Assembly: GCA_964478705.1 (NCBI GenBank)
Contig: CAYZIR010000003.1
Coordinates: forward strand, 17,223 to 81,222
Source of the DNA: an uncultured Candidatus Saccharibacteria bacterium
GTDB lineage: Bacteria; Patescibacteriota; Minisyncoccia; Phycocordibacterales; EsbW-18
Length of the DNA stretch: 64,000 nucleotides
Reading direction: 5' to 3'
Shown: positions 1 through 64,000 of the stretch, one piece after another
Numbering within the stretch: position 1 is the stretch's first letter
How the letters are laid out: each line of letters begins with the position of its first letter
Program-made: the position numbers and the translations under genes
The notes under the pieces: generated by a model
Told to the model about the DNA's origin: nothing
The model's database searches: none
The model's input: only the letters and a program-made list of their open reading frames with translations

Positions 1-528
1 ACCACCAACGACCACCACACGAACGTTTGCATGACGCCCCGCTCGGATATGATCAGCAGCCGTGTCGAATTCATCGAGTACTGTATTCTTCAGTCTTTTT
101 GCGTCATCAAGATCCTTGAGTGTGAGCGAATTCTTTTCCGCGCCAGGTGTCCCGAAGAAATTCGTCGTTGAACCGATACCCATGATGAGGGTGTCGTACG
201 TGTACTCTTTTGAAATCTCAGGAGTCAGCGCAACCGTTATTCTTTTTGTATCGAGATTGACCGCTGTCACATACCCTTCAAGAAATTCACGCATGTATGG
301 GCCAAAGACATTACGAAGTGGATCAACGATACTGTCAGGACGAAGGAGTCCTGTCGCTACTTCGTGAATCATCGGGATGAATGTGAACGAATCCGATGGC
401 GACACGACGGTGATTTCAATACCATCTGATGCATGTGCATTTCGTATCAGCGTTAGATAGGTATGCAGTCCTGCAAACCCCATACCGACAATAACGATGT
501 GATGTTTCTTGTGTCCGTGTGATGCCAT
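1..528 (-). CDS. ndh: Type II NADH dehydrogenase / FAD-dependent pyridine nucleotide-disulfide oxidoreductase (N-terminal part; gene runs off window edge)
   Basis: Reverse-strand translation from ATG at 526-528 gives MASHGHKKHHIVIVGMGFAGLHTYL..., a Rossmann GxGxxG fold with no stops to position 1. Not in ORF track because it lacks a stop inside the window. Confidence 0.7.
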   Translation of the reverse strand, partial: MASHGHKKHHIVIVGMGFAGLHTYLTLIRNAHASDGIEITVVSPSDSFTFIPMIHEVATGLLRPDSIVDPLRNVFGPYMREFLEGYVTAVNLDTKRITVALTPEISKEYTYDTLIMGIGSTTNFFGTPGAEKNSLTLKDLDDAKRLKNTVLDEFDTAADHIRAGRHANVRVVVVGG

Positions 529-597
529 ACAAAAGACCATCATACCAGAAAACAAAAATCTCGTGAGCAAAAGAAAGCTACACGAGATCTATGACGT

Positions 598-1374
598 TTA
601 GATTGAAAGCTCAACTCCATGGGCAACGGCGCTCTGTTTGATCAATTCGCCGAATTGTCTTGGGCTACAGCCCGCTCCAAGCAAACCGAACGCCCATCGA
701 AAAGGATGCGAGGACTCCTCGAAGAGTCGATCAATGTCAGCCTTGCTAAAAAGCTTGAGTGGCAAGCTTGTCTCTTTTCGTCCAACTTCGAGGTCGAAAC
801 AAATGCCGAGCTGATCGTTGACCAAGCATTCGAACTGTACGATCTTCGATTTGTGCGGAGGGAGAGACTGCCAGACCTTGAAGATCGACTCTCTGTCGAG
901 AGACACAACCGTAATTTCAGTCCCTCCCACGACAGCTGGGAAAGAACCCCTGCAGTTGTGATCGAGGATGAGGACAAAACAGCTCGCATGACGGTAGCCG
1001 AGATGATCCCCCTTCAAGAGCTCAGCGAGATTACTCGGAAGACCTTCCGAAAGCCCACGATCCGCGAGCATGCGAGGACTTTCTTCACCTGTCGCATGGA
1101 AGCGAGCCCATTCTTTCGACTCGATGTCGTACGTCGTGCGAGTGACATGGTTGCTGTCATACAAACTGTGCTGGCATGTGCCACACAGAGCGACGCCGCA
1201 CGCGAGTCCTCCCATTTGGTCATCGCAGGATCGCACAGCTTTGTCTTTGCACGACGCACACAAGAGCTTTTCGTGCTGAGAGCACCACCCGTTGTCAGTC
1301 GGCTTTTTGCATGGGCTATAACCTTTCGCATTGAACTGGCAAGGGACTGACTCGGGCATCTGGACATCGGCCAT
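598..1374 (-). CDS. Hypothetical protein with N-terminal Cys-rich (zinc-finger-like) domain
   Basis: 258-aa ORF with 9 Cys in the first 67 aa (CxxC-like pairs), in a locally GC-richer stretch. A 243-aa ORF on the opposite strand (619..1350) fully overlaps it, so strand choice is uncertain. Confidence 0.4.
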   Translation of the reverse strand: MADVQMPESVPCQFNAKGYSPCKKPTDNGWCSQHEKLLCASCKDKAVRSCDDQMGGLACGVALCGTCQHSLYDSNHVTRTTYDIESKEWARFHATGEESPRMLADRGLSEGLPSNLAELLKGDHLGYRHASCFVLILDHNCRGSFPAVVGGTEITVVSLDRESIFKVWQSLPPHKSKIVQFECLVNDQLGICFDLEVGRKETSLPLKLFSKADIDRLFEESSHPFRWAFGLLGAGCSPRQFGELIKQSAVAHGVELSI

Positions 1375-1657
1375 CCTGTTCCTCCTCTTTCAGTCGTCGG
1401 TTGTTACTGTTCCGAGTCAGACAGTACATGACTCTCTAATGGATATCAATATTGAATTACATAGTTGTGGATTACAGATAGGTATGAGTACACATATCCT
1501 TCTGAAACTGATGTACCTGAAACTAAAATAACCTTTCATAGAGCCGTTTTTTGTCGAAAATAAAATCTTTATGAAATCCATTTTCCCCAAGGACTGGACA
1601 GGAAGAGAGCCAAGCGTATAATGCCCACCAATACATTTAACAATTCACACAACCACT

Positions 1658-2332
1658 ATGCGCGCTCTTGTGATCGAAGATGATCAGTACATTGCAGAAG
1701 CGCTTTCGACAGCGCTTAAGAATGAGCGTCTCCTGGTTGAAACGGCTCCCGATGGCGACACGGGGGCCTTTTTTGCAACCACCAATGACTACGACATCAT
1801 TCTTTTGGATACGATGTTGCCAAAAAAGAACGGTGCGGAGGTGTGTCGTCAAATCCGAGAATCCGGCAAGACAACAGCGATTCTCTCAATCTCAGCGAAA
1901 TCCGACCCACATACAAAAACAGAATTACTCGATGCGGGCGTCGACGACTACATAGGAAAGCCGTTTGTTATGGAAGAGGTACTTGCGCGCGTTCGCGCAC
2001 TCCTACGACGCCCACGACAACTCACCGGAAGCACACTCTCTATCGCCGATCTTATCCTTGATACACGAACTCAAAAAACAGAGCGTGGCACACAACAAAT
2101 ACACCTCACACGCAAAGAGTTTATGTTACTCGAATACTTTATGCGTAATATTGGAACGGTTTTGTCACGGGGCATGCTGATGGAGCATGTGTGGGATATG
2201 TCGATCGATCCATTTTCGAACACTATCGAGGCGCATATCATGACGTTGCGTAAAAAAATTCACGTACGAGGGAAACCCACGCTCATACACACAGTATCCG
2301 GAAGGGGCTATAAACTCGCCATCGCCGAATAA
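1658..2332 (+). CDS. OmpR/PhoB-family two-component response regulator
   Basis: Receiver domain (…ILLDTMLP…) plus C-terminal winged-helix domain (…LTRKEFMLLEYFMRN…RGYKL). Confidence 0.9.
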   Translation: MRALVIEDDQYIAEALSTALKNERLLVETAPDGDTGAFFATTNDYDIILLDTMLPKKNGAEVCRQIRESGKTTAILSISAKSDPHTKTELLDAGVDDYIGKPFVMEEVLARVRALLRRPRQLTGSTLSIADLILDTRTQKTERGTQQIHLTRKEFMLLEYFMRNIGTVLSRGMLMEHVWDMSIDPFSNTIEAHIMTLRKKIHVRGKPTLIHTVSGRGYKLAIAE

Positions 2333-2336
2333 CACC

Positions 2337-3302
2337 ATGATGACACCACGACAAACAACAAAAGAAACAAGTGGTGTCATCGCCTCCCCCATATCCCACG
2401 ATGAGGCACTTGCTGACATCGCGCACGGACTCCAAACGCCTATAGCAGCTCTGATAGCGCATCTTGAAATTCTCGCCAAAAAAAGGCCACGAACCCGTGA
2501 AATAAAAATATGTTCCGCCATCGCCCATGATATGGGAGACATGGTTCGTGACTTGGTTCGCCTTGCACGAGCAGATACCACTGTTCGCACGAGCGTTCGT
2601 GAAATCATTGATATAGGCGCATTGGTGCGTTCGTTGGTTGAGTATGTAGAGGTGCTGGCACGAGCGCAAGGTATTGCACTCCACGTTGATATCGCTGAAG
2701 GTATATTAGTCTGTGGTGCACGAAAACAAATTGAAGATGTGATATTGAATCTCATCGGCAACAGTATCAAGTATATGGATCCAGCGTTACGCGGGAAAAA
2801 CATGATCAAAATAATGATTGCTCACGACGATTCGTATTGCCGAATTATCATCAAAGACAACGGAATTGGAATTGATGCAAACGAATTGCCCCATGTCTTC
2901 ACGCGCTTCTATAGAACGCGAGCCGGCAGTAAACAAGCGACAGGATCAGGACTTGGTCTTGCAATAACAAAAAAGACCATCGAAGCTCACGATGGATCAA
3001 TCGAAATTAAAAGTGCGTCCGGTATTGGCACCTGTGTATTTTGTTCCTTTCCGCTTTTTGCGCCTCGCTTACCCCTTTCGAAGTGTGTCGCTCACCACAG
3101 TACCATCCTCGAGCTCAATGATACGGTCTGCAAAGACAGCGTATTCGGGTTCATGGGTCACCATAACAATCGTTTGCCCGTTGCGCTTGTGAAGATCCTG
3201 CATAACGTTGATGACGCTCTCTCCGGATACACTATCAAGATTCGCCGTTGGTTCGTCAGCGAAAAGTATATCTGGCGATTCAGCAATCGCACGGGCGATT
3301 GA
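2337..3302 (+). CDS. Sensor histidine kinase (HisKA + HATPase_c only; no TM or sensor domain)
   Basis: H-box HDEALADIAHGLQTPIAAL, N box and G2 box GSGLGLAI. The ORF continues about 80 aa past the usual HATPase end and overlaps the convergent ABC ATPase gene by 234 nt. Confidence 0.75.
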   Translation: MMTPRQTTKETSGVIASPISHDEALADIAHGLQTPIAALIAHLEILAKKRPRTREIKICSAIAHDMGDMVRDLVRLARADTTVRTSVREIIDIGALVRSLVEYVEVLARAQGIALHVDIAEGILVCGARKQIEDVILNLIGNSIKYMDPALRGKNMIKIMIAHDDSYCRIIIKDNGIGIDANELPHVFTRFYRTRAGSKQATGSGLGLAITKKTIEAHDGSIEIKSASGIGTCVFCSFPLFAPRLPLSKCVAHHSTILELNDTVCKDSVFGFMGHHNNRLPVALVKILHNVDDALSGYTIKIRRWFVSEKYIWRFSNRTGD

Positions 3303-3761
3303 TACACGCTGCTGTTCACCGCCAGACAACTGGCTTGGATGATTCGCATGGCGGTGTGCAAGACCAACTGCATCAAGCGCTTTAATCGATTTTTGAACCG
3401 CTTCTTCACGCGATAGCCCGTCCATCATAAGCGGTATTGCCACGTTATCAACCGCAGTGAGCTCCGGTAGGAGCGCATAGTCTTGAAAAATATAGCCCAA
3501 ACGTTTCAAACGAAATGTGGTGCGTTCGCTTTCTGTAAATTGCTCAGTATCGATGCCGTCAAGAATCACTTTACCTGTCGTCGGCTCATCGAGGAGACTC
3601 ATCTGATACATCAACGTTGATTTGCCCGCACCGGACTTCCCCATAATCGCAACAAATTGGCCTTTTGGAATTTCAAGCGTAATGCCACGAAGCACCCGCG
3701 TGATGACATCACCCTTACCGTAATTTTTTGTGAGGTTTTCTACTTTGATCATACGGTTCAT
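3069..3761 (-). CDS. ABC transporter ATP-binding protein (MacB/LolD/FtsE-like)
   Basis: Walker A GKSGAGKST, ABC signature LSGGEQQR, Walker B ILFADEPT. Confidence 0.9.
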   Translation of the reverse strand: MNRMIKVENLTKNYGKGDVITRVLRGITLEIPKGQFVAIMGKSGAGKSTLMYQMSLLDEPTTGKVILDGIDTEQFTESERTTFRLKRLGYIFQDYALLPELTAVDNVAIPLMMDGLSREEAVQKSIKALDAVGLAHRHANHPSQLSGGEQQRVSIARAIAESPDILFADEPTANLDSVSGESVINVMQDLHKRNGQTIVMVTHEPEYAVFADRIIELEDGTVVSDTLRKG

Positions 3762-5027
3762 TTAACGCCCAAGAATCGCATCAAGCGTGTTTCGTTTGAT
3801 AATCATCCACGCCGGAATATATCCTGCAATCAGGGTCGCAACGATGAGTATAGTGAGTTTAATCAACGTACTTGAAATTGGAGCGACAAGAATACCATCG
3901 GAAAATGGAAAATTAATTGGATGTGTATTAAAAAACGGCACCAATAATCCGTAGATAATAATCAGAGCGAGTCCTGATCCGATAATAGCGTACAACAATG
4001 ATTGGATAACATAGGACAATTCAATCGCGCCCGCGCGCACACCGATACCTTTTAGAATACCTATATACTTTCTGCGTGTAATTGCATTCACGAAGATTAC
4101 GATGAAGATGGTGATTGATGAAACCATCAGACCAACAGAGCTAATGCCATTACCGAGCATCGCAAACGTGTTGATCATATCGAGCAGGAACTGTGGCAAT
4201 CCTTCGCGTGAGAGACGTACAAGAGCAGATTCCCCTGCACCACTCGCAAGGAGCGCCTGTTTGATCGTTGCCGGGTCATGACCTTCATCAACACGAATCG
4301 CAATCTCATTCATATTAAGATTGGTACGCCCCGAGACACGTATAAATTCTCCCTTTGTCACAAACACACGGCGTGAAATCTCATCAACTTTTGTCTTTAA
4401 AATTCCTTTGACGATATACTCCTTTGTTGCATCGCCAACCGTCACGCGAATACGGCTCCCTGGCTTTACGTTTGAGAGAGTTGGATATCCGACATCATCA
4501 CCTTGTCCCAATGGGGAATACTGTTCGAGCAGATTCGCACCGAGCATCACATACCCACCATCCTGGTTGGTCAAATATGAACCTTCAATCACACTGTCAG
4601 CAAGGCCTGTCACAATGTTTTCGATGTCAGGATCGAAGCCAACAATTGTCGTTCCGACAGCGTCACGGAGTGCTTTAGGATCGCGACGCTCGCGGTAGTT
4701 CGCTTCGAGCGTTACTCCTTCAGTGAATCGCGCGCTGTACGCCTCGATACCAGGGATGGTTTCAAGCGTTGTGATAAGCGTTGGCGTTTGTTCAATATAT
4801 TTTTCACCTGCAGGTGTTGTGATAAAGACGTTCCCTGTGAATTGATCTTCGTACGTCTTTACCGACCCTTCAATCAATCCGACCAAAATTCCTGAAACTG
4901 CTACTAGGTTCAAGAACGTCAACATCATGATGAAGATGATGAGTGTCGTGGTCCAAATACTTGCATGACGAATCTGCTTCCATCCGAGCAAGAATCCGAC
5001 TCGTAGTGTGTCTCGGAATACAGACAT
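3762..5027 (-). CDS. ABC transporter permease (FtsX/MacB-type, with large periplasmic domain)
   Basis: ORF-track 3762..5102. The internal Met at 5027 (MSVFRDTL…) leaves a 4-nt gap to the upstream HlyD stop and is the more likely start. Four C-terminal TM helices typical of the FtsX fold. Confidence 0.8.
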   Translation of the reverse strand: MSVFRDTLRVGFLLGWKQIRHASIWTTTLIIFIMMLTFLNLVAVSGILVGLIEGSVKTYEDQFTGNVFITTPAGEKYIEQTPTLITTLETIPGIEAYSARFTEGVTLEANYRERRDPKALRDAVGTTIVGFDPDIENIVTGLADSVIEGSYLTNQDGGYVMLGANLLEQYSPLGQGDDVGYPTLSNVKPGSRIRVTVGDATKEYIVKGILKTKVDEISRRVFVTKGEFIRVSGRTNLNMNEIAIRVDEGHDPATIKQALLASGAGESALVRLSREGLPQFLLDMINTFAMLGNGISSVGLMVSSITIFIVIFVNAITRRKYIGILKGIGVRAGAIELSYVIQSLLYAIIGSGLALIIIYGLLVPFFNTHPINFPFSDGILVAPISSTLIKLTILIVATLIAGYIPAWMIIKRNTLDAILGR

Positions 5028-5031
5028 AGTG

Positions 5032-6474
5032 TTATTCGGGGATGAGCACACTCTGTCCTTCCACCAAACCAGCTGTAACCTCGACGAAGCCATCACTGCC
5101 ACGAAGACCCATACCTACAGTAATCCCCCTTTCTTCATCACCCTCAAGAACGGTGACGTACGCTGTACCATCTTCGCGAAAACGAAATGCACGTATAGGG
5201 AGTGCGAGGACATCGTCACGTCTATTGGTTATAATCACAACATCTGCGGTCATGCCAGATGCAATACGAGGATCTTGGTTCTCAAATGCGAGACGTGCTT
5301 CATACACCGCGATATCGTCAACTAAGGTTTCAGTGCGATTGACCGATACAACACGCGCAGGAAGCACTTCCTCTGCACCAAGTGCATCGAGTGTAATGCT
5401 TGCCAAATTACCGTTTTTGACTTTGATACTATCGATTTCCGGAAGATCAATTTCAATACCAAACCCGTCGTTTGAAATCATAGATACAACTTTAGTATTG
5501 CTTCCGACTGACTCACCGGGATCAACATCAACCGAAGTGACAACGCCGTCAAAAGGGGCTGAAAGAATCCGTTGGCTAATGAGTGCTTGGATTCGTGCAA
5601 CTTCTGCCTCAGCCTGCGCCAATTCCGCTTCCGCAATTGAAACACCAGACTCTTGGGCACGGAGTTCCGTTTGCGCCTCATCAAGAGCCCTGTCGCGTTC
5701 ACGAAGTGCATCTTGGTATGCGCTATAGTTTGTTGCGTACGAGTCTCCGTTTTTGTTTGGAATGGTGATATACCAAATCGTATTGTGGTAACTTGATGGA
5801 TCGCCAGAAAAGAGTATTGAAAGTCCGTGCGTACCAATGGCCGTCGCCCCAGTATCACGTACTCGGATTGGTTCTGGTTTTTCGAGACCGAACACATACA
5901 TATCAGTCTCTCCATTTTGCAATGCTGACTTAAGATTGATTTTGTACGTGCCTTCAATTCCCTTCGTATAACGCCCACTTACCACTGGTGGCGTTTGTGT
6001 ATAACTCGGGCTTTGAGGTTCTGCGATAAGATCATCAGAGAGAAGTTCTGAGAGTGCATTTTGAACGAGCGTATCCTGTTTTTCTTTGATTGCATCAAGA
6101 TTGATTGTCGTATTGGCGACATTCGCACGCTTGATGGCAACCTGCGCTTGTGCGGACTGAAGTTCCGCCACCAATGTCCCGAGACTCAACGATACCAATG
6201 TCTGCCCTCGGTATACCTGATCATTTACTGCAACCGCAACCTCACGGACAATACCTGACGTTTCAAACCCAACATCAGATACAATCCGTGCCTCAACCGT
6301 TCCTGAAACGCGCACTTCTTCAATGATATCTCGACGAATAACCGCAAGAGTCTCTCCTTCACCAGTGCCATTGCCACCAAAGACAATCGTGCCAATCACC
6401 ACAAGCGCCACAGCACCACTAACCATGTAGGAAAGCTTTTTATGAGCCTGTATATATGTTCGTATTCGTTGCAT
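5032..6474 (-). CDS. HlyD/MacA-family periplasmic adaptor (membrane fusion protein)
   Basis: N-terminal TM, coiled-coil (…ALDEAQTELRAQESGVSIAEAELAQAEAEVARIQ…) and beta-barrel lipoyl-like domains. Operon context with the ABC permease and ATPase. Confidence 0.85.
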   Translation of the reverse strand: MQRIRTYIQAHKKLSYMVSGAVALVVIGTIVFGGNGTGEGETLAVIRRDIIEEVRVSGTVEARIVSDVGFETSGIVREVAVAVNDQVYRGQTLVSLSLGTLVAELQSAQAQVAIKRANVANTTINLDAIKEKQDTLVQNALSELLSDDLIAEPQSPSYTQTPPVVSGRYTKGIEGTYKINLKSALQNGETDMYVFGLEKPEPIRVRDTGATAIGTHGLSILFSGDPSSYHNTIWYITIPNKNGDSYATNYSAYQDALRERDRALDEAQTELRAQESGVSIAEAELAQAEAEVARIQALISQRILSAPFDGVVTSVDVDPGESVGSNTKVVSMISNDGFGIEIDLPEIDSIKVKNGNLASITLDALGAEEVLPARVVSVNRTETLVDDIAVYEARLAFENQDPRIASGMTADVVIITNRRDDVLALPIRAFRFREDGTAYVTVLEGDEERGITVGMGLRGSDGFVEVTAGLVEGQSVLIPE

Positions 6475-6492
6475 AGAATACTAGACTACCAC

Positions 6493-6520
6493 AAAAAACC
6501 CCTACACGGAAAGGTTTTTT
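6493..6520 (-). terminator. Rho-independent terminator downstream of msrA
   Basis: Hairpin aaaaaacc…ggtttttt with a T-run on the minus strand. Confidence 0.5.
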
Positions 6521-6522
6521 AG

Positions 6523-6987
6523 TTATAGGTGACAGACACCACCGCCATTTTTTACAAAATATTTTTGGTGATATTCCTCTGCTGGGTAAAAGAGTGTTGC
6601 CGTTGTCACCTCGGTTGCGATTGGCTCTACACTCTTTTTCTGCTCTTCTGCACGCACCCGCTTCGCTTCACCCTCCTGCTCAGATGTCGTTGTAAAGATT
6701 GCTGACCGATATTGCGACCCGATGTCCGGACCCTGTCGATTCACCTGTGTTGCATCATGAATGCTAAAAAACTTTTGAAGAATATCGGTGTATGAAATCG
6801 TTTCAGGATCAAACACAATCTGCACTGCTTCAGCGTGTCCTGTTGTGTCAGAACAAACATCTTTGTATGTCGGGTTTTTGGTGTGGCCGCCGGTGTACCC
6901 AACAGTTGTTTCAAGGACACCTGGAAGCACGCGAAAGGCTTCTTCAACTCCCCAGAAACATCCCGCGGCAACGATCGCTGTTTCCAT
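6523..6987 (-). CDS. msrA: Peptide methionine sulfoxide reductase MsrA
   Basis: GCFWG active-site motif and full-length MsrA fold. Confidence 0.92.
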   Translation of the reverse strand: METAIVAAGCFWGVEEAFRVLPGVLETTVGYTGGHTKNPTYKDVCSDTTGHAEAVQIVFDPETISYTDILQKFFSIHDATQVNRQGPDIGSQYRSAIFTTTSEQEGEAKRVRAEEQKKSVEPIATEVTTATLFYPAEEYHQKYFVKNGGGVCHL

Positions 6988-7001
6988 GGTAGGAGAAAAA
7001 A

Positions 7002-7634
7002 TTATGATGCGTCTTTTGATACAGGAACAATGTGTTCAAAGAGCGTCGTACTTTTCCGAGAGATATTGAAGAGAATAGCGACCGTAAAGAGAAAGAGCGA
7101 GATTTCGGTACTCCAAAAACTCACAATGATCGCACATGCGGCAGTATAGACGGGAAAGAGGATACGAATCGTGCCATGCTGTGTCTCTGATGGCGACATT
7201 TCGAGATTTCTAATCGTTGGTGCACCAATAACATACTGACGCATCATGTAGAGCAAGAGGCCGATGATGATGATGTGTACTCCGTAGATAGCGATAGCTG
7301 CTTGGGTATCGTGATATCGCCCGAGCAAGAGCGTTGTAAAAGGAACCAATCCAACGAATAAGAAGAAAAATGCATTCAGCGTGGCAAACGCGTTATCGAT
7401 ATTCTTCGCAAGAACCGATGCAATATGGTGATGCCCGCGCCAATAGGTAAACAGAAGCATGAATGACAGAAGATAACTTAAGAAAAGTGGAGTCACTGAG
7501 ATGAAGGCTCGAAAGACATCGGCATTGGTGGAGACTCCTTCAATAAGTGGAACACGAATCTCGAGAACCAAAAGCGTCATAACAATTGCAAAAATCCCAT
7601 CAGATAATTGATCAAGGCGTGATTGTTTCATCAT
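7002..7634 (-). CDS. TMEM175/DUF1211-family potassium channel
   Basis: RLDQLSDGIFAIVMTLLVLEI signature of DUF1211/TMEM175 and 6 TM helices. ORF-track start at 7859, but the Met pair at 7634/7631 gives a typical ~210-aa protein; the upstream 225 nt look non-coding and structured. Confidence 0.75.
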   Translation of the reverse strand: MMKQSRLDQLSDGIFAIVMTLLVLEIRVPLIEGVSTNADVFRAFISVTPLFLSYLLSFMLLFTYWRGHHHIASVLAKNIDNAFATLNAFFFLFVGLVPFTTLLLGRYHDTQAAIAIYGVHIIIIGLLLYMMRQYVIGAPTIRNLEMSPSETQHGTIRILFPVYTAACAIIVSFWSTEISLFLFTVAILFNISRKSTTLFEHIVPVSKDAS

Positions 7635-7639
7635 ATGTA

Positions 7640-7852
7640 TAGAGTATACAGAGCCGAGCGCGCAGAAACAAAGCACCGTTACATACAATGACCTCCTCCC
7701 CGCACTCCACTTCGCTCCGTACGGGGTTTCCTTATGAAGGTGCACTTTGTGCAAGACAGTCCGGATTCGCTTCGCGAACCGGTGCAAGGTTCCATTCATC
7801 CCCGGACTGCGGAAGCCCCACGTCTTCCTTGTCCGGGGTTTCCTGGTATTGA
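7640..7852 (-). ncRNA. Candidate structured 5' leader (possible ydaO-like c-di-AMP riboswitch) of the K+ channel gene
   Basis: Minus-sense RNA has two parallel half-sites, AGGAAACCCCGGACAAGGAAGACGUGGGG and AGGAAACCCCGUACGGAGCGAAGUGGAGUGCGGGG, plus GAAUCCGG and GGGGAUGAAUGG segments reminiscent of ydaO motifs. It sits upstream of a K+ channel gene. Confidence 0.3.
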
Positions 7853-7856
7853 AAAA

Positions 7857-7888
7857 CACCTCACCCTATAAGGATGAGGTGTTTTTTT
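7857..7888. terminator. Bidirectional rho-independent terminator
   Basis: Stem cacctca…tgaggtg flanked by an A-run on one side and a T-run on the other. Confidence 0.6.
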
Positions 7889-7893
7889 GTTTC

Positions 7894-8049
7894 TTAGAGC
7901 TCTGCGTTAACATCGACAACATCGCTTTCTTCAGTCGTTGGCTCAACAGGAGCGGCATTTTGGTATGTTTTGTACCACCAAACACCGAATCCTACGAGCA
8001 CAACGAGAATGACAACGAGTATAATCGTATTGGTATTTCCTTTTTTCAT
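7894..8049 (-). CDS. Small hypothetical membrane protein (51 aa)
   Basis: MKKGNTNTIILVVILVVLVGFGVWWYK… single TM. The ORF-track 91-aa version has a basic N-extension that is probably not translated. Confidence 0.35.
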   Translation of the reverse strand: MKKGNTNTIILVVILVVLVGFGVWWYKTYQNAAPVEPTTEESDVVDVNAEL

Positions 8050-8071
8050 ACTGGGTGTAAAAACTAATAAA

Positions 8072-8485
8072 CTATTTTTTCTTTCCGACCTTTTTTGATG
8101 GTGAGTTTCGTACCGCTTTCTTGACGTGCGCAGTGCCCTTTCGTGCAGAGGCTTTCGTCGAGGCAACAATCGAACGCCATGTCTTTTTCAGCTCTTCCGC
8201 AAGTGCAACAACCTCTTTTTTCGAAGATCCGTAATCCTTTGCATACTTCGCCGCAACCGCGTCAACCAAATTATTGTAGACCGGCTCACTGACATCCTTA
8301 AGTTTTTCAATTCGCTCAACGACTTCTCCTTTCATTTTGATACTCCAGCCTTTTACTTGTTTGCGGTGTTGTTTCCCTTTGGGTCCGAGAAAGTAGTATG
8401 ACGCTGCTGCAAGTGCTGCGATGCCTGCTCCGATAGCAAGTGTGTTCCCTGCTGCTGACTTTGACGATGGTTTCTTATGATTCAT
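8072..8485 (-). CDS. Hypothetical YtxH-like protein (N-terminal TM + coiled coil)
   Basis: Ala/Gly-rich N-terminal TM followed by K/E-rich helices. Confidence 0.5.
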   Translation of the reverse strand: MNHKKPSSKSAAGNTLAIGAGIAALAAASYYFLGPKGKQHRKQVKGWSIKMKGEVVERIEKLKDVSEPVYNNLVDAVAAKYAKDYGSSKKEVVALAEELKKTWRSIVASTKASARKGTAHVKKAVRNSPSKKVGKKK

Positions 8486-8522
8486 GGTTGTGAGTGATTA
8501 GGTAGTAAGAGTGCTGTTTCAA

Positions 8523-8789
8523 CTAGAGGTCTTCGCTTTTTTGTTTCTTCTCTTTTCGCTTCGGACGCTTTGCTTTCTCACGACCACTAAAGAGAAATCG
8601 GAGGAACGGTATGCCGCGCAATGAATCCTCGAGAGACGCAATATTATCGGACAATCGTTCGGCAATCGACTGGACAGTCTTCACCAAACGAAACACATGG
8701 AAGAGAAGAAACGCGACGAATGCGGTGAGGATAATAACCGCACACGTTGTGACAAAAAAGAAAATGTCCGATGTCAAAACACTGTCCAT
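8523..8789 (-). CDS. Hypothetical small membrane protein (DUF948-like)
   Basis: N-terminal TM, coiled-coil and basic C-terminus. Confidence 0.45.
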   Translation of the reverse strand: MDSVLTSDIFFFVTTCAVIILTAFVAFLLFHVFRLVKTVQSIAERLSDNIASLEDSLRGIPFLRFLFSGREKAKRPKRKEKKQKSEDL

Positions 8790-8828
8790 AGGGACAGTGT
8801 AGCAGAGTCGGCCGACGTGCGAAGTGGA

Positions 8829-10619
8829 TTACTCTTTGCGTTTTGCTTTCGAGCGTTCGTTCTCGGTCAAGAATTGTTTTCGCAAGCGCACTGACTTCGG
8901 TGTAATTTCAAGATATTCATCCTCTGACATGATTTCAAGCCCGCGCTCAATAGAGAGAATGAATGGTGGAACGAGCGTCAACGCTTCGTCGGTTCCCGAT
9001 GCGCGAACGTTTGAGAGTTGTTTACCCTTCGTTGGGTTAACCGGCATTTCCTCACCCTTTGAGGTGTTACCGATTACCATACCTTCATACACTTCGGTTG
9101 CAGGACCAATATAGAGCACACCGCGATCCTGCAATCCCCAGAGAGAGAAACCGAGCGACTTCCCTGTTGCCATTGAAATCATTGATCCAACGACTTTACG
9201 TCGGATTTCGCCAGCGTATGGGCGGAAACCAATCACACGTGATGCAAAAATACCTTCTCCTTTCGTATCAACAATAAATTGGTTTCGATATCCAAGAATA
9301 CCTCGTGTTGGACCCTCAAAGATGAGTCGAACACTCGTCTCATGTTGCTTCATATCTTTCATGATGAATCCACGCTGACCCAGTCGCTCAATAACAACGC
9401 CTTGGTAGATTGCTGGCGTGTCGATTGTCACTTCTTCAAACGGTTCAACCTTCTTCCCTTCTTCTTCCTTAATGATTACTTGTGGTTGTGAGACCTGTAC
9501 TTCGTATCCGGCACGACGCATGTTTTCCAAAAGGATCGAAATATGGAGCTCACCACGGCCGTATACCTTAAAATTTTCATTCGTTGCAAAATCAACGCGA
9601 AGTCCAACGTTCACTTCAAGCTCGCGTTCAAGATAGTCACGAATTTGACGTGATGTCACATACTTTCCTTCTTTACCAGCAAACGGAGAATTGTTGACCA
9701 AAAATTGAAGGACGATGGTTGGTTCGTCAACCGCAATCGCAGGAAGCGCTTCGGCATCTGCGCTCTGGCATACCGTCTCACCGATGTCGATTGCAGGCAA
9801 ACCGGCAATAATTGCAATATCGCCTGCGCCCGCTTCAGCAACCTCTGTTCGCTCAAGCCCAGTAAAAGTGAAAACGTTCGTGATTTTTCCAGGTCGTGTC
9901 TCCCCTTTCATATTTTTTACGAACACGTTCATACCTGCTTTCACGGTACCTTCATAAATACGTGCAACGGCAAGTCGACCGAGGAAGTTATCGTAGGCGA
10001 GGTTAAATGGCTGTAAACGAAGTGGTTTTGCAGACAGCTCGGCTGATGATGCAACAGGGACTTTCTCAAGAATCAAATCAAGGAGTGGCATCAGGTCTTT
10101 TTGTTCGTCGTCGAGCTTTCGCATCGCAACACCGTTGCGTCCAATTGCATACATCACTGGAAAATCTGCTTGCGCATCAGATGCGCCCAGCTCAAGGAAG
10201 AGTTCGAGCACTTGTTCCTCACAACGTGCAGGATCCGCGGCGGGCTTATCGATCTTGTTGATGATGACAATTGGTTTCAATCCGAGTTCGAGTGATTTCT
10301 TCAATACAAAACGAGTCTGTGGCATCGGACCTTCCTGTGCATCAACGACCAAAAGGACCGAGTCGATTGAACGAAGAACGCGCTCTACTTCAGAACCGAA
10401 GTCGGCGTGACCGGGGGTGTCAACGATGTTAATCTTCGTTCCCTTGTAGGAAACGGATGTGTTCTTGGCGTAAATGGTAATACCACGCTCTTGTTCAAGG
10501 GCGTTTGAGTCCATCGAGACACCTTCTTTGGTCGCCCCTGTCTGGCGCATCAAAGCATCGGTAAGAGTCGTCTTGCCGTGGTCAACGTGTGCAATGATTG
10601 CAATGTTTCGTATTTCCAT
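8829..10619 (-). CDS. typA: Translational GTPase TypA/BipA
   Basis: AIIAHVDHGKTTL G1, DTPGHADF G3, NKIDK G4 and BipA C-terminal domain; 596 aa. Confidence 0.95.
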   Translation of the reverse strand: MEIRNIAIIAHVDHGKTTLTDALMRQTGATKEGVSMDSNALEQERGITIYAKNTSVSYKGTKINIVDTPGHADFGSEVERVLRSIDSVLLVVDAQEGPMPQTRFVLKKSLELGLKPIVIINKIDKPAADPARCEEQVLELFLELGASDAQADFPVMYAIGRNGVAMRKLDDEQKDLMPLLDLILEKVPVASSAELSAKPLRLQPFNLAYDNFLGRLAVARIYEGTVKAGMNVFVKNMKGETRPGKITNVFTFTGLERTEVAEAGAGDIAIIAGLPAIDIGETVCQSADAEALPAIAVDEPTIVLQFLVNNSPFAGKEGKYVTSRQIRDYLERELEVNVGLRVDFATNENFKVYGRGELHISILLENMRRAGYEVQVSQPQVIIKEEEGKKVEPFEEVTIDTPAIYQGVVIERLGQRGFIMKDMKQHETSVRLIFEGPTRGILGYRNQFIVDTKGEGIFASRVIGFRPYAGEIRRKVVGSMISMATGKSLGFSLWGLQDRGVLYIGPATEVYEGMVIGNTSKGEEMPVNPTKGKQLSNVRASGTDEALTLVPPFILSIERGLEIMSEDEYLEITPKSVRLRKQFLTENERSKAKRKE

Positions 10620-10620
10620 A

Positions 10621-10747
10621 CTTGTGAATTAATTGCACACGTTGTGCGAAAGGGGTCGGGAAAACTCTAGTTTTCCCGTATCGGAGAGCAGGGCGAAGCC
10701 CGCTGAGAACCGAGGGTTCTTAGGAAGTGGCGTAGCCACGACTGAGG
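10621..10747 (+). mobile_element. 127-nt multi-hairpin insertion (repeat family copy A) flanked by 32-bp direct duplication of the typA start
   Basis: 10589..10620 is identical to 10748..10779 (gtgcaatgattgcaatgtttcgtatttccata). The insert has palindromes gcacacgttgtgc, gggaaaac/gttttccc, gggcGAAgccc, ctgagaacc/ggttcttag, gtggc/gccac. Core 10688..10728 is identical to the reverse complement of 21853..21893. Confidence 0.6.
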
Positions 10748-10842
10748 GTGCAATGATTGCAATGTTTCGTATTTCCATATAAACAAAAAGAGCCGCGAGG
10801 GCTTTGACCCATCATACGATAAAAAGCTCTAAAAGACAACTC

Positions 10843-11436
10843 TTATGGCTTTAACCAGTGTCGCAACACCACGTGTCGGATACAAAGATGTATGAGTACA
10901 ACGACAACGACAAAAATGAGAAAGGACACCTCAAGCACGTGCACCATACCTGTGAATGTCTGCAATGTCATGTTGGTTGCATACGCAAGGAGAAGAATAC
11001 AGAGTGCAAGAGAAGCGGTCCCCAGTATATTCACAAACAGATAGCGCCAAAAAGGAGTCTTATACATACCGGACATCACTTGCACAACGGTACGCGTTCC
11101 GTAGACAAATTTTGATATGTAGAGCGTTTTCAATCTATGAACGATGAAAAAAGATGCGATACCTTCCATAACGCGCGACGCTCGTGACCCGATAATCCGT
11201 ATGACCGTGGTGCGAGCGAGGGATCGTCCCAATGCATACCATACGAGATCAGAGAGAAGCGCCGCGCTTATCATCAACCCGATGATAACCGATGTATCGA
11301 ATGTGCCTCGAAACGCCAAATACAGCGAAGGGAAAAATACCGTTTCCCCAAAAAAGAACAGACCAATGAAGATAAATATATACGGATGCAGGGAGAACGG
11401 TTCAAGAAAACTCTGTAGTATCGTCAAGAAATCCAT
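10843..11436 (-). CDS. DedA/SNARE-associated family membrane protein
   Basis: …FFGETVFFPSL… DedA motif and multiple TM helices. Confidence 0.75.
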   Translation of the reverse strand: MDFLTILQSFLEPFSLHPYIFIFIGLFFFGETVFFPSLYLAFRGTFDTSVIIGLMISAALLSDLVWYALGRSLARTTVIRIIGSRASRVMEGIASFFIVHRLKTLYISKFVYGTRTVVQVMSGMYKTPFWRYLFVNILGTASLALCILLLAYATNMTLQTFTGMVHVLEVSFLIFVVVVVLIHLCIRHVVLRHWLKP

Positions 11437-11511
11437 ACCTGACAGTGTAACAAATATCTGTATCGCTCTGTAAAAAATTTTATTTCACGACACTCGTAAT
11501 GCAACCATCAT

Positions 11512-12069
11512 TTACAATGCGCGTGCTGTAAGTCCGATAATGGCAATACCGATGAAGTTAAAGATGAATGAAAGAGTAACAAACCACGAAGCACGAATAC
11601 GAGCGAGACCCAGCAAACTGACGCCAAGTTCGTCCGGTAGTGGCGACGCGATAACAAATCCACCCGCAAGAAATGTAATGAATCGAACAAGCCTTGAGCG
11701 CATCAAATGTCGTGCCCGTTTCCACATATTTTGATGATGCACAAGTTCCACCAAATGGCTTGAGAGTTTGTCTTTAACAAACATAAATATCACCAAATCC
11801 CCAATGACAGCACCGAGTGCACCGAGGAGTGCTGTGAGCCACACACTCTGAGCTTGCGCAATTTCACCAAGCGTCACGATTGCGGGCGCCGTGGTAAATA
11901 CTGTCGTAAAAAACATCCCCGCGATGAAGCTTCCGATGAGTTCAAGCTCTTGTGTCGATGTGAGAATACGAACAAGTATATCTGTCTTTACCAAGATAAG
12001 AGCAATGATTATTGAAAGGACAATAATCCCGACATCGTGAAGTATGAGCGCTGCCTCGTTCTGTTTCAT
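11512..12069 (-). CDS. Hypothetical integral membrane protein
   Basis: Five or six predicted TM segments; no recognised motif. Confidence 0.5.
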   Translation of the reverse strand: MKQNEAALILHDVGIIVLSIIIALILVKTDILVRILTSTQELELIGSFIAGMFFTTVFTTAPAIVTLGEIAQAQSVWLTALLGALGAVIGDLVIFMFVKDKLSSHLVELVHHQNMWKRARHLMRSRLVRFITFLAGGFVIASPLPDELGVSLLGLARIRASWFVTLSFIFNFIGIAIIGLTARAL

Positions 12070-12453
12070 TTAGAAAATATAGCGTCCAAAAATAAGAATA
12101 CCGACACCAAGTGCCATACATGCCGAGATAAGAACGGCTGACGCAGCGACATCTTTCGTGTCTCGTGCGTATGGATGGTACTCGGGAGAGGTGAGGTCAA
12201 TATCAATTTCAATCGCAGTATTAAATGCTTCTGCAGCCAAAACAATACCTCCGACAAGAATCAAAACAATCCACTCACTGTGTGTAATGCGAAAATAAAA
12301 ACCTAAGAACAGCGCAATTGCAAAAACAACAATGTGAATCCACGCGTTATGAGTGGTCTTGAGGAATATCCATAGCCCTCGCCCTGCGTGGGTAAAACTC
12401 TTCGCGCGTTTTACGAGCGAGAAATTCTTTTTGTCATCCGGTGTGAGCTCCAT
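12070..12453 (-). CDS. dgkA: Diacylglycerol kinase / undecaprenol kinase family (DgkA)
   Basis: …AEAFNTAIE… prokaryotic DAGK signature; 3 TM; ~125 aa. Confidence 0.8.
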   Translation of the reverse strand: MELTPDDKKNFSLVKRAKSFTHAGRGLWIFLKTTHNAWIHIVVFAIALFLGFYFRITHSEWIVLILVGGIVLAAEAFNTAIEIDIDLTSPEYHPYARDTKDVAASAVLISACMALGVGILIFGRYIF

Positions 12454-12478
12454 AGAGAAAGTATACCAATAAAATCTT

Positions 12479-12799
12479 TCAGGAAGTGGGCTCTAGGTGG
12501 GAGAACCATTTTTTATTGATGGCTGAAACGAGATCGATTCCTTCGTTGTGAGCAAAAACGAGCAGGTAGCCAAATACGTCAGCACATTCTTGCGCAAGTA
12601 ATTCAGCAATTTCCTCTTTACTCTTCCCTTTCTGTCGCCCTCGGTCGGTGAGCATGAGATATGCTTGTATACATTCGCCCCACTCTTCAGTGATTTTAAA
12701 CGGAAGATAGTCAGTGCCCATGTGAACATCTGGATACATTTCTTTGTATTTTTCTATAAGGAGTACAGCTCGAGACGTAAGAGTAGAGAGTGAATCCAT
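12479..12799 (-). CDS. MazG-like nucleotide pyrophosphohydrolase domain protein
   Basis: Small all-alpha protein with a MazG-like EEWGE…E pattern. Confidence 0.5.
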   Translation of the reverse strand: MDSLSTLTSRAVLLIEKYKEMYPDVHMGTDYLPFKITEEWGECIQAYLMLTDRGRQKGKSKEEIAELLAQECADVFGYLLVFAHNEGIDLVSAINKKWFSHLEPTS

Positions 12800-12801
12800 A
12801 C

Positions 12802-13377
12802 TTAATTGCCATAACGTCGAATAACGGATCGAACAACCGCAGCAACATTCATCTCCTCTTGAGGATAGATATTTTTATATTTTTTATTACCGGGCTCAAG
12901 ATAGAATCCATCAGCATTTTTGCGCAAATATTTTAGCGTCCACCCCCCATCAATGTACGCAATAACAATGTCACCGATTTTGTGTTTATCGGTACGTTCA
13001 ACAAGAACAAAATCTCCTTCAAAAATGCCGGCATCCTCCATCGAATCTCCTTTGACGCGAAGAATGAAGGTTGCATCATGATCACGAACCAACCATTCAT
13101 CGAGTGTTGTAGTATCAAAAACCGCTTCATCAGTTGGCGACGGTATACCAGCCTCAACGAGACCAAGCATTGCAATTTCACCAAAGAGCTTTGTCGGCGT
13201 AAGACGACCAAGATGGTCTTTCATTACGACGCCGGCATCTAGAAGTTTATCGACGACCTTTGCAACCGCATTTTTTGATTTAAAACCGAAGAGACGCGCC
13301 ATCTCTGCATACGACGGCATCCGTTTATTCGTTCCGTAGAAACGGTCTATTTTTTGTGAGTATTCGTTGAGGTTCAT
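12802..13377 (-). CDS. lexA: LexA repressor (S24 peptidase)
   Basis: N-terminal wHTH, VKGDSM Ser nucleophile motif, and catalytic Lys in …TLKYL…; 191 aa. Confidence 0.9.
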   Translation of the reverse strand: MNLNEYSQKIDRFYGTNKRMPSYAEMARLFGFKSKNAVAKVVDKLLDAGVVMKDHLGRLTPTKLFGEIAMLGLVEAGIPSPTDEAVFDTTTLDEWLVRDHDATFILRVKGDSMEDAGIFEGDFVLVERTDKHKIGDIVIAYIDGGWTLKYLRKNADGFYLEPGNKKYKNIYPQEEMNVAAVVRSVIRRYGN

Positions 13378-13571
13378 TAGAAGAGTGCGATTGCACCTGC
13401 AAGACGCGCAAAGAATGGTTGACGACGCTCGCGTCGCGCTTGCTGTATGAGTTCGCGGTGACGCTTTGCTTCAGATCTATATGATAGCCCGTGAAGAATC
13501 TTTTCATCAATGAGAAGGTTGAGTGTATTCAACTGATTCTCAATGCTCTCCTGGTATTGTTTGTAATTCAT
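13377..13571 (-). CDS. Small hypothetical protein co-transcribed upstream of lexA
   Basis: 64-aa ORF overlapping the lexA start (ATGA) and downstream of the LexA-box promoter. Confidence 0.4.
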   Translation of the reverse strand: MNYKQYQESIENQLNTLNLLIDEKILHGLSYRSEAKRHRELIQQARRERRQPFFARLAGAIALF

Positions 13572-13615
13572 AGTGATATGCAGTACTACTCCCCTGTAAT
13601 GATGATTGTAGTATA

Positions 13616-13633
13616 GGTGAACAGTCGTTCACC
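13616..13633. promoter_or_regulatory. Cheo-type SOS box (GAAC-N4-GTTC) in the spacer of the lexA operon promoter
   Basis: Perfect palindrome GGTGAAC-AGTC-GTTCACC. On the minus sense it lies between TTGCAT (-35) and TATACT (-10), 45 nt upstream of the operon start. Confidence 0.7.
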
Positions 13634-13670
13634 ATGCAAGTATACCTGTGGACAACTCACGTATGGCACG

Positions 13671-13700
13671 AAAAAGCCCGCCCCATAGCATGGGGCGGGC
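13671..13700 (-). terminator. Rho-independent terminator after the ABC exporter gene
   Basis: gcccgcccc-atagcat-ggggcgggc hairpin followed by T-run on the minus strand. Confidence 0.65.
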
Positions 13701-13714
13701 GTTGAATTACAACC

Positions 13715-15538
13715 TTATGCCAACAAATGATCTTGCCCAGCGATGAGCTTGCGAAACGTCGGTGACGTTTCGACCAGCTGATCAAACGATGAGCCGATCG
13801 ACTCAATCGTACCCTTCGCCAGAACGATAATGCGGTCTGCATCACGTACGGTCGAAAGCCGATGAGCAACGACGAGCATGCCAGATCCGTTAATCCACTT
13901 ACGAAGTCCTTCGAGAACTTCGGTTTCGGTGGAAGAATCAAGGGCACTCGTTGCTTCATCAACAATGAGAAGTTTCGGACGTTTGATAACCGCTGCTCCG
14001 ATTGCGAGGCGTTGCGCCTGACCGCCAGAGAGTTGCACCCCATCCCGACCAACGACGATATCAAGAAGATTCTCGTTCTTTGGTCGTACGCCGAAATCAA
14101 TCGCAAGATCGGATACAAGCTCAAGCAAGGACTCATCAGTCCACAGGTCGCGCTCATGTTCCGGAATACCGTACAAGAGATTGTCTCTCACGGTACCATC
14201 GAAAATGAGTGGTTTCTGTGGGATGTATCCAATTGCGTTCAAACGCGAACCGCTCTCGTAGGTGCGGATATCTCGCCCGTTAATGAGCACACGACCCGAG
14301 AGCGGATCCATGAAGCGCATCGCAAGGTACTGAATCGTTGACTTCCCCGAGCCCGTCGGACCGATGAGCGCAACAGTTTCTCCGGGAGAAACTGAAAACG
14401 AGATGTCGCGAATTGTTTCGTCCGCATGCGGATACGAATACGACACGCGATCAAACTCGAGTGTAAGCGCACTGCTCGCATCGACAACCTCTGCACCGGT
14501 ATCATCAACGGCATCAGGAGTGATATCGAGCGTTTCGCGCATCACCTGAATCGCAGGAATTGCCGAATAAATGTTGCGCTCGATGAATCGAACACGCCAG
14601 ATATTCGAGATGATTTGTGATGACCACGCGAAGAGTGGATACAGCATACTGATTGTCGCTCCGCTACCTTCAACAGCCCGCATCGACTCACGGCAAAAGA
14701 CAATCAGCATGGCGACAACCATCAGTGAGTCCATCGCTGTGACGTGCTTGCTGTGGTGTGTCCAGAAAATCCGGTCACGCACGGCAACGTCAAGCCACCG
14801 TTCTGTGATCCGCCCGACTTCAAAGCTCTTCCGGTTCGACGTGTATACCCGCTCGAAAAGCCGGAATACTTCAGCGAAGAAACGCCTAAAGCGACTGAAG
14901 TCACGCTCAATCGGTGTGCAAACAACGGCGACAAGATAGTTCAGATACACTGACCATGCCAAGTTGATGGCGATGGCGATCCCGAGAACGACTCCACCAA
15001 ACGGCGAGACCGTCCACACAAGAACGTATGCAATAACAATCATACAGGCTACTTCGACAAACTCGGGAATTTGCCCGATGTACATGTCAAAGGCCTTGTC
15101 TTTCCCTTTGCTGACGCTCTCGTAGTTCAGTGTTTTTACGTGACGGTGTTGGCTCGGTGACTTTTCAAAGAACCGTTCCGCGACTCTGACATAGATATTG
15201 CGCGTCGAAAGCCCAAACAGGTGTTCGTGCGCCATCCAGTAGAGAAACGACATAAGCTTGTTGAGAAGCATGAGCACTCCAAGAACGAGCGCCGTTATGA
15301 CGATTCGATTGGAATCTTTGCCAACCACGCCTTGAAAAATCTTTCCGATGACAAACGGTTGAAACATACTCAACGTTACCGCGCCAAATGCAAAGAGATA
15401 TTTCGCACGAAGCCACGGCCGTACATCCGGTGAATCGGCAAGAGCAAAGACGTAGCGAATCGTTCGCAGTGTACCCCAGAGCTCTTTGAGAAATCCCTTG
15501 AACGTTGCCGGAGCTGTCGCTTCGATTTCAGTGTCCAT
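13715..15538 (-). CDS. ABC transporter, fused permease/ATP-binding (type I exporter, MsbA-like)
   Basis: Six-TM domain plus NBD with GPTGSGKST, LSGGQAQR and LLIVDEATSALD. Confidence 0.9.
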   Translation of the reverse strand: MDTEIEATAPATFKGFLKELWGTLRTIRYVFALADSPDVRPWLRAKYLFAFGAVTLSMFQPFVIGKIFQGVVGKDSNRIVITALVLGVLMLLNKLMSFLYWMAHEHLFGLSTRNIYVRVAERFFEKSPSQHRHVKTLNYESVSKGKDKAFDMYIGQIPEFVEVACMIVIAYVLVWTVSPFGGVVLGIAIAINLAWSVYLNYLVAVVCTPIERDFSRFRRFFAEVFRLFERVYTSNRKSFEVGRITERWLDVAVRDRIFWTHHSKHVTAMDSLMVVAMLIVFCRESMRAVEGSGATISMLYPLFAWSSQIISNIWRVRFIERNIYSAIPAIQVMRETLDITPDAVDDTGAEVVDASSALTLEFDRVSYSYPHADETIRDISFSVSPGETVALIGPTGSGKSTIQYLAMRFMDPLSGRVLINGRDIRTYESGSRLNAIGYIPQKPLIFDGTVRDNLLYGIPEHERDLWTDESLLELVSDLAIDFGVRPKNENLLDIVVGRDGVQLSGGQAQRLAIGAAVIKRPKLLIVDEATSALDSSTETEVLEGLRKWINGSGMLVVAHRLSTVRDADRIIVLAKGTIESIGSSFDQLVETSPTFRKLIAGQDHLLA

Positions 15539-15590
15539 GTCTCTTCTCCTTAGTGTAGAAGAACAATTGTTGGATTTGGTTGTGAAAGAA

Positions 15591-15622
15591 CAAAATACCC
15601 CGCCGGAATGGCGGGGTATTTT
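15591..15622. terminator. Bidirectional hairpin terminator
   Basis: accccgccggaatggcggggt with flanking A-run and T-run. Confidence 0.5.
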
Positions 15623-15932
15623 GAAAACTTAAAAAATAGAAATTAAGTCCTCAGAACACACCGCCCATAGGCTACAAACGATGCAAAGGCACCATTGCCC
15701 TTGAATGCTGAAAGCACGACGCTATCACGCATGCAAGATGCCTCAATATTTGAAATGTGTGCGGTTGTTTTCATGATGTGACTTGCGTAAAGGCAAGGTA
15801 AAACCATTATATCATTGATGTTATAACTGTCAATCACCACTCATATCCCCTTTTTCTTGTCGTTTATAAGCAGTCTCTTGATAAAAATTGACTTATAACT
15901 TCAAGCCTGTAGGCTGATTCTGGAAAAGCACC

Positions 15933-16976
15933 TTGAAAGGAGACGTGGTGATTCCCACTGACATCATCGAACGCATTGGAAAATTGCACGGATGTTTGTC
16001 GACCATCAAAACAACGAGCGGACGACGACAGTTCCCCAACCGAGAAGACGTGCTTCCGATGCAAAACATCTTCATCTCGGACACGGCAATTCTCATGAGT
16101 TCCAAAGTGTTTCGTTTGCTCGGATTGAAGACGCAGGTCGTCACGAGTCCACATGATCCGTTCATTCGGAATCGCATGACACACGTCATGGAAGTTGTCG
16201 CGTGTGCGACTGTTCTCGCCGAGATTCTCGGATTGAACACCGATCTCACGCACGCGATTGCTCTCGGACACGACATCGGACACGTGCCGTTCGGGCACCC
16301 CGGTGAGCACTTCCTCGCGAAAGCAATGGGACGTAAAGAATTCTGTCACGAAGTGCTCGGACCACTCGTTGCACAGAAAATCGAGCGACGAGGTTCGGGA
16401 CTGAACCTAACTTTTGAGACGCTCGACGGGATGATGCGTCACAGTGGCAACACTGCTCGCGAGGGCATGACCCCCGAAGCCTGGGTTGTGCGCTATGCCG
16501 ACAAACTCGCGTATATCTTTCATGACTGGAACGACATCAAGCGGATGGGGTACCCTGTCCCTGCCGAGCTCGTTTCACTCATGCATGAGTTCGGAGCAAA
16601 CCAACGCGAGCGAACTTCCACAGCAATGTCGGCACTCATTGAAGAATCCGCCGACTGTGGGCACGTGAGTTTCAAACACTCCCCACTCGCGCAGAAGTTT
16701 GAACAACTGCGCTCGCTGATGATGGGAATCTACCCACATCTGACACAGCAGGATTTGAGCGATGTGATGTCACCGGTTCTTGAGTTCCTGAAGGGACTCG
16801 ACATCGGCGACCCGTTCCTCCTTTTTTCGCTGATGACTGACAGGGACGTTCTTTTTCTTTCTGAACAGAAAACGAAAGACATCACGCACCTTCAGCACAC
16901 AGCGTTGAAAGAAATAATTCCTCACCTTTCGACCATCGGACCGATTGACCTTTGTTGTCCGTATCTCGACTGGTAA
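15933..16976 (+). CDS. dGTP triphosphohydrolase-like HD-domain phosphohydrolase
   Basis: RMTHVMEVVACA…ALGHDIGHVPFGH matches the dGTPase HD motif block. 347 aa, shorter than canonical Dgt. Confidence 0.75.
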   Translation: MKGDVVIPTDIIERIGKLHGCLSTIKTTSGRRQFPNREDVLPMQNIFISDTAILMSSKVFRLLGLKTQVVTSPHDPFIRNRMTHVMEVVACATVLAEILGLNTDLTHAIALGHDIGHVPFGHPGEHFLAKAMGRKEFCHEVLGPLVAQKIERRGSGLNLTFETLDGMMRHSGNTAREGMTPEAWVVRYADKLAYIFHDWNDIKRMGYPVPAELVSLMHEFGANQRERTSTAMSALIEESADCGHVSFKHSPLAQKFEQLRSLMMGIYPHLTQQDLSDVMSPVLEFLKGLDIGDPFLLFSLMTDRDVLFLSEQKTKDITHLQHTALKEIIPHLSTIGPIDLCCPYLDW

Positions 16977-17106
16977 TACCGTGAGCCTCTCCACAATCCG
17001 GAGAGGCTTTTTCGTACCTATCACCACACACGACTTCACATCATAGCCATCAAACTCTAACAGAGAAACGCTGGAAGCCCTTCGCCGAAGGCTATACTAT
17101 GGGGTT

Positions 17107-17748
17107 ATGGAACATCATCGAAAAAGCTTTTGGGAACAAGCCGGCGGAGCATCCGACTATAACGCTGAATGGAAAGAAAAAATCACCGGATACCTAAAGA
17201 AAATCTTGAAGCGAGAAGGTATCGAAATAGGTAGTGTCATTATAGATCTCGGTTCCGGCAAAAGACCTGTCTCTGAACACATCGCGCCTCCCGACAGCAA
17301 AGTTATCTATGTCGATTTTAACGCACCAGAAAAAGATCATGCGCACAATCAGCATGTGCACATCCAACGAGACATACACACTCTACTCGACGACGACTCT
17401 TTTTCTGCAAAACGAAGTTCGGTGGAGGTAGCCAAGTTTCTCGATGTAGCTCCTCGAAGTGACGACAGAGAGCGTGTAGATACCGTTATCATTTCGGATA
17501 TTTTAAATTACGTACCCTCAGAAAAAACCTTAGGAAAAATTCATACGTATCTAAAGCCAAACGGCATCGTAATTATCTTAAATCAACCTGGAAGAACGTT
17601 TGATTATGCTTCTCACACATTGAGCCCCGAGGGAGCTTCAAATAATAAAAATCTGAAGTCGTTCCTCACCGACACATTGGGAATGTCTCCTCTCTATGAA
17701 GAAACAACAAAAGAGGACTACTTCATTGGCGTCTACCAAAAACAATAG
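17107..17748 (+). CDS. Class I SAM-dependent methyltransferase
   Basis: Motif I IIDLGSGKRP, motif II/post I …VIYVDFN…, motif III PNGIVII. Confidence 0.7.
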   Translation: MEHHRKSFWEQAGGASDYNAEWKEKITGYLKKILKREGIEIGSVIIDLGSGKRPVSEHIAPPDSKVIYVDFNAPEKDHAHNQHVHIQRDIHTLLDDDSFSAKRSSVEVAKFLDVAPRSDDRERVDTVIISDILNYVPSEKTLGKIHTYLKPNGIVIILNQPGRTFDYASHTLSPEGASNNKNLKSFLTDTLGMSPLYEETTKEDYFIGVYQKQ

Positions 17749-17762
17749 TGAAACCGCTGTTG

Positions 17763-18215
17763 CTATCCATTGAACGCTTCTTCTATTTTCGCAATTTCAA
17801 TCTTGGTCATCTGGAGCATGGCCTGCATTGCTCGTCCGGCTTTTTCTCGGTCTGGGTCACTCATCATAGTCATCAGAGCTTTTGGTGTGATCTGCCATGA
17901 AAGACCGAATTTGTCTTTCAACCATCCGCACGCTTGAATCTCCCCGCCGTCTCCCAATTTCTCCCAGTAGTAATCAACTTCCGCTTGGTCATCACAATTA
18001 ATCATCAGCGACAGTGCTTCATTTAGTTTGAATTGCGAACCACCGTTGAATGCGATGATGCGTTGCCCTTCGATTTCAAACGTCACACCAAAGGGCTTAT
18101 CGTCAGGTCCCGGCATGACACCAATAGTTTTTGAATTCTTAAAAATTCCGAGATAGAAAGCTACCGCGTCCTCTGCGTGGCTACCGAACCAGAGAAATGG
18201 GGTAATTTTGTTCAT
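17763..18215 (-). CDS. VOC/glyoxalase-fold protein (PhnB / 3-demethylubiquinone-9 3-methyltransferase-like domain)
   Basis: …ITPFLWF… start, …FGLSWQI… pattern of the PhnB-like family. Confidence 0.65.
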   Translation of the reverse strand: MNKITPFLWFGSHAEDAVAFYLGIFKNSKTIGVMPGPDDKPFGVTFEIEGQRIIAFNGGSQFKLNEALSLMINCDDQAEVDYYWEKLGDGGEIQACGWLKDKFGLSWQITPKALMTMMSDPDREKAGRAMQAMLQMTKIEIAKIEEAFNG

Positions 18216-18264
18216 GATTGTTATTTATTTCTATAAATGCTGTGAATCCATGCTGAAACTTTTC

Positions 18265-18765
18265 TTATAGCATTTCTGATGCTTTGATCTTATCGAGCAA
18301 GGCTTCATGCTCGCACCTAAAGATAAAGCCTTCACCAAGCACAATATCGTGTGTCGTGTGATGCGGACGCTCTACTTTAATAACTGTTTCAGACACCTCA
18401 AATTCTTTGATCATGTCGTCATATGAAAGCGAAAGCGGGTAGACTTCGATGTGGTCGAATCCTTCCTTCTGAGAGCCGTCTGGTTTCTGATCGGACAATT
18501 CAAGGAAATATATTGTACCGAGCTCTGTCTCAATACCTTTCTTCAAACGTATGTACGCAATCCGCCGTTTTGAAATGATGGACTGATAGATAAAATCACT
18601 TTCGTCTTCAAACATCGCTCGCATGCTTTCAAACGACTCCTTTGAGGCACATTTCCAACAAATGTGATCCGCCTGTGCCCTTCCCTTGAGTGTATGCTTC
18701 TTTGCGAACGAATCGAAAAGAGCCACAAATCTCTCCGATTCCGCATGCAATGTTTCGATTGTCAT
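18265..18765 (-). CDS. VOC-family / YecM-like hypothetical protein
   Basis: 166 aa with YecM-like layout (…HICWKC… …DHIEVYP…). Confidence 0.45.
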   Translation of the reverse strand: MTIETLHAESERFVALFDSFAKKHTLKGRAQADHICWKCASKESFESMRAMFEDESDFIYQSIISKRRIAYIRLKKGIETELGTIYFLELSDQKPDGSQKEGFDHIEVYPLSLSYDDMIKEFEVSETVIKVERPHHTTHDIVLGEGFIFRCEHEALLDKIKASEML

Positions 18766-18818
18766 GATTGTTAGTGGCTACCTGACCTATCGGCAGGCAG
18801 GAATGATGTTAAATCAGC

Positions 18819-19370
18819 TTAAGAGATAAGACTGTTATAGATCTCCTCTAAGGTTCCTGAGAAATCATTGGAATTATCAAAAAATGGCAGACCGAGCTTT
18901 CCGCACTCTGATTCAAGATACTTACTAAACTCAATCATGTCTGAAATCGCAAAACGCATCTGATCATCCGTTTGGCTCAACGTCCAGTCACCATGTGAAT
19001 CTTGATATTTTCTAACCTCAAGAAGTTTTTGTTCTACATCGTGCTGCGGATATCCTACAAATGCTATTGTTACTTTTTCTGGATATTGATCGAGGACCTT
19101 CTTCGCTTGCTCTGGAAGAATACCGTCGCCTTCAATAAGATATGCGGGTTCGTCTTCCACCAAGTGAGAGAAAAGATTGTATGTAAATGGCCCCAGCTTA
19201 TGAGCTTTTTCTATAAACGGTTGCCCATGTTGAATATCAAGAGCCGGAGCCCCCTGAAGAGCACTGATTAATACATCTATTGAAAAGTAAGGGACCTTCT
19301 TTTCGTTGAGAAGTTTCCGAGAAATTGTTGATTTTCCTGAACGCGCAGCCCCTCCGAGAATGTAGAGCAT
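18819..19370 (-). CDS. P-loop NTPase / small-molecule kinase-like protein (CPT/zeta-toxin/adenylate-kinase-like fold)
   Basis: Walker A GGAARSGKST at N-terminus; 183 aa. Confidence 0.6.
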   Translation of the reverse strand: MLYILGGAARSGKSTISRKLLNEKKVPYFSIDVLISALQGAPALDIQHGQPFIEKAHKLGPFTYNLFSHLVEDEPAYLIEGDGILPEQAKKVLDQYPEKVTIAFVGYPQHDVEQKLLEVRKYQDSHGDWTLSQTDDQMRFAISDMIEFSKYLESECGKLGLPFFDNSNDFSGTLEEIYNSLIS

Positions 19371-19775
19371 AGTTGTTGGTAGATAATTTTCTGTAAGTTT
19401 AGAAGGATACCAAGGCTAAAATAACATCCATGTTCTTGCAACTCCCTCAAATTCACCACAGTTTGTTTCGAATTTCGAAAGAGGAATAGCAAACATCGTG
19501 TACGAGGTAAGAAAGATTTTACCTTGAGGACCCTCGCCAGCCGTGACTAATTTTAGAGTTATAACTCTCTCAGTCGGATTATCCATAAGAAGACGGACAT
19601 TTTGTTTAGCATCCTCTGGGCAAGACACTAGCGCGTCAGATACCAAAAGTTTTGTTAAGAAAGAGCTCGCAACAAAGAAAAGCAAAATGAGAAAGACAAT
19701 TAAAAGTATACGACTAAGGTTTGCATAATTATGTGTTGGTTATCTAGCCTGCCGACAGGCAGGGGCATAGTGAAA

Positions 19776-20603
19776 CTACCCTCTCTTCCAGTTATCGAGC
19801 TCCTGGTCAAAATTGTCGGGATTGTAGCTAAAATTTGAACTCTTTCCACGCATTGCGTCTGGTCGAACTATAAACAATCTTCTGTTATGAGAATCATAAA
19901 AGACTGAATCACCTCCTTTTACAGTCTTTGGTCCCACAATCACAAGTGGCTCAAAACCAAACGTCTCTTTTACGCGCTCAGTTAATAAAGCAATAGAGCC
20001 ACTGTAATCCCTTGCGAGAGCATCTTGTGGCAAATAGTCTGGCCGGAGATTGCCTCCAGCAATAACCGCATCAATAGTCCCCTCTACCGATCTTTCTTTT
20101 AACTCCCGTAGTCGTTCGAGTAAGTGTTGTGCAAAGCTATCTTTATTGAGACTAAAAAATTCTGTTGGGTCTTGATGACTCATGAGTGATATATTCTCAC
20201 CACTTTTTTTATCAATACCAGCAACAACCAACATTGTGCAGTTACGAAATTCCGCTGAAAACTTATCGCGACTGTTAACTTCAGAAATCACATACGTGTA
20301 TTCTCCAGCGTTTTTCATGCCCCGCCTCTTTAAAGACTCTGCATCTTTAAAGTAGTCAACATTATCCACCTCATCGCCAAGATAATTTGGATCAAAATAA
20401 TGTGCTTCCTTACTAAATTCATTTTGAAAATCTTCTTCGATTCCTACACAAGCAAAGATAGGTTTTATACCATCCTTAAGATGTCGCCTAGGACTTGCCT
20501 CCTGATGCACAACGTGATCACTCTCTCCTGCAGGGTTTTCTGAGTTTGCCTTGTTCTTGTCTACTTCTATGTTACCAGGTTGTTTATTGCCACTTTCAAA
20601 CAT
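19776..20603 (-). CDS. Hypothetical protein (275 aa, soluble)
   Basis: Long ORF with protein-like composition; no motif recognised. Confidence 0.5.
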   Translation of the reverse strand: MFESGNKQPGNIEVDKNKANSENPAGESDHVVHQEASPRRHLKDGIKPIFACVGIEEDFQNEFSKEAHYFDPNYLGDEVDNVDYFKDAESLKRRGMKNAGEYTYVISEVNSRDKFSAEFRNCTMLVVAGIDKKSGENISLMSHQDPTEFFSLNKDSFAQHLLERLRELKERSVEGTIDAVIAGGNLRPDYLPQDALARDYSGSIALLTERVKETFGFEPLVIVGPKTVKGGDSVFYDSHNRRLFIVRPDAMRGKSSNFSYNPDNFDQELDNWKRG

Positions 20604-20655
20604 ACGAATTTTAAGTTAATAGATTTTCATGTTGACTATTTAAACGGTATTGAAC

Positions 20656-21009
20656 CTATTCAATCTGGAAATCCAGCTGTTCATCAGGAATACCGATTGA
20701 TTTTCCATGTGCAATAGCATCTGTCCATGTTGTTTTATCAGAAAACTTAATCTGAAAGACCTTGTCCTTAAATACCACGAGCACATCATCTTTTCCTGAT
20801 TCCCAGAAATGAATGTACCAAGGACCATCTGAAAGATACTGTCCGATGTTTTGAGCAGTATTCTCATCTACAAGAACACTGTGAAGTACCCAATCGCCAG
20901 CGTGCCATGTTTTCTTAATCTGTACTCGATCAAGAATACTTTTATCTTTAAGACTATTTTCGATGATTGTTCTTTTGAGCATGGTGGGTTGCTTATCTGC
21001 CTCGACCAT
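20656..21009 (-). CDS. Hypothetical protein (117 aa)
   Basis: ORF with plausible composition; no motif recognised. Confidence 0.45.
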   Translation of the reverse strand: MVEADKQPTMLKRTIIENSLKDKSILDRVQIKKTWHAGDWVLHSVLVDENTAQNIGQYLSDGPWYIHFWESGKDDVLVVFKDKVFQIKFSDKTTWTDAIAHGKSIGIPDEQLDFQIE

Positions 21010-21043
21010 AGGCTACGGCCGAGGGTGACGATGTTTAAACTCA

Positions 21044-21814
21044 TTATTCAAACTCAACCAACAATGCCAGGTGATCCGAAACTTCATCTGGCAATGCTTC
21101 GAATTCTCTCACGTTAATATCTCCTGAAACTAAGACATAATCGGCAAATTTCTCCTCCTTCGGGTAATGATGATTACGTGTCGACGGTATGTTGTATTTT
21201 TTAATGAGGTTAATCATATTTTCTTCAAGCATATTCATGGCGTTACCATCATTCACGATATTGAAATCGCCACACAATATCTTTTTCCCTGTATGAGATG
21301 CTAGGAACTGGTTGATGACCTTCGATTGCTCGAGTCGCTCTGGAATATCTTTCTTCTGAGACTTATTTTTCCATAAACCATGGAGGTTGAGTACAGTTAT
21401 GCTTTCCTCACTGCTCAGTGCGAGCTTTACCCACTGGCACTTGCCACTCAGCATATCTCCTCCGCGCGTATACGACTGTTCAGGATGACTTTTGAAATGG
21501 CCGCTTTCCAGAATCGTGATATTTTTTCTTACAAAGATAACCTGCCCGCACCCAACCTCAGGATCAAGAAATTCACCATGGATGAATGATTCGGCGGGGT
21601 CTTTGTGTACAAATGAATCGAAATCGCTCAATACAGCGCGTAGTTCATCGTAGAGATTTAATCTTCCCTTCTGGACGGGACTAAACTCTGGCTGTGAACC
21701 AAAAAGCGCGTCCTGAAAACAAAAGATGTCGACGTCCTTCGAGTATTTCTGTATGAACGTCATGAGCGACTCATAGAGTTTACCGCCCCACAAGTTTAGA
21801 GTAATCAGTTTCAT
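21044..21814 (-). CDS. Endonuclease/exonuclease/phosphatase (EEP) family protein
   Basis: MKLITLNLWGG… start, catalytic SDHLAL near C-terminus, GDFN motif. ORF-track start at 21898 reads through the repeat element; the Met at 21814 is preferred. Confidence 0.75.
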   Translation of the reverse strand: MKLITLNLWGGKLYESLMTFIQKYSKDVDIFCFQDALFGSQPEFSPVQKGRLNLYDELRAVLSDFDSFVHKDPAESFIHGEFLDPEVGCGQVIFVRKNITILESGHFKSHPEQSYTRGGDMLSGKCQWVKLALSSEESITVLNLHGLWKNKSQKKDIPERLEQSKVINQFLASHTGKKILCGDFNIVNDGNAMNMLEENMINLIKKYNIPSTRNHHYPKEEKFADYVLVSGDINVREFEALPDEVSDHLALLVEFE

Positions 21815-21835
21815 GTTTGTTGCCGGACTAGGAAT

Positions 21836-22001
21836 CTCACTCGCTTCGCTCTCTAAGAACCCTCGGTTCTCAGCGGGCTTCGCCCTGCTCTCCAACACGG
21901 GAGAACACGTGTTCTCCCGACCCCACTCCTGTTCGAATCCAAGTCCGCGCTCAAACAGAAGTCACATTTCTGATACCGGACGGTATCAGAAATATCACTT
22001 G
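21836..22001 (-). mobile_element. Repeat family copy B: ~166-nt structured insert between a degenerate duplicate of the tRNA-Gln 3' end and the tRNA-Gln gene
   Basis: Core 21853..21893 is the reverse complement of 10688..10728 (41/41). Palindromes gggagaacac/gtgttctccc (21898..21917) and ttctgatacc/ggtatcagaa (21969..21992). Inverted tRNA 3' fragment gttcgaatccaagtccg at 21931..21947. Flank 21817..21836 ttgttgccggactaggaatc versus tRNA end 21999..22018 ttgttgccggacttggattc. Confidence 0.55.
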
Positions 22002-22072
22002 TTGCCGGACTTGGATTCGAACCAAGATACCCTCCTCCAAAGGGAGGTGTCCTACCATTAGACGATCCGGCA
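22002..22072 (-). tRNA. tRNA-Gln (anticodon TTG)
   Basis: Reverse complement TGCCGGATCGTCTAATGGTAGGACACCTCCCTTTGGAGGAGGGTATCTTGGTTCGAATCCAAGTCCGGCAA. 7-bp acceptor stem, anticodon loop CTTTGGA, T-loop TTCGAAT. Confidence 0.9.
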
Positions 22073-22201
22073 TTGTTCAATTGTCCTACCATTAGACCTG
22101 TCTAGCTGGCGCTAGCCAAGGCTGATCCGCCTCGGCTCGCTTCGCTTACCGAAGCGAGACGGGCGATCCGGCAGAATACAGGGACACTATACCCTGCGAC
22201 C

Positions 22202-22429
22202 CTACTTCTTTCCATATCGCTCGTGTATCTCAACGACCTTCTTCCGTGTGGTACTCCCTGCGACAATCCGTATCGCGGACTGTGGAACCTTGAGATATTT
22301 TGAAAGTTTGCGTATGACTTCAATGTTCGCCTTACCTTTTTCGGGAGTAGCGTTGATACCGACGACAAGTGTCTCGCCCTCTTCACGAACAAAGTCACCT
22401 TTGAGTTTTACACTCACCGAACGCTTCAT
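22202..22429 (-). CDS. yggU: DUF167/YggU-family protein
   Basis: 75 aa, …GETLVVGINATPEKGKANIEVIRKLS… typical of UPF0235/YggU. Confidence 0.7.
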   Translation of the reverse strand: MKRSVSVKLKGDFVREEGETLVVGINATPEKGKANIEVIRKLSKYLKVPQSAIRIVAGSTTRKKVVEIHERYGKK

Positions 22430-23496
22430 GATGATAGAGATGTCGCTTCAATAATTGCAAGTTCAAGTGGTAGTCCTGGGATTGCAGAACGGTCAAGCAT
22501 CGCGTAAGCGTCGATGAAGCGTGACAGGAGCGCTGAATTTACTTTCGAAGTTTTGTCGTGTGCGATTGTTTCGAGAAGTGTGATGTCGTCAGGTGTATAT
22601 TCGAGGGCAAGCGATTCTTTCATTGCAGGAGCAAACCTCAGAAGCAACACAACACGAAGTTTTTCAAGGAGTAGTTTACCGAGGATTTTCATATCAGTGC
22701 CCGCCTCACGCGCCGATGCAATTGCATTCAGTGCATCTTCGGATTTTCCTTCTGCAACCGCGCGAATCATGTCGTTCACGAGCGTTGAGGATGGTGTACC
22801 GGTTACCGTTGCGACCAACTCTCCACTCACCTTCTTTTCGGAAGCAATGGTGAGCACTTTTTGAAGAATGCCGTGCGCATCACGAAACGAACCTTCTGCC
22901 AGAAGCGCAATCAAATCCGCTGCATCTGTTGCGAGTTCATACCCTTCTTCCTTTGCCGTCGCAATCATGTGGTCACGCAAGAGCGCTCGGGTCGGCGTCT
23001 TGAACGAGTGCACTTCACAGCGCGAGATGATTGTCTCGGGGAGCTTTTCCATCTCGGTGGTTGCGAGAATGAAAATCACGTGTGCAGGTGGTTCCTCGAG
23101 CGTTTTCAGAAGCGCGTTGAAGGCTTCTTTCGTCAACATGTGTGCTTCATCGATGATGTACACCTTGTACGGTGATGCAAACGGGAGTGTATGCACCGCA
23201 TCGCGGAGCGCGCGAACGTCATCGATACCGCGATTACTTGCAGCATCGAGTTCGTAGGTGTCGCGGTCTTCAACACCGAGCATTTTTGCAAAAATCCGCG
23301 CGACGGATGTTTTACCCGTACCTCGCGTACCGGCAAAAAGATATGCATGCCCGACGTGCCCTTTTGAGAGCGCCGCAGAAAGAACCGCTATCACATGCTC
23401 CTGCCCACGAACAGTGTCAAAGTCGGTCGGGCGATATTTTCGATAGAGTGCCTGCGTCATGGGGCAATTATACACCAGACGCGAAAACGACCTCAC
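22426..23496 (-). CDS. dnaX: DNA polymerase III subunit gamma/tau (short form)
   Basis: YRPTDFDTVRGQEH…, Walker A GTRGTGKTS, DEAHML box, SRC motif; 356 aa. Confidence 0.92.
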   Translation of the reverse strand: MRSFSRLVYNCPMTQALYRKYRPTDFDTVRGQEHVIAVLSAALSKGHVGHAYLFAGTRGTGKTSVARIFAKMLGVEDRDTYELDAASNRGIDDVRALRDAVHTLPFASPYKVYIIDEAHMLTKEAFNALLKTLEEPPAHVIFILATTEMEKLPETIISRCEVHSFKTPTRALLRDHMIATAKEEGYELATDAADLIALLAEGSFRDAHGILQKVLTIASEKKVSGELVATVTGTPSSTLVNDMIRAVAEGKSEDALNAIASAREAGTDMKILGKLLLEKLRVVLLLRFAPAMKESLALEYTPDDITLLETIAHDKTSKVNSALLSRFIDAYAMLDRSAIPGLPLELAIIEATSLSS

Positions 23497-23788
23497 CTAC
23501 TAGGAGGGGGTCGTTTTTGAAGAGCTAATTTGTGCTTCTATTGGAGTTTCGAGCGTGGTAAGTCCCAAACATGCTTCCATCCGATGCTTTGCCTAACAAA
23601 ATATCAAAGTCTTTTCTTTCCCAAATTTTGGTGAGCAGTTCTTCTACGACCCTAAAAGAGAGTAAGGCTCCCCAGAGTTCTTGAGAGCATTCTCTACGAG
23701 TCACTACCACCATCTGGGCACGCCTGGGCACGCCTCCTCCTTTCATTAACATCACCTACCTACCAGTATCTGCCTCTCCCAGAAAGAA

Positions 23789-24772
23789 TCAATGTGTATA
23801 GCTTTTGATTAATTCCTCGAGTTTTTGGTACGCATCTTGATAGTCCACCGCCGTCATCAAGTCAGCGCGCATTACAGATGCACCATCAAAATTATGGATA
23901 TAGGCCTTGTAGTGTTTTTTCATGGTCGCAAAACTCTTCACATCCCCGAGCATCTCTTCAAAGAGTCTCGTATGCTCAAGTGCCGATTCGAGTCGCTCTT
24001 TGGGTGATCGAACTCTGTCTGCGTCATCAGCAAAAACCCACGGGTTGGTGAATAGCGCACGACCAAGCATTACACCATCACATCCTGTTGCTTCGGCTTT
24101 CGCACGTGCATCTGCGATATCAACAACATCGCCGTTACCGATGATGAGTGTGCCCGGCGCAATTGCGTCACGAATTTTTACCGCATCCGCAATGCGCTCC
24201 CACCGCGCAGGAACTTTTGACATTTCTTTTCGCGTTCGTGCATGAATCGTCACTGCGGAAACGCCTTCCGCAAGAATTTCCGGTAACCACTCTTCAAGAA
24301 TGTCGGTGTTGTATCCCAAACGAGTTTTAACCGAAACCGGAAGATCACCTGCGCCCTCTTTCGCTGAACGAATAACCGCTCGAGCTCGCGCTGGATCTTT
24401 AATCAACCCAGCTCCTGCTTTTTGTTTTTCAACACTTCTATCAGGACATCCCATATTGATATCGACACCATCAAACCCAAGTTCGCGTGCGAGTGTTGCT
24501 GCGTGTTTCATTGCAACAGGGTCTGATGTAAAAAACTGTGCGAGAATTGGTCGCTCACCTTCTGAATACGTAAGATCTCGCATCAATCGCTCGCGCCCTT
24601 TTTCGGGTGCATACAACAGACCGTCCGCGGAAACAAACTCCGTCCAGAGCACATCGGGTCGGCCACGTGAGACCAAGATGTTTCGATAGACCGCATCAGT
24701 TACATCCGCCATTGGAGCAAGCGCGGTGAACGGTCGAGGGAGATTGTACCAAAACGTTTTTTTCACACGCAC
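23789..24772 (-). CDS. dus: tRNA-dihydrouridine synthase
   Basis: …LAPMADVTD… start, TIM-barrel Dus motifs and catalytic Cys in …INMGCP…. Confidence 0.88.
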   Translation of the reverse strand: MRVKKTFWYNLPRPFTALAPMADVTDAVYRNILVSRGRPDVLWTEFVSADGLLYAPEKGRERLMRDLTYSEGERPILAQFFTSDPVAMKHAATLARELGFDGVDINMGCPDRSVEKQKAGAGLIKDPARARAVIRSAKEGAGDLPVSVKTRLGYNTDILEEWLPEILAEGVSAVTIHARTRKEMSKVPARWERIADAVKIRDAIAPGTLIIGNGDVVDIADARAKAEATGCDGVMLGRALFTNPWVFADDADRVRSPKERLESALEHTRLFEEMLGDVKSFATMKKHYKAYIHNFDGASVMRADLMTAVDYQDAYQKLEELIKSYTH

Positions 24773-24864
24773 ACCATAGCATTTGCCTCCCTCTGCCTCA
24801 AATGATAGATTGCACCTAGAGGTAACCAGTCATGAGACTCTGAGTCGTCCGCACCACAGAGAGT

Positions 24865-25128
24865 GATGCGAGAACAATAGGAGCAGCTATGCTGGGATGG
24901 GCTGGTGGATGCGGGAAATTCTGGGCTCGACGGGGCGGAAAGGAACGAAGGACGCCCCGACAACGACCGTTGAAGGAGCGACGAGCTCCCACAAAGTCCC
25001 AGAAAGACCGACGCGCACGGAGGCGCGAGAAACAACAGGGGCGTAAGTTCGCCACGGCATTCAGTGCTGTTCGGCGAGCATTCTCAACCGCGCACAAGAA
25101 ACAGCGTCGGCAGAACCGCTAACATCGA
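24865..25128 (+). ncRNA. GC-rich structured ncRNA, candidate reduced RNase P RNA (rnpB-like)
   Basis: ~60% GC non-coding stretch. Ordered blocks resemble RNase P: CR-I GGAAAUUCUGGGCUCG (24913..24929), CR-II/III GAGAAACAACAGGGGCGUAAGUUCGCCAC (~25030..25060), CR-V GGCAGAACCGCUAAC (~25108..25124). Ends at its own terminator; the six-frame ORFs here are low-complexity and on both strands. The 5' end is not defined. Confidence 0.4.
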
Positions 25129-25155
25129 GGGCTGTACATCCGTACAGCCCTTTTT
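25129..25155 (+). terminator. Rho-independent terminator of the ncRNA (also follows ftsQ-like stop on minus strand)
   Basis: gggctgtac-atcc-gtacagccc followed by TTTTTCTATT. Confidence 0.7.
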
Positions 25156-26028
25156 CTATTCAGAATCGTTGCTTTCTCCTTCACTCTGCTCTTCGCTCTT
25201 TTTATAGAACACTTTATTTTCGAATCGTAGATCAATGTAGTCGATGCTCTCAAGATGTATTGGATCTTCGGTCGTCTCCGACTGCATAATTGACGTGAGA
25301 TTCGATACCGCAGTATCAAATGGCGGTACGTGAGGAAAGCGAAGTGTCATATCAGTGAATCCCCCGTCATCTATAGCTCTACGCACGGACAGATCGAGCG
25401 AGTCGCTCGTCCACAGCACGCTCCTCGTCCGGAATCCAAGTGTTTCCAATGCATCAATCGCTTGGTGAAGGAGCGCGAAGTCGTCTTGATCAGTGAGACG
25501 CTTTCCGATGACACGTTCTGGGAATGTCCGTGTGTACGTGATAAGAGAGTTCCCCGAGACGTTCGGCGCGCGAGCGTATGCGAGCGCGCTTTGGTCAACA
25601 AAATAACATACCGTTGACATACTACTTACTGCTGAGCACCACAGTCCTTGGGGCGAGCGCTCAGTGATACGCACACGAATACTGTGAAGACCGACCCGAT
25701 CGATTGATACCTCTTCAATCCTGACAAATTCCTTAGTAAGACTTTCTACCAATGCGTCGTGCGGATATATAAAAATATTCCGTCGTGAAAATATATGCGC
25801 ATATGATCCGCCAAGATGTGAAATAACGGTGTCGAAAATTTCCCGATCAGCAATTGCTGAATTCCCTTCGATGGAAATTTTCTGAATTCTTGTGTATTTC
25901 AAGTTGACGAATTCAACGAGGAGAAAAAAAATACCGATAGCTAAAAAGAGCCATAGAAGCATCCTAACTCCAATGCGCCTGCGGTGTTCTTTACGAACAC
26001 GCTCTGAGATGAAACGTCGTCGCAACAT
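25156..26028 (-). CDS. Cell division protein FtsQ-like (N-terminal TM + POTRA-like domain)
   Basis: TM helix LLWLFLAIGIFFLLV followed by a beta-rich periplasmic domain, next to divergently arranged replication genes. Call rests on architecture only. Confidence 0.5.
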   Translation of the reverse strand: MLRRRFISERVRKEHRRRIGVRMLLWLFLAIGIFFLLVEFVNLKYTRIQKISIEGNSAIADREIFDTVISHLGGSYAHIFSRRNIFIYPHDALVESLTKEFVRIEEVSIDRVGLHSIRVRITERSPQGLWCSAVSSMSTVCYFVDQSALAYARAPNVSGNSLITYTRTFPERVIGKRLTDQDDFALLHQAIDALETLGFRTRSVLWTSDSLDLSVRRAIDDGGFTDMTLRFPHVPPFDTAVSNLTSIMQSETTEDPIHLESIDYIDLRFENKVFYKKSEEQSEGESNDSE

Positions 26029-26031
26029 CGG

Positions 26032-27303
26032 TTATGCGTTCTTGGTAATACGCTCACGACCACCCATGTATGGGCGGAGTGCCTCGGGAATGGTCACTGA
26101 ACCGTCTGCGTTTTGGTAGTTTTCAACAATGTGACAAAGAATGCGTGGCATCGCGAGCGCTGTGTTGTTGAGCGAGTGGACAAATCGCATCGTCCCATCA
26201 TCGTCTTTATAACGAATATTCAAACGACGTGTCTGGAAGTCGTGGAAGTAGGATGATGAGTGCGTCTCGCGGTATGTCTTTTCAGACGGCATCCACACTT
26301 CGATATCGTATTTCTTTACTTGACCAAGACCAATGTCGCCTCCGCAGTTGATAACGACGTGATACGGAAGATTGAGCTCCTGAAGAAGCTTCTCTGAGTT
26401 TTCAGTAAGTTCTTCGTGGATACGTACTGAGGTCTCATGGTTCGCTTCACATAAAACAACTTGTTCAAATTTGAAGAATTCATGAATGCGGAACACTCCC
26501 TTGGTGTCTTTGCCATAGCTTCCCGCTTCGCGACGAAAACACGGCGAGAACGCAAAAAATTTGAGCGGAAGCATGCTCTTATCAATCGTTTCGTTCATGA
26601 AGTACCCCATCATCGCAACCTCTGCCGTTCCTGCGAGATAGTCACCATCTTGTGTTTTATAGAGATCTTCTTCACTCTGTGGAAGATATCCAGTGCCCAT
26701 GAACGGTTCACGCTTTACGAGCGATGGCACGACCATCGGCGTAAATCCGTCACGCTCGCTGAATCGATCGATGACAAAACGCTCAAGTGCCCACATAAGA
26801 CGTGCCCCATCATTTTGAAGAAAGTACCCACGGAAGCCTGCAACTTTTGACCCTCGCTCGAAATCTGCCATACCATTCTCGAGCATCAAATCAACGTGAT
26901 TCTTTGGTTCAAAATCGAACGTGCGTGTATCACCCCACGTTTTCACCTCGACATTGTCTGCATCACTTGCTCCTTCTGGAACCGAGACATCGGGGACATT
27001 CGGTACGAGCACCATGAGATCGCGCCATGCGACCATGATTTCTTTGAGTTTGTCTTCTTTTGTCTGAAGTTCTTCTTTGAGGGTTCGCATCTGCGCAATC
27101 AACGCATCACGATCAGGGCCGTTCTTGGCAATGGCGTCCGTTGCAGTATTTTGTTGTGCACGAAGATCTTCGACAGCTTTGAGTACCTCACGGCGTTCAT
27201 CATCCACCTTGAGAAGTACATCGATATCAATATCGACGTGCTTTTTCTTTGCACCCGCGATGACTATGTCTTTGTTGTCTCGGATAAAATGTATATCAAG
27301 CAT
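26032..27303 (-). CDS. serS: Seryl-tRNA synthetase
   Basis: N-terminal coiled coil and class II aaRS motifs (…FRREAGS…, …GLGQV…). ORF-track start 27363; MLDIHFIRDN at 27303 is preferred. Confidence 0.9.
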   Translation of the reverse strand: MLDIHFIRDNKDIVIAGAKKKHVDIDIDVLLKVDDERREVLKAVEDLRAQQNTATDAIAKNGPDRDALIAQMRTLKEELQTKEDKLKEIMVAWRDLMVLVPNVPDVSVPEGASDADNVEVKTWGDTRTFDFEPKNHVDLMLENGMADFERGSKVAGFRGYFLQNDGARLMWALERFVIDRFSERDGFTPMVVPSLVKREPFMGTGYLPQSEEDLYKTQDGDYLAGTAEVAMMGYFMNETIDKSMLPLKFFAFSPCFRREAGSYGKDTKGVFRIHEFFKFEQVVLCEANHETSVRIHEELTENSEKLLQELNLPYHVVINCGGDIGLGQVKKYDIEVWMPSEKTYRETHSSSYFHDFQTRRLNIRYKDDDGTMRFVHSLNNTALAMPRILCHIVENYQNADGSVTIPEALRPYMGGRERITKNA

Positions 27304-27353
27304 GATGATTGCCTTTAGAATCCCTTTATATAGGCAAGTATATAGTATGCGCG

Positions 27354-28223
27354 ATGGATGCACAGCCCCCTATACGCACACTCTCAAAAAATGAATTTCC
27401 GCCTCTCCTACGCGAAATTCATGATCCACCGAAGCGTCTTTTTATACGCGGAAGTGATATCAATCAGTCATACATCTACCTCGCGGTTGTTGGCTCTCGG
27501 CGCTACTCTCACTATGGAAAAGACGTGTGCGAAAAACTCATCCACGGGCTTGCTGGGTATCCGATTTGTATTGTGTCAGGACTTGCCCTTGGTATTGATG
27601 CTGTTGCACATGAAAGTGCAATTCGTGCGGGACTCCCCACGATTGCGCTCCCTGGCTCAGGGATCGATGGACGCGTGCTCTACCCTCGTGCACACACTGG
27701 ACTCGCACGAACAATACTCTCTCATGGAGGTGCGCTTCTCTCGGAATATGAACCGATGCATGAAGCTGCGCCGTGGTGCTTTCCTGCCCGCAACCGAATC
27801 ATGGCCGGCATGTCTCACGCCGTGCTCGTTATTGAAGCACGAGAGCGTTCTGGGACACTCATAACCGCTCGCCTTGCGATGGAATGTGGGCGTGACGTGT
27901 TGGTTGTTCCTGCACCAATTTTTTCTCTCCACGGCATCGGAAGCAATCAATTGCTCCGAGAAGGTGCGCAGGTTGTTACATCATCAAAGGATATACTCCA
28001 AGCACTTGGTATTACACCTGACGAAACGACGGGCGCACCACTTCAGACCAACCTTTCCGACGACGAACGGATGTTGATAAAACTCCTTGAAGAGCCACAA
28101 CCGCTCGATGAACTTGTTAGACGCTCCGAGCTCCCTGTTTTTCGAACACAAACACTCATTTCAGCGCTCGAGATAAAGGGATATGTCGTGGAGAGACTCG
28201 GCATGATTGAGCGCGTACAATAA
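27354..28223 (+). CDS. dprA: DNA processing protein DprA (Smf)
   Basis: Rossmann-like DprA core …VVGSRRYS…GLALGID…ARERSGTLITA… ORF-track start 27309; the ATG at 27354 avoids overlapping the serS start. Confidence 0.85.
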   Translation: MDAQPPIRTLSKNEFPPLLREIHDPPKRLFIRGSDINQSYIYLAVVGSRRYSHYGKDVCEKLIHGLAGYPICIVSGLALGIDAVAHESAIRAGLPTIALPGSGIDGRVLYPRAHTGLARTILSHGGALLSEYEPMHEAAPWCFPARNRIMAGMSHAVLVIEARERSGTLITARLAMECGRDVLVVPAPIFSLHGIGSNQLLREGAQVVTSSKDILQALGITPDETTGAPLQTNLSDDERMLIKLLEEPQPLDELVRRSELPVFRTQTLISALEIKGYVVERLGMIERVQ

Positions 28224-28268
28224 AAAAATATTTGCAAAAGAAAACTATGTGTAGTATCTAGTTGCACT

Positions 28269-30497
28269 ATGAAGACACTTGTTATCGTCGAATCGCCAGC
28301 AAAAGCAAAGACGATAGAAAAATATCTTGGAGAGGGATACACCGTGAAAGCGAGTGTTGGTCACGTGCGTGACCTCCCAAAGAGCAACAAGAACGCTATC
28401 GACATCGAAGCGGGCTTTGTGCCGAACTACCAAATTGTCCCTGAAAAGAAGGAGATCATTAGCGATCTCAAAAGCGCTGTGGCAAAAGCGGACGAAGTAA
28501 TTCTTGCAACTGACCCCGACCGTGAAGGCGAGGCAATTGCATGGCATCTGGTAGAAGCCCTCGGACTCGCGAATGGAAAAAAGAAATCAAATAAAAAATT
28601 CTCTCGTATTACCTTCCATGAAATCACGCAGGAAGCAATTCTTGAAGCGATGAAACATCCGCGCGCGATTGATGAGCACTTGCGGGAAGCACAGGAAGCG
28701 CGACGCGTGCTCGACCGTCTCGTCGGCTACGATCTCTCCGGTCTTATTTGGAAAAAGGTTCGCTACGGGCTCTCCGCTGGTCGCGTACAGTCCCCTGCGC
28801 TTCGCATTTTGATGGAGCGTGAACGTGAAATACGCGCATTCATTCCCGAAACCTACTGGACACTCACCGCAACACTTACAACAAAAAAAGGAGAAACAAT
28901 TGTACTGTCAGCACAGGAAGAACCGCGCGACCGAACGCGCGTTGATGAAATCCTCTCAGCGGGACGTACTGGCACGTGGTCTGTTGATGACGTAAAAGAA
29001 ACAGAAGTTGCACGAAATGCACGCGCACCATTCACCACGTCAACATTGCAACAGTCAGCAAGCACACGACTCGGGTTTTCCCCGTCACGAACGATGCGCG
29101 CCGCGCAAAAACTCTACGAGGTGGGAAAGATTACCTACATGCGAACTGACAGCACTAACCTTTCAGCGGGAGCACGTACTGAAATACTCTCCGTGGTGGC
29201 AGAAAAATTCGGCGCAGACTACGCGGAAGCCCACACATTCGCAAGCAAGAGTAAAAACGCACAAGAAGCACACGAAGCAATTCGTCCAACACACGCAAAA
29301 ACACTTACTGCAGGAGCAACCGACGACGAAAAGCGTCTCTATGAGCTGATTTGGAGTCGTACCGTCGCAAGCCAAATGGCAAGTGCTCGTTTGATGCAAA
29401 CAAAGATCATTGCGACAACGACGGATGCACGCGTACCTGAGTTTAGTGTCACCGGAAGCCGTGTGATGTTCCCCGGATGGCTCTCCGCGGATCCATCTGC
29501 GCGTGGTGAAGACGTGGAACTTCCGAAGGTCGCGCCGAAAGAGTCACTCACACTCAAAGAACTCACTGAGCTCGAAAAACAAACTCAACCACCTTCACGA
29601 TACTCTGAGGCAGGTCTCATTAAAGAGCTTGAAAAGCGTGGTATCGGACGACCGTCAACGTATGCAGCGATTATCCGCACGCTCGAAGAACGCGGATATG
29701 TTCTCAAGGAAAATCGCACACTGACTCCCACAGACACTGGCGATGTGGTTTCTACATTCATCGAAACACATTTCGCGGACTACATCAGCGATTCGTTCAC
29801 GTCGGAGATGGAAGACGAACTCGATGAAATCGCACGTGGTGAGCGCGAGTACACAAAAACGTTAAAAGATTTTTATACACCATTCACCAAAGAGGTCGCA
29901 AAGCGCGGAAAAGAAGCTGGTAAAATTACAGACCTCGGCGCTGCTCCAAAAGAATTTCCTTGTCCAAAATGTAAAAGTCCGATGGTCATCAAGCTCGGCA
30001 AGAACGGCAAGTTCATGAGTTGCGACAAATTTCCTGAGTGTGACGGTGCGCGCACTATCGATGGTCTCGAGATGAAAGCACCTGAAGCGATTGGTAATGA
30101 CCCAGCATCAGGTGAACCGATTTTCGTTTTGACTGGCCCGTACGGCCCGTACGTTCAGATGGGTATCGCGGTAAAAAAAGAAAAAGGATCGAAGACGAAG
30201 GTCAAAGCGCCGAAGCCACGACGCGCAAGCATCCCGAAAGACAAAATCCCTGAAGATGTGACGCTTGAGGAAGCACTCAAGTATCTTTCGCTCCCGCGCG
30301 AACTCGGCATGCATCCTGAAAGTGGTAAAGCAGTTGTTGCAAACATCGGACGCTTCGGTCCGTACATCGGCCACGACGGTGATTTTCGATCGCTCAAAAC
30401 CGACGATCCATACACCATCACCTTCGAACGTGCACTCGAGATTTTGAAAGAACCCAAAAAAGTCGGTCGTGGCCGTTTCGCGAAGAAAAAGAAGTAA
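28269..30497 (+). CDS. topA: DNA topoisomerase I
   Basis: TOPRIM LVIVESPAKAKTI…ATDPDREGEAIA, catalytic Tyr region, C-terminal zinc ribbons (CPKCKSP…C..C); 742 aa. Conserved dprA–topA synteny. Confidence 0.95.
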   Translation: MKTLVIVESPAKAKTIEKYLGEGYTVKASVGHVRDLPKSNKNAIDIEAGFVPNYQIVPEKKEIISDLKSAVAKADEVILATDPDREGEAIAWHLVEALGLANGKKKSNKKFSRITFHEITQEAILEAMKHPRAIDEHLREAQEARRVLDRLVGYDLSGLIWKKVRYGLSAGRVQSPALRILMEREREIRAFIPETYWTLTATLTTKKGETIVLSAQEEPRDRTRVDEILSAGRTGTWSVDDVKETEVARNARAPFTTSTLQQSASTRLGFSPSRTMRAAQKLYEVGKITYMRTDSTNLSAGARTEILSVVAEKFGADYAEAHTFASKSKNAQEAHEAIRPTHAKTLTAGATDDEKRLYELIWSRTVASQMASARLMQTKIIATTTDARVPEFSVTGSRVMFPGWLSADPSARGEDVELPKVAPKESLTLKELTELEKQTQPPSRYSEAGLIKELEKRGIGRPSTYAAIIRTLEERGYVLKENRTLTPTDTGDVVSTFIETHFADYISDSFTSEMEDELDEIARGEREYTKTLKDFYTPFTKEVAKRGKEAGKITDLGAAPKEFPCPKCKSPMVIKLGKNGKFMSCDKFPECDGARTIDGLEMKAPEAIGNDPASGEPIFVLTGPYGPYVQMGIAVKKEKGSKTKVKAPKPRRASIPKDKIPEDVTLEEALKYLSLPRELGMHPESGKAVVANIGRFGPYIGHDGDFRSLKTDDPYTITFERALEILKEPKKVGRGRFAKKKK

Positions 30498-30534
30498 TCA
30501 CGGTTTCGCCTGATTTATACAGACACAAAAATAT

Positions 30535-32034
30535 GTGGTATTATTCGACATGGAACCTGACGTACAAGAACTCCTCGAAAACCTTGTTGTCACCTCATCC
30601 CAAGAGCGCGAGCTGATTACTCGCGCATACACGTACGCACAAAACGCCCACAAAGGACACCAAAGGGAGTCCGGTCTTCCGTATTTCACGCACCTCGTTG
30701 AAACGGCAAAAAATCTTGCCCGTCTCGGTGCAGATGCACAAACAATCGCCGCAGGACTCCTCCACGACACCATCGAGGATACCGATGTCACGGCAGACGA
30801 TATCCGTCGCGAATTCGGCGACGATGTGCTCTTCCTTGTTGAAGGAGTGACGAAACTTGGGAAGCTCAAATACCGTGGTCTTAAACGACACGTCGAAACA
30901 CTACGCAAACTCTTTGTCGCAACAGCTGAAGATGTTCGCGTGATTCTCATAAAACTCGCTGATCGGCTTCACAACCTCCGCTCTATCAAAGCGCTATCGC
31001 CCGATCGACAGAAGCGCATCGCACAAGAGACGCTTGAAATATACGCCCCAATCGCACATCGTCTTGGTATTGGCCAGTTGAAAGGAGAACTCGAAGATTT
31101 GTCATTTGAAATACTACATCCTCGTGAATACAAAGAAACCCTTCGTATCCGCAATGAGAAGCATGCGCAAACACTCAGTGACCTTGGACATGTGACCGAG
31201 GAGATACGCGCCATGCTCACAAAAGCTGATATCGACGTCATCTCAATCGATCACCGCATCAAACATTTATACAGCCTTCATAAAAAATTGCGTGATAGAG
31301 ATATGAATATCGATGAGGTGTATGACGTCGCTGCACTTCGTGTCATCGTACCAACACTCGAAGACTGCTACCTCACGCTTGGACTCATTCACAGCGTATG
31401 GAAACCCCTCCCTGGACGCATCAAAGACTACATCGCCATGCCAAAGGGCAACGGATATCAGAGTCTTCACACCACGATATTTACGGGCACGGGGACAATC
31501 ATAGAAATACAGGTTCGTACAAAAGAAATGCATGCAATCGCTGAGCTCGGTGTTGCATCGCATGTTTCATACAAAGAGAAAAAGAGTACCTCGGTCGAAG
31601 AGATACAAGGTCTCCGCACGCTGATTGATTTACCTACGTCACACGGGTGGCTTCAGGAACTTGCACGCGAACAAAAAGAGACAAAACACACAACATCCTT
31701 CATGCAAGGACTCAAACGCGACTTCTTCAAGGAACGCATTATTGTGTTTACTCCACGCGGAGAAGTTGTCGATCTCCCAGAGCACGCAACCCCTATCGAT
31801 TTTGCGTATGCAATTCACACCGATCTTGGCAATCATGCTTCAGGAGCACGGGTGAATGGAACGTTTGTCGCACTTTCAACGAAGCTCAAACACGGCGACA
31901 TCGTGTTAATTGAAACAAAAGAAAGTGCACGACCATCATCAAAGTGGCTTCGCTGGGTGAAGACGGCAAATGCCCGGAGAAAAATCCGTACGATGCTTGG
32001 ATTAACGGACGATACTACTGTTAAACCAGAATAG
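30535..32034 (+). CDS. RelA/SpoT-homologue (p)ppGpp synthetase/hydrolase (HD + synthetase + TGS, no ACT)
   Basis: HD motif HLVETAKNLA…LLHDTIEDT, synthetase block RVIVPTLEDCY…YQSLHTTIF, TGS …IVFTPRGEVVDLP…; 499 aa. Confidence 0.88.
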   Translation: MVLFDMEPDVQELLENLVVTSSQERELITRAYTYAQNAHKGHQRESGLPYFTHLVETAKNLARLGADAQTIAAGLLHDTIEDTDVTADDIRREFGDDVLFLVEGVTKLGKLKYRGLKRHVETLRKLFVATAEDVRVILIKLADRLHNLRSIKALSPDRQKRIAQETLEIYAPIAHRLGIGQLKGELEDLSFEILHPREYKETLRIRNEKHAQTLSDLGHVTEEIRAMLTKADIDVISIDHRIKHLYSLHKKLRDRDMNIDEVYDVAALRVIVPTLEDCYLTLGLIHSVWKPLPGRIKDYIAMPKGNGYQSLHTTIFTGTGTIIEIQVRTKEMHAIAELGVASHVSYKEKKSTSVEEIQGLRTLIDLPTSHGWLQELAREQKETKHTTSFMQGLKRDFFKERIIVFTPRGEVVDLPEHATPIDFAYAIHTDLGNHASGARVNGTFVALSTKLKHGDIVLIETKESARPSSKWLRWVKTANARRKIRTMLGLTDDTTVKPE

Positions 32035-32079
32035 ATAAAAGCCCCACTCCGAAAGAAGTGGGGCTTACTGTTAGAGGTA

Positions 32080-32694
32080 CTAAGTCTGATTGAACACCCA
32101 GCAACTATCTGCTGGCCACTGACGGTTCTCAGAGCTATAAGAAATACTGAGCCATCGGTCGTCAGAGTCTCGTTCGACTCGAAAGATTTCTCTTCCACCG
32201 CTGGCAATAAGGAGAGACTCCCCCTTTTTCTGCTCGGCGTAGTCCAAACGAAGTGTAAGAGCAACTCTGTCTTCAACACCAACTAAACCGAGTCGCCATG
32301 CCCCGTGATAAATGTCACGCAGTACGGCGCCGTGAGAAAATCCAAGTTGTGCAAGCGTTACCGCAACAAGATCAAAATGAGTCTCACGCTGGTCGAACCA
32401 TTGTGCCCTTTTCTGCTCAACAAAGTGTTTAGCACGAAGACTAGTCCTATACCCTGAGCGTTCGACTTCCGCAAGAAGGCGAGTCAGACTTCCATCCCCC
32501 TCCGCAAGAGTGACCTTTCTCAAGATTGGGAACATCACTCTCCTTGGAAAACGCCCCTCTATGGCATCTTGAAGATGGAGTTTCAGAGCTTCCAGACTAT
32601 AGGGATAGCCCCTTGCCTGACGAAGCTGACGCTCGATCTCAAACAACTGCCCAAACAATCTTTCCTTGAGCTCGCCTGCGACCATGGTGGCCAT
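32080..32694 (-). CDS. Hypothetical protein (GC-richer gene)
   Basis: ORF-track 32080..32808. The Met at 32694 (MATMVAGELK…) avoids a 35-nt overlap with the parB end. No motif recognised. Confidence 0.45.
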   Translation of the reverse strand: MATMVAGELKERLFGQLFEIERQLRQARGYPYSLEALKLHLQDAIEGRFPRRVMFPILRKVTLAEGDGSLTRLLAEVERSGYRTSLRAKHFVEQKRAQWFDQRETHFDLVAVTLAQLGFSHGAVLRDIYHGAWRLGLVGVEDRVALTLRLDYAEQKKGESLLIASGGREIFRVERDSDDRWLSISYSSENRQWPADSCWVFNQT

Positions 32695-32773
32695 GACGAC
32701 CTTTCTCTTTTTTTGCGGCCGAAATTGACCGCTCCTGAATTGGACTATACATTTAAAAACAGTGGGAGTCAAA

Positions 32774-33736
32774 CTACACGCTAAAATTCGAAACCGCGTA
32801 GAGGTCATCGTCGGAGTCTTTCGTCGTTGGAGTGTGTGATTGCTCCGCTATATTTATCGGAGGTGTATCCGGCGTAGGTGGTGGAGGGGTCTCAACAGCC
32901 TGTGCTGGCGTTTCTTTTGCGTTCAAGAGTAGGAGAATTTTTTTGATGTCGTCCGGTGAAAAATAGTCAATCATGATGCGACCACCAAGACCGGTTGGTT
33001 CGACACGAACGCGTGTGCCAAGCGCCTCCGACACTTCATTTTCGAGTGCGACAATATCAGGATCGTACATCCTGTCTTTCTTGCGAACTTTTTCGACAGC
33101 AATACGTCGCGAAATTTGCTCGGCATCGCGCACGGTGATTTTCTTCAAGAGAATCTCTTTGAAGAGTGTCATCTGCTCTTCGGGTCTGTTCGCGAGCATC
33201 AACAGTGGGCGAGTGTGACCTTCGGTGATTTTTCCTTCACCGAGCGCTTGGAGTATCTCAGGTGAAAGAAGGAGAAGACGAATGGTGTTTGAAACATATT
33301 CACGACTCTTCCCCACTTTCGAGGCGATTTGACCGTGCGACAACTTAAATGTGTCGGCGAGCTGTTTGAACGCGTGGGCGCGCTCAACAGGACTAATGTC
33401 TTCGCGCTGGAGGTTTTCGATAATCGCAAGCTCCAACTTTACTTGCTCATTTTGTTCATCATCGCGAATAATGACCGGAACCTGTGAGAGACCTGCCATC
33501 TTTGATGCACGCAGACGTCGCTCTCCTGCAATTAACTCGTACTGTACAGAGAGACCGCCGGTGTCTTTCATGCTCTCGCGTTGTGTAACCACGAGCGGTT
33601 GCAAGACACCGTACTGTCGGATTGAGTCGGAGAGGTCTTTCAATTTTTGCTCGTCGAAAAAGCGCCGTGGCTGGTACGGGTTTGGAACAATTTTTTCGAC
33701 TTCAACCCAAAAAATAGAATCTCCCTGAATTGCCAT
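32774..33736 (-). CDS. parB: Chromosome partitioning protein ParB (Spo0J)
   Basis: ParB box …VPNPYQPRRFFDE…LSDSIRQYGVLQPLVV… and HTH; 320 aa with Pro/Thr-rich C-tail. No adjacent parA. Confidence 0.88.
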   Translation of the reverse strand: MAIQGDSIFWVEVEKIVPNPYQPRRFFDEQKLKDLSDSIRQYGVLQPLVVTQRESMKDTGGLSVQYELIAGERRLRASKMAGLSQVPVIIRDDEQNEQVKLELAIIENLQREDISPVERAHAFKQLADTFKLSHGQIASKVGKSREYVSNTIRLLLLSPEILQALGEGKITEGHTRPLLMLANRPEEQMTLFKEILLKKITVRDAEQISRRIAVEKVRKKDRMYDPDIVALENEVSEALGTRVRVEPTGLGGRIMIDYFSPDDIKKILLLLNAKETPAQAVETPPPPTPDTPPINIAEQSHTPTTKDSDDDLYAVSNFSV

Positions 33737-33836
33737 ACGAAATTAACTTAGATGAAACTATTGTAACAGAGAGATAAGTATAAAAATACATTTATTGTTA
33801 CTTTGAGTCATCCTTGATATAGTGTTTTCAAAGACG

Positions 33837-33919
33837 CGCCGAGGTGGTGGAATAGCAGACACGCAGGACTCAAAATCCTGTGCTCGCAAGAGCGTGAGGG
33901 TGCAAGTCCCTCTCTCGGC
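33837..33919 (+). tRNA. tRNA-Leu (anticodon CAA), type II with long variable arm
   Basis: GCCGAGGTGGTGGAATAGCAGACACGCAGGACTCAAAATCCTGTGCTCGCAAGAGCGTGAGGGTGCAAGTCCCTCTCTCGGCA. Close match to canonical tRNA-Leu architecture. Confidence 0.88.
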
Positions 33920-33923
33920 ACAC

Positions 33924-34604
33924 ATGAAAAAACGGCTTCCTGATAAAGATTTTATATGGACGCCGTCTTTGGCATATGCAGTCGGACTCATTGTCACTGA
34001 CGGCAATCTTTCTTCGGACGGACGCCACATCATTATGCGTTCCAGTGAGAAACAACTCTTGGAAACGTACAAACATTGCTTACAACTTAGAAATATAAAG
34101 GTTGGCACATCCCGTTCAAGTGGTCACACCACTAAACTCTCGTATCGCGTGCAACATGGTGACGTGCGTTTGTATCGATGGTTGGAAAAAATAGGCATTA
34201 CCGCCCACAAAACACACACGATAGGAGCCATAGCAATCCCTGATGCAATGTTTTTGGATTTTCTTCGCGGCCATCTTGATGGTGATGGTTCAATCACAAC
34301 GTATACCGATCGTTGGAATACATTCAAAAACCCTAACTATGTGTATGAACGCTTGTGGCTCCGATTTCTTTCGGCAAGCGAAACGCATATGATATGGCTT
34401 CAAAAAAGAATAGAGAAAATTATGGGTGTAAAAGGACATCTTAATAAACGTACTCCCCGTGACTCAAGACATGTTCCGATGTACTCGCTGAAGTTTGGCA
34501 AAAAGGATTCACTTGTTCTCCTAAAGCACCTATATCCACATAAACGTGTTCCGTGTTTGAAGCGAAAGAGAAAAATTGCTGAACCATTTTTATCTCGAAT
34601 ATAA
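33924..34604 (+). CDS. LAGLIDADG homing endonuclease (two-motif, single-chain)
   Basis: Motif 1 LAYAVGLIVTDGNL and motif 2 FLDFLRGHLDGDGSI. ORF-track 33822..34604 starts inside the tRNA; the first ATG is 3 nt after the tRNA 3' end. Coordinates ±1 because of a read-register discrepancy here. Confidence 0.8.
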   Translation: MKKRLPDKDFIWTPSLAYAVGLIVTDGNLSSDGRHIIMRSSEKQLLETYKHCLQLRNIKVGTSRSSGHTTKLSYRVQHGDVRLYRWLEKIGITAHKTHTIGAIAIPDAMFLDFLRGHLDGDGSITTYTDRWNTFKNPNYVYERLWLRFLSASETHMIWLQKRIEKIMGVKGHLNKRTPRDSRHVPMYSLKFGKKDSLVLLKHLYPHKRVPCLKRKRKIAEPFLSRI

Positions 34605-34711
34605 AAACATCGCCATTGCTCTAACGGTAACGCCATAGGAAACCTCTGTGACTTTTTTGCACATCTGCTGTAGGATGCCTAAGGACAAACAACAACCGGA
34701 GAAATGTCTCT

Positions 34712-35308
34712 ATGGATATCATCCTTTCATCGCGAAATCCGAGCAAGGCGGAACAAATCAGAGCAGTCTTTGCAGATTCGGCGTTTAGGGTCATTTCGCT
34801 CTCTGAAGCAGGAATAGACGGAGAGGCAATCGAGGATGGTACGACGCTCGAACAAAACGCGTTCAAGAAGGCGCATTTTGCGTGGGAGCGAAGTAAGTCC
34901 TTGGTGATGGCTGACGACACTGGCTTTTTCATCACCGCTCTCGACGGCATTCCTGGAGTCAACGCCGCACGATGGGCAGGAGAAGAAGCGACCACGGAAG
35001 AGATAACGAGGCACACCCTCACACAACTCGAGGGTCACTCCAACCGGTCTGCATTCTTCGAAACGGTCGTGGTGGTCATCACCCCTGAGGGCGAGAAATA
35101 TTTCTTTAGTGGCAGGGTCTCTGGCCACATCCTCGAAGCGCCACGCACGAAAGCCCAGCCGAAGATGCCGTACAGTCCGATCTTCGTTCCTGAGGGGCAT
35201 GATCGCGTGTGGGCAGAAATGACTGTGGAAGAAGAGAATGCAATTTCTCACCGAGGGAAAGCGTTCCGAACGACTCGCAGATTTCTCGAATGGTTGTATC
35301 GTTCCTAG
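34712..35308 (+). CDS. rdgB: Non-canonical purine NTP pyrophosphatase (RdgB/HAM1/ITPase)
   Basis: …IILSSRNPSK…, …DDTGF… and …SHRGKA… HAM1-family motifs. Confidence 0.85.
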   Translation: MDIILSSRNPSKAEQIRAVFADSAFRVISLSEAGIDGEAIEDGTTLEQNAFKKAHFAWERSKSLVMADDTGFFITALDGIPGVNAARWAGEEATTEEITRHTLTQLEGHSNRSAFFETVVVVITPEGEKYFFSGRVSGHILEAPRTKAQPKMPYSPIFVPEGHDRVWAEMTVEEENAISHRGKAFRTTRRFLEWLYRS

Positions 35309-35385
35309 TTTTCACTTTTGTGCTGTCGCATTGTCCTGCGACAGCACTTGTTTTTTATACGCACTGCATAGCATTATGAATACCT

Positions 35386-36153
35386 ATGGTGTTTCCTCTA
35401 TCCGCCCTCTTACCGTATCTCGGAGCCAGCATTCTCGGAGTGTTCAACATGATCCTCTGGGGTCTGTATGGAGATCTCCTTGTTGAGAAATTCGGATTAA
35501 AGAAGGTATTCCGTTCTATTGTCTTTGCCTTGGTTGCAAGCATTTTTCTCTATGTTCTTGACCAAAACATTCCGCTTTTTCTTGTTGCTTTAGCATCGAT
35601 AGCGCTTGAACGACTCCTCACAGAATTCTACAAAGCGCTGTGGCGAAGCGAGGGTCAGGAGAAGTATGCGATTCCCTCTGATCTTAATATCACGCTTTCC
35701 CTTCCCCTTCGGCGCCTTCTTTTTGTTGCCCTTGTGATTCTTGTAGCACTTTTGATTCTCAACGTGCCTCTTCCTACATCAGGACTTCTTTTGGGAATTG
35801 TTGCTGGGTGTATAACTGCAATCGGTGGAACCCTGAAAGATGCTCCTCACGAAGGATTTCGCTTAATAAAGTTTTTTAGAAGTCCTGTGATTGCGGTTGT
35901 AATCGGTCTGCTCCTCGCTTCCTTTTTCCCTCAGAGCAACGGAATGATGTTACTTCTTGCCATATTCGGCGGCGAGCGAATCGTTTCTGAATTCTATAAA
36001 AAGATATTGATGGGAAGAGTTCCAGGGAAATTTAAAGAAACACTTCCTAAAAATCAATTCTGGTCGCAACATAGAAAGTGGCTTTTGTTTGTGTACGTTG
36101 CGAACATCGTGTTACTCGTCGTACTCCTATTCATTGACATCTCTTTGAAATAA
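35386..36153 (+). CDS. Hypothetical integral membrane protein
   Basis: Six or more TM helices; no motif recognised. Confidence 0.55.
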   Translation: MVFPLSALLPYLGASILGVFNMILWGLYGDLLVEKFGLKKVFRSIVFALVASIFLYVLDQNIPLFLVALASIALERLLTEFYKALWRSEGQEKYAIPSDLNITLSLPLRRLLFVALVILVALLILNVPLPTSGLLLGIVAGCITAIGGTLKDAPHEGFRLIKFFRSPVIAVVIGLLLASFFPQSNGMMLLLAIFGGERIVSEFYKKILMGRVPGKFKETLPKNQFWSQHRKWLLFVYVANIVLLVVLLFIDISLK

Positions 36154-36194
36154 TTTTAATATCACATCAGATATACATTCGAAAGGGAGACTTT

Positions 36195-36551
36195 GTGTCC
36201 AATCCTCAGCGAAGTTGGCTTCAACTCGAGCTTGATAAGCCTTGGGGCAAGAGGCTTGATGGGCTTCCCCACAGTAAAGGGCATGGATGCCCCGAATGTG
36301 GTCATGGAGGTATGTTCATCCCGTCTAGTCATCAAAGAACAGGCGACCTTGTTGCCGGATTCACTCCGCATGGTGCACCGAAAGCTGCCTACAGAGATGA
36401 CGGGTCAGCACTCGTTCTTGAGTGCCCGCGTTGCTTTGAGTCGTGGTGGATTCACATCTCCGCAGAGCTTGTCATCAACATTGCACCCCATTGCAAGGAT
36501 TGGCCAGAAAGAAAGCGAGAAATAAGCGTCCACCCCGAGGAGGGTCCATGA
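36195..36551 (+). CDS. Hypothetical zinc-ribbon protein
   Basis: Two CxxC pairs (CPECGHGG …CPRCFESWW). The stop overlaps the next start (ATGA). Confidence 0.5.
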   Translation: MSNPQRSWLQLELDKPWGKRLDGLPHSKGHGCPECGHGGMFIPSSHQRTGDLVAGFTPHGAPKAAYRDDGSALVLECPRCFESWWIHISAELVINIAPHCKDWPERKREISVHPEEGP

Positions 36552-36847
36552 ATACCGCCCCAATACCAGGTCTTCTGTGGTTTGCTCTGATTATTCTCGA
36601 CACCGTCGTCTGGATCATGAAGTTTGTCTTTTTCATCCCCATGGAAATCAAACGGGTGATCAAAGACGAAAGTGCGCCTGCGCGGTGGGTTTCTATCCTC
36701 TCTGCAAGTCTGGGATTCATCGGAGTCGCCGTCACAATTTCGGCCTGGTTCTTTGGATGGTATTGGCCATGCTACGGCATCGCACTCGTCTTCTACCTCC
36801 TTGGTTTTTACATGGTGGTGGAGCGAGACAGATTGAGTAGTGACTGA
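36548..36847 (+). CDS. Small hypothetical membrane protein, translationally coupled to the zinc-ribbon gene
   Basis: MNTAPIPGLLWFALIILDTVVW… three TM. ORF-track 36443..36847 includes an unlikely basic N-extension. Confidence 0.5.
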   Translation: MNTAPIPGLLWFALIILDTVVWIMKFVFFIPMEIKRVIKDESAPARWVSILSASLGFIGVAVTISAWFFGWYWPCYGIALVFYLLGFYMVVERDRLSSD

Positions 36848-36900
36848 AAGAACGCCTGTTCCTCGAACCGACCTCCGATTCACTCGGAGGTCGTCATTGT

Positions 36901-37803
36901 ATGAAAAAGAAACAACAAAAAATCATCGCTATTATTGGTCCCACCGCAACGGGTAAAAGCGATCTTGCGGTCACACTTGCGAAGCGCCATTCGGGCGAGG
37001 TGATTTCTGCTGACTCGCGCCAGGTTTATGCAGGCCTCGATATCGGTTCGGGGAAAATCACGAAGCGTGAAATGAAAGGGGTTCCACATCACCTTCTTGA
37101 TGTCGCATCGCCAAAGAAACGATTCTCGGTCAGCGACTACGTGAAGCACGCGACAAAAGCGTTCGCGGATATTGAAGGGCGTAAAAAACTTCCGATTGTC
37201 GCTGGCGGCACCGGACTCTACGTTGATGGATTCTTAAACGGAATCATGTTCCCTGAAGTTCCGCCAAATCCCCTCCTTCGGAAAAAATTAGAAAAAAAGA
37301 CATTGGCGGAGCTCGCGCGGATGCTCAAAGCAAAAGACCCTTCACGATTCAAATCAATTGATACCAAGAACAAAGTGCGTTTGATTCGTGCTCTTGAGAT
37401 TGTTTCTGCACTCGGCAAGGTTCCAAAACAAAAAGCACAACCGCTCGATAGAGATATTCTTTGGATCGGACTCACCGACTCCACCAACACACTTACCCAA
37501 AGAATCAAAAAGCGTCTTCTTGCACGGTTAAAAAAAGGAATGGAGAGGGAAGTCAGAACGCTCAAAAAAAGTGGCGTCTCGTGGAAGCGCCTCGAGGATT
37601 TGGGACTTGAGTATCGCTACGTCGCCCACCGACTCCAGAAAAAAATTACCAAGAGGGAAATGATTGATGCAATTTTGAAGGAGTCTGTCGCCTACTCAAA
37701 ACGTCAGATGACGTGGTTCAAACGAAATCATAAGATTCACTGGTTTAAACCGAACGAAACAAAGAAGATTGAGAAACTCACAAAATCGTTTCTCACTCGT
37801 TAG
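36901..37803 (+). CDS. miaA: tRNA dimethylallyltransferase
   Basis: P-loop IIAIIGPTATGKS, …SADSRQVYAGLDIGSGK…. Confidence 0.92.
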   Translation: MKKKQQKIIAIIGPTATGKSDLAVTLAKRHSGEVISADSRQVYAGLDIGSGKITKREMKGVPHHLLDVASPKKRFSVSDYVKHATKAFADIEGRKKLPIVAGGTGLYVDGFLNGIMFPEVPPNPLLRKKLEKKTLAELARMLKAKDPSRFKSIDTKNKVRLIRALEIVSALGKVPKQKAQPLDRDILWIGLTDSTNTLTQRIKKRLLARLKKGMEREVRTLKKSGVSWKRLEDLGLEYRYVAHRLQKKITKREMIDAILKESVAYSKRQMTWFKRNHKIHWFKPNETKKIEKLTKSFLTR

Positions 37804-37823
37804 TGTGCTATAAAAGCAACTAC

Positions 37824-37910
37824 GGAAGGGTGCCAGAGTGGTTGAATGGGCGTCCCTGGAAAGGACGTGTGCTAGAAATGGTACCGAGGGTTCGAATCCC
37901 TCCCCTTCCG
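37824..37910 (+). tRNA. tRNA-Ser (anticodon GGA), type II
   Basis: GGAAGGGTGCCAGAGTGGTTGAATGGGCGTCCCTGGAAAGGACGTGTGCTAGAAATGGTACCGAGGGTTCGAATCCCTCCCCTTCCG. Anticodon loop CTGGAAA, long variable arm. Confidence 0.9.
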
Positions 37911-37975
37911 CTCGAAGTATTAAGTATCGGAAGACCCAAGCACTTCATTTTATCTTTTGCTCGCCATGAGCTATA

Positions 37976-38218
37976 ATGGTGCAAATGGCAAAGAAGACGC
38001 CTAAAACCATCCTCAAGAAAGTCGTATCGGAACGGACTGTTGCAAAGAACGCGGCCGCATTTCGCGTATACGACACGTACAAAAAAGCGGCAGACGTCAT
38101 TGATCGCGCAGAACTTGCATCAGGGAAACGACTCACGTTCAGATCAGACGCTGGTTCCACTCTTAATTTTGAAGTAAACCGAAATGGAGCCTACTCAACC
38201 ACCGCGCAAAATATTTAA
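37976..38218 (+). CDS. Small hypothetical protein (80 aa)
   Basis: ORF immediately after a TATAAT-like box; basic and alpha-helical. Overlaps the next gene by 35 nt in another frame. Confidence 0.3.
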   Translation: MVQMAKKTPKTILKKVVSERTVAKNAAAFRVYDTYKKAADVIDRAELASGKRLTFRSDAGSTLNFEVNRNGAYSTTAQNI

Positions 38219-39188
38219 GACGACGCAAGATTGGAACGATTATCTTGGCCCCCTCTTACAAGCCGGTACGCCAATCACAGGCGCCCAGCTTTTCGAACTA
38301 CGAAAAGCTTGTTATTCCGAAATAGAAGTGTTGCGGGGACGCCCTCTTCTCGTTTATGCAACCAAATTCCTTGAGGGCGTTGTACCTGGAACACCTAACC
38401 AGATTGATTTGCCGGACGTGGATGGTTTTACTGACCTTGTTAATTCGATAGATGGTTCAGATTCGGTGGACGTTCTTCTCCATAGCCCAGGGGGGCGTCC
38501 CGATGCAACGGAACGAATCGTAGGAGTTCTCCGTAATAAATTCAAGGAAGTTCATTTCCTTATCCCGCATTCCGCATATTCGGCAGCAACGATGCTTGCG
38601 CTCTCCGGAAATAGCATCGTTCTTCACCCCAGTGCAACACTCGGACCAATCGACCCTCAACTCGGCATTCCTACGAAGGAGGGTATAGTTCGGTTTACAC
38701 CTGCTAAATCGATTTTAAATGGATTCTCGAAAGCAAAGAGTATGATTAAAAAGGAAGGGGCTGAATCCTTGCCCGCATACATACCTCTCATCGAGAAGTA
38801 TTCTCTTGATCTTCTCGAAATGTGTGAGGATTCTGAAAAACTGTCGAAGGATCTTGTATCATCATGGCTCAAAAAATATATGTTTGCCGGAGAGCGTGGT
38901 GCTGCACTTACACGGAAGGTAAAGAAAATCGCAGCGTTCTTTTCTGACTACAACACTCATCGAATACACTCTCGCCCTCTCCCAGCTGATAAGCTGACCG
39001 AGTTCGGTTTGAAAGTGGAATCAGCTGACGGCAATCTTCATGACTTGCTTTGGGAGACACACATACTCTTGAATGGCTTCTTCAATGCAAGCTCGTTCGT
39101 CAAGCTATACGAAAGCACCCATGGCGTTTCCTGGGGCAAGCAAGTTCAAGTAATGATGGCTCCACAACCGCAACCCCCTCAGCAATAA
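38184..39188 (+). CDS. ClpP/crotonase-fold serine peptidase (S49 SppA / SDH-like family)
   Basis: …LLHSPGGRPDATE… and …AYSAATMLALSG… motifs of the Clp-fold Ser protease family. Confidence 0.65.
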   Translation: MEPTQPPRKIFKTTQDWNDYLGPLLQAGTPITGAQLFELRKACYSEIEVLRGRPLLVYATKFLEGVVPGTPNQIDLPDVDGFTDLVNSIDGSDSVDVLLHSPGGRPDATERIVGVLRNKFKEVHFLIPHSAYSAATMLALSGNSIVLHPSATLGPIDPQLGIPTKEGIVRFTPAKSILNGFSKAKSMIKKEGAESLPAYIPLIEKYSLDLLEMCEDSEKLSKDLVSSWLKKYMFAGERGAALTRKVKKIAAFFSDYNTHRIHSRPLPADKLTEFGLKVESADGNLHDLLWETHILLNGFFNASSFVKLYESTHGVSWGKQVQVMMAPQPQPPQQ

Positions 39189-39343
39189 TTTCTATTATAA
39201 TACCGCGTCCTCCGTGACTCGGAAGTCTCAGCAACTTCCTCACAAGAGGCTCAGAATACCCTTATAAAGCTTCCATCACGGAGTACTTAACTTGAGGGAA
39301 AACAGGGTCACGCACCTTTTCCCTAACAGCTAGCACCTAGAAA

Positions 39344-39748
39344 CTAGGCACTGTGTTTCTTATACCCTCTCCACCCCAAAAACGCGAAAAGGGAATTCGC
39401 AAGGAGAATGACAACACCGACCGCAATGATTTGTGGTCGGCTCATATCGGGAAGAAGTTTTTCATACACGAACCAGAACCCGATCATGCCAGCGACGATA
39501 TCGAGAATCCAGTTTTCAAGTTCCTCCGCGATACCAAAGACCATTTCACCTATTTCCCATCCGGTGAGAATCAGGAGCACAAACGGATACGCATACATCG
39601 GATGCATACCCACCGCTGCGAGCACGCAGGCAGAGACCGCACCAGTCAGTGCATGGACAATCATCCAGAGGTCCCATATTTTCCCTTCCTGAAAACTCCA
39701 CGAAATGAAGGGGACTGGATCGGGTGCTTTAAAATTTATTTTCTTCAT
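39344..39748 (-). CDS. Hypothetical membrane protein
   Basis: Four TM helices; no motif. Confidence 0.5.
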   Translation of the reverse strand: MKKINFKAPDPVPFISWSFQEGKIWDLWMIVHALTGAVSACVLAAVGMHPMYAYPFVLLILTGWEIGEMVFGIAEELENWILDIVAGMIGFWFVYEKLLPDMSRPQIIAVGVVILLANSLFAFLGWRGYKKHSA

Positions 39749-39850
39749 ATACTTCCACGGAGCGCCTTGATTCGTTCTTCAACCGGCGGGTGCGTCACCC
39801 CGCTAGTAAAGATTCGCAGGCTCATCTTACTACGGGGCAGGTGAAAAGTT

Positions 39851-40732
39851 TCATAGACCACGTAATGCTTTTATTCTCTCCTCAACCGGCGGATGTGTCA
39901 TAAACAATTTTGAAAGACCTTTTGTGCCTGGACCGAAAGGGTTTGCGATGAAGAGATGCGCTGTTGCCTGGTGCGCGGATTTAAGTGGTGCACCGTAGGT
40001 TGCAATTTTCTCAAGTGCGGATGCTAGCCCTTCTGGATAGCGTGTGAGAAGCGCGCCAGACGCGTCCGCGAGAAATTCACGCTTTCGTGAGATTGCAAGT
40101 TGAATCAAGGTAGCTGCAATGGGCGAAAGAACTATGAGGACGATGCCGACGATTGCGAGCACACCGCCAGCTTTATTATCTCGGTCTCCCCCGCCAGAAA
40201 ACGACGACCGGAGGAAGAAATCCGCAAGTAAGCTGATGAATCCCACCAACACAACGACGACTGTGGAAAGAAGAATATCCCGATTACCAATGTGTGAGAG
40301 CTCGTGCGCAATCACACCCTCAAGCTCTGTTCGCGTGAGCCGTTCGAGCAGCCCTGTCGTGACAGCAACCGCTGCGTGTTCTTTATCTCGACCCGTTGCA
40401 AACGCGTTCGGTGCAGAATCACGGATGATGTAGAGCTTCGGCATGGGAAGTCCCGCGGTGATTGAGAGATTTTCGGTGACCGTGTAGAGATCAAAGAATT
40501 CTTCGCGTGTTGCAGGGCGGGCCTTTGAAACCGCGAGCGCGATCTTGTCAGAGAACCAGTAGCTCCAGACGTTCATGATGATGCTTATAACAATCGCAAC
40601 CGGAAGTATCCCCGGCGCATCATAGACATAGCTCAAGCTCCAGCCGACAGCAATGACTATGATGAAAAAGAGGGTCATGAGGCCCCAGGTTTTTGCAATA
40701 TTGCTGTCTTGATGGGTGTAGAGGGTGGACAT
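39851..40732 (-). CDS. htpX: Zinc metalloprotease HtpX (M48)
   Basis: HELSHIGNRD HExxH motif and four TM helices; 293 aa. Confidence 0.9.
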   Translation of the reverse strand: MSTLYTHQDSNIAKTWGLMTLFFIIVIAVGWSLSYVYDAPGILPVAIVISIIMNVWSYWFSDKIALAVSKARPATREEFFDLYTVTENLSITAGLPMPKLYIIRDSAPNAFATGRDKEHAAVAVTTGLLERLTRTELEGVIAHELSHIGNRDILLSTVVVVLVGFISLLADFFLRSSFSGGGDRDNKAGGVLAIVGIVLIVLSPIAATLIQLAISRKREFLADASGALLTRYPEGLASALEKIATYGAPLKSAHQATAHLFIANPFGPGTKGLSKLFMTHPPVEERIKALRGL

Positions 40733-40744
40733 GGACTGGGTTCA

Positions 40745-40828
40745 AGGTGCTAGGTGATAGGTTCTAGGTGCTAGGTGATAGAGACTAGGTACTAGCTTAT
40801 AGCTTTTAGGGTGTAGGGTGTAGAAGAT
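40745..40828. repeat. 12 tandem heptamers (consensus AGGTGNT) immediately upstream of htpX
   Basis: aggtgct aggtgat aggttct aggtgct aggtgat agagact aggtact agcttat agctttt agggtgt agggtgt agaagat. Related shorter arrays at 42004..42040, 51440..51470, 39325..39347 and 42965..42990. Confidence 0.7.
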
Positions 40829-41057
40829 TCAAATGCAGTGGGAATTAATGCGAGTCGTTCATGAGGTCATTGATCTGTGCACTCGCTTCTGTTGTATGAA
40901 GTGCAATCTCTTCAAGACCTTGAAACAGCTTCCAGGTAATCGATATCATCATCACAAATGCAAACACTACGAGAAGCCATATCTTGCTGACATTTGTATT
41001 ACCACGAGAGGATATCGTCGGCATAAGAATGAGGGTTTAGCCACTTGGGTATGGCCA

Positions 41058-41411
41058 CTAGGGTTGAAGCGAAGCAATAAGCTTGTTGAGCATCCGCATA
41101 ACTTCGTCAAGAATGCATTCTGCGGATTCTGTGTCTGCCCTACCTATCATACCAATTTCCTTGACTATAGTCAGATGCGTCTCGAGTTCTGCTCCTGAAC
41201 CGAAACTCACCCTTAAAAATTGAATATATTCGGCTCTGTGTTTTCGAGCATATCCTTCTGCAATATTCGCTGGGATAGAAACCACCGCGCGGTGCATTTG
41301 AGAAATTAGTCCGTATTTTTCGTCCTTCGGAAGTAAGGCAGTGAGAATATAGATTTCTTTCACCAAAGCGATACTTCGTTTCCAAACAACGAGGTCACGG
41401 TAGGTTTGCAT
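41058..41411 (-). CDS. Four-helix-bundle protein (TIGR02436, 23S-rRNA intervening-sequence protein family)
   Basis: 117 aa, …YGLISQMHRAVVSIPANIAEGYARKH…F…SFGS… hallmark. Flanked by ~21-bp inverted repeats GAGGGTTTAGCCACTAGGG at 41033..41065 and 41412..41447. Confidence 0.8.
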   Translation of the reverse strand: MQTYRDLVVWKRSIALVKEIYILTALLPKDEKYGLISQMHRAVVSIPANIAEGYARKHRAEYIQFLRVSFGSGAELETHLTIVKEIGMIGRADTESAECILDEVMRMLNKLIASLQP

Positions 41412-41445
41412 CCCTATACCCTAACCCCTAGTGGCTAAACCCTCC

Positions 41446-42003
41446 CTAAAATTGTACTTTCACTGGTTCGCGGGCTTCTGGATTCTCGTCGAGATCGAAG
41501 AAGTCGCGTTTGCCAAAGCCAAACATTCCGGCGATAAGGTTGCTCGGGAATGTTTGAACCGCGGTGTTCAAGTCGCGAACATTGCCGTTGTAGAAGCGAC
41601 GTGCTGCCTGAATTTTGTTTTCGGTGTCAGAAAGTTCGCGCTGAAGTTCGAGGAAGTTTTGGTTTGCTTTCAAGTCTGGATATGCTTCAGCAACCGCAAA
41701 GAGCGATTTCAAAGCACCCGTGAGCATATTTTCTGCTTTTGCATGATCGCCAATCGATTGTGCGCCCATCGCTGCTGCTCGTGCTTTGGTCACATTTTCA
41801 AACGCTTCGCGTTCGTGTGTCGCGTATCCCTTTACAGTCTCAATCAGGTTTGGAATCAAATCGTAGCGACGCTTCATCTGCACATCAATATCTGACCACG
41901 CTTCATCCGAACGAACTCGTAAACGGACGAAACGGTTGTAGAGCACGATGATGCCGACAATGAAAACCGCGAGGATAATGAGAAAGATAAAAAGTGGTGT
42001 CAT
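41446..42003 (-). CDS. lemA: LemA family protein
   Basis: N-terminal TM then …LIETVKGYA.HE…F..VT.AR… LemA signature. Confidence 0.85.
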   Translation of the reverse strand: MTPLFIFLIILAVFIVGIIVLYNRFVRLRVRSDEAWSDIDVQMKRRYDLIPNLIETVKGYATHEREAFENVTKARAAAMGAQSIGDHAKAENMLTGALKSLFAVAEAYPDLKANQNFLELQRELSDTENKIQAARRFYNGNVRDLNTAVQTFPSNLIAGMFGFGKRDFFDLDENPEAREPVKVQF

Positions 42004-42098
42004 GGGATAGGTTCTAGGTGATAGCTTATAGGTTCTAGAAATACAAAGTAAGTATAACAGAAAAAGAAAAGCGCCGACGAATGTCGGCGCACCAGAAA

Positions 42099-42323
42099 CT
42101 AGGCAAGAACAGAAGGCTCCGACTCATCGAAATAGCGAAGCGCCTGCTTTTGCAGATTCGCTTCAGCAAGACCGAGAAGCGAACCATCTCCGAGGTACGA
42201 GTCGTGCAAGAACCCCTGGTAGCGATCTCGGGCAACTACTTTTTCCGCCTGAGGCCTCTCGTTCTCAGAACTGATTTCAGTACCCGATTTTGGTTCCTTT
42301 TCGATCACAAGATCTCCTTTCAA
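42099..42323 (-). CDS. Small hypothetical protein (74 aa)
   Basis: ORF overlapping the end of the upstream gene by 4 nt. Confidence 0.35.
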   Translation of the reverse strand: MKGDLVIEKEPKSGTEISSENERPQAEKVVARDRYQGFLHDSYLGDGSLLGLAEANLQKQALRYFDESEPSVLA

Positions 42324-42841
42324 TCGTCTGACCAGAGGCCCTTAGAGGCGCGCCGGTTTTTACGTTGGTAGAGAGCGTCGGAAAATGTCCGTATGAAGTG
42401 AACGCATTTCCACAAGAGAGCGAAGGGGTAGAAAGTCACACCTAAAATGATCACCAAGACAGCCACCCCACCAAGCGCAAGATCGGAGATACCCGAGAGA
42501 TAGCCAGAGATGACGCCTTCGTCCCCTATCTCGAATTCTTGATCCTCCGAAGAAGTGTCCTGGACCTCGTCTGGGTCTCTCTTGAAAAGAGGTGTGCCTG
42601 CGACAGCAAAACGAGCACTCCGAACTCTTCCGTCTGGGCGACGAACCTGCCACTCGTTGCCTTGAGCAACTTCATGCCGAATAGTCTTGAACGTCTTGAA
42701 GGAGCGCAGTAAGAACTCTTTGACCGACAGCCCCTCCTTTTCAGCAAGTTTCAGGATATCCTCACCAAACTCTTGAGGCACAGAAAACTCCACACGCTTT
42801 CTTTTTCTTTTGGCCTCTTTCTCAAAATCAATCAACATCAC
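42320..42841 (-). CDS. Hypothetical protein with N-terminal ribbon-helix-helix-like region and C-terminal TM helix
   Basis: Basic N-terminus (KRKRKRVEFSVPQEFGEDILKLAEKEG…) and TM LALGGVAVLVIILGVTFYPFALLW. Confidence 0.45.
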   Translation of the reverse strand: MMLIDFEKEAKRKRKRVEFSVPQEFGEDILKLAEKEGLSVKEFLLRSFKTFKTIRHEVAQGNEWQVRRPDGRVRSARFAVAGTPLFKRDPDEVQDTSSEDQEFEIGDEGVISGYLSGISDLALGGVAVLVIILGVTFYPFALLWKCVHFIRTFSDALYQRKNRRASKGLWSDD

Positions 42842-43007
42842 CTACCTCCGAGGAGAAAAATTTGTTTTAGAACACCCGAGAAGACAATACAATTATTAAA
42901 CAAAAAAGCAAGACATCACTGCCCTGCTTTCTGTTTTTTGTTTCCCCTATCCCCCTGCCTTCCGGCAGGCAGGCTAACCCCTATAAGCTAGCACCTAGAA
43001 CCTGCTT

Positions 43008-44633
43008 CTAATATTCTCCCCCGTGCTGATGCGGAGCCGGAGGAGCTTTTTCTTCTGGTTCATCAGCAACAGCAACTTCTGTTGTAATCAGCATCGCTGC
43101 AGCTGAAACCGCATTCTGTACCGCGGTGCGTGTCACTTTGACTGGATCAACGATACCCGCAGTAAGCATGTCTTCAACGATTGTGTCGTTGCCCGCATCG
43201 TATCCAGAATTCTTCCCGCCCGCCTTCACACGGTCAACAATGACGAGACCGTCGTCTTTGCCTGCGTTCTTTGCAATCTGCTGAAGCGGAGCCTCGAGCG
43301 ACTTGATGACGATTGAGTAACCGATACCTTCAGCATCGTTTGGCATTTTTGCATTTCCGAGTTTGCCGGCGACTTTGACCAACGCGCTACCACCACCCGG
43401 AACGATTCCCTCTTCGATCGCAGCTTTTGTCGCGTTGACTGCATCTTCGATCTTGAGCTTGAGGTATTTCATCTCGGTCTCGGTGGCTGCACCAACACGA
43501 ATCACCGCAACACCGCCCGAGAGCTTGCCGATGCGCTCTTGAATCTTTTCTTTATCATATTTTGACTTCGTGATATGAAGCTGTGCTTTGAGCTGCTTCA
43601 CACGTTCATCAATTGCAGCTTTTGCACCCTTGCCACCAACAATCACCGTGCTGTCTTTTGTTGATACAACACGGCGCGCTTTTCCGAGCATATCGATTGT
43701 TGCGGTTTCAAGTTTGAGACCGGTGTCTTCTGAGACAACCGTTGCACCAACGGTAATCGCGATATCAGCAAGCATCTCTTTTTTCTTATCACCAAAACCT
43801 GGAGCTTTGACCGCGAGCACACTGAATCCTCCGCGAAGCTTGTTGAGAACAAATGTTGTGAGTGCTTCACCGTCGACGTCATCAGCAATGATTACAAGCT
43901 CTTTTGTTCCTGACTGTGCCAAGCCTTCCAAAAGCGGCAAAATGTCCTTAACTGCTGAGACTTTCTTTTCAGTGATGAGCACAGAAACATCGCGGTATTC
44001 AGCCTCCATTCGTTCGCTGTTGGTCACCATGTATGCCGAAACATATCCCCTGTCAATCTCAAGACCTTCGACGATTTCGGTATCAACACCAAATGTTTGA
44101 GATTCTTCCACAGTGACAACGCCATCTTTGCCAACTTTTTCGATGGTTTCAGCGATTGTCGTACCCAGTTCTTCTGATTCTGCAGAAATAGTCGCAACCT
44201 GCTTCACCTCTTCTTTGTTCTTCACTGGCTTTGCGATATCACGAAGTGCTGTCACAACATCAGTAGATGCTTTTTCCATGCCGCGACGAACACCCATCGC
44301 GTTCATACCCATGGTGGTGTGGCGCAACCCTTCGTTCACAAGCGCCTGCACAAGGATCGTTGCGGTCGTCGTACCATCACCCGCGATGTCGTTAGTCTTT
44401 CCTGCTACTTCTTTGACGATCGATGCGCCCATGTTCTCGAACTTATCTTTGAGTTCAATCTCTTTGGCGATAGAAACACCGTCGTTCGTTATCATCGGCG
44501 CACCATAACCCTTATCGAGCACAGCATTGCGCCCGCGCGGACCAAGCGTCACTTTGACTGCATTCGCGACCTTATCGATTCCTCGTTGCAAAGCCTCGCG
44601 TGCTTCTCGATCAAATAGAATCTTTTTTGACAT
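43008..44633 (-). CDS. groEL: Chaperonin GroEL
   Basis: Full-length Cpn60, …AVKAPGFGD…, C-terminal repeat region; 541 aa. Confidence 0.97.
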   Translation of the reverse strand: MSKKILFDREAREALQRGIDKVANAVKVTLGPRGRNAVLDKGYGAPMITNDGVSIAKEIELKDKFENMGASIVKEVAGKTNDIAGDGTTTATILVQALVNEGLRHTTMGMNAMGVRRGMEKASTDVVTALRDIAKPVKNKEEVKQVATISAESEELGTTIAETIEKVGKDGVVTVEESQTFGVDTEIVEGLEIDRGYVSAYMVTNSERMEAEYRDVSVLITEKKVSAVKDILPLLEGLAQSGTKELVIIADDVDGEALTTFVLNKLRGGFSVLAVKAPGFGDKKKEMLADIAITVGATVVSEDTGLKLETATIDMLGKARRVVSTKDSTVIVGGKGAKAAIDERVKQLKAQLHITKSKYDKEKIQERIGKLSGGVAVIRVGAATETEMKYLKLKIEDAVNATKAAIEEGIVPGGGSALVKVAGKLGNAKMPNDAEGIGYSIVIKSLEAPLQQIAKNAGKDDGLVIVDRVKAGGKNSGYDAGNDTIVEDMLTAGIVDPVKVTRTAVQNAVSAAAMLITTEVAVADEPEEKAPPAPHQHGGEY

Positions 44634-44637
44634 AGAT

Positions 44638-45042
44638 CTATTTAATTATTGCTAGAATATTTTCTTCCTTTACCACAAAATATTCGACCCCATCAATCTT
44701 CATTTCGTCATAGCCATATTTGGAGAACATGACTTTGTCGCCGACCTTCACATTCATCGGAACGAGCACACCATCGTCATAAGCACCTGGACCAACCGCA
44801 ACAACGGTTCCTTCCTGTGGGCGCTCTTTGTCTGATGTCTCAGGAATGTAGATTCCCGATGGACGAAGTGACGCTTCCTCGGCAACCGGACGAACAACCA
44901 CGCGGTCGGCAAGCGGTGTTACCTTGAATGCATTCTTAGCGATTTGTGGAGCGCTTTTCTTAGCTGCTGGTTTAGACTTTTTAGCCACCTTTTTTGGAGC
45001 TACTTTCTTGGTCTTTTTAGGAGCTAACTTTTTCTTTTTCAT
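44638..45042 (-). CDS. groES: Co-chaperonin GroES with ~40-aa Lys/Ala/Pro-rich N-terminal extension
   Basis: Core …VTPLADRVVVRPV…GIYIPETS…GTVVAVGPG… preceded by MKKKKLAPKKTKKVAPKKVAKKSKPAAKKSAPQIAKNAF with no internal Met before the core. Confidence 0.85.
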   Translation of the reverse strand: MKKKKLAPKKTKKVAPKKVAKKSKPAAKKSAPQIAKNAFKVTPLADRVVVRPVAEEASLRPSGIYIPETSDKERPQEGTVVAVGPGAYDDGVLVPMNVKVGDKVMFSKYGYDEMKIDGVEYFVVKEENILAIIK

Positions 45043-45231
45043 AGCATGAGTAGTTGAAAAGTTTATAAGTTATGAAGTTTGTAAGTCTCAGAACATATCA
45101 ACTTAGAAACTTAATGAACTAATAACTAACCGAGGCTCACCTATTGTATTCACCCCGCTCGCGAGTGCAATTGACATAAATTTATAAACTTATATAGTTC
45201 TATCGGATTGTCTCTGTGAGACATCCCGACC

Positions 45232-45576
45232 GTGGCGGTGCCACAGAAAAGGAGTTGTTCCATGATTATCAAAAAAGATGTCAGTCCAGAGACCCTCATT
45301 CTTCTGATCAACTTTCTCCGCAGCCCTGAAGCCATTCTGACCCAAGAGGAAGCGGGTGAAATGATTCGAGATGGATCGTCCTGGTCGAGCAGTAAGCCCG
45401 TGGTCAGATTCAAGGGAGACATCAAACCCGAGGGCAAGACCTTCAGTGTCGTCGTAGAAATCGACGACAAGTACGATGTGAGAGACGGTCGTTCTCTAAC
45501 ACAGGACCTCCCTGGACATTTTTTTGTTGACCTCATGAAGACTCTCGGTTACTCACCCGAACCAACGAATACGTAG
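45232..45576 (+). CDS. Hypothetical protein
   Basis: 114-aa ORF (possible start at MIIKK, 45262) ending before a terminator. Confidence 0.4.
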   Translation: MAVPQKRSCSMIIKKDVSPETLILLINFLRSPEAILTQEEAGEMIRDGSSWSSSKPVVRFKGDIKPEGKTFSVVVEIDDKYDVRDGRSLTQDLPGHFFVDLMKTLGYSPEPTNT

Positions 45577-45587
45577 AAGGTGAGCCA

Positions 45588-45618
45588 AAGCCGCGCAAAA
45601 CTTCGCGCGGCTTTTTTC
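45588..45618. terminator. Bidirectional rho-independent terminator
   Basis: gccgcgc-aaaacttc-gcgcggc + TTTTTT. Confidence 0.65.
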
Positions 45619-45623
45619 ATTAA

Positions 45624-47261
45624 TTAGTGAGCAATATGCTCTATTGCGTATTCCATCGTCGCGCCGATTTTTTTACCAGGGTTGAATATATTTTTTGGAT
45701 CAAAGAGCTCTTTCGTTTTTTTGAAAAGCGCATACATTTTTTCACCAAACTGTTGCTCAAGGAATGGAGAGCGAATAATTCCATCGTTGTGCTCACCCGT
45801 CGTTGAACCGCCATAGGAAAGCACGAGGTCATACACGCGCTTCATGATTTCAGGGATAACCGCGCGAACGTTTTCCTTTGAAAGATCCATCAGCGGGATG
45901 ATGTGAAAGTTGCCGTTGCCGATGTGTCCTGCGATGTTGTGAACCATAAAGCGTTTGTATTCATCAAGAATCGCATAGAGCTTGGGTAAGCTTTCATTGA
46001 GTGTTGCGACCGGAAGCACGATGTCGTCGATAAAAGGTGCGGTGCTCTTCCCTTTCACTTTTGTACGAAGGAGATTGAAACTCTCACGTCTAATCAGCCA
46101 GTATTCATCGATTTCTGCCTCTGACCGTGTAGCGTGAATGAAGCGAGGAGAAAATTGCGAAAGCTTTTCAATCAATAGACGGCCTTGTGTATACAAAGAT
46201 TCAGTATCATCACCCGAAAAGGTAATTTGCAAGACAAGCTTTGGTAACCCCTTTGAGAGCAACGACCATCCAGCAGGTATATTCGAGAGCGCAATCGAGA
46301 GGGTTTTTCGAACACCCAATTTGAGCAAAAAACTCTTGAAGAATCGAAGCGCGAGCGAGAGCGTCTTGTCGTCATACGATTCAAATGTCGTAGGCTTGCA
46401 CGCAAGCGTTGTTGCAATAATTTCCGGCAATCGTGAGAGGTCGTCGAGAAACACAACGACCATGTGGGAATGTTTGTGTGGGCTAATCAAGCCAAATTCA
46501 ATATTGGTGATAAGACCAAGTGTCCCTTGCGCTCCCGTGAAGAGCTTGGTGAAGTCAAATGTTTTTGTCGTTCTGTTATACACATCCCACAAGGCATACC
46601 CAGCAGAATTTTTAGACACCCGAGGACGATGCGCAGCAATCACTTCTGCATTGTCATCAAGCATCTTGTACATACCGCGATAGAGATCACCCTCAAGCCC
46701 TGGAATGAGCATTTTTGCATGAAGTGCATCTTCGGTGAGGGCAGAAAATGTATACTCATTTCCATCAGACAACACTACTGAGAGCTTGTGTACGTATGCG
46801 GATGTTTTGCCATACGTCAGCGTCAATTCCCCACCAGCGTTATTTGCAACCATTCCACCAACCGTACAGATTTCGCGAGAAGCCGGATACGATGGCATGA
46901 GGAGATTCCGTTTCAAGCTCTCTCGTTCAAAATCTCTGTAGTACACCCCGGGTTCAACCGTGCCGGTATGCGCCGTGAATCCCTTGATACGAGTGAAGTA
47001 CTTCGTGAAATCAACAATGATCGATTCACCAAGCGCTCCACCGTCCATCCCCGTACCACCAGAACGAGCGGTGAGCGATACTCCTGCATGTGAAGATGCA
47101 TACGCTACCAGCTTTTTGATATCTTCTGCTGAGCGCGGAGCGACGACGACCTCTGGTGTAACACTGAAGAGCGATGTGTCACGACTTGCTGTAGCAAGTG
47201 TTTGCGCATCGGTCGCAATGTCCCCACAGTTAAGATTCAAAAGATCATCCGAGAGTTTCAT
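45624..47261 (-). CDS. FAD-linked oxidase (GlcD / D-lactate dehydrogenase-like)
   Basis: PCMH-type FAD-binding domain (…RSGGTGMDGGALG…) and C-terminal FAD-oxidase domain; 545 aa. Confidence 0.85.
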   Translation of the reverse strand: MKLSDDLLNLNCGDIATDAQTLATASRDTSLFSVTPEVVVAPRSAEDIKKLVAYASSHAGVSLTARSGGTGMDGGALGESIIVDFTKYFTRIKGFTAHTGTVEPGVYYRDFERESLKRNLLMPSYPASREICTVGGMVANNAGGELTLTYGKTSAYVHKLSVVLSDGNEYTFSALTEDALHAKMLIPGLEGDLYRGMYKMLDDNAEVIAAHRPRVSKNSAGYALWDVYNRTTKTFDFTKLFTGAQGTLGLITNIEFGLISPHKHSHMVVVFLDDLSRLPEIIATTLACKPTTFESYDDKTLSLALRFFKSFLLKLGVRKTLSIALSNIPAGWSLLSKGLPKLVLQITFSGDDTESLYTQGRLLIEKLSQFSPRFIHATRSEAEIDEYWLIRRESFNLLRTKVKGKSTAPFIDDIVLPVATLNESLPKLYAILDEYKRFMVHNIAGHIGNGNFHIIPLMDLSKENVRAVIPEIMKRVYDLVLSYGGSTTGEHNDGIIRSPFLEQQFGEKMYALFKKTKELFDPKNIFNPGKKIGATMEYAIEHIAH

Positions 47262-47341
47262 ATATCAAGAATAGAGCAGAATCACTAAACCACAAAACAC
47301 ACTTTGTGCTAGATTTTATTGTGTGATATCGTATTCATCGT

Positions 47342-47557
47342 ATGAACGTTATTCCAGTCATTCAGATAGTCCTCTCGGTTCTACTCATCGTCCTTATCCT
47401 CATGCAACAGAATGATGCCTCTCTTGGGGCAGCATTCGGTGGTGATGACAGCGGTGTAGCACGAACTCGACGCGGACCTGAGAAATTTGTTTTCATTGCG
47501 ACTGTTATCATCGCAATCGCGTTCGCGCTCTCGTCGATCGCAGCGCTCATCTACTAA
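47342..47557 (+). CDS. secG: Preprotein translocase subunit SecG
   Basis: …LLIVLILMQQNDASLGAAFGG… SecG signature; two TM. Confidence 0.8.
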   Translation: MNVIPVIQIVLSVLLIVLILMQQNDASLGAAFGGDDSGVARTRRGPEKFVFIATVIIAIAFALSSIAALIY

Positions 47558-47592
47558 TCACTCACACCGCCAATTTTTGACGGTGTGCGCAC

Positions 47593-49311
47593 TTGTACTT
47601 TATGTTCGAGACACGTCGGTGGCGATTTCACCTTCCCTCGTCTTCAGCACTCCGAGAAGGACTCTGGTCTCTCTCGTTCCTTGAGCGTGCACTCCTCTGG
47701 CTTCTCGCAGCGTTTCTAGCAGGAAGCACGCTTGTAATGGTCATTCAAATACGTTCTGCCTTCCTCACAAGCGTTCCACGCTCAGGAGGTGAGCTCGTCG
47801 AAGGTATCGTCGGCACTCCACGCTTTATCAATCCTGTCATCGCGCGATCTGAAGCTGATAAGGACCTCTCGGCTCTCGTGTACTCAGGGTTAATGCGACC
47901 TCGCTCGGATGGGACACTCATTCCTGACCTCGCAGAAAGCTACACGGTGTCTCCAGATGCGACACTGTATACATTTATACTTCGGAACGACCTTGTTTTT
48001 CACGACGGAACGCCCATCACCGCTGACGATATCGTCTATACAATTTCTGTTATTCAAAACCCTCTCATTGGAAGCCCGTTGCTTCGTGCATGGGAAGGTA
48101 TCACCGCAAAAGCGGTTGATTCGCACACAGTCACGTTCAAGCTTGGGAAGCCGTACGCGCATTTTATCGACAATACAACCATCGGTATTCTCCCGAGACA
48201 TATTTGGCAAGAAACAAACGAGGAGACATTTTCAGTTTCATCAAAAAATGTAGAACCTGTTGGTTCTGGACCATTTCGTGTAGATACGATCGAACGAGAC
48301 GATGCCGGTGTACCAATTGCATATCACCTTGAACGCTTTTCTGAGTTTGCACTTGGCGAAGCATATCTTGAACGAATTACCTTCCGCATGTACGGCAACG
48401 AAAAGGACGTCTTTGAAGCATACGAGAAAGGGGTGGTGACCTCATTTAAAGACGTCAGCCCTCTGAACGCACGTACGCTTGCAGACCAAGGCGCCCGTGT
48501 TGAGGTCTATACACTTCCACGAGTCTTCGCACTGTTTTTCAACCAAAACCATAATGAAATATTCGCAGATCACGCTGTTCGTGAAGCGTTGTCCGTGGCA
48601 GTAAATAGAAAAAACATTATCGACGAAGTTCTCTATGGATATGGCGTACCAATCACAGGACCGCTTCCTCCTCCTTTCAAGCACGTTACAGAATCACAAA
48701 AAGAAACTGGAACAATACGGCAGGCACAACAGATTTTAGAGAACGCTGGATGGGAAAAAGGAAGTGACGGAGTATATACAAATGGTACCCAGCGCCTCTC
48801 GTTCAGTATCGCAACAACAAACGCATCCGAACTTCGAGCGACAGGCGAGATTCTTGAACGCGTTTTTGATGCAATCGGAGCTGACGCAACACTCGAAGTG
48901 TTTGATCTCGGCTCACTCCACCAAGACATCATTCGTCCTCGTTCATACGATGCGCTTTTGTTTGGTCAGGTAGTCGGGCGCGCGGGAGACCTTTTCCCAT
49001 TTTGGCATTCTTCGCAACGTAACGATCCGGGCTTGAATACCGCACTCTATACAAATATCACTGTCGATGATATATTGGGTGACATTAGAACCACCCTTGA
49101 TACTGTGAAGCGAGAGGAACTCTACGCCTCGCTCGACAAAGAAATACAAGCTGACATTCCAGCATTATTTCTCTACTCTCCGGATTTACTCTATGTGCTT
49201 CCGGCAGATCTCAAAGGAGTCGCGGTTGGTTCAATAGATGAAAGCTCAGAACGGTTCATGAGCGTGTACGAATGGCACACAGGGACACGAAACGTCGTCA
49301 CAAAGCTCTAA
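47593..49311 (+). CDS. ABC transporter substrate-binding protein, family 5 (peptide/nickel)
   Basis: Family-5 SBP fold (…PDLAESYTVSPD…FHDGTPITADDIVYT…); N-terminal TM anchor. Confidence 0.85.
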   Translation: MYFMFETRRWRFHLPSSSALREGLWSLSFLERALLWLLAAFLAGSTLVMVIQIRSAFLTSVPRSGGELVEGIVGTPRFINPVIARSEADKDLSALVYSGLMRPRSDGTLIPDLAESYTVSPDATLYTFILRNDLVFHDGTPITADDIVYTISVIQNPLIGSPLLRAWEGITAKAVDSHTVTFKLGKPYAHFIDNTTIGILPRHIWQETNEETFSVSSKNVEPVGSGPFRVDTIERDDAGVPIAYHLERFSEFALGEAYLERITFRMYGNEKDVFEAYEKGVVTSFKDVSPLNARTLADQGARVEVYTLPRVFALFFNQNHNEIFADHAVREALSVAVNRKNIIDEVLYGYGVPITGPLPPPFKHVTESQKETGTIRQAQQILENAGWEKGSDGVYTNGTQRLSFSIATTNASELRATGEILERVFDAIGADATLEVFDLGSLHQDIIRPRSYDALLFGQVVGRAGDLFPFWHSSQRNDPGLNTALYTNITVDDILGDIRTTLDTVKREELYASLDKEIQADIPALFLYSPDLLYVLPADLKGVAVGSIDESSERFMSVYEWHTGTRNVVTKL

Positions 49312-49405
49312 CCCTTTAGATAGACAGAAAACAACCTGCCTTGGTATACCACTTTGTGGTGGAACGAGCAGACATATTACAACGTAATACATGACCTTAT
49401 AACGT

Positions 49406-51439
49406 ATGATTGATAATTCTCGGCAGGGCAAGCCCAGTGCTCGTCCAGCACACGACGCGGGTGTACACAGTTCAACAAGCACCCAATCATCGCCTGAACA
49501 GCGTCGCCGACGCACTTTTAGCGCCGTAGCGCCACACACAGGTACTCGTCCACACAAAGAGCATCACGGACATTCTTCTCCGCATCCTAAGCACGACCGT
49601 GGCTCAGGACCTCGTCGTGATGGTGGCCACGCTGGAAGCAATCGAGGAGGCGCTCCGCGACGTAGCGGTGGAAGTGGCGGTAGCGGAAAAAATCGTCGCC
49701 CACTCAAATCACATATCCGACACGTCCGAAGCAACGAAGTGGATACCAATCCTGTTATTCCCCCTATCGAAGCCGGTGTCCTTCGTGTGATTCCGTTGGG
49801 AGGTGTTGAAGAAATTGGTCGCAACATGACCGCAATTGAATACGGCGATGAAATTATCATCATCGATGCGGGACTCCAGTTCGGTGAAATTGAAACACCG
49901 GGAATCGACTTCATGCTTCCGAACACAACATATCTCAAAGAACGAAAGGAGAAGATTAAAGCGGTCTTTATCACTCACGGACACCTCGATCACATCGGCG
50001 CTATCCCGTATCTCATGGAGGATATCGGCAACCCGCCAATTTACTCACGCGAATTCGGTGCACTCATGATTGCGAAGCGTCAGGCTGAATTTCCGCATGT
50101 AAGTCCTTTGAATATCAAAACTGTTCAGGGCACTGAGCGAATGCAAATTGGTGAACATTTTGTCATCAACTTCTTCGCCATTTCTCACGCAATTCCGGAT
50201 TCAATGGGTATTCTCATTGACACACCACTCGGCACAATTGCTTTCGTTGAAGACGTGCGCGTTGACCACATTGATGGTGTCGCGACAGAAAAAGAGGTTG
50301 AACACTATTCGATGTTTAAGGACAAAAAAATCCTTCTCTTCACCCTCGACTCAACATCAGTTGAGAAGCCTGGCTTCTCGCTTCCTGAATCAAAGGCGGT
50401 TGAAACAATCGATAAGATCATGAAGGAGATCACGGGGCGTCTTATCATTGGTACCTTCGCATCAAACGTTGAGCGTATTATTCAGATGATTATGGCGGCA
50501 AACAAATACAATCGAAAGATTGTTGTTGATGGTCGCTCCATGAAATCGAACCTCGAGATTGTGAAGCAGTTGGGTCTTGTACCAACTGAAAACATCATTC
50601 CTATTGAAGAAATGGCAGATCACCCACCGCACAAGATTGTCGTTCTTGCGACCGGTGCACAGGGTGAAGAGTACGCTGTGTTTGATCGCATCGCGAACAA
50701 GACACACAAATACATCACACTTTCTCCTGCGGACACCATTCTCTTTTCATCGTCAGCGATTCCTGGAAACGAAATGGCAATCCAGAAACTCAAAGACAAC
50801 CTCTATCGCCAAGACGCGAAGATCGTGACATACCTTGATACACCGGTGCACGCATCAGGACACGGCAATCGTGGTGAACTCGAATGGATTCACAAACAGA
50901 TGACATACAAGTACTTCATGCCACTCCACGGGCACCACTACATGTTGAAGATCCATGCAGAACTCTCGGAATCGCTTGGAACGCCACGCGAGAACATCAT
51001 CGTTCCTGATAACGGTGCAATCGTTGAATTCTTTGACAATGGCAACAGTGTTCGTGTACTCAAAGATAAGGCGCCGAACGACCCAATCATGGTTGATGGA
51101 TTTTCTGTGGGAGGTCAACAGGAGGTCGTTTTGCGCGATCGACAAAATCTCGCAGAAGACGGTATCTTCGTGATTGTCGTATCGGTCAATCCAAAAACGG
51201 GCAAACTTCGTAAATCGCCTGATATCATCTCGCGTGGATTCGTCTATCTCAAAGAACAACAGGATCTCATCACCGGTGCCCGCGTGCTTGTTACCAAAAA
51301 CGTTGAAACAATGACGCGTGGCATGAACCCAATCAACTTTGATGTGGTTAAAAACGCTGTGACCGACGAGGTACGCAAATTCCTCTTCCAAAAGACTGGG
51401 AAGTCCCCGATTGTTATTCCTGTAGTGATTGGAGTCTAG
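49406..51439 (+). CDS. rnj: Ribonuclease J (metallo-beta-lactamase/beta-CASP) with ~115-aa Arg/Gly/Ser/His-rich N-terminal extension
   Basis: HxHxDH motif FITHGHLDHIGA, beta-CASP and C-terminal domains. N-terminal low-complexity extension encoded 49406..49770. Confidence 0.9.
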   Translation: MIDNSRQGKPSARPAHDAGVHSSTSTQSSPEQRRRRTFSAVAPHTGTRPHKEHHGHSSPHPKHDRGSGPRRDGGHAGSNRGGAPRRSGGSGGSGKNRRPLKSHIRHVRSNEVDTNPVIPPIEAGVLRVIPLGGVEEIGRNMTAIEYGDEIIIIDAGLQFGEIETPGIDFMLPNTTYLKERKEKIKAVFITHGHLDHIGAIPYLMEDIGNPPIYSREFGALMIAKRQAEFPHVSPLNIKTVQGTERMQIGEHFVINFFAISHAIPDSMGILIDTPLGTIAFVEDVRVDHIDGVATEKEVEHYSMFKDKKILLFTLDSTSVEKPGFSLPESKAVETIDKIMKEITGRLIIGTFASNVERIIQMIMAANKYNRKIVVDGRSMKSNLEIVKQLGLVPTENIIPIEEMADHPPHKIVVLATGAQGEEYAVFDRIANKTHKYITLSPADTILFSSSAIPGNEMAIQKLKDNLYRQDAKIVTYLDTPVHASGHGNRGELEWIHKQMTYKYFMPLHGHHYMLKIHAELSESLGTPRENIIVPDNGAIVEFFDNGNSVRVLKDKAPNDPIMVDGFSVGGQQEVVLRDRQNLAEDGIFVIVVSVNPKTGKLRKSPDIISRGFVYLKEQQDLITGARVLVTKNVETMTRGMNPINFDVVKNAVTDEVRKFLFQKTGKSPIVIPVVIGV

Positions 51440-51553
51440 GTAGCAGGGTGTTAGGTAAAGGGTATAAATTCTTCCTCTCAATTATTTTTGATAGGGAGAA
51501 TTTTGCTGTTTGGAGTTTCTAGTAAGTGGCGATACCCTAGAGCTATACTCTTC

Positions 51554-52711
51554 ATGTCAAAACATCATCTTCTTCACAGTACGTATCTTTTCAATTTTTT
51601 CTTTGCACTCCACTCGTTTGCCCTTGTGTATGTGCATTCGAGCCTCCTCACCCGTGCTGTTGGCGAAACACTTGTGGGAGTTGTGTATGCGGTTGCTGCA
51701 CTGCTTACCATCGCCACACTTTCGATAGTTCCCCGCATACTCAAAAACGTTGGTGACGTCCGTTTTACTCTCATCTGTGTCGTCATTGAGATTCTTGCTG
51801 CACTCGGTCTCGCTTTCTCAGGAAGCGCGTGGCTCATTATCCCACTCTTCATCATTCACACGATTGCGGTACGATCGACTTTTGTTGATCTCGATATTTT
51901 CCTTGAAAGTGCTACCAAGGAAGATGAAACAGGAGTTGTTCGTGGAAGCTTTCTCACGATTGGAAACATCGCGCTCGTCATTGCACCAATTCTTGTGGGA
52001 CTCCTCCTCGGAAATGGTGAAGCGTATGGAAAAATCTATCTCTTCGCTTCAGCACTCTTAATCCCAGCGGTTCTTATCATTTCTCTTTCCTTCAAGCACT
52101 TCAGAGATCCTCGCTACATACACGTCCCACTCTCACGAAGTCTCAAACATGTGTGGAGCACCAATGCACTCCGTCGCATTTGTAGCATCGATTGGCTTTT
52201 GCGTTTCTTCTACGCGTGGATGGTGATTTACATGCCACTGTATCTTCACAACTACATTGGCCTCCCGTGGGAAAAAATCGGGGTTATTTTTACCGTTATG
52301 TTGATCCCCTTCGCACTCTTTGAACTTCCTTTAGGGGCGTTGGCGGATAAGTTCTACGGAGAAAAAGAACTCTTGATTATTGGGCTTGCAATTCTAGGTG
52401 GCACAACCCTCGCGCTGTCCTTTATCGAATCATCATCTTTCCTCGTGTGGATGGTTGCCTTGTTTGCAACTCGTGTGGGCGCATCGATAGTCGAGGTTAT
52501 GTCTGAAACATACTTTTTCAAGCAAATCCACGAGCATGATACGGACTCTATTGGGTTTTTCAGAAGCATTGAACCGCTTGCGTATATCATCGCACCCCTC
52601 TGCGCGAGCCTTATGTTGTTGATACTTCCAATGTCCACTCTCTTTATCGTTCTTGGATTCCTTGTGCTTGCTGGGATTCCTATCGCCACACGCCTTCACG
52701 ATACACTCTAA
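51554..52711 (+). CDS. MFS transporter
   Basis: 12 TM layout. ORF-track start 51488; the Met at 51554 (MSKHHLL…) is preferred. Confidence 0.75.
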   Translation: MSKHHLLHSTYLFNFFFALHSFALVYVHSSLLTRAVGETLVGVVYAVAALLTIATLSIVPRILKNVGDVRFTLICVVIEILAALGLAFSGSAWLIIPLFIIHTIAVRSTFVDLDIFLESATKEDETGVVRGSFLTIGNIALVIAPILVGLLLGNGEAYGKIYLFASALLIPAVLIISLSFKHFRDPRYIHVPLSRSLKHVWSTNALRRICSIDWLLRFFYAWMVIYMPLYLHNYIGLPWEKIGVIFTVMLIPFALFELPLGALADKFYGEKELLIIGLAILGGTTLALSFIESSSFLVWMVALFATRVGASIVEVMSETYFFKQIHEHDTDSIGFFRSIEPLAYIIAPLCASLMLLILPMSTLFIVLGFLVLAGIPIATRLHDTL

Positions 52712-52774
52712 AAGTTGCATCTCTTTGATGGACAGTTACAATAGAGCAACTTATAACTGTAAGTACTCATCCTC

Positions 52775-53044
52775 ATGAACGACACAACACCACGCGTTAC
52801 GATTTACTCAACTCCTACGTGCCATTTCTGCCACATGGCAAAAGATTTTTTTACAGCACATAACGTTGCGTTCACCGACCACAACGTCGGCACCGATCTT
52901 GAACAGCGCAAGGTGATGGTCGACAAGACTCAGCAAATGGGCGTACCAGTCATTACCGTCGAAGTCGCCGGCAAGCCTGAAGAAATCATCATTGGATTTG
53001 ATGAGGAGAAATTGAGGGAGTTGTTACATATCACAGAAGCATAA
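52775..53044 (+). CDS. Glutaredoxin-like protein (NrdH/thioredoxin fold, CHFC active site)
   Basis: …VTIYSTPTCHFCHMAKDFF… CxxC in a thioredoxin-fold context; 89 aa. Confidence 0.8.
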   Translation: MNDTTPRVTIYSTPTCHFCHMAKDFFTAHNVAFTDHNVGTDLEQRKVMVDKTQQMGVPVITVEVAGKPEEIIIGFDEEKLRELLHITEA

Positions 53045-53048
53045 TAAC

Positions 53049-53083
53049 AAAAACACCCCCGCGTTATGGGGGTGTTTTTGTTA
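53049..53083. terminator. Bidirectional rho-independent terminator
   Basis: aaacaccccc-gcgttat-gggggtgttttt. Confidence 0.7.
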
Positions 53084-53509
53084 TTGGGTCTCCACGGGGC
53101 CATCAACCGGCTGTTCGTCGACAGGTGCCGTGGTTCTTATGTCGCTTTCCGCCACTGCCTCTTCATCAAGAATGATCGGACCGACATTCACGAGGATATC
53201 GTGCTCTCGATCATAGAGAATCGCCTTTGCACTTGTTGGATACATGAGCAAGATGTCTCCGTTTTTTCCACCTTGATAAAACAATTGCGTTGCTACAAGA
53301 GCATCAATATCAGCGACTGTAGCAACCAAAGGTTCTTCATTTGGTAAACGGATGTGCTTGCCAACCGATGTGAGAATTGAGCTGATTTCTTCTTCCGATA
53401 GTGTTTGATTTGCTTCAAATGTATCGTGCGAAAACTGCCTATAAGCGAATGCCGCTCCTCCAAGAAGCAGAATCGCGACCACCAAACCAATACTAAGTTT
53501 TTTAATCAT
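53081..53509 (-). CDS. Hypothetical membrane-anchored protein
   Basis: N-terminal TM/signal, acidic C-terminal region. Confidence 0.45.
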   Translation of the reverse strand: MIKKLSIGLVVAILLLGGAAFAYRQFSHDTFEANQTLSEEEISSILTSVGKHIRLPNEEPLVATVADIDALVATQLFYQGGKNGDILLMYPTSAKAILYDREHDILVNVGPIILDEEAVAESDIRTTAPVDEQPVDGPVETQ

Positions 53510-53542
53510 AGAGAATATATCGATTATAGATTGAGTATAACG

Positions 53543-54442
53543 TTAGATAGATGTGGCCGGAAGTATGCGTGCGAGCGATTCTATTTTACCTGCAAACACC
53601 ATTGTTGGAAGACCAATAAAACAACTTCCTTCGACGTCGATCGCGGCACCGCCTGAATTTCCTTTCTCAATTTTTGCCGATGTTGTGTAGTAGTCTTCAT
53701 CGAAACCAGAAATAATGCCCTCCGTTGCCGTTACCGATTCTTTTGCTCCAATCGTTGGATACCCGAGCATTACAACCTTATCGCCAATATCTGGGACAGT
53801 GCCACACACCTGTGATGATTGCATTGCAGGAGGATTCTCATTGAGCATGCCATACGCCACGTCGTGGTCGTCAGAAACTTCTATCGCATCACTAGAAACG
53901 GTGATGTCAGCAGATGAATTGGGCTGTACAAGCGTACAGGATTCAAGCTCCTTATTTGCTGTTTCTACAACATGCTTACTCGTCAAAAAACGAACACCTT
54001 CCGTTGTTTTTTGTAGTACCGCAGAGCCACTGCTTTCTACTGTGGCAGAACCATCAGAAAATTCGCATGTAATATCGTATACGAACGGACTCCAGTCTTC
54101 GACAATGCCTTTTACGTCAGTTGTTTTAACAATTGTTGAAATCTTCCCTTCCTGCAGAGATACCGTCGTTGAGAGAGATTCGAGTGCTTTCGAAAGCGCC
54201 TCCTTTTCCGCAGTAGTCTTTTCGACTTCAGCGACAACGCCTGCACGCAAATCGGTGGTTTCTCTTGCGAGAAGAAGGAGCGTATTTTCAAGCTCACTGA
54301 TGCGGGCATCAAATGCCGTATCGTGAGTCAGGCGTTCTTGCTCGATTGTATTGATACGGTCAAGACCCGTCCGCCATCCGGCGTACACACCGCCGAAGGC
54401 AACAATAACCATAATGGCGCACGTAATAAAAAGTCGATGCAT
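53543..54442 (-). CDS. Trypsin-like serine protease (S1 family, membrane-anchored with coiled-coil)
   Basis: GNSGGAA active-site Ser motif, His/Asp region, N-terminal TM and coiled coil. Confidence 0.75.
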   Translation of the reverse strand: MHRLFITCAIMVIVAFGGVYAGWRTGLDRINTIEQERLTHDTAFDARISELENTLLLLARETTDLRAGVVAEVEKTTAEKEALSKALESLSTTVSLQEGKISTIVKTTDVKGIVEDWSPFVYDITCEFSDGSATVESSGSAVLQKTTEGVRFLTSKHVVETANKELESCTLVQPNSSADITVSSDAIEVSDDHDVAYGMLNENPPAMQSSQVCGTVPDIGDKVVMLGYPTIGAKESVTATEGIISGFDEDYYTTSAKIEKGNSGGAAIDVEGSCFIGLPTMVFAGKIESLARILPATSI

Positions 54443-54465
54443 GCTATGCGATGTGTTAGTACACC

Positions 54466-55710
54466 TTATGATAGCACGCCCTCCTGTTCTATGGCTTGAG
54501 TAATACTCTCAGCTGCAACAATATATGCGGCATTTCGGAGTGTCGTCGTATGTTTTTTCGATGCATCTATAACTCTATCGGTGGCATCGCGCATAAGTTT
54601 TGAAAGTTTCTCGAGGACATCTTTCTTGCTCCAAATCTCATTGTGCATATTCTGATACCATTCGAAATAACTCGTTGCCACACCACCACTATTTGCAAGA
54701 ATATCTGGGATAACAACAATACCCCTGTCTGCAAAGAGCTGATCAGCTTCAATTGTTGTTGGTCCATTCGCTAGTTCGACAATAAGGCGCGCCTGTACTG
54801 CCCCAGCATTTTCATGCGTCAAGACGTTCTCGAGAGCAGCAGGAACGAGCACATCAACGGGTAATCGTATAAGTTCGTCATTGTGTATCATCTTGGCATC
54901 CGGGAAACCCGCGAGTGTCCCCTGTATTCGTTTATATTCCTCAACAGCATCAATATCGAGACCCTCCTTGTTGTAAATACCGCCCTTACTGTCAGACACA
55001 GCTACAATACGCACTTGCTCGTCGCGCGCCTCTTTAGCAAAGTGGGATGCGACGTTTCCGAATCCTTGTATCGCAACAGACACACTATCAGGTAAATCAA
55101 CGATAGTATTTTCACGAATTGCCCGAAAGACCACACTACCACCAAAACCTGTTGCTTCTTCTCGGCCTTGGCTCCCCCCTTCTTCGATGGGTTTCCCAGT
55201 GAATGTGGCTCGCGCTTGAACGCCTACACACTTCTCGTATTCGTCGACCATCCATGCCATAATTTTTCCGTTTGTATTGACGTCAGGTGCTGGGACATCA
55301 ACTGTGGGGCCAAGCACGGGATACAAACGCCTGACATATGTGCGAGACAGACGCTCAAGCTCGCCTTGAGAAAGAGTTTTTGGATCAACGATGACGCCTC
55401 CTTTACCGCCTCCAAACGGAACTCCGATAACAGCGTTTTTAAATGTCATCCAAAAAGAAAGAGCTTGCACTTCAGGAAGACTCACCTGTGCATGATATCG
55501 AATACCACCCTTGTATGGTCCTCGAGCATTATTATGTTGACTTCGGAATCCTGTGAAAATTTTTTGTGTTCCATCATCCATGATGACCGGTATCGAGACT
55601 TCAATACATCGATCAATATGAATAAGACGTTCAATAAGATCCTCTGACACACCTCCAATGCTAGCGGCTTTTTTAAACTGAGAAACCGCAGTGTCGAGTG
55701 GGTTGTTCAT
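54466..55710 (-). CDS. gdh: Glutamate dehydrogenase (Glu/Leu/Phe/Val dehydrogenase family)
   Basis: …GGKGG… catalytic region and NAD(P)-binding …GFGNVA…; 414 aa. Confidence 0.92.
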   Translation of the reverse strand: MNNPLDTAVSQFKKAASIGGVSEDLIERLIHIDRCIEVSIPVIMDDGTQKIFTGFRSQHNNARGPYKGGIRYHAQVSLPEVQALSFWMTFKNAVIGVPFGGGKGGVIVDPKTLSQGELERLSRTYVRRLYPVLGPTVDVPAPDVNTNGKIMAWMVDEYEKCVGVQARATFTGKPIEEGGSQGREEATGFGGSVVFRAIRENTIVDLPDSVSVAIQGFGNVASHFAKEARDEQVRIVAVSDSKGGIYNKEGLDIDAVEEYKRIQGTLAGFPDAKMIHNDELIRLPVDVLVPAALENVLTHENAGAVQARLIVELANGPTTIEADQLFADRGIVVIPDILANSGGVATSYFEWYQNMHNEIWSKKDVLEKLSKLMRDATDRVIDASKKHTTTLRNAAYIVAAESITQAIEQEGVLS

Positions 55711-55826
55711 AAAGACAAGAATAGCGCGACTGCCCTGTTAAAGAATTCATTACTAGCAAGATGGAGAAACTAACTTTTTAAAAGGTCACCTGAAGCGCCA
55801 AAGAAGACGAAGGTTTTTGGCATATA

Positions 55827-56729
55827 CTACGCCTTAGCCGGTCTTTTGAAACTGGCAACTCCAGCGCGAATTGCTTGATAGGTCTCGTCGGTTTCTCGGT
55901 ATGCGCTATCAGAATCAATATTCTCGCGCAATTTTTTAACACGATCTGAAGAAAGAATAGATTTTACAATGGCAATCTGTTGGTCATAAATTGCTGTAAG
56001 TTCTTCAGCAACTGCAGTGTTTTCTAATCCTTGGGCGTATTCCCGAAATGCATTCAATTGAAGTGCAATTTCTTCAAGAATTTCAACCTGGGCAGGATGC
56101 TCTGCCAAATCTTTCTTTTTATTTGTAATCCAAAGTTCTGCAAGGTGAAGAACAGTTTTTCTGTTGACACCGAGAATCACCCGAGGAACTTTCGAGAGAC
56201 GACCACGAAATTTTGGTCCTCGTCCGCTCGAACTTTCAAAATATTTAATGGTTGTGAGTTCTCCTCTATCAATTTCATCTTGGATGCGACGAAATTTATC
56301 GCTGATACTTGTTGCATAGGTCACATCAAGTGCAAGAGCGAGGTGGGCAATCGCTTGTTCCCGTTCGATTTCTGCAACCAAATCGACACCATTTTTGATA
56401 TCATCAAATTTTGTAGTCTTTCGTGTCGTCACATCTTCTCCAAGCCAATCCGACAGTTCAATTTGTTCTGTCAGTATTGCTTCTAAAACATCCGCTAGTT
56501 TTTTTGCTTCACGTTGCGCAGGATTCTCGCTTCGAGCAAAGCGCGCTTCCATATCTCTGACGTACACCTCATCAGCTGCAACGGGATTCTCCCCGTAGTC
56601 TTCGATAAAGTCACGCATATTAATCTGCTCCTGACCTCGGCCAGATGCTGCGCGCTCAAGAGCACGCTCGATAAGCATTTCCTCATCTCTCTTCTCACTC
56701 ACTCCCCGTGCTGATTCGCGCCATGCCAT
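55827..56729 (-). CDS. Hypothetical protein (300 aa, alpha-helical)
   Basis: No motif recognised. Confidence 0.45.
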   Translation of the reverse strand: MAWRESARGVSEKRDEEMLIERALERAASGRGQEQINMRDFIEDYGENPVAADEVYVRDMEARFARSENPAQREAKKLADVLEAILTEQIELSDWLGEDVTTRKTTKFDDIKNGVDLVAEIEREQAIAHLALALDVTYATSISDKFRRIQDEIDRGELTTIKYFESSSGRGPKFRGRLSKVPRVILGVNRKTVLHLAELWITNKKKDLAEHPAQVEILEEIALQLNAFREYAQGLENTAVAEELTAIYDQQIAIVKSILSSDRVKKLRENIDSDSAYRETDETYQAIRAGVASFKRPAKA

Positions 56730-56753
56730 ATAGAAATATAATTAGTGATTGGC

Positions 56754-57068
56754 TCATTTTAACCCAGTTCTCTTTTTTCTCGAAATATCCGCCCATCGTT
56801 TTTTCCGCTCTGGCGTATAGTGCCACCATGGACGCGGGCTTTCGCCATCCATAAACCGTGTCACCGCGATAAAGACATCGAGGAGGCAGGGGTCGTGACG
56901 AACCTTGGTTTTGGTGCACAAGCGCTCATAAAGCGCAAAAGGATCCTTACCCACAAGCTCCTTGGGGTCTGCAAAGCCAAGTGTCCGAAAATCACGAGCA
57001 ACGCGTGGACCAACATTTGGAATCTCTTCAAACCGCCTGACGTTTTTGGAGTCAAGCACTTTTTTCAT
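56754..57068 (-). CDS. Helix-hairpin-helix DNA-binding protein (PF11731-like)
   Basis: …FEEIPNVGPRVARDFRTLGF… HhH motif. Confidence 0.55.
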   Translation of the reverse strand: MKKVLDSKNVRRFEEIPNVGPRVARDFRTLGFADPKELVGKDPFALYERLCTKTKVRHDPCLLDVFIAVTRFMDGESPRPWWHYTPERKKRWADISRKKRTGLK

Positions 57069-57070
57069 AG

Positions 57071-57454
57071 CTACGCGTGATGTTCTTCCTCTGCGGTCAT
57101 TGCTTCTGCTTTCGTTGCGTGCACAGTGCCCGCAGGGTGATTTGCAGGAGAATAGATAGTGTAGAGTTTCAAGGGTTCTCCTCCCGTGTTAACAATGTTG
57201 TGCTCAGTACCAGCGGGAACCACGAGTGCGATTCCATCGGCGAGCGGATACTCGACACCTGCAATAATGGCCTTCCCTTCTCCCGATTCAACGCGGAAGA
57301 ATTGATCCACATCGCCATGCACTTCCGTTCCAATATCTTCACCGACAGCGAGTGACATGACAACGAGCTGGCTATGCTCGCCCGTGAAAAGAACCGTGCG
57401 GAAATTTTCGTTCGCTTTCGATGCTTCTTCAATGTTGCCGTGATACGGTTGCAT
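57071..57454 (-). CDS. Cupin-domain protein
   Basis: Two-His cupin motifs (…GEHSQLVVMSLAVGEDIGTEVHGD… …VPAGTEHNIVN…). Start at the Met at 57454 rather than ORF-track 57499. Confidence 0.7.
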   Translation of the reverse strand: MQPYHGNIEEASKANENFRTVLFTGEHSQLVVMSLAVGEDIGTEVHGDVDQFFRVESGEGKAIIAGVEYPLADGIALVVPAGTEHNIVNTGGEPLKLYTIYSPANHPAGTVHATKAEAMTAEEEHHA

Positions 57455-57455
57455 A

Positions 57456-57941
57456 TTAGTTGATTGCAAGGAGTTCGACGTCAAAGAGCAATGTCGCATT
57501 CGGTGGAATCAAACCACCACCCGCACCCGCAGCACCATAGCCCAACTCTGCCGGAATATTTAGACTTCGCTTCTCCCCTACCTGCATACCAAGCACACCC
57601 TGCTCCCAACCAGCAATCACACGATTTTCTCCCAACGTGAACACAAATGGAGTTCCTCGATCAACGCTTGAATCGAATTTTGTGCCATTCTCGAGTGTAC
57701 CCGTGTAGTGAACGGTCACCGTATCGCCGACTTCTGCTGCTGGCCCTGAGCCTTTCGTAACAATTTTAATACCCAATCCTGCTGCATTCATATTCCATTC
57801 TGATTCCATAGAGTCTTCTGTGGTTAGTGGTTCTGTAATTGGTGTATCCGTCGTCGTTTCGTTCCCCGGTAGAATGGCATATAAGCCATACCCGAGAATC
57901 GCAATGACAACAAGCGTAATCAATGCTGTTGATGTTTTCAT
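57456..57941 (-). CDS. FKBP-type peptidyl-prolyl cis-trans isomerase (secreted)
   Basis: Signal peptide plus …[18 protein letters not shown]…FTLG…VIAGWEQG…LLFDVELL. Confidence 0.9.
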
Positions 57942-57974
57942 ACAGACAGTATAGCAAATCGAAATAGAGGCCTT

Positions 57975-58442
57975 CTAACGAGGAACAATGGTGAAAACCA
58001 AACGATAGGATTCCTGAGGAATCGGCTCATCATCCTTTGCCGGCGGATATGAGGCAGATACAAGCGTGATACGGTCAGATTCTGTCGTAATGCTCTTACC
58101 CAGTTCAATCGACACATTTTCTGTGCCCGTTGAAGTGGTGAGTTTGAGTGACGCAATAACAGTACCTGCCCAAATACAGGTGACCCCCGTCGGGCAACGA
58201 CTATCGTTTACCCCCTGAAGCATTAGTGTACTATTGCGAAGACTTTTTGTTTCTCCAACTGACAACGTCATGGTTGATTCATCGTCAACAGGAGCTGGCT
58301 TTGGAGGATTTCGTATACCATCTGGACCATCAGGAACTCGATCGAGCGGAATTATTTGATCAGCATTGTCATGTTGCACAATGGCATACCCACCACCAAC
58401 AAACCCCGCGATAATAATCAAGATGGCAATGAAGAGTTGCAT
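57975..58442 (-). CDS. Hypothetical secreted protein
   Basis: N-terminal TM/signal; no motif. Confidence 0.4.
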   Translation of the reverse strand: MQLFIAILIIIAGFVGGGYAIVQHDNADQIIPLDRVPDGPDGIRNPPKPAPVDDESTMTLSVGETKSLRNSTLMLQGVNDSRCPTGVTCIWAGTVIASLKLTTSTGTENVSIELGKSITTESDRITLVSASYPPAKDDEPIPQESYRLVFTIVPR

Positions 58443-58446
58443 AGAG

Positions 58447-58878
58447 TTATGACTGTTTTGTTAGTAAACGGGTTATAAAAACTGAAAGCGGTAGAAGGAA
58501 CGTCATCTGCAAAATCGGAGATAGCCCAACTTCAAGCAACGGGATGATGGGCATGGTCGAAAGGTATTCCCAGCGCCCGAGATAGAGACCTTTGTATTCA
58601 ACCATGAGTGCAATCAGGAAGCCGAGCAGGGCGAGCGCCGAATAGTCGAGGGTATGGTGCGTTCGCGTAAACCATCGAGCATCGTGCTTGAGTGCTCCTA
58701 TGAGTGCCACCACAACAAGTGTATAGAGAAGGTCGCCAAGAGTTGCAAAAACCCACACGGGAAGCACTCCTTCAAGCGTGCTGTACCCAGTGTAGAGAAC
58801 GATATGAATGCGCTCCCAACATCCATGCAGAATGAGCGTTGATGCTAGAAGCAAAAGGAATGCATAGCGTGTGCGCAT
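58447..58878 (-). CDS. Hypothetical membrane protein
   Basis: Four TM helices. ORF-track start 59040 overlaps the upstream gene; the Met at 58878 is preferred. Confidence 0.45.
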   Translation of the reverse strand: MRTRYAFLLLLASTLILHGCWERIHIVLYTGYSTLEGVLPVWVFATLGDLLYTLVVVALIGALKHDARWFTRTHHTLDYSALALLGFLIALMVEYKGLYLGRWEYLSTMPIIPLLEVGLSPILQMTFLLPLSVFITRLLTKQS

Positions 58879-58885
58879 GGGGCTA

Positions 58886-60160
58886 TTATACATGCGAACC
58901 AGCAACATATCCGGTCGTCCAACAGAGCTGAAGGCTATACCCACCGGAGGGGCGATCGATGTTGAGTATGTCGCCAATAAGGTAGAGATTTGGCACAATG
59001 CGCGATTCCATTGTTTTGAAATCAACCTCCGCCAGATCAACTCCCCCTGCAGAAATAACCGCTTTGTCAGCGCCCAGAAGCCCTTTCACATGGAGCGGAA
59101 TCGCTTTTAGTACCGTTATGAGCGATGAGCGTGATTCAGACGACACACTGTGATTTGGTGTATCGCCATCAATACCGACGAGCGAGAGTATGTGATCGAC
59201 AAGTCCCGATGGAATAATCGACCCGAGCGAGTTTTTTATTTTCTTATTGGATTCATCGGCAAACAGAGTCTGAATTTTTTTCCGGAGAGCGCCAGGATCC
59301 AAGGATGGAAACAGATCTAAAAGAATTGTGACATCACTGTGCGTCAGGAGATCGCCAACCTCACTGCTCATATTGAGTACCGTCGGACCGCTTACCCCAA
59401 CATGTGTAAAAAGAAGTTTTCCTTTATGAACACTCTGTTTTTTTGCATCAGCATAGAGCGTGAGCTTAATGGCTGGGAGTGTTACCCCTGCAAGTTTTTT
59501 TACCCACGCATCATTCAGTGCAATAGGCACCAAAGCGAAGTTGTTTGGTATGACCGTGTGATTGAGTTTTGAAAGCCACGCAAAACCATCTCCCGTCGAG
59601 CCGGTCTCTGGATGCGACGTACCGCCGGTTGCAATGATACATGCGCGCGCTCGAAGAGAAGGTTTCCCTTTGCAGGTGATAGTGAAGGTGTCGGTCGTAT
59701 CGTCACGGTCAATGCGCGTCACCGTGCTTTTATGTTCTACAAGAACACCGTGCTTCTTCATATACGCGACCAAAACATCAAAAACCGATCGCGCACTGTT
59801 TGAAACAGGAAACATCCGTCCATCATTCTCTTCTTTCATCGGCATTCCGCGCTCTGCAAAAAATGCAAGCGTGTCTTTAACAGAAAACTGAGAAAACGCC
59901 GAGAAAAGAAATTTATTACTCTCTTTATACTTCGCGAGCATTGTCCGAACATCCGGCTTGTTATTGGTAACGTTGCATCGTCCTCCGCCCGTAATAAGAA
60001 GTTTCTTACCAAGCGTTTCATTCTTTTCAAGAAGAAGCACCTTCTTGCCACGCTCACCGGCACGACCGGCAGCCATCATGCCAGCAGGCCCAGCTCCAAT
60101 CACAATAACGTCCCATATCGTAGGTAGGTCACTTCCTTTTTGTGTTGATTGTGTGCGCAT
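58886..60160 (-). CDS. NAD(P)/FAD-dependent oxidoreductase (HI0933/BaiN-like flavoprotein)
   Basis: N-terminal DVIVIGAGPAGMMAAG FAD-binding motif; 424 aa HI0933-like. Confidence 0.85.
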   Translation of the reverse strand: MRTQSTQKGSDLPTIWDVIVIGAGPAGMMAAGRAGERGKKVLLLEKNETLGKKLLITGGGRCNVTNNKPDVRTMLAKYKESNKFLFSAFSQFSVKDTLAFFAERGMPMKEENDGRMFPVSNSARSVFDVLVAYMKKHGVLVEHKSTVTRIDRDDTTDTFTITCKGKPSLRARACIIATGGTSHPETGSTGDGFAWLSKLNHTVIPNNFALVPIALNDAWVKKLAGVTLPAIKLTLYADAKKQSVHKGKLLFTHVGVSGPTVLNMSSEVGDLLTHSDVTILLDLFPSLDPGALRKKIQTLFADESNKKIKNSLGSIIPSGLVDHILSLVGIDGDTPNHSVSSESRSSLITVLKAIPLHVKGLLGADKAVISAGGVDLAEVDFKTMESRIVPNLYLIGDILNIDRPSGGYSLQLCWTTGYVAGSHV

Positions 60161-60194
60161 AAGGATAGAAAAGAGGAATCGGACGCTTCTGTCT

Positions 60195-60980
60195 ATGAAA
60201 TGCTACACTCAAGAGATGAAACGACCAAATAACAGAAAATCAGGACGAGTGAAACAACAGCAAACTCCAGCACCTTCTGAAGCGACCTTCCCTATGCGAA
60301 TTAACCGCTATCTTGCTCTCAAAGGTCATGCGACCCGCCGTGGCGCAGACGAATTGATTGAGAAAGGACAGGTGTTTTTGAATGGCAAACGCGCTGTGTT
60401 GGGTGACAAGGTGAAAGAGAACGATGTGGTTGAAGTGAAGTTTCGTGGCAAGATGCCGGACTACGTCTACCTCGCCTACAACAAGCCACGTGGTATCGTC
60501 ACGCACTCCGCACAAAAAGGTGAGAAAGATATTGCACACGTGTCACTTCTGAAGGGGGTGTTCCCTGTTGGACGATTGGATAAAGACTCTCACGGATTGA
60601 TTATTTTAACGAACGACGGTCGTGTCACCGATCGTCTACTCTCTCCGCGCTTTGAGCACGACAAAGAGTATTTAGTGACGACCAAGCAACCGCTCCGTTC
60701 GAGTTTTAAACAAAAGATGGAAGCGGGCGTACAAATTGAAGATGGAAAAACAAAACCCTGTAAAGTAGAAATTATCGACGAAAACACATTTCGCATCGTC
60801 TTAACCGAAGGAAAGAAACACCAAATCCGTCGCATGTGCGTCGCGCTGTTTCAAGACGTTGATAATCTCATGCGCATCCGGGTGATGAACATCGAACTTG
60901 GTGATTTAGCGGAAGGGGCGTACCGAAAAATTGAAGGGCAAGAACTAAAAACATTTCTTCACTCGCTCGGCCTTGCGTAA
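60195..60980 (+). CDS. Pseudouridine synthase, RsuA/RluB family with S4 domain
   Basis: S4 …RINRYLALKGHATRRGADELI… and catalytic …VGRLDKDSHGLIILTNDG… ORF-track start 59958 overlaps the convergent flavoprotein gene; ATG at 60195 preferred. Confidence 0.85.
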   Translation: MKCYTQEMKRPNNRKSGRVKQQQTPAPSEATFPMRINRYLALKGHATRRGADELIEKGQVFLNGKRAVLGDKVKENDVVEVKFRGKMPDYVYLAYNKPRGIVTHSAQKGEKDIAHVSLLKGVFPVGRLDKDSHGLIILTNDGRVTDRLLSPRFEHDKEYLVTTKQPLRSSFKQKMEAGVQIEDGKTKPCKVEIIDENTFRIVLTEGKKHQIRRMCVALFQDVDNLMRIRVMNIELGDLAEGAYRKIEGQELKTFLHSLGLA

Positions 60981-61001
60981 AATCCCGCATGTATGCGATT
61001 T

Positions 61002-62477
61002 TTATTTCTTTGTTTTCTCGAGATCCAATGTCTCATCGATACGGATCTGTGCGACGAATTCGGGAACGTGTGAGACCAAGACCATCGCGCCTTGATATGC
61101 GTCGAGCGCTTTTGCAATCTCCGGAATATGACGGAAGTTAATGTGGTTCGTTGGTTCGTCCAAAATCAAAAGACCTGGTCGCTCAAGTACGAGCTGTGCG
61201 AATGCGACTAATCCTTTCTGACCTTCAGACAATGCACCGATTTTCGTGCCAATAACGTCTCCGGTAATTAAGAAACCGGCAGCGAGACTGCGCATCTTCT
61301 CTTCGTCTTTTTTATCCATAACCGACATCAGCGATTCGCGCACGGTCTTATCGAAATCAAGTGTTGAAAAATCTTGTCGGTAGTATCCAACCTTCACGCC
61401 GGGTCCAATGACAGCACCTTCTGCTGTGCCATTAGCAATCGATTCAAGGAGTGTTGATTTACCGATACCGTTTGGACCTTTTAGAAGCAGGTGGTTTCCA
61501 CGCTTGAGAATTATGTTCGCCTTCCGTAGAACTGGCTTGTGAGTTTTGGGATCGATGACTGAAAGCGATGTAATCGTGAGAAGATCACCCAGAACATTTT
61601 CTTGTACTGGAATCGTAAATGGTCGAATTGTTTTATCTTCTTTTCGCACATCAACCTTTTCTTCTTCAAGCTCTTCAGCTTCTTCGCGCATACGCTTCGC
61701 AACCAGACGCATCTTTCCTCCTTTGTGTGCAAAGAAGTTTGCCTTGTCTTTGTTGTCTTGAATTTTCTTCGCAAGCTGGGCGTTCTTGCGGTTTTCTTTT
61801 TCGATTCGTGCTGAAATCTGCTCAACCACGTCAAAATAGTTTCCGGAATATTGTTCAACCTTTCTCGTATGTACATCGAGGTAGAGCACGGTGTCGGTGA
61901 ATGCATTCAAAAAGTCGGCATCGTGGGAAATAACGACCACGGTTTTCTTATAGTTCACCAAAAACTCCGTAAGGTGCTCAATCCCCGCTTTGTCGAGGTT
62001 GTTGGTCGGCTCATCGAGAAGAAGTAAATCAGGATCTTGAATCAGTGCTGATGCGAGAAGAAGACGTGCTTGCTGACCACCTGAAAACGTTTTGATGATG
62101 CGATCGTGTAGTTTCTCGTGTCCCTTCAGGTTCACCACCTCGAGAACGTCATCGATACGCGGGTCGATATCATATACTTTCTTCGCAAATCGACGCTCGA
62201 AAAACTCACGAACGGTAAGGTCGAGTTCATCGCGTGGAATCACCTGACGTGAAAGTGCAATCGAGAGTCCGGGAACAATCGTCATCTCCCCCGACTCGAG
62301 TTCAAGCGCCCCCGTGATCAGTTGAAAAATTGTACTCTTGCCTGCACCGTTTTGTCCCATGAAGGTGCTTTTGGTTCCGCGACGTATAGAAAAACTTACC
62401 TCATCAAGGATGGGTTTGAGCGCACTGTATTCAAATGATGCTTTGTCGAATGTGACGATGGTCTCGTTCTTTGTCAT
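61002..62477 (-). CDS. ABC-F family ATPase (two tandem ABC domains, no TM)
   Basis: Two Walker A (GQNGAGKST, GPNGIGKST), two signature motifs, and a charged linker between the domains. Confidence 0.9.
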   Translation of the reverse strand: MTKNETIVTFDKASFEYSALKPILDEVSFSIRRGTKSTFMGQNGAGKSTIFQLITGALELESGEMTIVPGLSIALSRQVIPRDELDLTVREFFERRFAKKVYDIDPRIDDVLEVVNLKGHEKLHDRIIKTFSGGQQARLLLASALIQDPDLLLLDEPTNNLDKAGIEHLTEFLVNYKKTVVVISHDADFLNAFTDTVLYLDVHTRKVEQYSGNYFDVVEQISARIEKENRKNAQLAKKIQDNKDKANFFAHKGGKMRLVAKRMREEAEELEEEKVDVRKEDKTIRPFTIPVQENVLGDLLTITSLSVIDPKTHKPVLRKANIILKRGNHLLLKGPNGIGKSTLLESIANGTAEGAVIGPGVKVGYYRQDFSTLDFDKTVRESLMSVMDKKDEEKMRSLAAGFLITGDVIGTKIGALSEGQKGLVAFAQLVLERPGLLILDEPTNHINFRHIPEIAKALDAYQGAMVLVSHVPEFVAQIRIDETLDLEKTKK

Positions 62478-62508
62478 AAAGATATTCTATGTTTTGAGAT
62501 TGTTTCAA

Positions 62509-62552
62509 GAAAACCGCCCCGCCCTCGGATGAGGGCTACGGGGCGGTTTCCT
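62509..62552. terminator. Rho-independent terminator downstream of cspA
   Basis: aaaaccgccccg…cggggcggtttcc long GC hairpin. Confidence 0.7.
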
Positions 62553-62563
62553 GTGTGGAAAGG

Positions 62564-62764
62564 TTACGCGCGTGTGACGTTCGCCGCAGCAGGTCCTTTA
62601 GCACCCTCGACAACCTCAAAAGTTACCTGATCTCCTTCGTTGAGATCCTCAAAAGAAACACCGTTAAGTGATTCTTTGTGGAAGAAAAGATCCTTTTCGA
62701 CGCCTTCGCGTGCGATGAATCCAAATCCTTTTTCTCGTACGAGAGTCTTGATAGCTCCGTTCAT
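62564..62764 (-). CDS. cspA: Cold-shock protein (CspA family)
   Basis: RNP1 KGFGFI, RNP2-like motifs; 66 aa. Confidence 0.95.
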   Translation of the reverse strand: MNGAIKTLVREKGFGFIAREGVEKDLFFHKESLNGVSFEDLNEGDQVTFEVVEGAKGPAAANVTRA

Positions 62765-62825
62765 AGTTTGTGTATGATTGTTTATGACGCGAAACCCGAC
62801 TCTGTTCCGTGGTTTAATGCAATAA

Positions 62826-63119
62826 CTATACCATACGCTTCAGTTTTTTGGAAGTTTTTATTCGATACGGAGTTATCGACTTCGATACAGTGAGTGCCAG
62901 CTTCGCGCTTCGGGATAAACGTTTTATTTCCGCCTCCCGCTTTGATGCAGTACTTCGATTTTTCTTTCGTTCGGTATAGGCAATGTTCACTGCTCCCTTT
63001 GCTCGCGTATAACGCCCTCCCAATCCCTTTTTGTGCTCCGCGAGTCGTCGTTTCATATCAGTCGTGATGCCGGTGTACAGAGAACCATCACCACAGCGTA
63101 GAATATAAACGGTATACAT
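62826..63119 (-). CDS. GIY-YIG nuclease-domain protein (UPF0213-like)
   Basis: …YTVYILRCGDGSLYTGITTDMKRRLAEHK… GIY-YIG core. Confidence 0.75.
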   Translation of the reverse strand: MYTVYILRCGDGSLYTGITTDMKRRLAEHKKGLGGRYTRAKGAVNIAYTERKKNRSTASKREAEIKRLSRSAKLALTVSKSITPYRIKTSKKLKRMV

Positions 63120-63218
63120 GACTCTCAATTGTTGTTATATGTGGGAGAGTATATTGTATCTCCCCTGAGGTTTCAGGAACGCACAATCTAAGCTACAAAT
63201 TCTGGGGTTTCTGGAACA

Positions 63219-64000
63219 CTATTTTTCTGCAATGATGACCATATTCGTTGGTGGATACTGCATTGGTATGAGTGCACCGTCTTTTTTAGTGTACAAGTCA
63301 ACCTTACCTTTGAATCGATTTTCAACAATCCATGGGTTGGAATACACGCGCGACGTCGCATCCGATATATTCGGATTCTCTATAATTTTAAATCCGACGT
63401 CACGCAACAGTGTCTTCCAATCACTGAAAGAAAAGAAAGCAAATTCCTCGTTAAGTTCACTGATGAAGTTGTCTGTATAATCTTTTTTGGTCATGAATTC
63501 GACCGCGTCTTTGAGTTTGAGGACAAAAAACTTTACACCGTTTTCTATCGTTTCTTTAAACACAACCGCTGTCTCAGGACCTCGTTTCCCTTTTTCTCGC
63601 ATCTGTCCAAGGTAATCCTCTGCAAAACGATAGAAACGAGCTTCTGTTGAAAGTCCCGCGATGTGACGTGCAAACGCTTCCGAAGACGCAGGACTCTGAT
63701 AGATATCCTCGTTACTTCCATCGTCTCGAGTGAGATGCATATACACGTCTTGATCTTTATCTTCTGGACCAACAACATCGCGAATGATGAGATGCCCACC
63801 AGCGCGCATTTGTTTATATTTGAGTGCGATATAGTTTTTGAGGCTTGAGAACCCATCACCGTACGACCAAATTTCATGCGTGGTCGAGTTACAAATTGTT
63901 GTGTCGATTGATTCGTCGTCGAATATTTGATCCATCAAATTACGCTGATGGAAGAATACAAACGTACCACCGAACTCTCCTGCTCGCTGTCGTTCATGAC
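63219..64000 (-). CDS. Hypothetical protein (frame stays open upstream of the listed Met to the window edge)
   Basis: ORF-track 63219..63938. The same frame is stop-free from 63939 to 64000, so the true start may lie beyond the window. Confidence 0.45.
   Translation of the reverse strand, partial: HERQRAGEFGGTFVFFHQRNLMDQIFDDESIDTTICNSTTHEIWSYGDGFSSLKNYIALKYKQMRAGGHLIIRDVVGPEDKDQDVYMHLTRDDGSNEDIYQSPASSEAFARHIAGLSTEARFYRFAEDYLGQMREKGKRGPETAVVFKETIENGVKFFVLKLKDAVEFMTKKDYTDNFISELNEEFAFFSFSDWKTLLRDVGFKIIENPNISDATSRVYSNPWIVENRFKGKVDLYTKKDGALIPMQYPPTNMVIIAEK

Follow-up and report, generated by a model that had tools for sequence, protein, structure and literature searches.

Homing endonuclease genes (HEGs) are thought to persist mainly inside self-splicing introns or inteins, where they are thereby harmless. 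Intronless homing is the mode of spread of the seg and mob genes of phage T4, such as SegB in a tRNA gene cluster, and of F-CphI of cyanophage S-PM2. Free-standing HEGs with intronless homing have been described as a category (PMC3984707). The LAGLIDADG gene analysed here, which follows a tRNA-Leu(CAA) gene, resembles SegB and F-CphI in being a lone open reading frame (ORF) between genes, in having relatives with HEG-less alleles, and in that a flanking marker, here a tRNA allele, apparently travels along with it. These phage-encoded enzymes, however, are of GIY-YIG or HNH type, whereas the gene described here codes for a LAGLIDADG protein, is located on bacterial chromosomes and lacks close homologues in IMG/VR. 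In hundreds of species it is tied to the same single tRNA species, and it has no expression signals of its own. Proteins of the LAGLIDADG_3 family have been reported in CPR bacteria, in 16S rRNA insertion sequences (PMC11270868). These proteins, like I-Tsp061I and I-DmoI from archaeal rRNA introns, belong to the same Pfam family and have the same monomeric two-domain fold as the protein described here; however, they lie inside rRNA introns or insertions and have rRNA targets, whereas the present gene is intron-free and tied to a tRNA, and its product is approximately 18% identical to them.

Two further groups of systems are relevant. In fungal mitochondria, Sethuraman et al. in 2009 reportedly found rps3 HEGs of Ophiostoma accompanied by a duplicated 3′ end of the host gene, and Paquin et al. 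in 1994 are said to have described an Allomyces atp6 hybrid gene in which insertion of a HEG duplicated the host gene 3′ end. The same arrangement of a functional host gene, a HEG and a displaced non-functional 3′ fragment is seen in roughly 15–25% of the loci of the present family, except that the host gene is a tRNA gene on a bacterial chromosome, the locus described here is remnant-free, the remnants vary in length, and similar copies occur at two HEG-less sites. PMC7902536 mentions a related case of partial exon duplication. The second group is that of mitochondrial tRNA punctuation and bacterial tRNA-mRNA co-transcripts, which our proposal resembles in that the 5′ end of an mRNA would arise from tRNA 3′ processing of a shared precursor. 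The thrU-tufB operon of E. coli is a bacterial tRNA-mRNA co-transcript. To our knowledge, the known bacterial operons of this kind retain a normal leader that includes a ribosome-binding site; in the present case the AUG lies 0–15 nt past the tRNA, and the processing step is a proposal.

The window, by which we mean the whole 64-kb stretch of DNA that was analysed, contains an intact type II tRNA-Leu(CAA) on the forward strand, on which ARAGORN and Rfam agree (33838..33920/1; 51 bits, with a gathering score of 29). Its T-loop is unusual (TGCAAGT, with G at position 55), and the D-loop partner is A in place of G18. The discriminator, A33920, is followed by CAC and then by ATG at 33924, so that the LAGLIDADG gene begins 3 nt past an intact tRNA, as the earlier note had observed, although the tRNA begins at 33838 and not at 33837. 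The gene is upstream of rdgB as stated there; parB, also said to be downstream, is in fact divergent on the opposite strand. An open frame running from inside the tRNA through the enzyme, to which the note had also drawn attention, does exist (GTG 33822..34604, 260 aa) but is an artefact, because conservation begins at M1 of the 226-aa form and the tRNA-to-ATG spacer varies out of frame among homologues. In the databases, the gene calls for several homologues (P0001, P0003, P0004, P0071 and P0105) likewise begin with a spurious stretch translated from the tRNA. All features of the locus are listed in Table 1.

Table 1. Features of the tRNA-Leu(CAA)/HEG locus, in coordinates of the window.
Feature	Coordinates	Strand	Remarks
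Promoter-like site, sigma-70-type	33795..33823	+	TTGTTA, 17-nt spacer, TG-extended TATAGT; consensus match only, putative function
tRNA-Leu(CAA)	33838..33920	+	Type II, long variable arm, CCA not encoded
Spacer CAC, 3 nt	33921..33923	+	Discriminator to start codon; too short for a Shine-Dalgarno sequence or promoter
HEG, free-standing double-motif LAGLIDADG	33924..34604	+	226 aa plus stop
LAGLIDADG motif 1, LAYAVGLIVTDGNL, residues 16-29	33969..34010	+	Putative catalytic Asp26 at 33999..34001
LAGLIDADG motif 2, FLDFLRGHLDGDGSI, residues 110-124	34251..34295	+	Putative catalytic Asp121 at 34284..34286
Intergenic, HEG stop to rdgB	34605..34711	+	Homology with HEG-less L166 restarts at ~34702
Block not aligning with HEG-less L166	33751..34701	+	BLAST of L166 against the window
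parB	32774..33736	opposite strand	Divergent from tRNA-Leu(CAA)
rdgB/Ham1	34712..35308	+	Downstream of the HEG

The 226-aa ORF matches Pfam LAGLIDADG_3 (E 1.3e-6, better than the curated cutoff) and has at least 819 homologous proteins. In an alignment of 25 homologues, residues G21, L22, T25, D26 and G27 of motif 1 and D119, G120, D121 and G122 of motif 2 are invariant. The AlphaFold2 model (pLDDT 90.5, pTM 0.87) consists of two alpha-beta-beta-alpha-beta-beta-alpha domains, with the order of elements expected of LAGLIDADG enzymes. Foldseek ranks I-Tsp061I first in the PDB, followed by E-DreI/I-DmoI, I-SceI and PI-SceI, each with a probability of 1.00; I-Tsp061I is the best match both in sequence (E 2e-4) and in fold (E 2.9e-11, TM 0.65–0.71). 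Monomeric double-motif LAGLIDADG homing endonucleases have two such domains that form a DNA-binding saddle, and they make site-specific double-strand cuts in long targets (about 20 bp), with 3′ overhangs of 4 nt. As modelled, the protein bears two marks of this class, namely the motifs and the fold, and its initial description as a complete two-motif enzyme is borne out by the two motifs, the two Asp residues and the confidently predicted two-domain fold. Pfam identifies neither a Hint/intein domain nor an HTH or other added domain in the 226-aa protein, which stands alone, its ORF delimited by the tRNA on one side and by a stop codon on the other, and is not an intein. The dN/dS ratio is 0.07–0.14 in five close HEG pairs (0.07 between the window and L001, a HEG-bearing relative), which indicates that the HEG is under purifying selection.

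The HEG is also not borne by an intron. The search for group I intron structure that the earlier note recommended was run with Rfam on 33300..35200 at a permissive threshold (E<=10) and gave no group I or group II intron; the same search of 17 family loci (126 kb, gathering threshold) matched tRNAs alone, and we therefore reject an intron-borne endonuclease. The distance of 3 nt to an intact tRNA and the lack of a Hint/intein domain agree with this. There is no rRNA gene within the window.

Homologues 47–92% identical to the protein are encoded by at least 562 species-level genomes, as judged from tblastn-confirmed loci in GTDB species representatives. We fetched 80 of these loci, and in 79 of them tRNA-Leu(CAA) is found directly upstream on the same strand. 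An adjacency repeated in 79/80 independent loci is far beyond chance. The linkage recurs in three or more gene neighbourhoods that are unrelated to one another and in MAGs whose labels name several phyla, including Omnitrophota and Deltaproteobacteria, and no copy of the family was found in another genomic context among the 80 loci. The search patterns used for this sample demanded both catalytic motifs and thus bias it towards intact copies; obvious pseudogenes are absent from it, and nearly all copies look intact. The gene is consequently not the isolated oddity that it had first seemed, since at least 562 genomes hold homologues and the position after tRNA-Leu(CAA) is fixed. IMG/VR yields LAGLIDADG proteins at only 25–30% identity, and a phage origin was rejected for this reason. 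Our literature search found no paper describing a tRNA-Leu-linked LAGLIDADG family, and within the ultra-small bacteria of the CPR/Patescibacteria the family apparently has not been described before. It looks like a family of selfish genes specialised on a single address, the 3′ trailer of tRNA-Leu(CAA) in Patescibacteria and a few other lineages.

Relatives collected independently of the HEG provide the comparison with empty sites. A search seeded with ParB gave 19 loci in which parB lies beside tRNA-Leu(CAA), and none of these contains the HEG (0/19); with L166 added, there are 20 HEG-independent relatives with the parB/tRNA-Leu context, and the HEG is missing from every one of them. L166 is near-isogenic, with an 81% identical MiaA and unchanged gene order. 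The block of the window that does not align with it comprises the promoter region, the tRNA-Leu allele, the HEG and 97 nt of trailing sequence; inside the block the tRNA alone aligns (78.6%), and the flanks on both sides are 76–83% identical. L001, which bears the HEG, is collinear with the window over this block (84% identity). When the occupied site L031 is compared with the empty site L108, the part past the HEG stop codon of L031 aligns at 83% with sequence that begins within about 8 nt of the tRNA 3′ end of L108, which places the insertion point right at the tRNA 3′ end. As expected of a free-standing HEG with intronless homing, the ORF is independent and keeps to one intergenic position, and related genomes have alleles of the locus that lack it.

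The presence of the HEG is accompanied by a different tRNA-Leu allele. The tRNA-Leu(CAA) of the window is identical to that of L001 (84/84) but matches that of L166 at only 68/81 positions, whereas tRNA-Ser(GGA) is identical in all three (88/88). In all four concordant pairs (flanks at least 78% identical) the tRNA-Leu genes are 98–100% identical, and in all three discordant pairs they are 75–84% identical (Fisher p = 0.03). The tRNAs of the empty/empty pair L107/L108 are also divergent (75%), with flanks 75% identical. That tRNA-Leu(CAA) evolves fast everywhere is unsupported: its value is 0.70, compared to 0.71 for tRNA-Trp in the same genome pairs. Support is confined to particular pairs, for example L044/L080, in which tRNA-Ala is 97% and tRNA-Leu 75% identical. 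Base frequencies of the tRNAs at occupied and at empty sites were compared position by position in search of an immunity or target signature; the differences are concentrated in the variable arm and the T stem, but the two samples differ phylogenetically, which confounds the comparison. Mantel-type distance tests of the HEG against ParB, ParA, RelA, TopA and the tRNA gave near-zero correlations, and the housekeeping controls are weak too (ParB~ParA 0.37, ParB~RelA 0.13), so that these tests do not discriminate between horizontal and vertical inheritance. Between the window and L001, the HEG and its flanks are equally diverged (84% and 80–87% nucleotide identity, respectively).

A further possible trace of recombination is found downstream. 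In approximately 15–25% of occupied loci, a 3′ fragment of another tRNA-Leu(CAA) follows right past the stop codon of the HEG: the remnant score of 11/80 loci exceeds that of all 154 control regions, and that of about 20/80 exceeds their 95th percentile. The remnants all extend to the tRNA 3′ end and usually represent an allele other than that of the intact tRNA. Their 5′ boundaries range from tRNA position ~20 to ~70, while the 5′ junction is fixed; an attempt to read the cut or insertion point from these boundaries was abandoned because they are heterogeneous. Four of the fragments begin exactly at the anticodon loop (CTCAAAA), the classical position of tRNA introns. A scan for the motif CTCAARA near stop codons was dropped, as its background rate was too high. 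The window scores at background level, and neither a tRNA 3′ remnant nor a terminator-like site is detectable in 34605..34711. Such duplications also occur without the HEG: direct copies of the tRNA 3′ end, which are self-copies beside a small structured insert, are present at two of the 20 HEG-less sites (L166 and L101). The 126-nt insert after the L166 tRNA was considered as a decayed HEG and rejected: it has no similarity to the HEG and resembles small elements after other tRNAs.

The sole promoter-like site on the forward strand within 33600..34800 is the sigma-70-type site 14 nt 5′ of the tRNA, relatives have homologous promoter positions 5′ of their tRNA, and there is no terminator between tRNA-Leu(CAA) and the HEG. 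Co-transcription of the HEG with the tRNA, as suggested in the earlier note, is on this evidence very probable. In the family, the median spacer between discriminator and start codon is 7.5 nt, and 55 of the 64 loci with CCA-less tRNAs have one of no more than 15 nt; the spacers are AT-rich and contain no Shine-Dalgarno sequence. The genes of the host itself look mostly leaderless: of 52 ORFs in the window, only about 6 have a Shine-Dalgarno core ahead of their first start codon, and 20 have a TANNNT box that ends 4–8 nt before the ATG (about 6 expected). HEGs that are separated from the tRNA have their own signals, either a −10 box 3–11 nt before the start (L012, L011, L063, L071) or a Shine-Dalgarno sequence (L023, L078), and CCA-encoding tRNAs are enriched at these separated HEGs (5/8 compared to 5/67, p = 0.0007). 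Other genes use the same slot: at empty sites miaA begins 1–6 nt past the same tRNA-Leu(CAA), and in L027 and L066 unrelated ORFs stand right after it.

We consider it somewhat probable that the gene is a mobile free-standing HEG living in the 3′ trailer of a tRNA, with transcription from the tRNA promoter, near-leaderless translation and intronless homing together with the linked tRNA allele. On this model the HEG, which has neither its own promoter nor its own ribosome-binding site, would be transcribed from the tRNA promoter as part of a tRNA-mRNA precursor. As CCA is not encoded in the tRNA, 3′ maturation of the RNase Z type is expected; this endonucleolytic cut just past the discriminator would free an mRNA with its AUG 0–15 nt from the 5′ end, which would be translated in leaderless fashion. 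We infer both the RNase Z step and the leaderless translation from the sequence. The enzyme would then cleave tRNA-Leu(CAA) loci that lack the HEG, within the tRNA gene or close beside it, and recombinational repair from the occupied allele would copy the HEG along with the linked, presumably resistant, tRNA allele, that is, intronless homing with co-conversion. Where the flanks are non-homologous, part of the resident tRNA gene could stay behind as a 3′ remnant after the HEG. A broader reading is put forward more tentatively: a selfish gene in the tRNA trailer, rather than in an intron or intein, may do without promoter and ribosome-binding site because tRNA 3′ processing would supply the ribosome with a leaderless mRNA, may replace the resident tRNA-Leu(CAA) by its own resistant allele and may have spread in this way over hundreds of species of Patescibacteria and into other phyla. 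Such spread would in effect be a gene drive on tRNA alleles, a lifestyle not previously described.

The HEG could instead be an old host gene, a domesticated LAGLIDADG protein inherited vertically in an operon with tRNA-Leu(CAA), useful to the cell and lost many times; it might for example be a DNA- or RNA-binding factor tied to the expression of tRNA-Leu or miaA, or a defence or recombination nuclease. The low dN/dS would suit a host-beneficial gene, as would the intactness of nearly all 80 copies (within the bias of that sample), an amino acid identity across deep lineages that is similar to that of ParB (47–60%), and the equal divergence of HEG and flanks between the window and L001, which at that scale points to vertical co-inheritance; WhiA and the bI3 maturase, both domesticated LAGLIDADG folds, are also among the fold matches. 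WhiA-type proteins, however, lose the catalytic Asp residues, and here both are invariant; no domain has been gained of the kind that would mark a domesticated WhiA or maturase, and the distribution is sporadic, with the gene missing in 20/20 HEG-independent relatives that have the same locus. This reading also sits poorly with the swapped tRNA-Leu allele beside an unchanged tRNA-Ser, with the foreign tRNA-Leu fragments that follow the gene, and with the recurrence of the tRNA linkage where neighbourhoods are unrelated and where the MAG is labelled Omnitrophota or Deltaproteobacteria. Domestication, which was one of two origins originally suggested for the gene, is thus the weaker reading, and we regard it as unlikely.

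It is distinctly unlikely that the HEG is selfish but merely parked after the tRNA, with its target elsewhere (in an rRNA or protein-coding gene) or its homing lost, and with the trailer as a harmless, well-expressed site reached by ordinary recombination. This would fit with the nearest characterised relatives, since I-Tsp061I, I-DmoI and the LAGLIDADG_3 proteins of CPR bacteria are all enzymes of rRNA introns or rRNA insertions; no target could be derived at the tRNA locus, and the slot is used by other ORFs too (miaA at empty sites, unrelated ORFs in L027 and L066). A parked gene would not, however, be expected to keep to a single tRNA species in 79/80 loci across neighbourhoods and phylum labels, with no family copy elsewhere among the 80, and the tRNA-Leu remnants and allele swaps indicate recombination centred on the tRNA gene itself.

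The second origin suggested earlier, a remnant of a lost tRNA or rRNA intron, would mean that the gene once lay inside a group I intron of such a gene and that the ribozyme has since decayed; this is highly improbable: tRNA and rRNA genes of Patescibacteria do often hold group I introns (PMC13011429, PMC11270868) and four remnants do begin at the anticodon loop, but the family occupies the same fixed address in at least 562 genomes, the Rfam searches described above found no ribozyme remains, and a ribozyme core would not fit in, as only 0–15 nt separate the intact tRNA from the ATG and, in many loci, the remnant directly adjoins the stop codon or overlaps with it. A published survey of tRNA introns in Patescibacteria, moreover, lists enzymes of the HNH type, not LAGLIDADG, and no intron in tRNA-Leu(CAA) (PMC13011429).

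The preferred reading, that of a mobile HEG in the tRNA trailer, has several implications. For annotation, gene callers often run the HEG ORFs on through the tRNA, and most family members bear the label hypothetical protein; if the model is true, both could be corrected. The family would then comprise hundreds of monomeric meganucleases, compact (~225 aa) and possibly directed at tRNA-gene sequences, a set of interest for enzyme engineering. It would also be a natural and widespread case of tRNA-punctuated leaderless expression in bacteria, and would provide a mechanism by which tRNA genes could be replaced horizontally in uncultured bacteria with reduced genomes. The family suggests a third harmless niche for HEGs besides introns and inteins, namely the discarded trailer of a tRNA precursor, in which maturation of the host tRNA would both protect the tRNA and yield a translatable mRNA.

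ARAGORN, Rfam and Pfam agree with the earlier note that a complete two-motif LAGLIDADG enzyme lies directly 3′ of an intact tRNA-Leu(CAA), with the motifs where they had been placed, at residues 16–29 and 110–124 of the protein. The tRNA gene does not encode CCA; its discriminator, A33920, is followed by CAC and then by the ATG of the homing endonuclease gene (HEG). That the enzyme is not intron-borne was also borne out, since an Rfam search of 33300..35200 at E ≤ 10 gives no hit to an intron of group I or group II. As for the neighbours, rdgB does lie downstream, but parB is divergent from the tRNA, so the HEG is not upstream of it. The open frame described as running through the tRNA exists (from GTG 33822), but as a coding frame it is an artefact, because conservation begins at Met1 of the 226-residue form and the spacer between tRNA and ATG varies out of frame among homologues. 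Several database gene calls of homologues carry the same spurious N-terminus, which is translated tRNA.

Coordinates of features in the window and of small inserts in loci fetched from other genomes (L numbers)
Feature	Sequence	Coordinates	Strand	Remarks
parB	window	32774..33736	minus	divergent from tRNA-Leu
Promoter-like site TTGTTA-17-TATAGT	window	33795..33823	plus	14 nt before tRNA-Leu; the only one on the plus strand in 33600..34800
tRNA-Leu(CAA), type II, intact	window	33838..33920	plus	ARAGORN and Rfam; 51 bits (gathering score 29)
HEG, 226 aa	window	33924..34604	plus	Pfam LAGLIDADG_3, above curated cutoff
rdgB/Ham1	window	34712..35308	plus	downstream of HEG
Example of start without Shine-Dalgarno, with TANNNT box	window	11511..12069
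Example of start without Shine-Dalgarno, with TANNNT box	window	17046..17748
Example of start without Shine-Dalgarno, with TANNNT box	window	57455..57974
Small insert	window	about 21950..21896	minus	after tRNA-Gln
Small insert	L166	4026..4176
Small insert	L101	about 3050..2900	minus
Small insert	L102	about 1240..920	minus	after tRNA-Trp
Small insert	L095	about 3462..3441

The T-loop of the window tRNA-Leu(CAA) (33896..33902) reads TGCAAGT, with G at position 55, where U is near-universal, and its D-loop (about 33851..33856) has AG at positions 18–19, not GG. The two changes seem to be a covariation of the tertiary pair 18:55, and they are seen together again in the family locus L033 and, judged from the translated N-terminal extension, upstream of the homologous protein P0004.

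In an alignment of 25 homologues, the aspartates that close the two LAGLIDADG helices (D26 and D121) and the glycines adjacent to them are invariant. The AlphaFold2 model made from this alignment (pLDDT 90.5, pTM 0.87) has two alpha-beta-beta-alpha-beta-beta-alpha domains. Its top structural match is I-Tsp061I, an archaeal rRNA-intron enzyme (E 2.9e-11), which is also the sole significant match in a sequence search against the PDB; E-DreI/I-DmoI, I-SceI and PI-SceI follow, and the domesticated relatives WhiA and bI3 maturase score lower than these active enzymes. Pfam finds no Hint domain in the protein, and in 17 family loci (126 kb in total) searched at the gathering threshold, Rfam detects neither group I nor group II introns. 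On these grounds the HEG is a free-standing, double-motif LAGLIDADG endonuclease gene with predicted catalytic residues. The dN/dS ratio is 0.07 between the window HEG and that of L001, a close relative, and 0.07–0.14 in four other close pairs, which indicates that the protein is functional; the values fit an active homing enzyme, but a useful host gene as well.

We lean modestly towards reading the HEG as a selfish, free-standing gene specialised on the tRNA-Leu(CAA) locus, expressed via the tRNA and spreading with a linked tRNA allele. It would piggy-back on the transcription and processing of the tRNA for its expression, and would spread by intronless homing (cutting of HEG-less alleles, whose repair copies the HEG in), dragging the linked tRNA-Leu allele along.

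The presence of the HEG is sporadic. A metagenome scan seeded with ParB, and thus independent of the HEG, found tRNA-Leu(CAA) adjoining parB, as in the window, at 19 loci, none of which carries the HEG. When the occupied locus L031 is compared with the empty locus L108, the sequence past the HEG stop codon aligns at 83% with L108 sequence that starts no more than about 8 nt from the tRNA 3′ end, placing the insertion point right at that end; the two tRNA-Leu(CAA) genes are 75% identical. The most informative comparison is among three close relatives. The gene order is parB, tRNA-Leu, HEG, rdgB, ..., miaA, tRNA-Ser in the window; parB, tRNA-Leu, HEG, miaA in L001; and parB, tRNA-Leu, rdgB, ..., miaA, tRNA-Ser in L166, a close HEG-less relative (GCA_018061915.1). 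MiaA of L001 and L166 is 88% and 81% identical to that of the window, and tRNA-Ser(GGA) is identical at 88/88 positions in all three. The tRNA-Leu(CAA) of the window matches that of L001 at 84/84 positions and that of L166 at 68/81, with differences scattered through all stems. Homology between the window and L166 stops at about 33750 and returns at about 34702, so that the entire block of promoter, tRNA and HEG differs. Across all locus pairs, tRNA-Leu is 98–100% identical in all four pairs of the same state whose flanks are at least 78% identical, and 75–84% identical in all three discordant pairs (p = 0.03). There are two caveats: divergence is also seen in one empty pair, L107/L108, and tRNA-Leu does not in general diverge more than tRNA-Trp when the same genomes are compared.

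We note two further differences here. Between HEG and miaA the window has an extra 2.3-kb block relative to L001 (34608..36916: rdgB, a 255-residue membrane protein and small ORFs), which was probably lost in L001, since L166 has it. Between relA/spoT and parB, the window has an extra 242-residue ORF (32080..32808) with no Pfam match, absent from L001 and L166.

Many occupied loci carry, at or just past the HEG stop codon, the 3′ portion of a tRNA-Leu(CAA) gene. These fragments begin anywhere from about position 20 to about 70 and always reach the tRNA 3′ end (...GGCAC); they score above all 154 control regions in 11 of 80 loci and above the 95th percentile in about 20. The anticodon loop (CTCAAAA) is the exact starting point of the fragment in L044 and L080, apparently also in L016 and L023; in the first two the fragment provides the final codons and stop of the HEG. 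It is usually closer to another allele than to the intact upstream tRNA (rank 48–87 of 97), except in L044, where the two agree at 34/36 positions. In fungal mitochondrial rps3 and atp6, HEG insertions duplicate the 3′ end of the host gene, giving the same layout of working gene, HEG and displaced 3′ end. By analogy, this layout argues that the cassette would enter by recombination inside the tRNA gene. The evidence is weakened by the heterogeneous boundaries, by the lack of a fragment after the window HEG, and by self-copies of the tRNA 3′ end beside a small structured insert at the HEG-less sites L166 and L101.

Strong purifying selection and the intactness of copies everywhere speak for the HEG being a domesticated LAGLIDADG protein; its invariant catalytic residues, its sporadic distribution, the swap of tRNA-Leu alleles and the foreign tRNA fragments 3′ of it speak against this, and we consider it unlikely.

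A protein search gave at least 819 homologues, of which the best 120 are 52–92% identical and about 224 residues long, and carry source names of Nealsonbacteria, Wildermuthbacteria or other Patescibacteria. When one genome of each GTDB species was scanned, 562 loci were confirmed, 80 of which were fetched. In 78 of these, ARAGORN places tRNA-Leu(CAA) immediately 5′ of the HEG in the same orientation, and in L031 the contig ends inside it, making 79/80; the exception, L071, still has a tRNA-Leu 3′ fragment 3′ of the HEG. The neighbourhoods are of a Parcubacteria type (topA, relA/spoT, parB, parA, tRNA-Leu, HEG), a Microgenomates type with other neighbours, and a third set, including tRNA-Ala(GGC), in MAGs labelled Omnitrophota. 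Genes downstream of the HEG vary, and tRNA-Leu(CAA) is the sole constant partner. IMG/VR has no close HEG homologue. It is possible to suppose that the target lies elsewhere and the tRNA trailer is a mere parking place, but this leaves the single tRNA partner across unrelated neighbourhoods unexplained, and we regard it as quite improbable. That the HEG was once borne by a now decayed intron is scarcely credible, there being neither ribozyme remains, in 33300..35200 or in the 17 family loci, nor room for them.

The linkage is also found on long contigs of MAGs (L014, L054 (474 kb), L044, L061, L076, L078 (269 kb), L080, L023 and L029) to which the submitters gave the names Deltaproteobacteria, Omnitrophota, Planctomycetia or Gammaproteobacteria; the family would span more than one phylum if these names hold. 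An unrelated ORF is wedged between tRNA and HEG in L027 (2609..3980, about 450 residues) and L066 (282..1004, about 240 residues), so the site takes other insertions too.

The HEG is probably expressed via the tRNA, and the following observations fit this. No plus-strand terminator was found between tRNA-Leu and rdgB. Discriminator and start codon are separated by a median of 7.5 nt, and by no more than 15 nt in 55/64 loci with CCA-less tRNAs; these spacers are AT-rich and lack a Shine-Dalgarno sequence. Of the 52 long ORFs of the window, only about 6 have a Shine-Dalgarno core ahead of the first start codon, and in 20 a TANNNT box ends 4–8 nt before the first ATG (about 6 expected); this pattern suggests leaderless mRNAs as the main mode in this genome. 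In Bacillus subtilis, RNase Z cuts CCA-less tRNA precursors right after the discriminator; such a cut in the window would leave 5′-CACAUG.... HEGs separated from the tRNA have signals of their own, either a −10 box 3–11 nt before the start (L012, after a terminator, L011, L063 and L071) or a Shine-Dalgarno sequence (L023 and L078). CCA-encoding tRNAs accompany 5/8 separated HEGs and 5/67 others (p = 0.0007, with phylogeny as a confounder). In the empty sites L089, L090, L097 and L099, from relatives of the window, miaA starts 1–6 nt past tRNA-Leu(CAA) in a tight unit; expression from this slot is thus normal for these bacteria, and the HEG has moved into it. In L001, L064, L069 and L072, where miaA follows the HEG, the two genes overlap or all but meet at their stop and start codons, as ATGA in L001 (4678..4681) and L072. 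tRNA-Leu(CAA), which reads a UNN codon, is an expected MiaA substrate.

A separate observation is a small, GC-rich, strongly folding insert (about 125–150 nt; fold z-score −4.8 in L166) just 3′ of tRNA genes. Its first segment is complementary to the final ~12–20 nt of the adjacent tRNA, and those ~20 nt recur at its other end as a direct copy. A core of GGGGTCGAG, a hairpin and AACTCGTGACC, in that order, is common to the copies of the insert, which has no match in Rfam. In the window, an inverted copy of the tRNA-Gln 3′ end, together with GAGTGGGGTCGGGAG, comes after that gene (22001..22072). The insert could be a mini-element with tRNA 3′ ends as its target; it could also be a scar left where a cassette was lost, or else a minihelix RNA resembling a tRNA. 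Part of the tRNA-Gln D-arm is repeated (GGTCTAATGGTAGGACA) about 10 nt ahead of the gene (about 22084..22100, minus strand); the repeat may be what is left of the 5′ part of an earlier tRNA copy.

Neither free-standing endonucleases nor intronless homing is a new concept (PMC3984707). LAGLIDADG enzymes of CPR bacteria have been catalogued within rRNA gene insertions, with LAGLIDADG_3 proteins reported in 16S insertions only (PMC11270868), and a 2026 survey of Patescibacteria tRNA genes described group I introns with HNH enzymes and reported no LAGLIDADG enzyme (PMC13011429). Our literature search found no description of a free-standing, tRNA-Leu-linked LAGLIDADG family. The enzyme class and general mode of spread are thus familiar; what is unfamiliar is the tRNA-trailer address, the likely route of expression, the tie to a tRNA allele, and an extent of hundreds of species.

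Follow-up and report, generated by a model that had tools for sequence, protein, structure and literature searches.

The period-7 heptamer arrays lying in the groES-groEL-lemA-htpX junctions of this Paceibacteria (CPR) bacterium are best explained as the arms, or the duplicated or relic arms, of insertion cassettes of the intervening-sequence (IVS) type, a reading to which we assign a probability of roughly 55%. The arrays have a definite polarity, are complementary in pairs and recur at the same junctions in relatives. A canonical cassette would consist of a four-helix-bundle (4HB) gene of the PF05635/TIGR02436 family with a G-rich heptamer array before it and a complementary C-rich array after it on the coding strand. 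One such 4HB cassette would be lodged in the interval from lemA to the old htpX start, p173 and p74 would be enclosed between groEL and lemA by another pair of nearly identical arms, and htpX and p134 by a third.

Repeat units and array pairs

Within the window (the whole 64-kb stretch of DNA analyzed), runs of at least three CTA or TAG triplets at period 7 are found only in this 3.7-kb block, and the arrays are far above chance (AGCTAGCACCTAGAA with up to two mismatches gives 5 matches versus 0.09 expected). The sequence-only reading that drew attention to the block proposed AGGTGNT as consensus, which we replace by NNCTANN (TAG on the other strand). In the htpX array TAG is invariant in 11/11 units, appearing each 7 nt for 11 consecutive times with a 21-nt super-period, whereas conservation at the remaining four positions is just 36–64%. 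The 12 units reported before htpX (11–12 in our count) and the five before lemA were correctly seen, but not an array at every minus-strand gene start, since groES, groEL, p173, p74, and p134 have none. Another array, placed at 51440-51470, contains only two loosely similar units of ~14 nt with irregular TAG spacing and fails the period-7 scan; the gene downstream does encode an MFS transporter, as had been stated.

Each of the six arrays is complementary to another, giving three pairs, of which S1 brackets the orphan genes p173 and p74, S2 the 4HB gene, and S3 htpX and p134 (Table 1). S1b makes up nearly the whole putative lemA 5' UTR, and S2b is homologous to the htpX leader of two relatives (L058 and L046). 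Units of S1 and S3 are of the type ACCTAGN/AGCTAxx, whereas those of the 4HB arms are CCCTAxx/GGCTAxx, a difference that counts against the cassette reading, in which the S1 and S3 arrays would derive from a 4HB cassette. The 15-mer AGCTAGCACCTAGAA is present exactly at 39328-39342 and 42986-43000, as had been reported, although the flanked copies (39321-39345 versus 42979-43003) match at 22/25 positions and not at 23/25. It corresponds to two heptamer units common to two arrays, is also found inverted inside the block, and in both copies is oriented opposite to the htpX and lemA arrays. These copies are members of the repeat family located just past the groEL and p134 stops, and not special boundary sites.

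Table 1. Genes, arrays, and hairpins of the 3.7-kb block, with positions in the window.
Feature	Position	Strand	Evidence or description
S1a	42972..43003	-	G-rich (TAG-every-7) on gene strand, ~5 units, directly past groEL stop; holds one 15-mer
Terminator-like hairpin	42903..42932	-	Between S1a and p173; consensus match only
p173	42320..42841	-	Orphan; RHH-like N-terminus, C-terminal TM helix
p74	42099..42323	-	Orphan putative ORF, TTG start, overlaps p173 stop
Terminator-like hairpin	42071..42090	-	GCGCCGACATTCGTCGGCGC and T-run, then extended -10-like TGTTATACT upstream of lemA
S1b	42004..42040	-	C-rich (CTA-every-7), 5 units, ends 4 nt before lemA ATG
lemA	41446..42003	-	Pfam LemA 7.9e-64; htpX-adjacent in relatives too
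S2a	41409..41444	-	G-rich 5' arm of 4HB cassette, between lemA stop and 4HB ATG
4HB gene	41058..41411	-	PF05635 1.2e-34; TIGR02436 8e-33; PDB 2GSC 2.7e-20
S2b	41031..41066	-	C-rich 3' arm of 4HB cassette; overlaps 4HB stop, ends 6 nt before p59 ATG
p59	40845..41024	-	BLASTP vs HtpX residues 1-33: 30% identity, 67% positives, E=5e-6
S3a	40745..40828	-	C-rich (CTA), 11-12 units, ends 12-18 nt before htpX ATG
htpX (M48 peptidase)	39851..40732	-	Pfam 1.3e-33
Second htpX 3' end, remnant	39755..39797	-	77% nt identity (D5)
p134	39344..39748	-	Small membrane-like protein without family assignment
S3b	39321..39348	-	G-rich (TAG), 4 units; first TAG is p134 stop codon; holds other 15-mer

The 4HB product belongs to the Avd-like 23S rRNA intervening-sequence protein family. 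Judging from its similarity to the HtpX N-terminus, p59 probably represents what is left of an earlier htpX 5' end, and the 3' remnant encodes THPPVEERIKALRGS, the matching part of htpX being THPPVEERIKALRGL. A weak homologue of p134 follows htpX in L058. Both p173 and p74 are foreign-looking orphan genes: searches of 5.8 billion and 1.8 billion proteins retrieved only p173 itself, and p74 had no family matches. The GGAGG preceding p173 is an exception in a genome otherwise devoid of Shine-Dalgarno (SD) sites, which are not used in this lineage. That p173 is RHH-like, as first suggested, is weakly supported by an Arc-like PHROG match (E=0.025), an AF2 model with a beta-alpha-alpha N-terminus (pLDDT 65–77) and a long C-terminal helix, and a Foldseek top list of mostly Arc, CopG, and AtaR, all with E>1.

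Regarding arm pairing, S1a and 42009-42032 of S1b are co-linear inverted copies (I5) complementary at 23/24 positions, the S2 inverted repeat (I3), in which the sequence-only reading had seen related units, covers 36 nt of heptamer-like units, and that of S3 (I1/I2) 33 nt at 82%. The MFE structure of the 3.7-kb transcript pairs the S1, S2, and S3 partners exactly (23, 28, and 23 bp), and the 4HB module has a folding z-score of -3.9. The C-rich leaders are G-poor and weakly folded, with S3a at -8.5 kcal/mol in sense versus -21.0 in antisense. Mismatches between arms (25 G-U versus 19 A-C) have no RNA-specific G-U excess, so that complementarity could be a property at the DNA level. Besides, the S1 arms may never share one RNA, since terminator-like hairpins and a -10-like element sit within this pair; the hairpin between S1a and p173, if real, puts S1a and S1b on separate transcripts. 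TATAAT-like elements are located at the same distance upstream of lemA in relatives.

Arrays and 4HB cassettes in other genomes

The order groES-groEL-lemA-htpX, kept in about half of 80 relatives, is an ancestral synteny conserved across Paceibacteria, and therefore the 3.7-kb block is not itself a cassette. In these genomes the htpX ATG usually follows directly on the stop codon of lemA. CTA/TAG runs at period 7 (17+8) contrast with at most one at other periods, and 33/40 arrays are intergenic versus an intergenic share of DNA of only ~18%. The array strand follows the coding strand: C-rich arrays in sense end 4–5 nt before ATGs, preceding htpX (8 genomes), lemA (4–5 genomes), and other N-terminal-TM proteins, and TAG-oriented arrays begin at or just past stop codons, although these gene associations carry an ascertainment bias because the loci were picked around htpX. 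Most htpX and lemA genes of relatives are without an array, and for 22/35 CTA arrays no inverted partner lies within 3 kb. Units vary greatly in sequence from one genome to the next, many other heptamer types are present in intergenic DNA, and at the lemA-htpX junction the array length goes from 0 to 12 units across species, L066 having eight perfect CTAGAAC units. A 4HB gene is found at this same junction in L046, L058, L062, and L084; in L006 and L068 the junction has hairpins with the same type of arm but no ORF. An RNase III homologue was found in one relative.

Period-7 arms are strongly associated with 4HB genes, irrespective of lineage. We compared 80 metagenomic 4HB loci, using neighboring genes on the same contigs as controls, and a period-7 array was present in a flank of 34 of the 47 analyzable loci (72%) versus ~10% of control genes (Mann-Whitney on flank periodicity, p=2e-16 upstream and 3e-7 downstream). 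Autocorrelation at lag 7 reached 0.70 upstream and 0.60 downstream, against 0.35–0.47 at other lags. These flanks have a G-rich arm upstream (38% G) and the complementary C-rich strand downstream (33% C), with complementary arms in 31/48 loci. In sequence comparisons, cassettes of the same type are seen at different loci and with insertion polymorphism: one arm type occurs in lemA-htpX, rpsP-trmD, and a further context, moving with its 4HB clade into different loci, and cassettes of this type also lie in-frame inside methyltransferase ORFs whose uninterrupted homologues lack the ~165-aa insertion. ORF-less in-frame heptamer hairpins appear in the related loci L101 and L123.

Proposed mechanism and alternative explanations

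In minus-strand RNA the arms would pair into long stems that, by analogy with the S23p-encoding IVS of Coxiella, may be cut by RNase III; the insert would thereby be excised from the host transcript or insulated within it. The C-rich arm beside the downstream start codon would then act as a G-poor, unstructured leader without SD. Slippage of a 7-nt unit of which the CTA/TAG core alone was kept is the most likely origin of the periodicity. Stem formation alone leaves the strict invariance of this core unexplained.

One possible, though clearly less probable, explanation is that we are looking at neutral heptanucleotide SSRs, functionless and without real ties to 4HB genes, in which slippage favors 7-nt units that survive only in non-coding DNA, their orientation being sorted by selection against leaders that are structured or rich in G. 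According to Mrazek (2007), as cited by MacGregor (2015, PMC4679880), heptanucleotide repeats are more common than any other long SSRs in many prokaryotes, and the diversity of heptamers in relatives, the variable length of the junction array, and the perfect L066 units would agree with this. However, uniform decay would not leave TAG intact in every unit of the htpX array with the remaining positions so variable, and the co-linear inverted S1 arms, the specificity of the 4HB association against controls, and the movement of an arm type with its 4HB clade all argue against neutrality. It is unlikely that the CUA-heptamer tracts are SD-independent translation leaders, or sites for an RNA-binding protein (the S1 protein, Csp, or a HutP/TRAP-like oligomer) co-regulating membrane-stress genes, with the link to 4HB genes and the copies in TAG orientation as incidental features. 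The UAG triplets do recall HutP, which binds three of them at 4-nt spacing. Sense arrays do end close to ATGs, in a lineage without SD sites and with weakly folded leaders, and the same idea was proposed for TAACTGA repeats in Beggiatoaceae (PMC4679880). Nevertheless, flush abutment on the ATG is to be expected anyway from insertion into a lemA/htpX spacer of 0–10 nt, half of the arrays have the opposite orientation, after stop codons, and neither the divergence of units between genomes nor the many array-free htpX and lemA genes fits a common leader.

Still more doubtful is the shared stress regulator offered as one option by the sequence-only reading, in which p173 would coat the heptads cooperatively, like the omega repressor of pSM19035, and control htpX/lemA under heat or envelope stress. 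Omega is an RHH protein acting on 7-bp iterons (operator heptad WATCACW), which units such as TATCACC resemble, and both systems have contiguous 7-bp units, direct and inverted, with an RHH-like gene nearby, p173 being here between two arrays. They differ in array position relative to promoters, the arrays described here being downstream of a -10-like element or after stop codons, and in that the candidate is an orphan: p173 has no homologue, yet arrays with other unit sequences are found at the same genes in relatives. Moreover, groES has no array, there is no CIRCE element within the window, and the groES promoter is flanked by an inverted repeat of another kind. Contingency loci, in which heptamer copy number would switch or tune htpX/lemA expression, are very improbable. 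Coxiella strains do differ in heptamer copies before the S23p ORF (2 versus 3; PMC4990558) and array length changes across species, but the arrays are outside coding frames, their non-identical units make poor slippage substrates, and three independent assemblies from different runs are 100% identical across the block. Just as improbable is a mobile 3.7-kb stress-gene island with the 15-bp direct repeats as att-like boundaries. The 15-mer is indeed exact at both ends, but the genes inside (lemA and htpX) and outside (groEL) belong to the conserved synteny, the block contains no integrase or transposase, and the 15-mer is made of ordinary repeat-family units that are also inverted inside the block. 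The notion of recombination sites holds in part at a smaller scale, where inverted pairs bracket inserted genes, namely the 4HB gene and p173 with p74. Overall, a stress operator, a contingency locus, and block-level att sites are not supported.

Comparison with known heptamer repeats

A close parallel to the heptamer-armed cassettes comes from the 23S IVS of Coxiella burnetii, in which GACAGAT heptamers precede the start codon of S23p, and the first of these repeats is a site of RNase III cleavage (Warrier et al., 2016, PMC4990558). Its inverted termini form a stem whose loop likewise contains a PF05635 ORF, with tandem heptamers directly upstream of the ORF start, and it is considered a selfish element that moves horizontally. 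In contrast, the element described here is located between the protein-coding lemA and htpX and not in rRNA, it has longer heptamer arrays as arms at either end, additional arm pairs enclose non-4HB genes, and RNase III processing is presumed. Heptameric G-rich intergenic repeats are also known in Xanthomonas (GGGAATC) and Nostoc (GGGGAYT/STRR) (Rehm et al., 2015, PMC4692102). They coincide in the 7-nt unit, typically in ~4 copies, the strong non-coding bias, the strand rule (G-rich on the coding strand after stops, or antisense upstream of ORFs), and the frequent convergent inverted pairs, one of them between groES and groEL. A GGGAATC x4 array immediately precedes XCC0516, which codes for the 4HB protein of PDB 2GSC (PMC4692102 supplement), although the authors drew no link to 4HB genes. 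Those repeats are, however, near-perfect copies of one unit, genome-wide and G-quadruplex-competent, whereas ours are degenerate outside the CTA/TAG core, for the most part contain just GG, and are clustered in 3.7 kb of 64 kb.

The TAACTGA direct repeats of Beggiatoaceae, cyanobacteria, and Bacteroidetes (MacGregor, 2015, PMC4679880) are also forward heptamer arrays a few nt from start codons that replace a recognizable RBS and sometimes overlap the upstream stop. They have a single conserved heptamer, with inverted pairs rare and no gene linked to them. Rickettsia palindromic elements, REP/BIME, and MITE-type elements are small inverted-repeat insertions in operon spacers and in-frame within ORFs, and the ORF-less copies in L101 and L123 are comparable to them. 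The arms described here are instead tandem heptamers and not a unique palindrome, and a form carrying the 4HB ORF exists; we know of no RAYT or other transposase for heptamer-armed cassettes. Heptamer arms surround the 4HB gene family in many other bacteria too, and the heptamers do not look like stress-gene switches.

The heptamer arrays and their inverted pairs

Six heptamer arrays were found in the window, all of them inside 3.7 kb of the 64 kb, and a scan of the 64-kb window gave no further period-7 CTA or TAG runs outside this block. TRF detected repeats of period 7 and period 21 at 40739-40823 and of period 14 at 42006-42033. The 15-mer that the sequence-only reading had described as a direct repeat bounding the block is exact at both of its sites and belongs to a family with five matches, versus 0.09 expected, which includes inverted copies with 1-2 mismatches inside the htpX and lemA arrays. 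The arrays themselves are thus confirmed as real, and the earlier observation was largely correct, although most of the interpretations offered for it were not. The unit should be read as NNCTANN and not as AGGTGNT, because in the htpX array all 11 units that are in phase keep TAG unchanged, while the remaining four positions are 36-64% conserved. Only this CTA core is fixed in the 64-kb window, where one near-perfect dispersed heptamer of the Xanthomonas, Nostoc or Beggiatoa type is not found. A further array proposed at 51440 comes down to just two loose units of ~14 nt, without a period of 7.

Relative to the gene strand, arrays in C-rich (CTA) orientation immediately precede the start codons of lemA, htpX and p59 (apparently an old htpX), and those in G-rich (TAG) orientation immediately follow the stop codons of groEL, lemA and p134. 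The arrays form three complementary pairs, and when the full 3.7 kb of minus-strand RNA is folded in prediction, it is precisely these three sets of partners that pair (23, 28, and 23 bp). For the module of the four-helix-bundle (4HB) gene alone, the minimum free energy stem encloses the ORF (z = -3.9). Inside the pair around p173 and p74 lie hairpins that resemble terminators and an element that resembles a -10 box. The C-rich arms contain little G and fold weakly; the htpX leader, for instance, folds at -8.5 kcal/mol in sense versus -21.0 in antisense. A G-quadruplex was rejected, since most units have GG only (TAGGTGN in the main arrays); runs of GGG occur solely in the 4HB 5' arm and at 40807-40823, short of the four or more GGG tracts that a G-quadruplex would need.

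Genes, heptamer arrays and inverted pairs of the window (window coordinates), and cassettes or hairpins within genes of other loci (coordinates of each locus; 4HB positions approximate)
Sequence	Feature	Position	Remarks
Window	p134	39344-39748	minus
Window	htpX (M48)	39851-40732	minus
Window	p59	40845-41024	minus
Window	4HB gene, 23S_rRNA_IVP family	41058-41411	minus
Window	lemA	41446-42003	minus
Window	p74	42099-42323	minus
Window	p173	42320-42841	minus; groEL and groES lie beyond
Window	TAG every 7 nt	40751-40823	11 copies
Window	TAG every 7 nt	42008-42038	5 copies
Window	CTA every 7 nt	39323, 41414, 42974	4 copies each
Window	Inverted pair around p173 and p74	42009-42032 / 42980-43003	23/24 complementary
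Window	Inverted pair I3, around 4HB	41031-41066 / 41409-41444	36 nt, 75% complementary, including 15 perfect bp
Window	Inverted pair around htpX and p134	39314-39346 / 40758-40790	33 nt, 82%
L091	4HB	1345-1707	
L097	4HB	2995-3357	
L101	4HB	3001-3378	
L110	4HB	70-429	
L123	4HB	3001-3357	
L101	ORF-less G-arm/C-arm hairpin	3534-3632	in-frame
L123	ORF-less G-arm/C-arm hairpins	2115-2198, 2280-2363, 2736-2819	in-frame

Gene order and arrays in relatives

The surroundings of htpX were compared in 80 species-representative genomes, all of them Patescibacteria/Paceibacteria, with HtpX identities of 61-72%. The order groES-groEL-lemA-htpX is present in about half of these loci, the lemA stop usually abutting or nearly abutting the htpX ATG, so the 3.7-kb block cannot be regarded as an island. 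Recombinase domains are absent from it as well, so that the proposal of a mobile cassette whose presence or absence is delimited by the 15-bp direct repeats had to be abandoned. What is peculiar to the window are the additions, p173 and p74 between groEL and lemA, and the 4HB gene, p59 and the 12-unit array between lemA and htpX. The small protein p59 resembles HtpX residues 1-33 (E=5e-6), and the stretch 39755-39797, after the htpX stop, encodes THPPVEERIKALRGS, a copy of the last 14 HtpX residues in different codons (77% nucleotide identity). Rearrangement has thus taken place here around a former copy of htpX, of which 40845-41024 and 39755-39797 look like remnants; the present htpX with its 12-unit array seems to have entered that earlier copy by insertion or to have recombined with it.

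Two exhaustive protein searches returned only p173 itself as a homologue of p173, and no homologues were found for p74. The p173 structure prediction has low confidence and its Foldseek matches to Arc/CopG all have E>1. Its ATG is preceded at 5 nt by a strong GGAGG (42838-42860), which few genes have here, SD-like motifs being at background (7 of 68 window genes and 101 of 1143 genes overall, versus 7-8% background). A GGAGG in an SD-less genome, together with the missing homologues, suggests that p173 and p74 are a pair of foreign genes that arrived recently.

In the 80 loci taken together, series of at least four at period 7 were counted 17 times for CTA and eight for TAG, versus at most one at any other period. 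Arrays of at least three units are intergenic in 33 of 40 cases, versus ~18% of the DNA, and their unit flanks vary from genome to genome. On the sense strand, CTA arrays stop 4-5 nt short of the htpX ATG in eight genomes and of the lemA ATG in four to five; the few other genes preceded in this way encode mostly N-terminal transmembrane proteins. TAG-oriented arrays start at or just past stop codons, seven of 15 in phase with the stop. One relative (L062) has arrays at nearly every junction of the cluster, including an intact hairpin that runs from stop codon through TAG array, loop and CTA array to ATG. A 4HB gene with inverted arms at the lemA-htpX junction is also found in L046, L058, L062, and L084, which makes five genomes with 4HB at this position, most others being devoid of it, and L006 and L068 have at the same junction ORF-less hairpins with the arm type of the 4HB cassette. 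An inverted partner within 3 kb was found for 13 of 35 arrays, many arrays of relatives being solo.

Two arrays of L027 (5687-5717 / 8367-8395), perfectly complementary over 21 nt, bracket groEL plus ~1 kb, one lying in the groES-groEL spacer and the other shortly ahead of lemA (compare the window array at 39321-39348), and arm pairs can therefore enclose core genes and not only inserted ones. Heptamer arrays of unrelated units were seen in four more loci: ATCAGAC x10 with a short inverted copy, 5' of the groES promoter (L017, 3683-3750), a perfect CTAGAAC x8 before a small ORF (L066, 19813-19871), AATTTTC arrays as an inverted pair (L014, 16452-16562), and GATTTAA and TCATAAA arrays 5' of the lemA -10 (L074, 9254-9366).

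Four-helix-bundle genes and their heptamer arms

The four-helix-bundle family (PF05635), which comprises thousands of small genes, has a relative in the DGR protein Avd. The window ORF matches PF05635 (E=1.2e-34), TIGR02436 (E=8e-33) and PDB 2GSC (E=2.7e-20), and is preceded by TAG x4 at period 7, ending at the ATG; tandem heptamers likewise lie just before the ORF in 58% of 50 metagenomic homologues. In 80 metagenomic loci encoding 4HB homologues (43-66% identity), the mean best lag-7 identity is 0.70 in the upstream 90 nt and 0.60 in the downstream 90 nt, versus 0.35-0.47 at other lags. A strongly periodic flank accompanies 34 of 47 4HB ORFs, versus ~10% of the remaining genes of these contigs (Mann-Whitney p=2e-16 upstream and 3e-7 downstream for 4HB against control periodicity). 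On the coding strand the upstream arms have 38% G and the downstream ones 33% C, and the two are complementary in 31 of 48 loci. The units vary (GGCAGTA, GGGTATA, GGGCAAC, GGGTTCG, and others), with a GG start in 27 of 29. Close homologues of the window protein share its arm type (TAGCCAC/TAGGGTA) at lemA-htpX, at rpsP-KH-trmD and in one other context, so that one type of cassette occupies different operons. These data show that heptamer arms and 4HB genes travel together across unrelated lineages.

The cassette is also found inside genes. In L091, L097, L101, L110, and L123 a whole 4HB cassette with both arms lies within the ORF of an Eco57I-like N6-adenine methyltransferase, where it separates the GVYYTP..IV motif from ILDPACGSG. 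No stop interrupts the host frame through the cassette in any of the five loci, versus an average of 3.5 stops in that frame in 46 other 4HB ORFs, and the inserted 4HB is thus a gene within a gene, in a different frame. Uninterrupted methyltransferase homologues (61-74% identity) have 10-25 residues at this point versus ~165 in the interrupted ORFs, and five such homologues (P0003, P0004, P0009, P0021, and P0095) do not have the inserts of L097 and L101, an insertion polymorphism that concerns these loci and not the window. ORF-less hairpins sit in-frame in the same large restriction-modification proteins and are translated as Gly-rich, then Pro-rich linkers; those of L123 measure 84 nt each, that is 12 heptamers or 28 codons. 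They resemble Rickettsia palindromic elements. A stop-free +2 frame was seen in three further 4HB ORFs, in L121 (2995-3360), L106, and L144. Downstream in L121 the sequence codes for a DEAH-helicase-like motif (DLIICDEAHRTTG), a hint at one more insertion within an ORF, and in L106 and L144 the 4HB gene lies at the nuoC/nuoD junction.

Probable cassette arms in the junctions of a conserved cluster

On the best reading, the arrays are the arms, in part relics, of IVS-type cassettes that entered a conserved cluster of stress genes at its tight junctions. The feature then unites heptameric intergenic repeats with an IVS-type element that lies outside rRNA. Entry of cassettes into tight junctions explains why the arrays are flush against stop and start codons, and this reading also explains the complementary pairs that enclose added genes and the repeated hits at the htpX and lemA junctions in relatives. 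Its weak points are the invariance of the CTA core, for which it does not account, the putative terminators and -10 box within the pair around p173 and p74, the many solo arrays of relatives, and the lack of a G-U excess among arm mismatches. The Coxiella 23S IVS encodes a PF05635-family protein with three GACAGAT heptamers before its ATG; their number is two or three depending on the strain, and RNase III cuts at the first repeat (PMC4990558). With such elements the window shares the PF05635 ORF, inverted termini able to form a long stem and heptamers just upstream, although the classical IVS lies in helix 25 or 45 of 23S rRNA and this one between lemA and the htpX remnant. By analogy with Coxiella, the arms would pair at the RNA level and the transcript would be processed by RNase III, a homologue of which is present in the relative L025. 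Selection specifically on RNA stems was rejected, as arm mismatches have no significant excess of G-U over A-C (25 vs 19). Being G-poor and weakly structured, the C-rich arms could double as SD-less leaders.

Several other explanations were weighed. The sequence-only reading had proposed binding sites for a shared stress regulator, with p173 as the RHH-like candidate, but p173 is an orphan and hence no conserved regulator, relatives have arrays without p173, and the positions relative to promoters are wrong for an (omega-type) RHH operator, the lemA array lying 3' of the -10-like TGTTATACT and other arrays following stop codons. Length-variable contingency repeats were discarded because the block is identical, and the copy number constant, in an assembly-level comparison of three independent assemblies (SRR16481183, SRR16481186, and SRR16481187). 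The AGGTGAT heptamer is SD-like but on the wrong strand for an SD/anti-SD role, in a lineage without SD enrichment. A TAG every 7 nt places stops in all three frames, and a stop insulator does fit the window; it is not general, because 4HB arms elsewhere often have no stops and are translated in-frame.

Searches for known elements gave little in the block. The Rfam gathering scan of the window returned three tRNAs only, no rRNA, and nothing in the block, and the CIRCE/HrcA operator had no match at up to 3 mismatches in the window. Upstream of groES, an inverted repeat built on AAGTTTATAA / TTATAAACTT (45059-45080 and 45178-45199) flanks a promoter-like region (TTGACA/TATAGT or TTGCAC..TACAAT) and could be the actual heat-shock operator of the lineage. 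Elsewhere (~33838-34604), tRNA-Leu(CAA) at 33838-33921 is directly followed by a 226-aa ORF, which the Logan record annotates faintly as LAGLIDADG_3; a group I intron was discarded there, with no Rfam match for group I models at E<=1.

The window arrays share tandem 7-nt units and a strong non-coding bias with the Xanthomonas GGGAATC, Nostoc STRR and Beggiatoa TAACTGA repeats. In Xanthomonas and Nostoc convergent pairs are frequent, and repeats are G-rich after stops and C-rich before starts (PMC4692102), a strand rule that the arrays of the window and its relatives follow. Beggiatoaceae TAACTGA repeats adjoin start codons, where they stand in for the RBS (PMC4679880). A GGGAATC x4 array lies 6 nt past bccP and overlaps the start of XCC0516 (PMC4692102, supplementary table). 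The 4HB pentamer in PDB 2GSC is the product of XCC0516, and among solved structures it gives the window protein its best match. For a link between PF05635/S23p genes and heptamer arrays, we found only the Coxiella case in the literature, and no work tying heptamer arrays in general to the 4HB family.

It is conceivable, if rather doubtful, that bacterial heptanucleotide arrays (STRR-like, GGGAATC, and CTA heptamers) are the ends, or the traces left behind, of a single widespread family of small mobile elements, whose autonomous form encodes the PF05635 4HB protein. The pentameric Avd-like protein would then recognize the heptamer arms, perhaps with each subunit reading a single unit, and favour their propagation or processing. 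The element could settle in rRNA (the classical IVS), in operon spacers (as in the window) or in-frame in genes, and would leave behind ORF-less hairpins and solo arrays.

The conserved chaperonin/lemA/htpX cluster accommodates small insertions between its genes repeatedly, and in the annotation of CPR genomes such arrays should be taken as element arms or relics and not as promoters or operators. The more interesting part is the association of 4HB genes and heptamers beyond this locus, which joins two old loose ends, the 4HB gene family and the heptanucleotide arrays at bacterial gene boundaries.

Follow-up and report, generated by a model that had tools for sequence, protein, structure and literature searches.

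A four-helix-bundle gene between inverted heptanucleotide arrays: a passenger cassette in a predicted lemA-htpX operon of Patescibacteria

Background

What is a protein named after the intervening sequences of 23S rRNA doing between two protein-coding genes? The question is raised by a 64-kb stretch of DNA from a Patescibacteria genome, which we call the window. In it a gene of this four-helix-bundle (4HB) family lies, bracketed by inverted repeats, between lemA and htpX. To our knowledge the "23S rRNA IVS protein" family has thousands of members, two solved structures and no known function. A second puzzle is the over-abundance of heptanucleotide repeats in intergenic DNA, and we know of no explanation that either has received in about three decades. 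In the window locus and its relatives the family and the heptamer repeats are physically coupled in a stereotyped cassette. This turns the two puzzles into one question, whether the repeats are bound by the protein or merely form a stem that permits the gene to sit in an operon.

The initial annotation took the locus for an rRNA intervening sequence (IVS) module far from any rRNA gene, either mobile or co-opted as a transcript processed by RNase III. The heptamer nature of the arms and four more arrays within 2 kb were absent from that reading. We believe the descriptive account given here, of heptamer arms around a 4HB gene, a passenger cassette in the lemA-htpX operon and a widespread architecture, is near certain. 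A search of mainly open-access literature and bioRxiv preprints found no report linking heptamer repeats to the PF05635 family, which is not proof that none exists.

The gene and its protein

The 4HB gene (41058..41411, minus strand) starts with ATG and encodes 117 aa. Its family assignment by the initial annotation stands, since in profile searches the protein matches PF05635 (E=1.2e-34, 119.1 bits against a cut-off of 33.8) and TIGR02436 (E=8e-33, 112.9 bits against a cut-off of 24). The AF2 monomer model (pLDDT 92.1) has helices at 2-24, 35-55, 62-85 and 91-115, and Foldseek matches it to Xcc0516 (PDB 2GSC, TM 0.83-0.88) and BT_0352 (2RLD, TM 0.81-0.87); by model and search alike the fold is a four-helix bundle like theirs. 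Xcc0516, at 40-41% identity, is the closest solved structure, and both deposited entries hold five chains. The R-x3-S-x3-N-x2-E-G motif described for the family (PMC3936711) is present as R41, S45, N49, E52 and G53. Across 24 homologues the last four of these residues never vary, and R41 is kept in at least 90%. The protein is near neutral (pI 7.9, 15 K+R, 14 D+E).

Against relative L001 the gene has a dN/dS of 0.18 and a dS of 0.96, the neighbouring genes having a dS of 1.05-1.34. These rates show purifying selection on the gene and vertical descent together with the genes beside it, so that this copy is not recently mobile. There is no second 4HB gene in the 64-kb window. The proposal of a mobile module therefore fails for the window copy, which is single in the window, has a dS near that of its neighbours and sits at the same junction in 16 other species.

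Arms made of heptamers

The 5' arm (41412..41444, minus strand) consists of four UAG-phased heptamers, seen on the plus strand as a CTA array of 4 units at 41414-41441. It begins 1 nt past the lemA stop codon, reads GAGGGTT TAGCCAC TAGGGGT TAGGGTA TAGGG on the sense strand, and is followed at once by the ATG of the 4HB gene (41409-41411). The 3' arm (41031..41066, minus strand; sense strand CAACCCTAGTGGCCATACCCAAGTGGCTAAACCCTC) complements the 5' arm with some degeneracy and includes the gene's stop codon, TAG, at 41058-41060. The inverted repeats of the initial annotation are real, and it was right that they overlap the stop and abut the start; their bounds are slightly wider than it gave, 41031-41066 and 41409-41444, over which 36 nt are 75% complementary. 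The outer 15 bp, read from the sequence, are perfect (GAGGGTTTAGCCACT / AGTGGCTAAACCCTC). Both arms are tandem heptamers phased on TAG, UAGNNNN 5' of the gene and complementary CUA-type 3' of it. The whole element measures 414 nt with arms of 33-36 nt, and the geometry is IVS-like as claimed: in Coxiella the IVS is 428-444 nt long, and RNase III cleaves its terminal stem of 28 bp (PMC4990558).

Folding 41020-41460, as had been proposed, gives a predicted structure that the two arms close entirely (MFE -139.6 kcal/mol, z = -4.3; 0 of 100 shuffles fold as well). The duplex of the two arms alone is predicted at -47.6 kcal/mol, with z = -6.2 against shuffles. None of the partners compared suits the UAG arm nearly as well as its cognate 3' arm, at z -6.2 in the window and -8.2 in L180. 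Pairing of the UAG arm with the array in the lemA 5' UTR, the array before htpX and the array at the operon's 3' end is weak (z about -2 to -2.8), and therefore a multi-partner RNA switch is not supported in the window genome. In L001 the arm pairing has decayed (z = -1.7) despite an intact 4HB gene.

A 19-mer from the arm, allowing at most 3 mismatches, matches at just the two arm sites in the 64-kb window, where shuffles predict 0.01 matches and 0 of 100 shuffles reach 2; further copies of the repeats are thus missing from the window. The arm ends show no target-site duplication: the flanks (aagaat before GAGGG, cctaaa after CCCTC) share no common direct repeat.

The operon and its other arrays

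The gene upstream of the cassette is lemA (41446..42003, minus strand; PF04011, E=7.9e-64) and the operon gene downstream is htpX, an M48 peptidase (39851..40732, minus strand; PF01435, E=1.3e-33). Between the 3' arm and the array that follows it lies ORF59 (40845..41024, minus strand), which is small and hydrophobic. It is 72% identical in L001 and called as a gene in L177 and L180, and it has no family match above threshold in Pfam and TIGR-type profile searches. The initial annotation was correct about rRNA too. There is none in the whole window, where three tRNAs alone reach Rfam gathering scores, and between 39200 and 43100 no Rfam family matches even at E<=1.

Besides the two arms the window has four TAG/CTA arrays, and all six lie within 2 kb of the 4HB gene. 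Five CUA-type heptamers (42008..42042, minus strand; sense strand CTAGAAC CTATAAG CTATCAC CTAGAAC CTATCCC) abut the lemA ATG and probably make up most of the lemA 5' UTR. A terminator-like GC hairpin with a T run lies at 42071..42090 (minus strand) and is conserved in L001; a -10-like sequence, TGTTATACT, comes after it, and the two together are the probable upstream boundary of a lemA-4HB-htpX transcription unit. Just upstream of the htpX start is an array of 11 heptamers (40751..40827, minus strand), TAG-phased on the plus strand and CUA-type on the operon sense strand. It is the sole stringent tandem repeat at lags 4-11 in the 64-kb window, and relatives have 4-5 units there against its 11. 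At the 3' end of the operon a CTAG-containing array of 4 CTA and 3 TAG units (39323..39351, strand not assigned) overlaps the stop of ORF134 (39344..39748), and the 33 nt of 39314-39346 are 82% complementary to 40758-40790. The last array (42974..43001, strand not assigned) lies just past the groEL stop (43008) and bounds a segment holding ORF173 and ORF74 that is replaced by unrelated sequence in L001. The 24 nt of 42980-43003 are 96% complementary to 42009-42032. Because the terminator-like hairpin lies between the members of this pair, copying at the DNA level suits the pair better than RNA pairing does.

The arrays keep their positions in other species, at a dS of about 1. Two other assemblies are identical to the window, 100% over 5.35 kb and 1.5 kb with arrays included, and runs SRR16481183/87 contain the identical contig. 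There is no array-length polymorphism between these samples, as a contingency-locus test would look for; they probably come from one population and are therefore uninformative about a hypermutable contingency locus.

The junction itself exists elsewhere. In 41 of 80 metagenomic lemA loci htpX directly adjoins lemA, with a gap of at most 27 nt in 14, and a single locus has a 4HB gene, a 34%-identical paralogue with heptamer arms of its own. We offer this gene order as support for lemA-htpX being the ancestral junction into which the cassette was inserted. Strict arrays also favour the place: in the 80 lemA loci 10 of 16 lie within 150 nt past the lemA stop, and the density elsewhere is 0.016 per kb. 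Some lemA-htpX junctions have arrays and no 4HB gene in the stretch examined. Gene-less TAG/CTA hairpins exist as well, some with units of the window arms, for example a TAGCCAC-type hairpin in L107.

The same layout in other genomes

We compared 80 homologous GTDB loci, nearly all labelled as candidate-phyla-radiation (CPR) bacteria. A TAG array of at least 3 units within 80 nt upstream is present in 60 of the 80 and a CTA array at the stop in 66, with both in 51. In the two flanks the lag-7 autocorrelation reaches 0.46 and 0.44, where controls give 0.25. An arm pairs with the other arm of its own locus at -34.8 kcal/mol, with arms of other loci at -26.1 and with shuffled partners at -20.6 (own versus cross-locus, Wilcoxon p = 3e-10), and the order of unit types is mirrored between the two arms. 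TAG is invariant; at the four remaining positions units differ, also inside a single array, and each lineage or paralogue has its own heptamer, common to both its arms. Strict arrays peak at 4-5 units (5 units in 21-22 loci, 6 units in 1-2). By a rough calculation TAG/CTA arrays are about 70-fold denser in the 80-90 nt beside 4HB genes than in the flanks of 3 kb on either side. Arm mismatches include 44 of the sense-wobble and 51 of the antisense-wobble kind, and 197 of 292 are transversions; with no excess of G.U on the sense strand, they provide no positive hint that selection acts on an RNA helix.

The neighbours are co-oriented with the 4HB gene in 67 of 77 cases upstream and 65 of 77 downstream. 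The gaps are about one arm long, so that the arms fill the intergenic space between co-directional host genes, and those genes are unrelated housekeeping genes of 86 and 77 Pfam families. Of 16 plasmid loci 13 have a lag-7 array on at least one flank, compared with 8 of 316 background windows. Inverted heptamer arrays of other sequences flank PF05635 genes in Xanthomonadales, cyanobacteria, Riemerella and Azospirillum, and the layout recurs in at least five phyla. Protein family and repeats are coupled in such a cassette in Patescibacteria, Xanthomonadales, an alphaproteobacterium, cyanobacteria and a Bacteroidota species. In Pseudanabaena, and apparently also in Gemmatirosa, the arrays are in direct rather than inverted orientation, which counts against a stem mechanism; the Pseudanabaena array is longer than 14 units.

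This survey bears on the claim that such proteins are typically encoded inside 23S IVSs, which reflects the historical name of the family. When the 80 GTDB loci were scanned crudely for ten conserved rRNA motifs, there were two isolated single matches in all and at most one in any locus. Wherever the records are annotated, the genes on either side of the 16 plasmid loci and the 4 Xanthomonadales loci are annotated or called as protein-coding. Of 278 annotated 23S ORFs in CPR rRNA insertions, no more than 4 are something other than homing endonucleases (PMC11270868). By its own terms the initial annotation would fall if no stable stem were predicted and the protein grouped with non-IVS homologues that never carry flanking repeats; homologues outside rRNA do carry inverted repeats, and on this point the annotation stands.

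Which explanation fits

The arrangement shows the element to be a passenger cassette in the predicted lemA-htpX operon of a Paceibacteria/Kaiserbacteria-like Patescibacteria genome, and an IVS-like RNA stem around its 4HB gene is plausible. Our preferred mechanism, held tentatively and with slightly less than even confidence, is that the arms pair in the operon mRNA, loop out the 4HB ORF as an rRNA intervening sequence does, and form a candidate RNase III site. The cassette would be transcribed as part of the predicted operon mRNA. Pairing would place the downstream gene near the stop codon that precedes the cassette, and we propose that the insertion is tolerated because of this. The imperfect stem of about 33 bp would hide the start region of the cassette and would offer a possible target to double-strand RNases, RNase III among them. 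In the window lineage every heptamer carries UAG, so ribosomes arriving from upstream would be halted in any reading frame. A plain RNase III stem, as the initial annotation had it, keeps its stable closing stem and does not account for arms with a period of 7, an invariant TAG and no G.U excess, nor is it sufficient in L001, where the gene is intact and the pairing decayed. Pairing alone leaves the strict 7-nt period and the invariant TAG unexplained, and a second constraint must therefore exist, probably recognition by a protein.

That protein might be the 4HB protein itself. The arrays would then be its putative binding sites, at about one heptamer per subunit, used for translation autoregulation on RNA, for which TRAP is the model, or for array maintenance on DNA, with the nearby solo arrays as further sites. 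This can coexist with the stem model, and we judge it unlikely. The invariant TAG with its four variable positions suggests a recognised triplet plus spacer, a heptamer specific to a lineage or paralogue is common to both arms, and all six arrays of the window are within 2 kb of the gene. The peak at 4-5 units with its sharp drop at 6, which the Xanthomonadales arms of 4-5 units join, recalls the five chains in each of 2GSC and 2RLD, and the related bAvd acts in a ribonucleoprotein with a reverse transcriptase. However, the agreement of unit number with chain number is a numerical match only. A general nucleic-acid binder is usually more basic than a protein of pI 7.9, some arrays are far longer (11 units in the window, over 14 in Pseudanabaena), and arrays stand at lemA-htpX junctions where the stretch examined has no 4HB gene. 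It has also been natural to ask whether the element works at the level of DNA, with the arms as terminal inverted repeat arrays, the cassette moved or copied by recombination or replication, and the gene-less heptamer hairpins as non-autonomous or decayed derivatives. MITEs relate to transposons, and REP sequences to RAYT genes, in such a way. The cassette does occur at many unrelated junctions. The 4HB gene is patchy at the lemA-htpX junction, which the 34%-identical paralogue has occupied independently, and gene-less hairpins such as that of L107 share units with the window arms. The clustering of 10 of 16 strict arrays within 150 nt past the lemA stop in the 80 lemA loci, the symmetric mismatch spectrum, which fits double-stranded DNA, and the array-bounded segments that differ between the window and L001 point the same way. 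We nevertheless find DNA-level movement doubtful, given that no transposase, integrase or nuclease is seen among the immediate-neighbour families (top 25 listed), the arm ends lack a target-site duplication, and the 64-kb window has no identical or near-identical copies. The window copy is orthologous across species at a dS of about 1, its sequence is identical in two other samples, arrays included, and a search of IMG/VR found no phage-borne relatives.

The two remaining explanations do away with the element altogether. If the arrays were ordinary simple sequence repeats made by slippage, the inverted repeat would be coincidental or neutral. Heptamer repeats are indeed over-represented in the intergenic DNA of several phyla (PMC4679880, PMC4692102) and unit number varies among relatives, 11 against 4-5 upstream of htpX. 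Yet this account is already disfavoured and we regard it as very improbable. Simple slippage fits poorly because the units of one array differ; the arrays are some 70-fold denser beside 4HB genes than in the 3-kb flanks by our rough calculation, their unit order is mirrored, arms pair better within their own locus than across loci, their positions are kept across species at a dS of about 1, and five phyla have the arrangement. The Pfam family name would suggest a true rRNA IVS, a fragment derived from rRNA, or else the Avd gene of a diversity-generating retroelement (DGR), and there are weak matches to bAvd (26.9 bits) and DivGenRetAVD (23.7 bits) and a TM of about 0.7-0.8 to bAvd. For the window locus this is effectively refuted, and we give it almost no chance. 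The 64 kb hold no rRNA, and 39200-43100 yields nothing at E<=1; lemA and htpX flank the element in one operon, in a sequence independently assembled elsewhere; the Avd scores fall below their cut-offs of 40 (bAvd) and 80 (DivGenRetAVD) bits; and the neighbours are groEL, lemA, ORF59 and htpX with no reverse transcriptase.

Significance

The IVS architecture is not specific to rRNA: essential operons, accBC among them, and the lemA-htpX operon carry a passenger of the same kind, which the arms would loop out. This has a bearing on the way in which the gene downstream of the passenger continues to be translated. A bolder idea, which we think improbable at present, is that PF05635 proteins and heptanucleotide arrays are one two-part system across bacteria. 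If it were true, a presumed pentamer would recognise arrays on RNA or DNA, each subunit taking one of about five heptamers, and the 4HB gene would travel and persist between two arrays. Part of the STRR, GGGAATC, TAACTGA and TAG repeats would be gene-less sites of the system, and a cassette that happened to land in an rRNA helix would, as a special case, have become an ORF-bearing rRNA IVS.

Comparison with known systems

The ORF-bearing 23S IVSs (Leptospira, Coxiella burnetii S23p) share with the window element a PF05635 protein, a similar size and a stem enclosing the ORF, and terminal complementary sequences enclose the window element by repeat, fold and duplex alike. However, their host is 23S rRNA, and the window element is not inserted in an rRNA helix; it is flanked by lemA and htpX in a predicted mRNA operon. 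Its arms, unlike theirs, are phased heptamer arrays. Its ORF is under purifying selection, whereas Coxiella S23p appears not to be made in vivo according to its authors (PMC4990558).

The window protein falls short of a DGR accessory Avd, at 26.9 of the 40 bits needed for bAvd and 23.7 of 80 for DivGenRetAVD. It has the four-helix-bundle fold of bAvd, which in solved structures is part of a ribonucleoprotein with a reverse transcriptase; by analogy bAvd shows that such a fold can work in an RNA-protein complex. In contrast to a DGR, the window has no reverse transcriptase, template repeat or variable repeat near the gene, whose neighbours are groEL, ORF173, lemA, ORF59 and htpX. The element is not a transposon or MITE either, there being no transposase among its neighbours, no target-site duplication and a single copy in the window. 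No integron integrase is found among the neighbouring genes examined, and the repeats stand on both sides of the ORF as heptamer arrays, compared with an integron attC at the 3' end.

REP/REPIN sequences and their RAYT offer another comparison: a single-copy gene lies between inverted short repeats, and the repeats also occur gene-less in intergenic regions. The window cassette is similar in that inverted units flank the gene and gene-less arrays exist. Unlike RAYT, the 4HB protein is no HUH nuclease, no catalytic activity being known for it, and the window arrays are local (within 2 kb in 64 kb) rather than dispersed over the genome as REP are.

In their tandem 7-nt period and intergenic place the window arrays are like the cyanobacterial STRR, the GGGAATC / GGGGA(C/T)T repeats (Rehm 2015) and the TAACTGA repeats (MacGregor 2015), to which no function is assigned (PMC4679880, PMC4692102). 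Those repeats too often abut start or stop codons and often form convergent pairs, and TAACTGA, like the window's TAG units, gives stops in all three frames. The window arrays differ in being short, made of heterogeneous units and clustered around one gene, and those studies drew no link to PF05635.

The closest counterpart is the accB-4HB-accC cassette, found in four Xanthomonadales genera and including the crystallised Xcc0516; a search seeded with Xcc0516 brought up Xanthomonadales alone. The cassette's arms are GGGAATC x4 upstream and GATTCCC-type x4-5 ending at the accC ATG, and the array upstream of XCC0516 is independently listed in the supplement of Rehm et al. 2015. The C-rich arm reaches the accC start codon with no Shine-Dalgarno sequence visible by eye. 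The host operon is accB-accC instead of lemA-htpX, GGGAATC contains no stop codon whereas the window heptamers carry TAG, and it is at its 5' end that the annotated ORF is overlapped by an array, where in the window this happens at the 3' end. Despite these differences both cassettes are a co-oriented gene in a conserved two-gene operon, with inverted arrays of 4-5 heptamers filling the intergenic space.

The cassette and its operon

The ORF of 117 aa at 41058..41411 (minus strand, starting with ATG; by ORF call and profile match) was assigned in the initial annotation to the four-helix-bundle (4HB) family named after 23S rRNA intervening sequences (IVS), and both profiles of that family agree: PF05635 at E=1.2e-34 (119 bits, cut-off 33.8) and TIGR02436 at E=8e-33. 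The AlphaFold model, with 24 homologues as input, has four helices and a pLDDT of 92. Its top structural match is Xcc0516 (PDB 2GSC; 40-41% identity, TM 0.83-0.88), followed by BT_0352 (2RLD) and bAvd. Profile searches exclude a DGR Avd role for this locus.

The inverted repeat claimed around the gene is real. Its arms (41031-41066 and 41409-41444) are 36 nt each and 75% complementary, and the outermost 15 bp, read from the sequence, pair perfectly. As had been described, the stop codon (41058-41060) lies inside the 3' arm, and the 5' arm directly adjoins the start codon (41409-41411). The fold of 41020-41460 is closed as a whole by a stem of the two arms (MFE -139.6 kcal/mol, z = -4.3), and 0 of 100 shuffles fold as stably. 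The arm 19-mer quoted at that time has only two sites in the 64 kb and no third, with up to 3 mismatches tolerated and 0.01 matches expected in shuffled sequence. The reported lack of nearby rRNA extends to the entire window, and this excludes an rRNA origin of the locus. No Rfam family matches 39200-43100, even at E<=1.

Absent from that reading is the tandem-heptamer makeup of the arms. On the sense strand the 5' arm runs GAGGGTT TAGCCAC TAGGGGT TAGGGTA TAGGG and then at once ATG; it consists of four TAG-phased heptamers, and the 3' arm is its partly degenerate complement. Besides the arms, the 64 kb contain only four TAG- or CTA-phased period-7 arrays: at 39323-39351, at 40751-40827 (11 units, upstream of htpX), at 42008-42042 (five units, adjoining the lemA ATG) and at 42974-43001. 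A tandem-repeat scan of the window at lags 4-11 gives stringent matches at lag 7 only, and at 40745-40823 only.

Every gene of this stretch is on the minus strand, and the five-unit array is preceded by a -10-like TGTTATACT and a terminator-like hairpin (42090..42071, minus strand). This makes it likely that lemA, the 4HB gene, ORF59, htpX and ORF134 form a transcription unit with an array at each junction. Arrays occupy the same four junction positions in three related genomes (L180/L179 and L001, the closest other species), with varying unit number and sequence; upstream of htpX there are 11 units versus 4-5. In two other samples the sequence is 100% identical, arrays included, along stretches of 5.35 kb and 1.5 kb. 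Between the 11-unit array and the cassette's 3' arm sits ORF59 (40845-41024, minus strand), which is small and hydrophobic. L001 has a counterpart at 72% identity, and gene calls in L177 and L180 include the ORF; profile searches give no family match above threshold.

Between the window and L001, dN/dS is 0.18 for the 4HB gene (dS 0.96), 0.06 for lemA (dS 1.34) and 0.035 for htpX (dS 1.05). These substitution values show the 4HB gene to be functional and inherited together with its neighbours rather than a recent arrival. The suggestion that the module is mobile does not hold for the window copy, which has been co-inherited with lemA and htpX; the locus is an old, stable member of its class and not an active element.

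Two other features of the window deserve mention. The segment from groEL to the lemA promoter region (42091-43005; L001:2051-2319) is wholly different in the two species: the window has 915 nt that contain ORF173 and ORF74 (no family match for either in the profile search), versus 269 nt of unrelated sequence in L001. In both it starts directly after a TAG-type heptamer array 3' of groEL. A 72-nt GC-rich segment with several possible hairpins (10652-10723) is flanked by a pair of direct repeats of 32 nt that are 100% identical (10589-10620 and 10748-10779) and has a 90% complementary copy 11 kb off (21853-21924), about 80 nt from a tRNA (22002-22072). An Rfam search of 10500-10900 at E<=1 returns only a chance miRNA match.

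Heptamer arms across the gene family

A search at E<=1e-3 returns 1,526 relatives of the protein, and the named top matches are mostly Patescibacteria (candidate phyla radiation, CPR), such as Kaiserbacteria and Paceibacterota. We surveyed 80 homologous loci from GTDB genomes, counting as an upstream array at least 3 TAG units at 7-8-nt spacing within 80 nt of the start. Such an array is present in 60/80, complementary CTA units stand at the stop or just past it in 66/80, and 51/80 have both. Autocorrelation at lag 7 reaches 0.46 in the upstream flank and 0.44 in the downstream one; control segments give 0.25. The TAG is invariant by construction of the unit count; the remaining four positions vary even inside a single array. 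TAGCCAC, TAGGGTA and TAGCCAA are the commonest units, with TAGCTTT, TAGGTTG, TAGTGAG or TAGTTCC elsewhere. The two arms of one locus hold the same units in mirrored order, and mean pairing is stronger with the own partner (-34.8 kcal/mol) than with arms of different loci (-26.1; Wilcoxon p = 3e-10) or shuffled partners (-20.6). Strict array length peaks at 4-5 units, and 6 is almost never reached. In many loci the first 3'-arm units encode the protein C-terminus (...SLVAKP*). The heptamer-arm arrangement is a trait of the gene family.

Neighbours are co-oriented upstream in 67/77 loci and downstream in 65/77. The gap is typically 17-60 nt on the upstream side of the 4HB gene and -1 to 50 nt on the downstream side, so the arms leave almost no other intergenic space. 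These flanking genes are housekeeping genes unrelated to one another (RecA, FtsZ, RRF, IF-2, ATP synthase subunits, tRNA synthetases and RuvC among them) from 86 Pfam families upstream and 77 downstream, and no mobility genes are among the families listed. The sole recurrent context is lemA-htpX (16/80). In a sample of 80 metagenomic lemA loci whose LemA shares 61-78% identity with that of the window, htpX directly follows lemA in 41, with a gap of at most 27 nt in 14 of these. Only one such junction (L130) carries a 4HB gene, a paralogue at 34% identity whose own inverted heptamers are of the TCAGTTA type upstream and of the TAACnGn type downstream. Because so many loci have htpX adjoining and just one has the gene, the adjacency is probably ancestral and the cassette inserted. 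In L130, going by sequence, the junction is held by a very different family member.

Ten metagenomic lemA-htpX junctions (L114, L115, L118, L121, L123, L136, L139, L153, L154, L156) contain inserts of a narrow size range, 127-146 nt, with highly stable predicted hairpin folds (z -3.7 to -8.1). The inserts are mutually unrelated in sequence, some have short internal repeats, and they look like gene-less palindromic insertions at the window cassette's type of junction. In unrelated contigs (L180:1098-1177, in the lemA 5' UTR, and the L118 and L153 junctions) heptamer arrays contain within them the GC-rich palindrome CCTGCCTGCCGGCAGGCAGG or a close variant of it, which suggests a second small element inserting into arrays.

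Relatives beyond the CPR

The family also occurs on plasmids of cyanobacteria, Riemerella, Gemmatirosa and Azospirillum, among others (tblastn). Of the plasmid loci inspected, 13/16 have one or both flanks with a lag-7 match of 16 of 21 or better, a score that only 8/316 background windows reach. The non-CPR arrays are mostly inverted and lineage-specific (GGGAACA, GTCAGGA, GGCAGAG, AAGGTTT, GGACAGA); the conserved TAG is missing from the plasmid ones. Plasmid 4HB genes are co-oriented inside operons, for example with conjugation genes or as cas6-4HB-cas4 and cas10-4HB-cmr3, in agreement with an earlier report of 4HB-type genes inside cas loci (PMC3936711). Three loci on cyanobacterial plasmids (L085, L087, L172) have the 4HB gene inside a CRISPR-Cas operon with short tandem repeats on its flanks; the operon is cas6-4HB-cas4 in Pseudanabaena and in Anabaena sp. 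90, and it is cas10-4HB-cmr3 in Picosynechococcus. A 7-nt period is clear in the first two, and for L172 a different period gave the higher score. Pseudanabaena has arrays of >14 units in direct, not inverted, orientation.

The clearest parallel to the window cassette is accB-4HB-accC of Xanthomonadales: in Xanthomonas, Stenotrophomonas, Dyella and Dokdonella (L182-L185), accB and accC enclose the orthologue of Xcc0516. The upstream arm is GGGAATC x4, overlapping the annotated 4HB start, and the downstream arm, GATTCCC-type x4-5, ends exactly at the accC ATG. Rehm et al. 2015 independently give the XCC0516 upstream array in their supplement, with XCC0516 itself listed only as 'conserved'. The C-rich 3' arm (…GATTCCCTATTCCC) adjoins the ATG of essential accC and by eye contains no Shine-Dalgarno sequence in these four loci. 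In 3/4 genera the GGGAATC array encodes the annotated 4HB N-terminus (MENRES… or MGNRES…).

What the arms may do

Published work describes heptamer repeats as abundant in intergenic DNA, frequently in pairs and with no assigned function (PMC4679880, PMC4692102), and the 4HB family as functionally uncharacterised (PMC11270868). We found no literature, mainly among open-access full text and bioRxiv preprints, that joins the two. That ordinary repeats stand beside the gene by chance is disfavoured by the enrichment of arrays near 4HB genes and their recurrence across phyla.

Our preferred reading, inferred at every step, is that the arms would pair within the operon transcript and loop out the ORF. 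The upstream stop codon would thereby come near the downstream gene, so that the insertion is tolerated. The stem would also hide the cassette's own start region and is a candidate substrate for a double-strand RNase. In CPR lineages the UAG of each heptamer would halt ribosomes that arrive from upstream, whatever their frame.

A number of results count against an explanation at the RNA level alone. On the sense strand there is no G.U excess among the arm mismatches (44 vs 51), and the majority of mismatches are transversions; in L001 arm pairing has decayed while the 4HB gene is intact. Two window arrays are 96% complementary, yet a terminator-like hairpin stands between them; some non-CPR cassettes have direct arrays; and a stem needs neither a 7-nt period nor an invariant triplet. 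A DNA-level cassette, with solo arms as its derivatives or its targets, is allowed by gene-less heptamer hairpins in the flanks of several loci and at lemA-htpX junctions (that of L107 is built from the window's own TAGCCAC-type units) and by solo arrays near lemA: in the 80 lemA loci 10/16 strict TAG/CTA arrays lie within 150 nt 3' of the lemA stop, against 0.016 per kb elsewhere. However, no recombinase, target-site duplication or near-identical copy was seen. Putative binding of the 4HB protein to its own arrays fits the sharp ceiling at five units, the invariant triplet with a variable spacer, the lineage-specific heptamers and the five chains in crystal forms of solved relatives, taken together; the protein is almost neutral, though (pI 7.9), and some arrays are much longer.

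Under the preferred loop-out reading we rate the cassette as an IVS-type looped-out ORF that lies outside rRNA and whose defining feature is its heptamer-array arms. In Coxiella the IVS measures 428-444 nt, and RNase III cuts it within a terminal stem of 28 bp that surrounds the S23p ORF (PMC4990558); the element described here measures 414 nt and has arms of 33-36 nt. In anatomy the cassette matches an ORF-bearing rRNA IVS that has been moved into mRNA.
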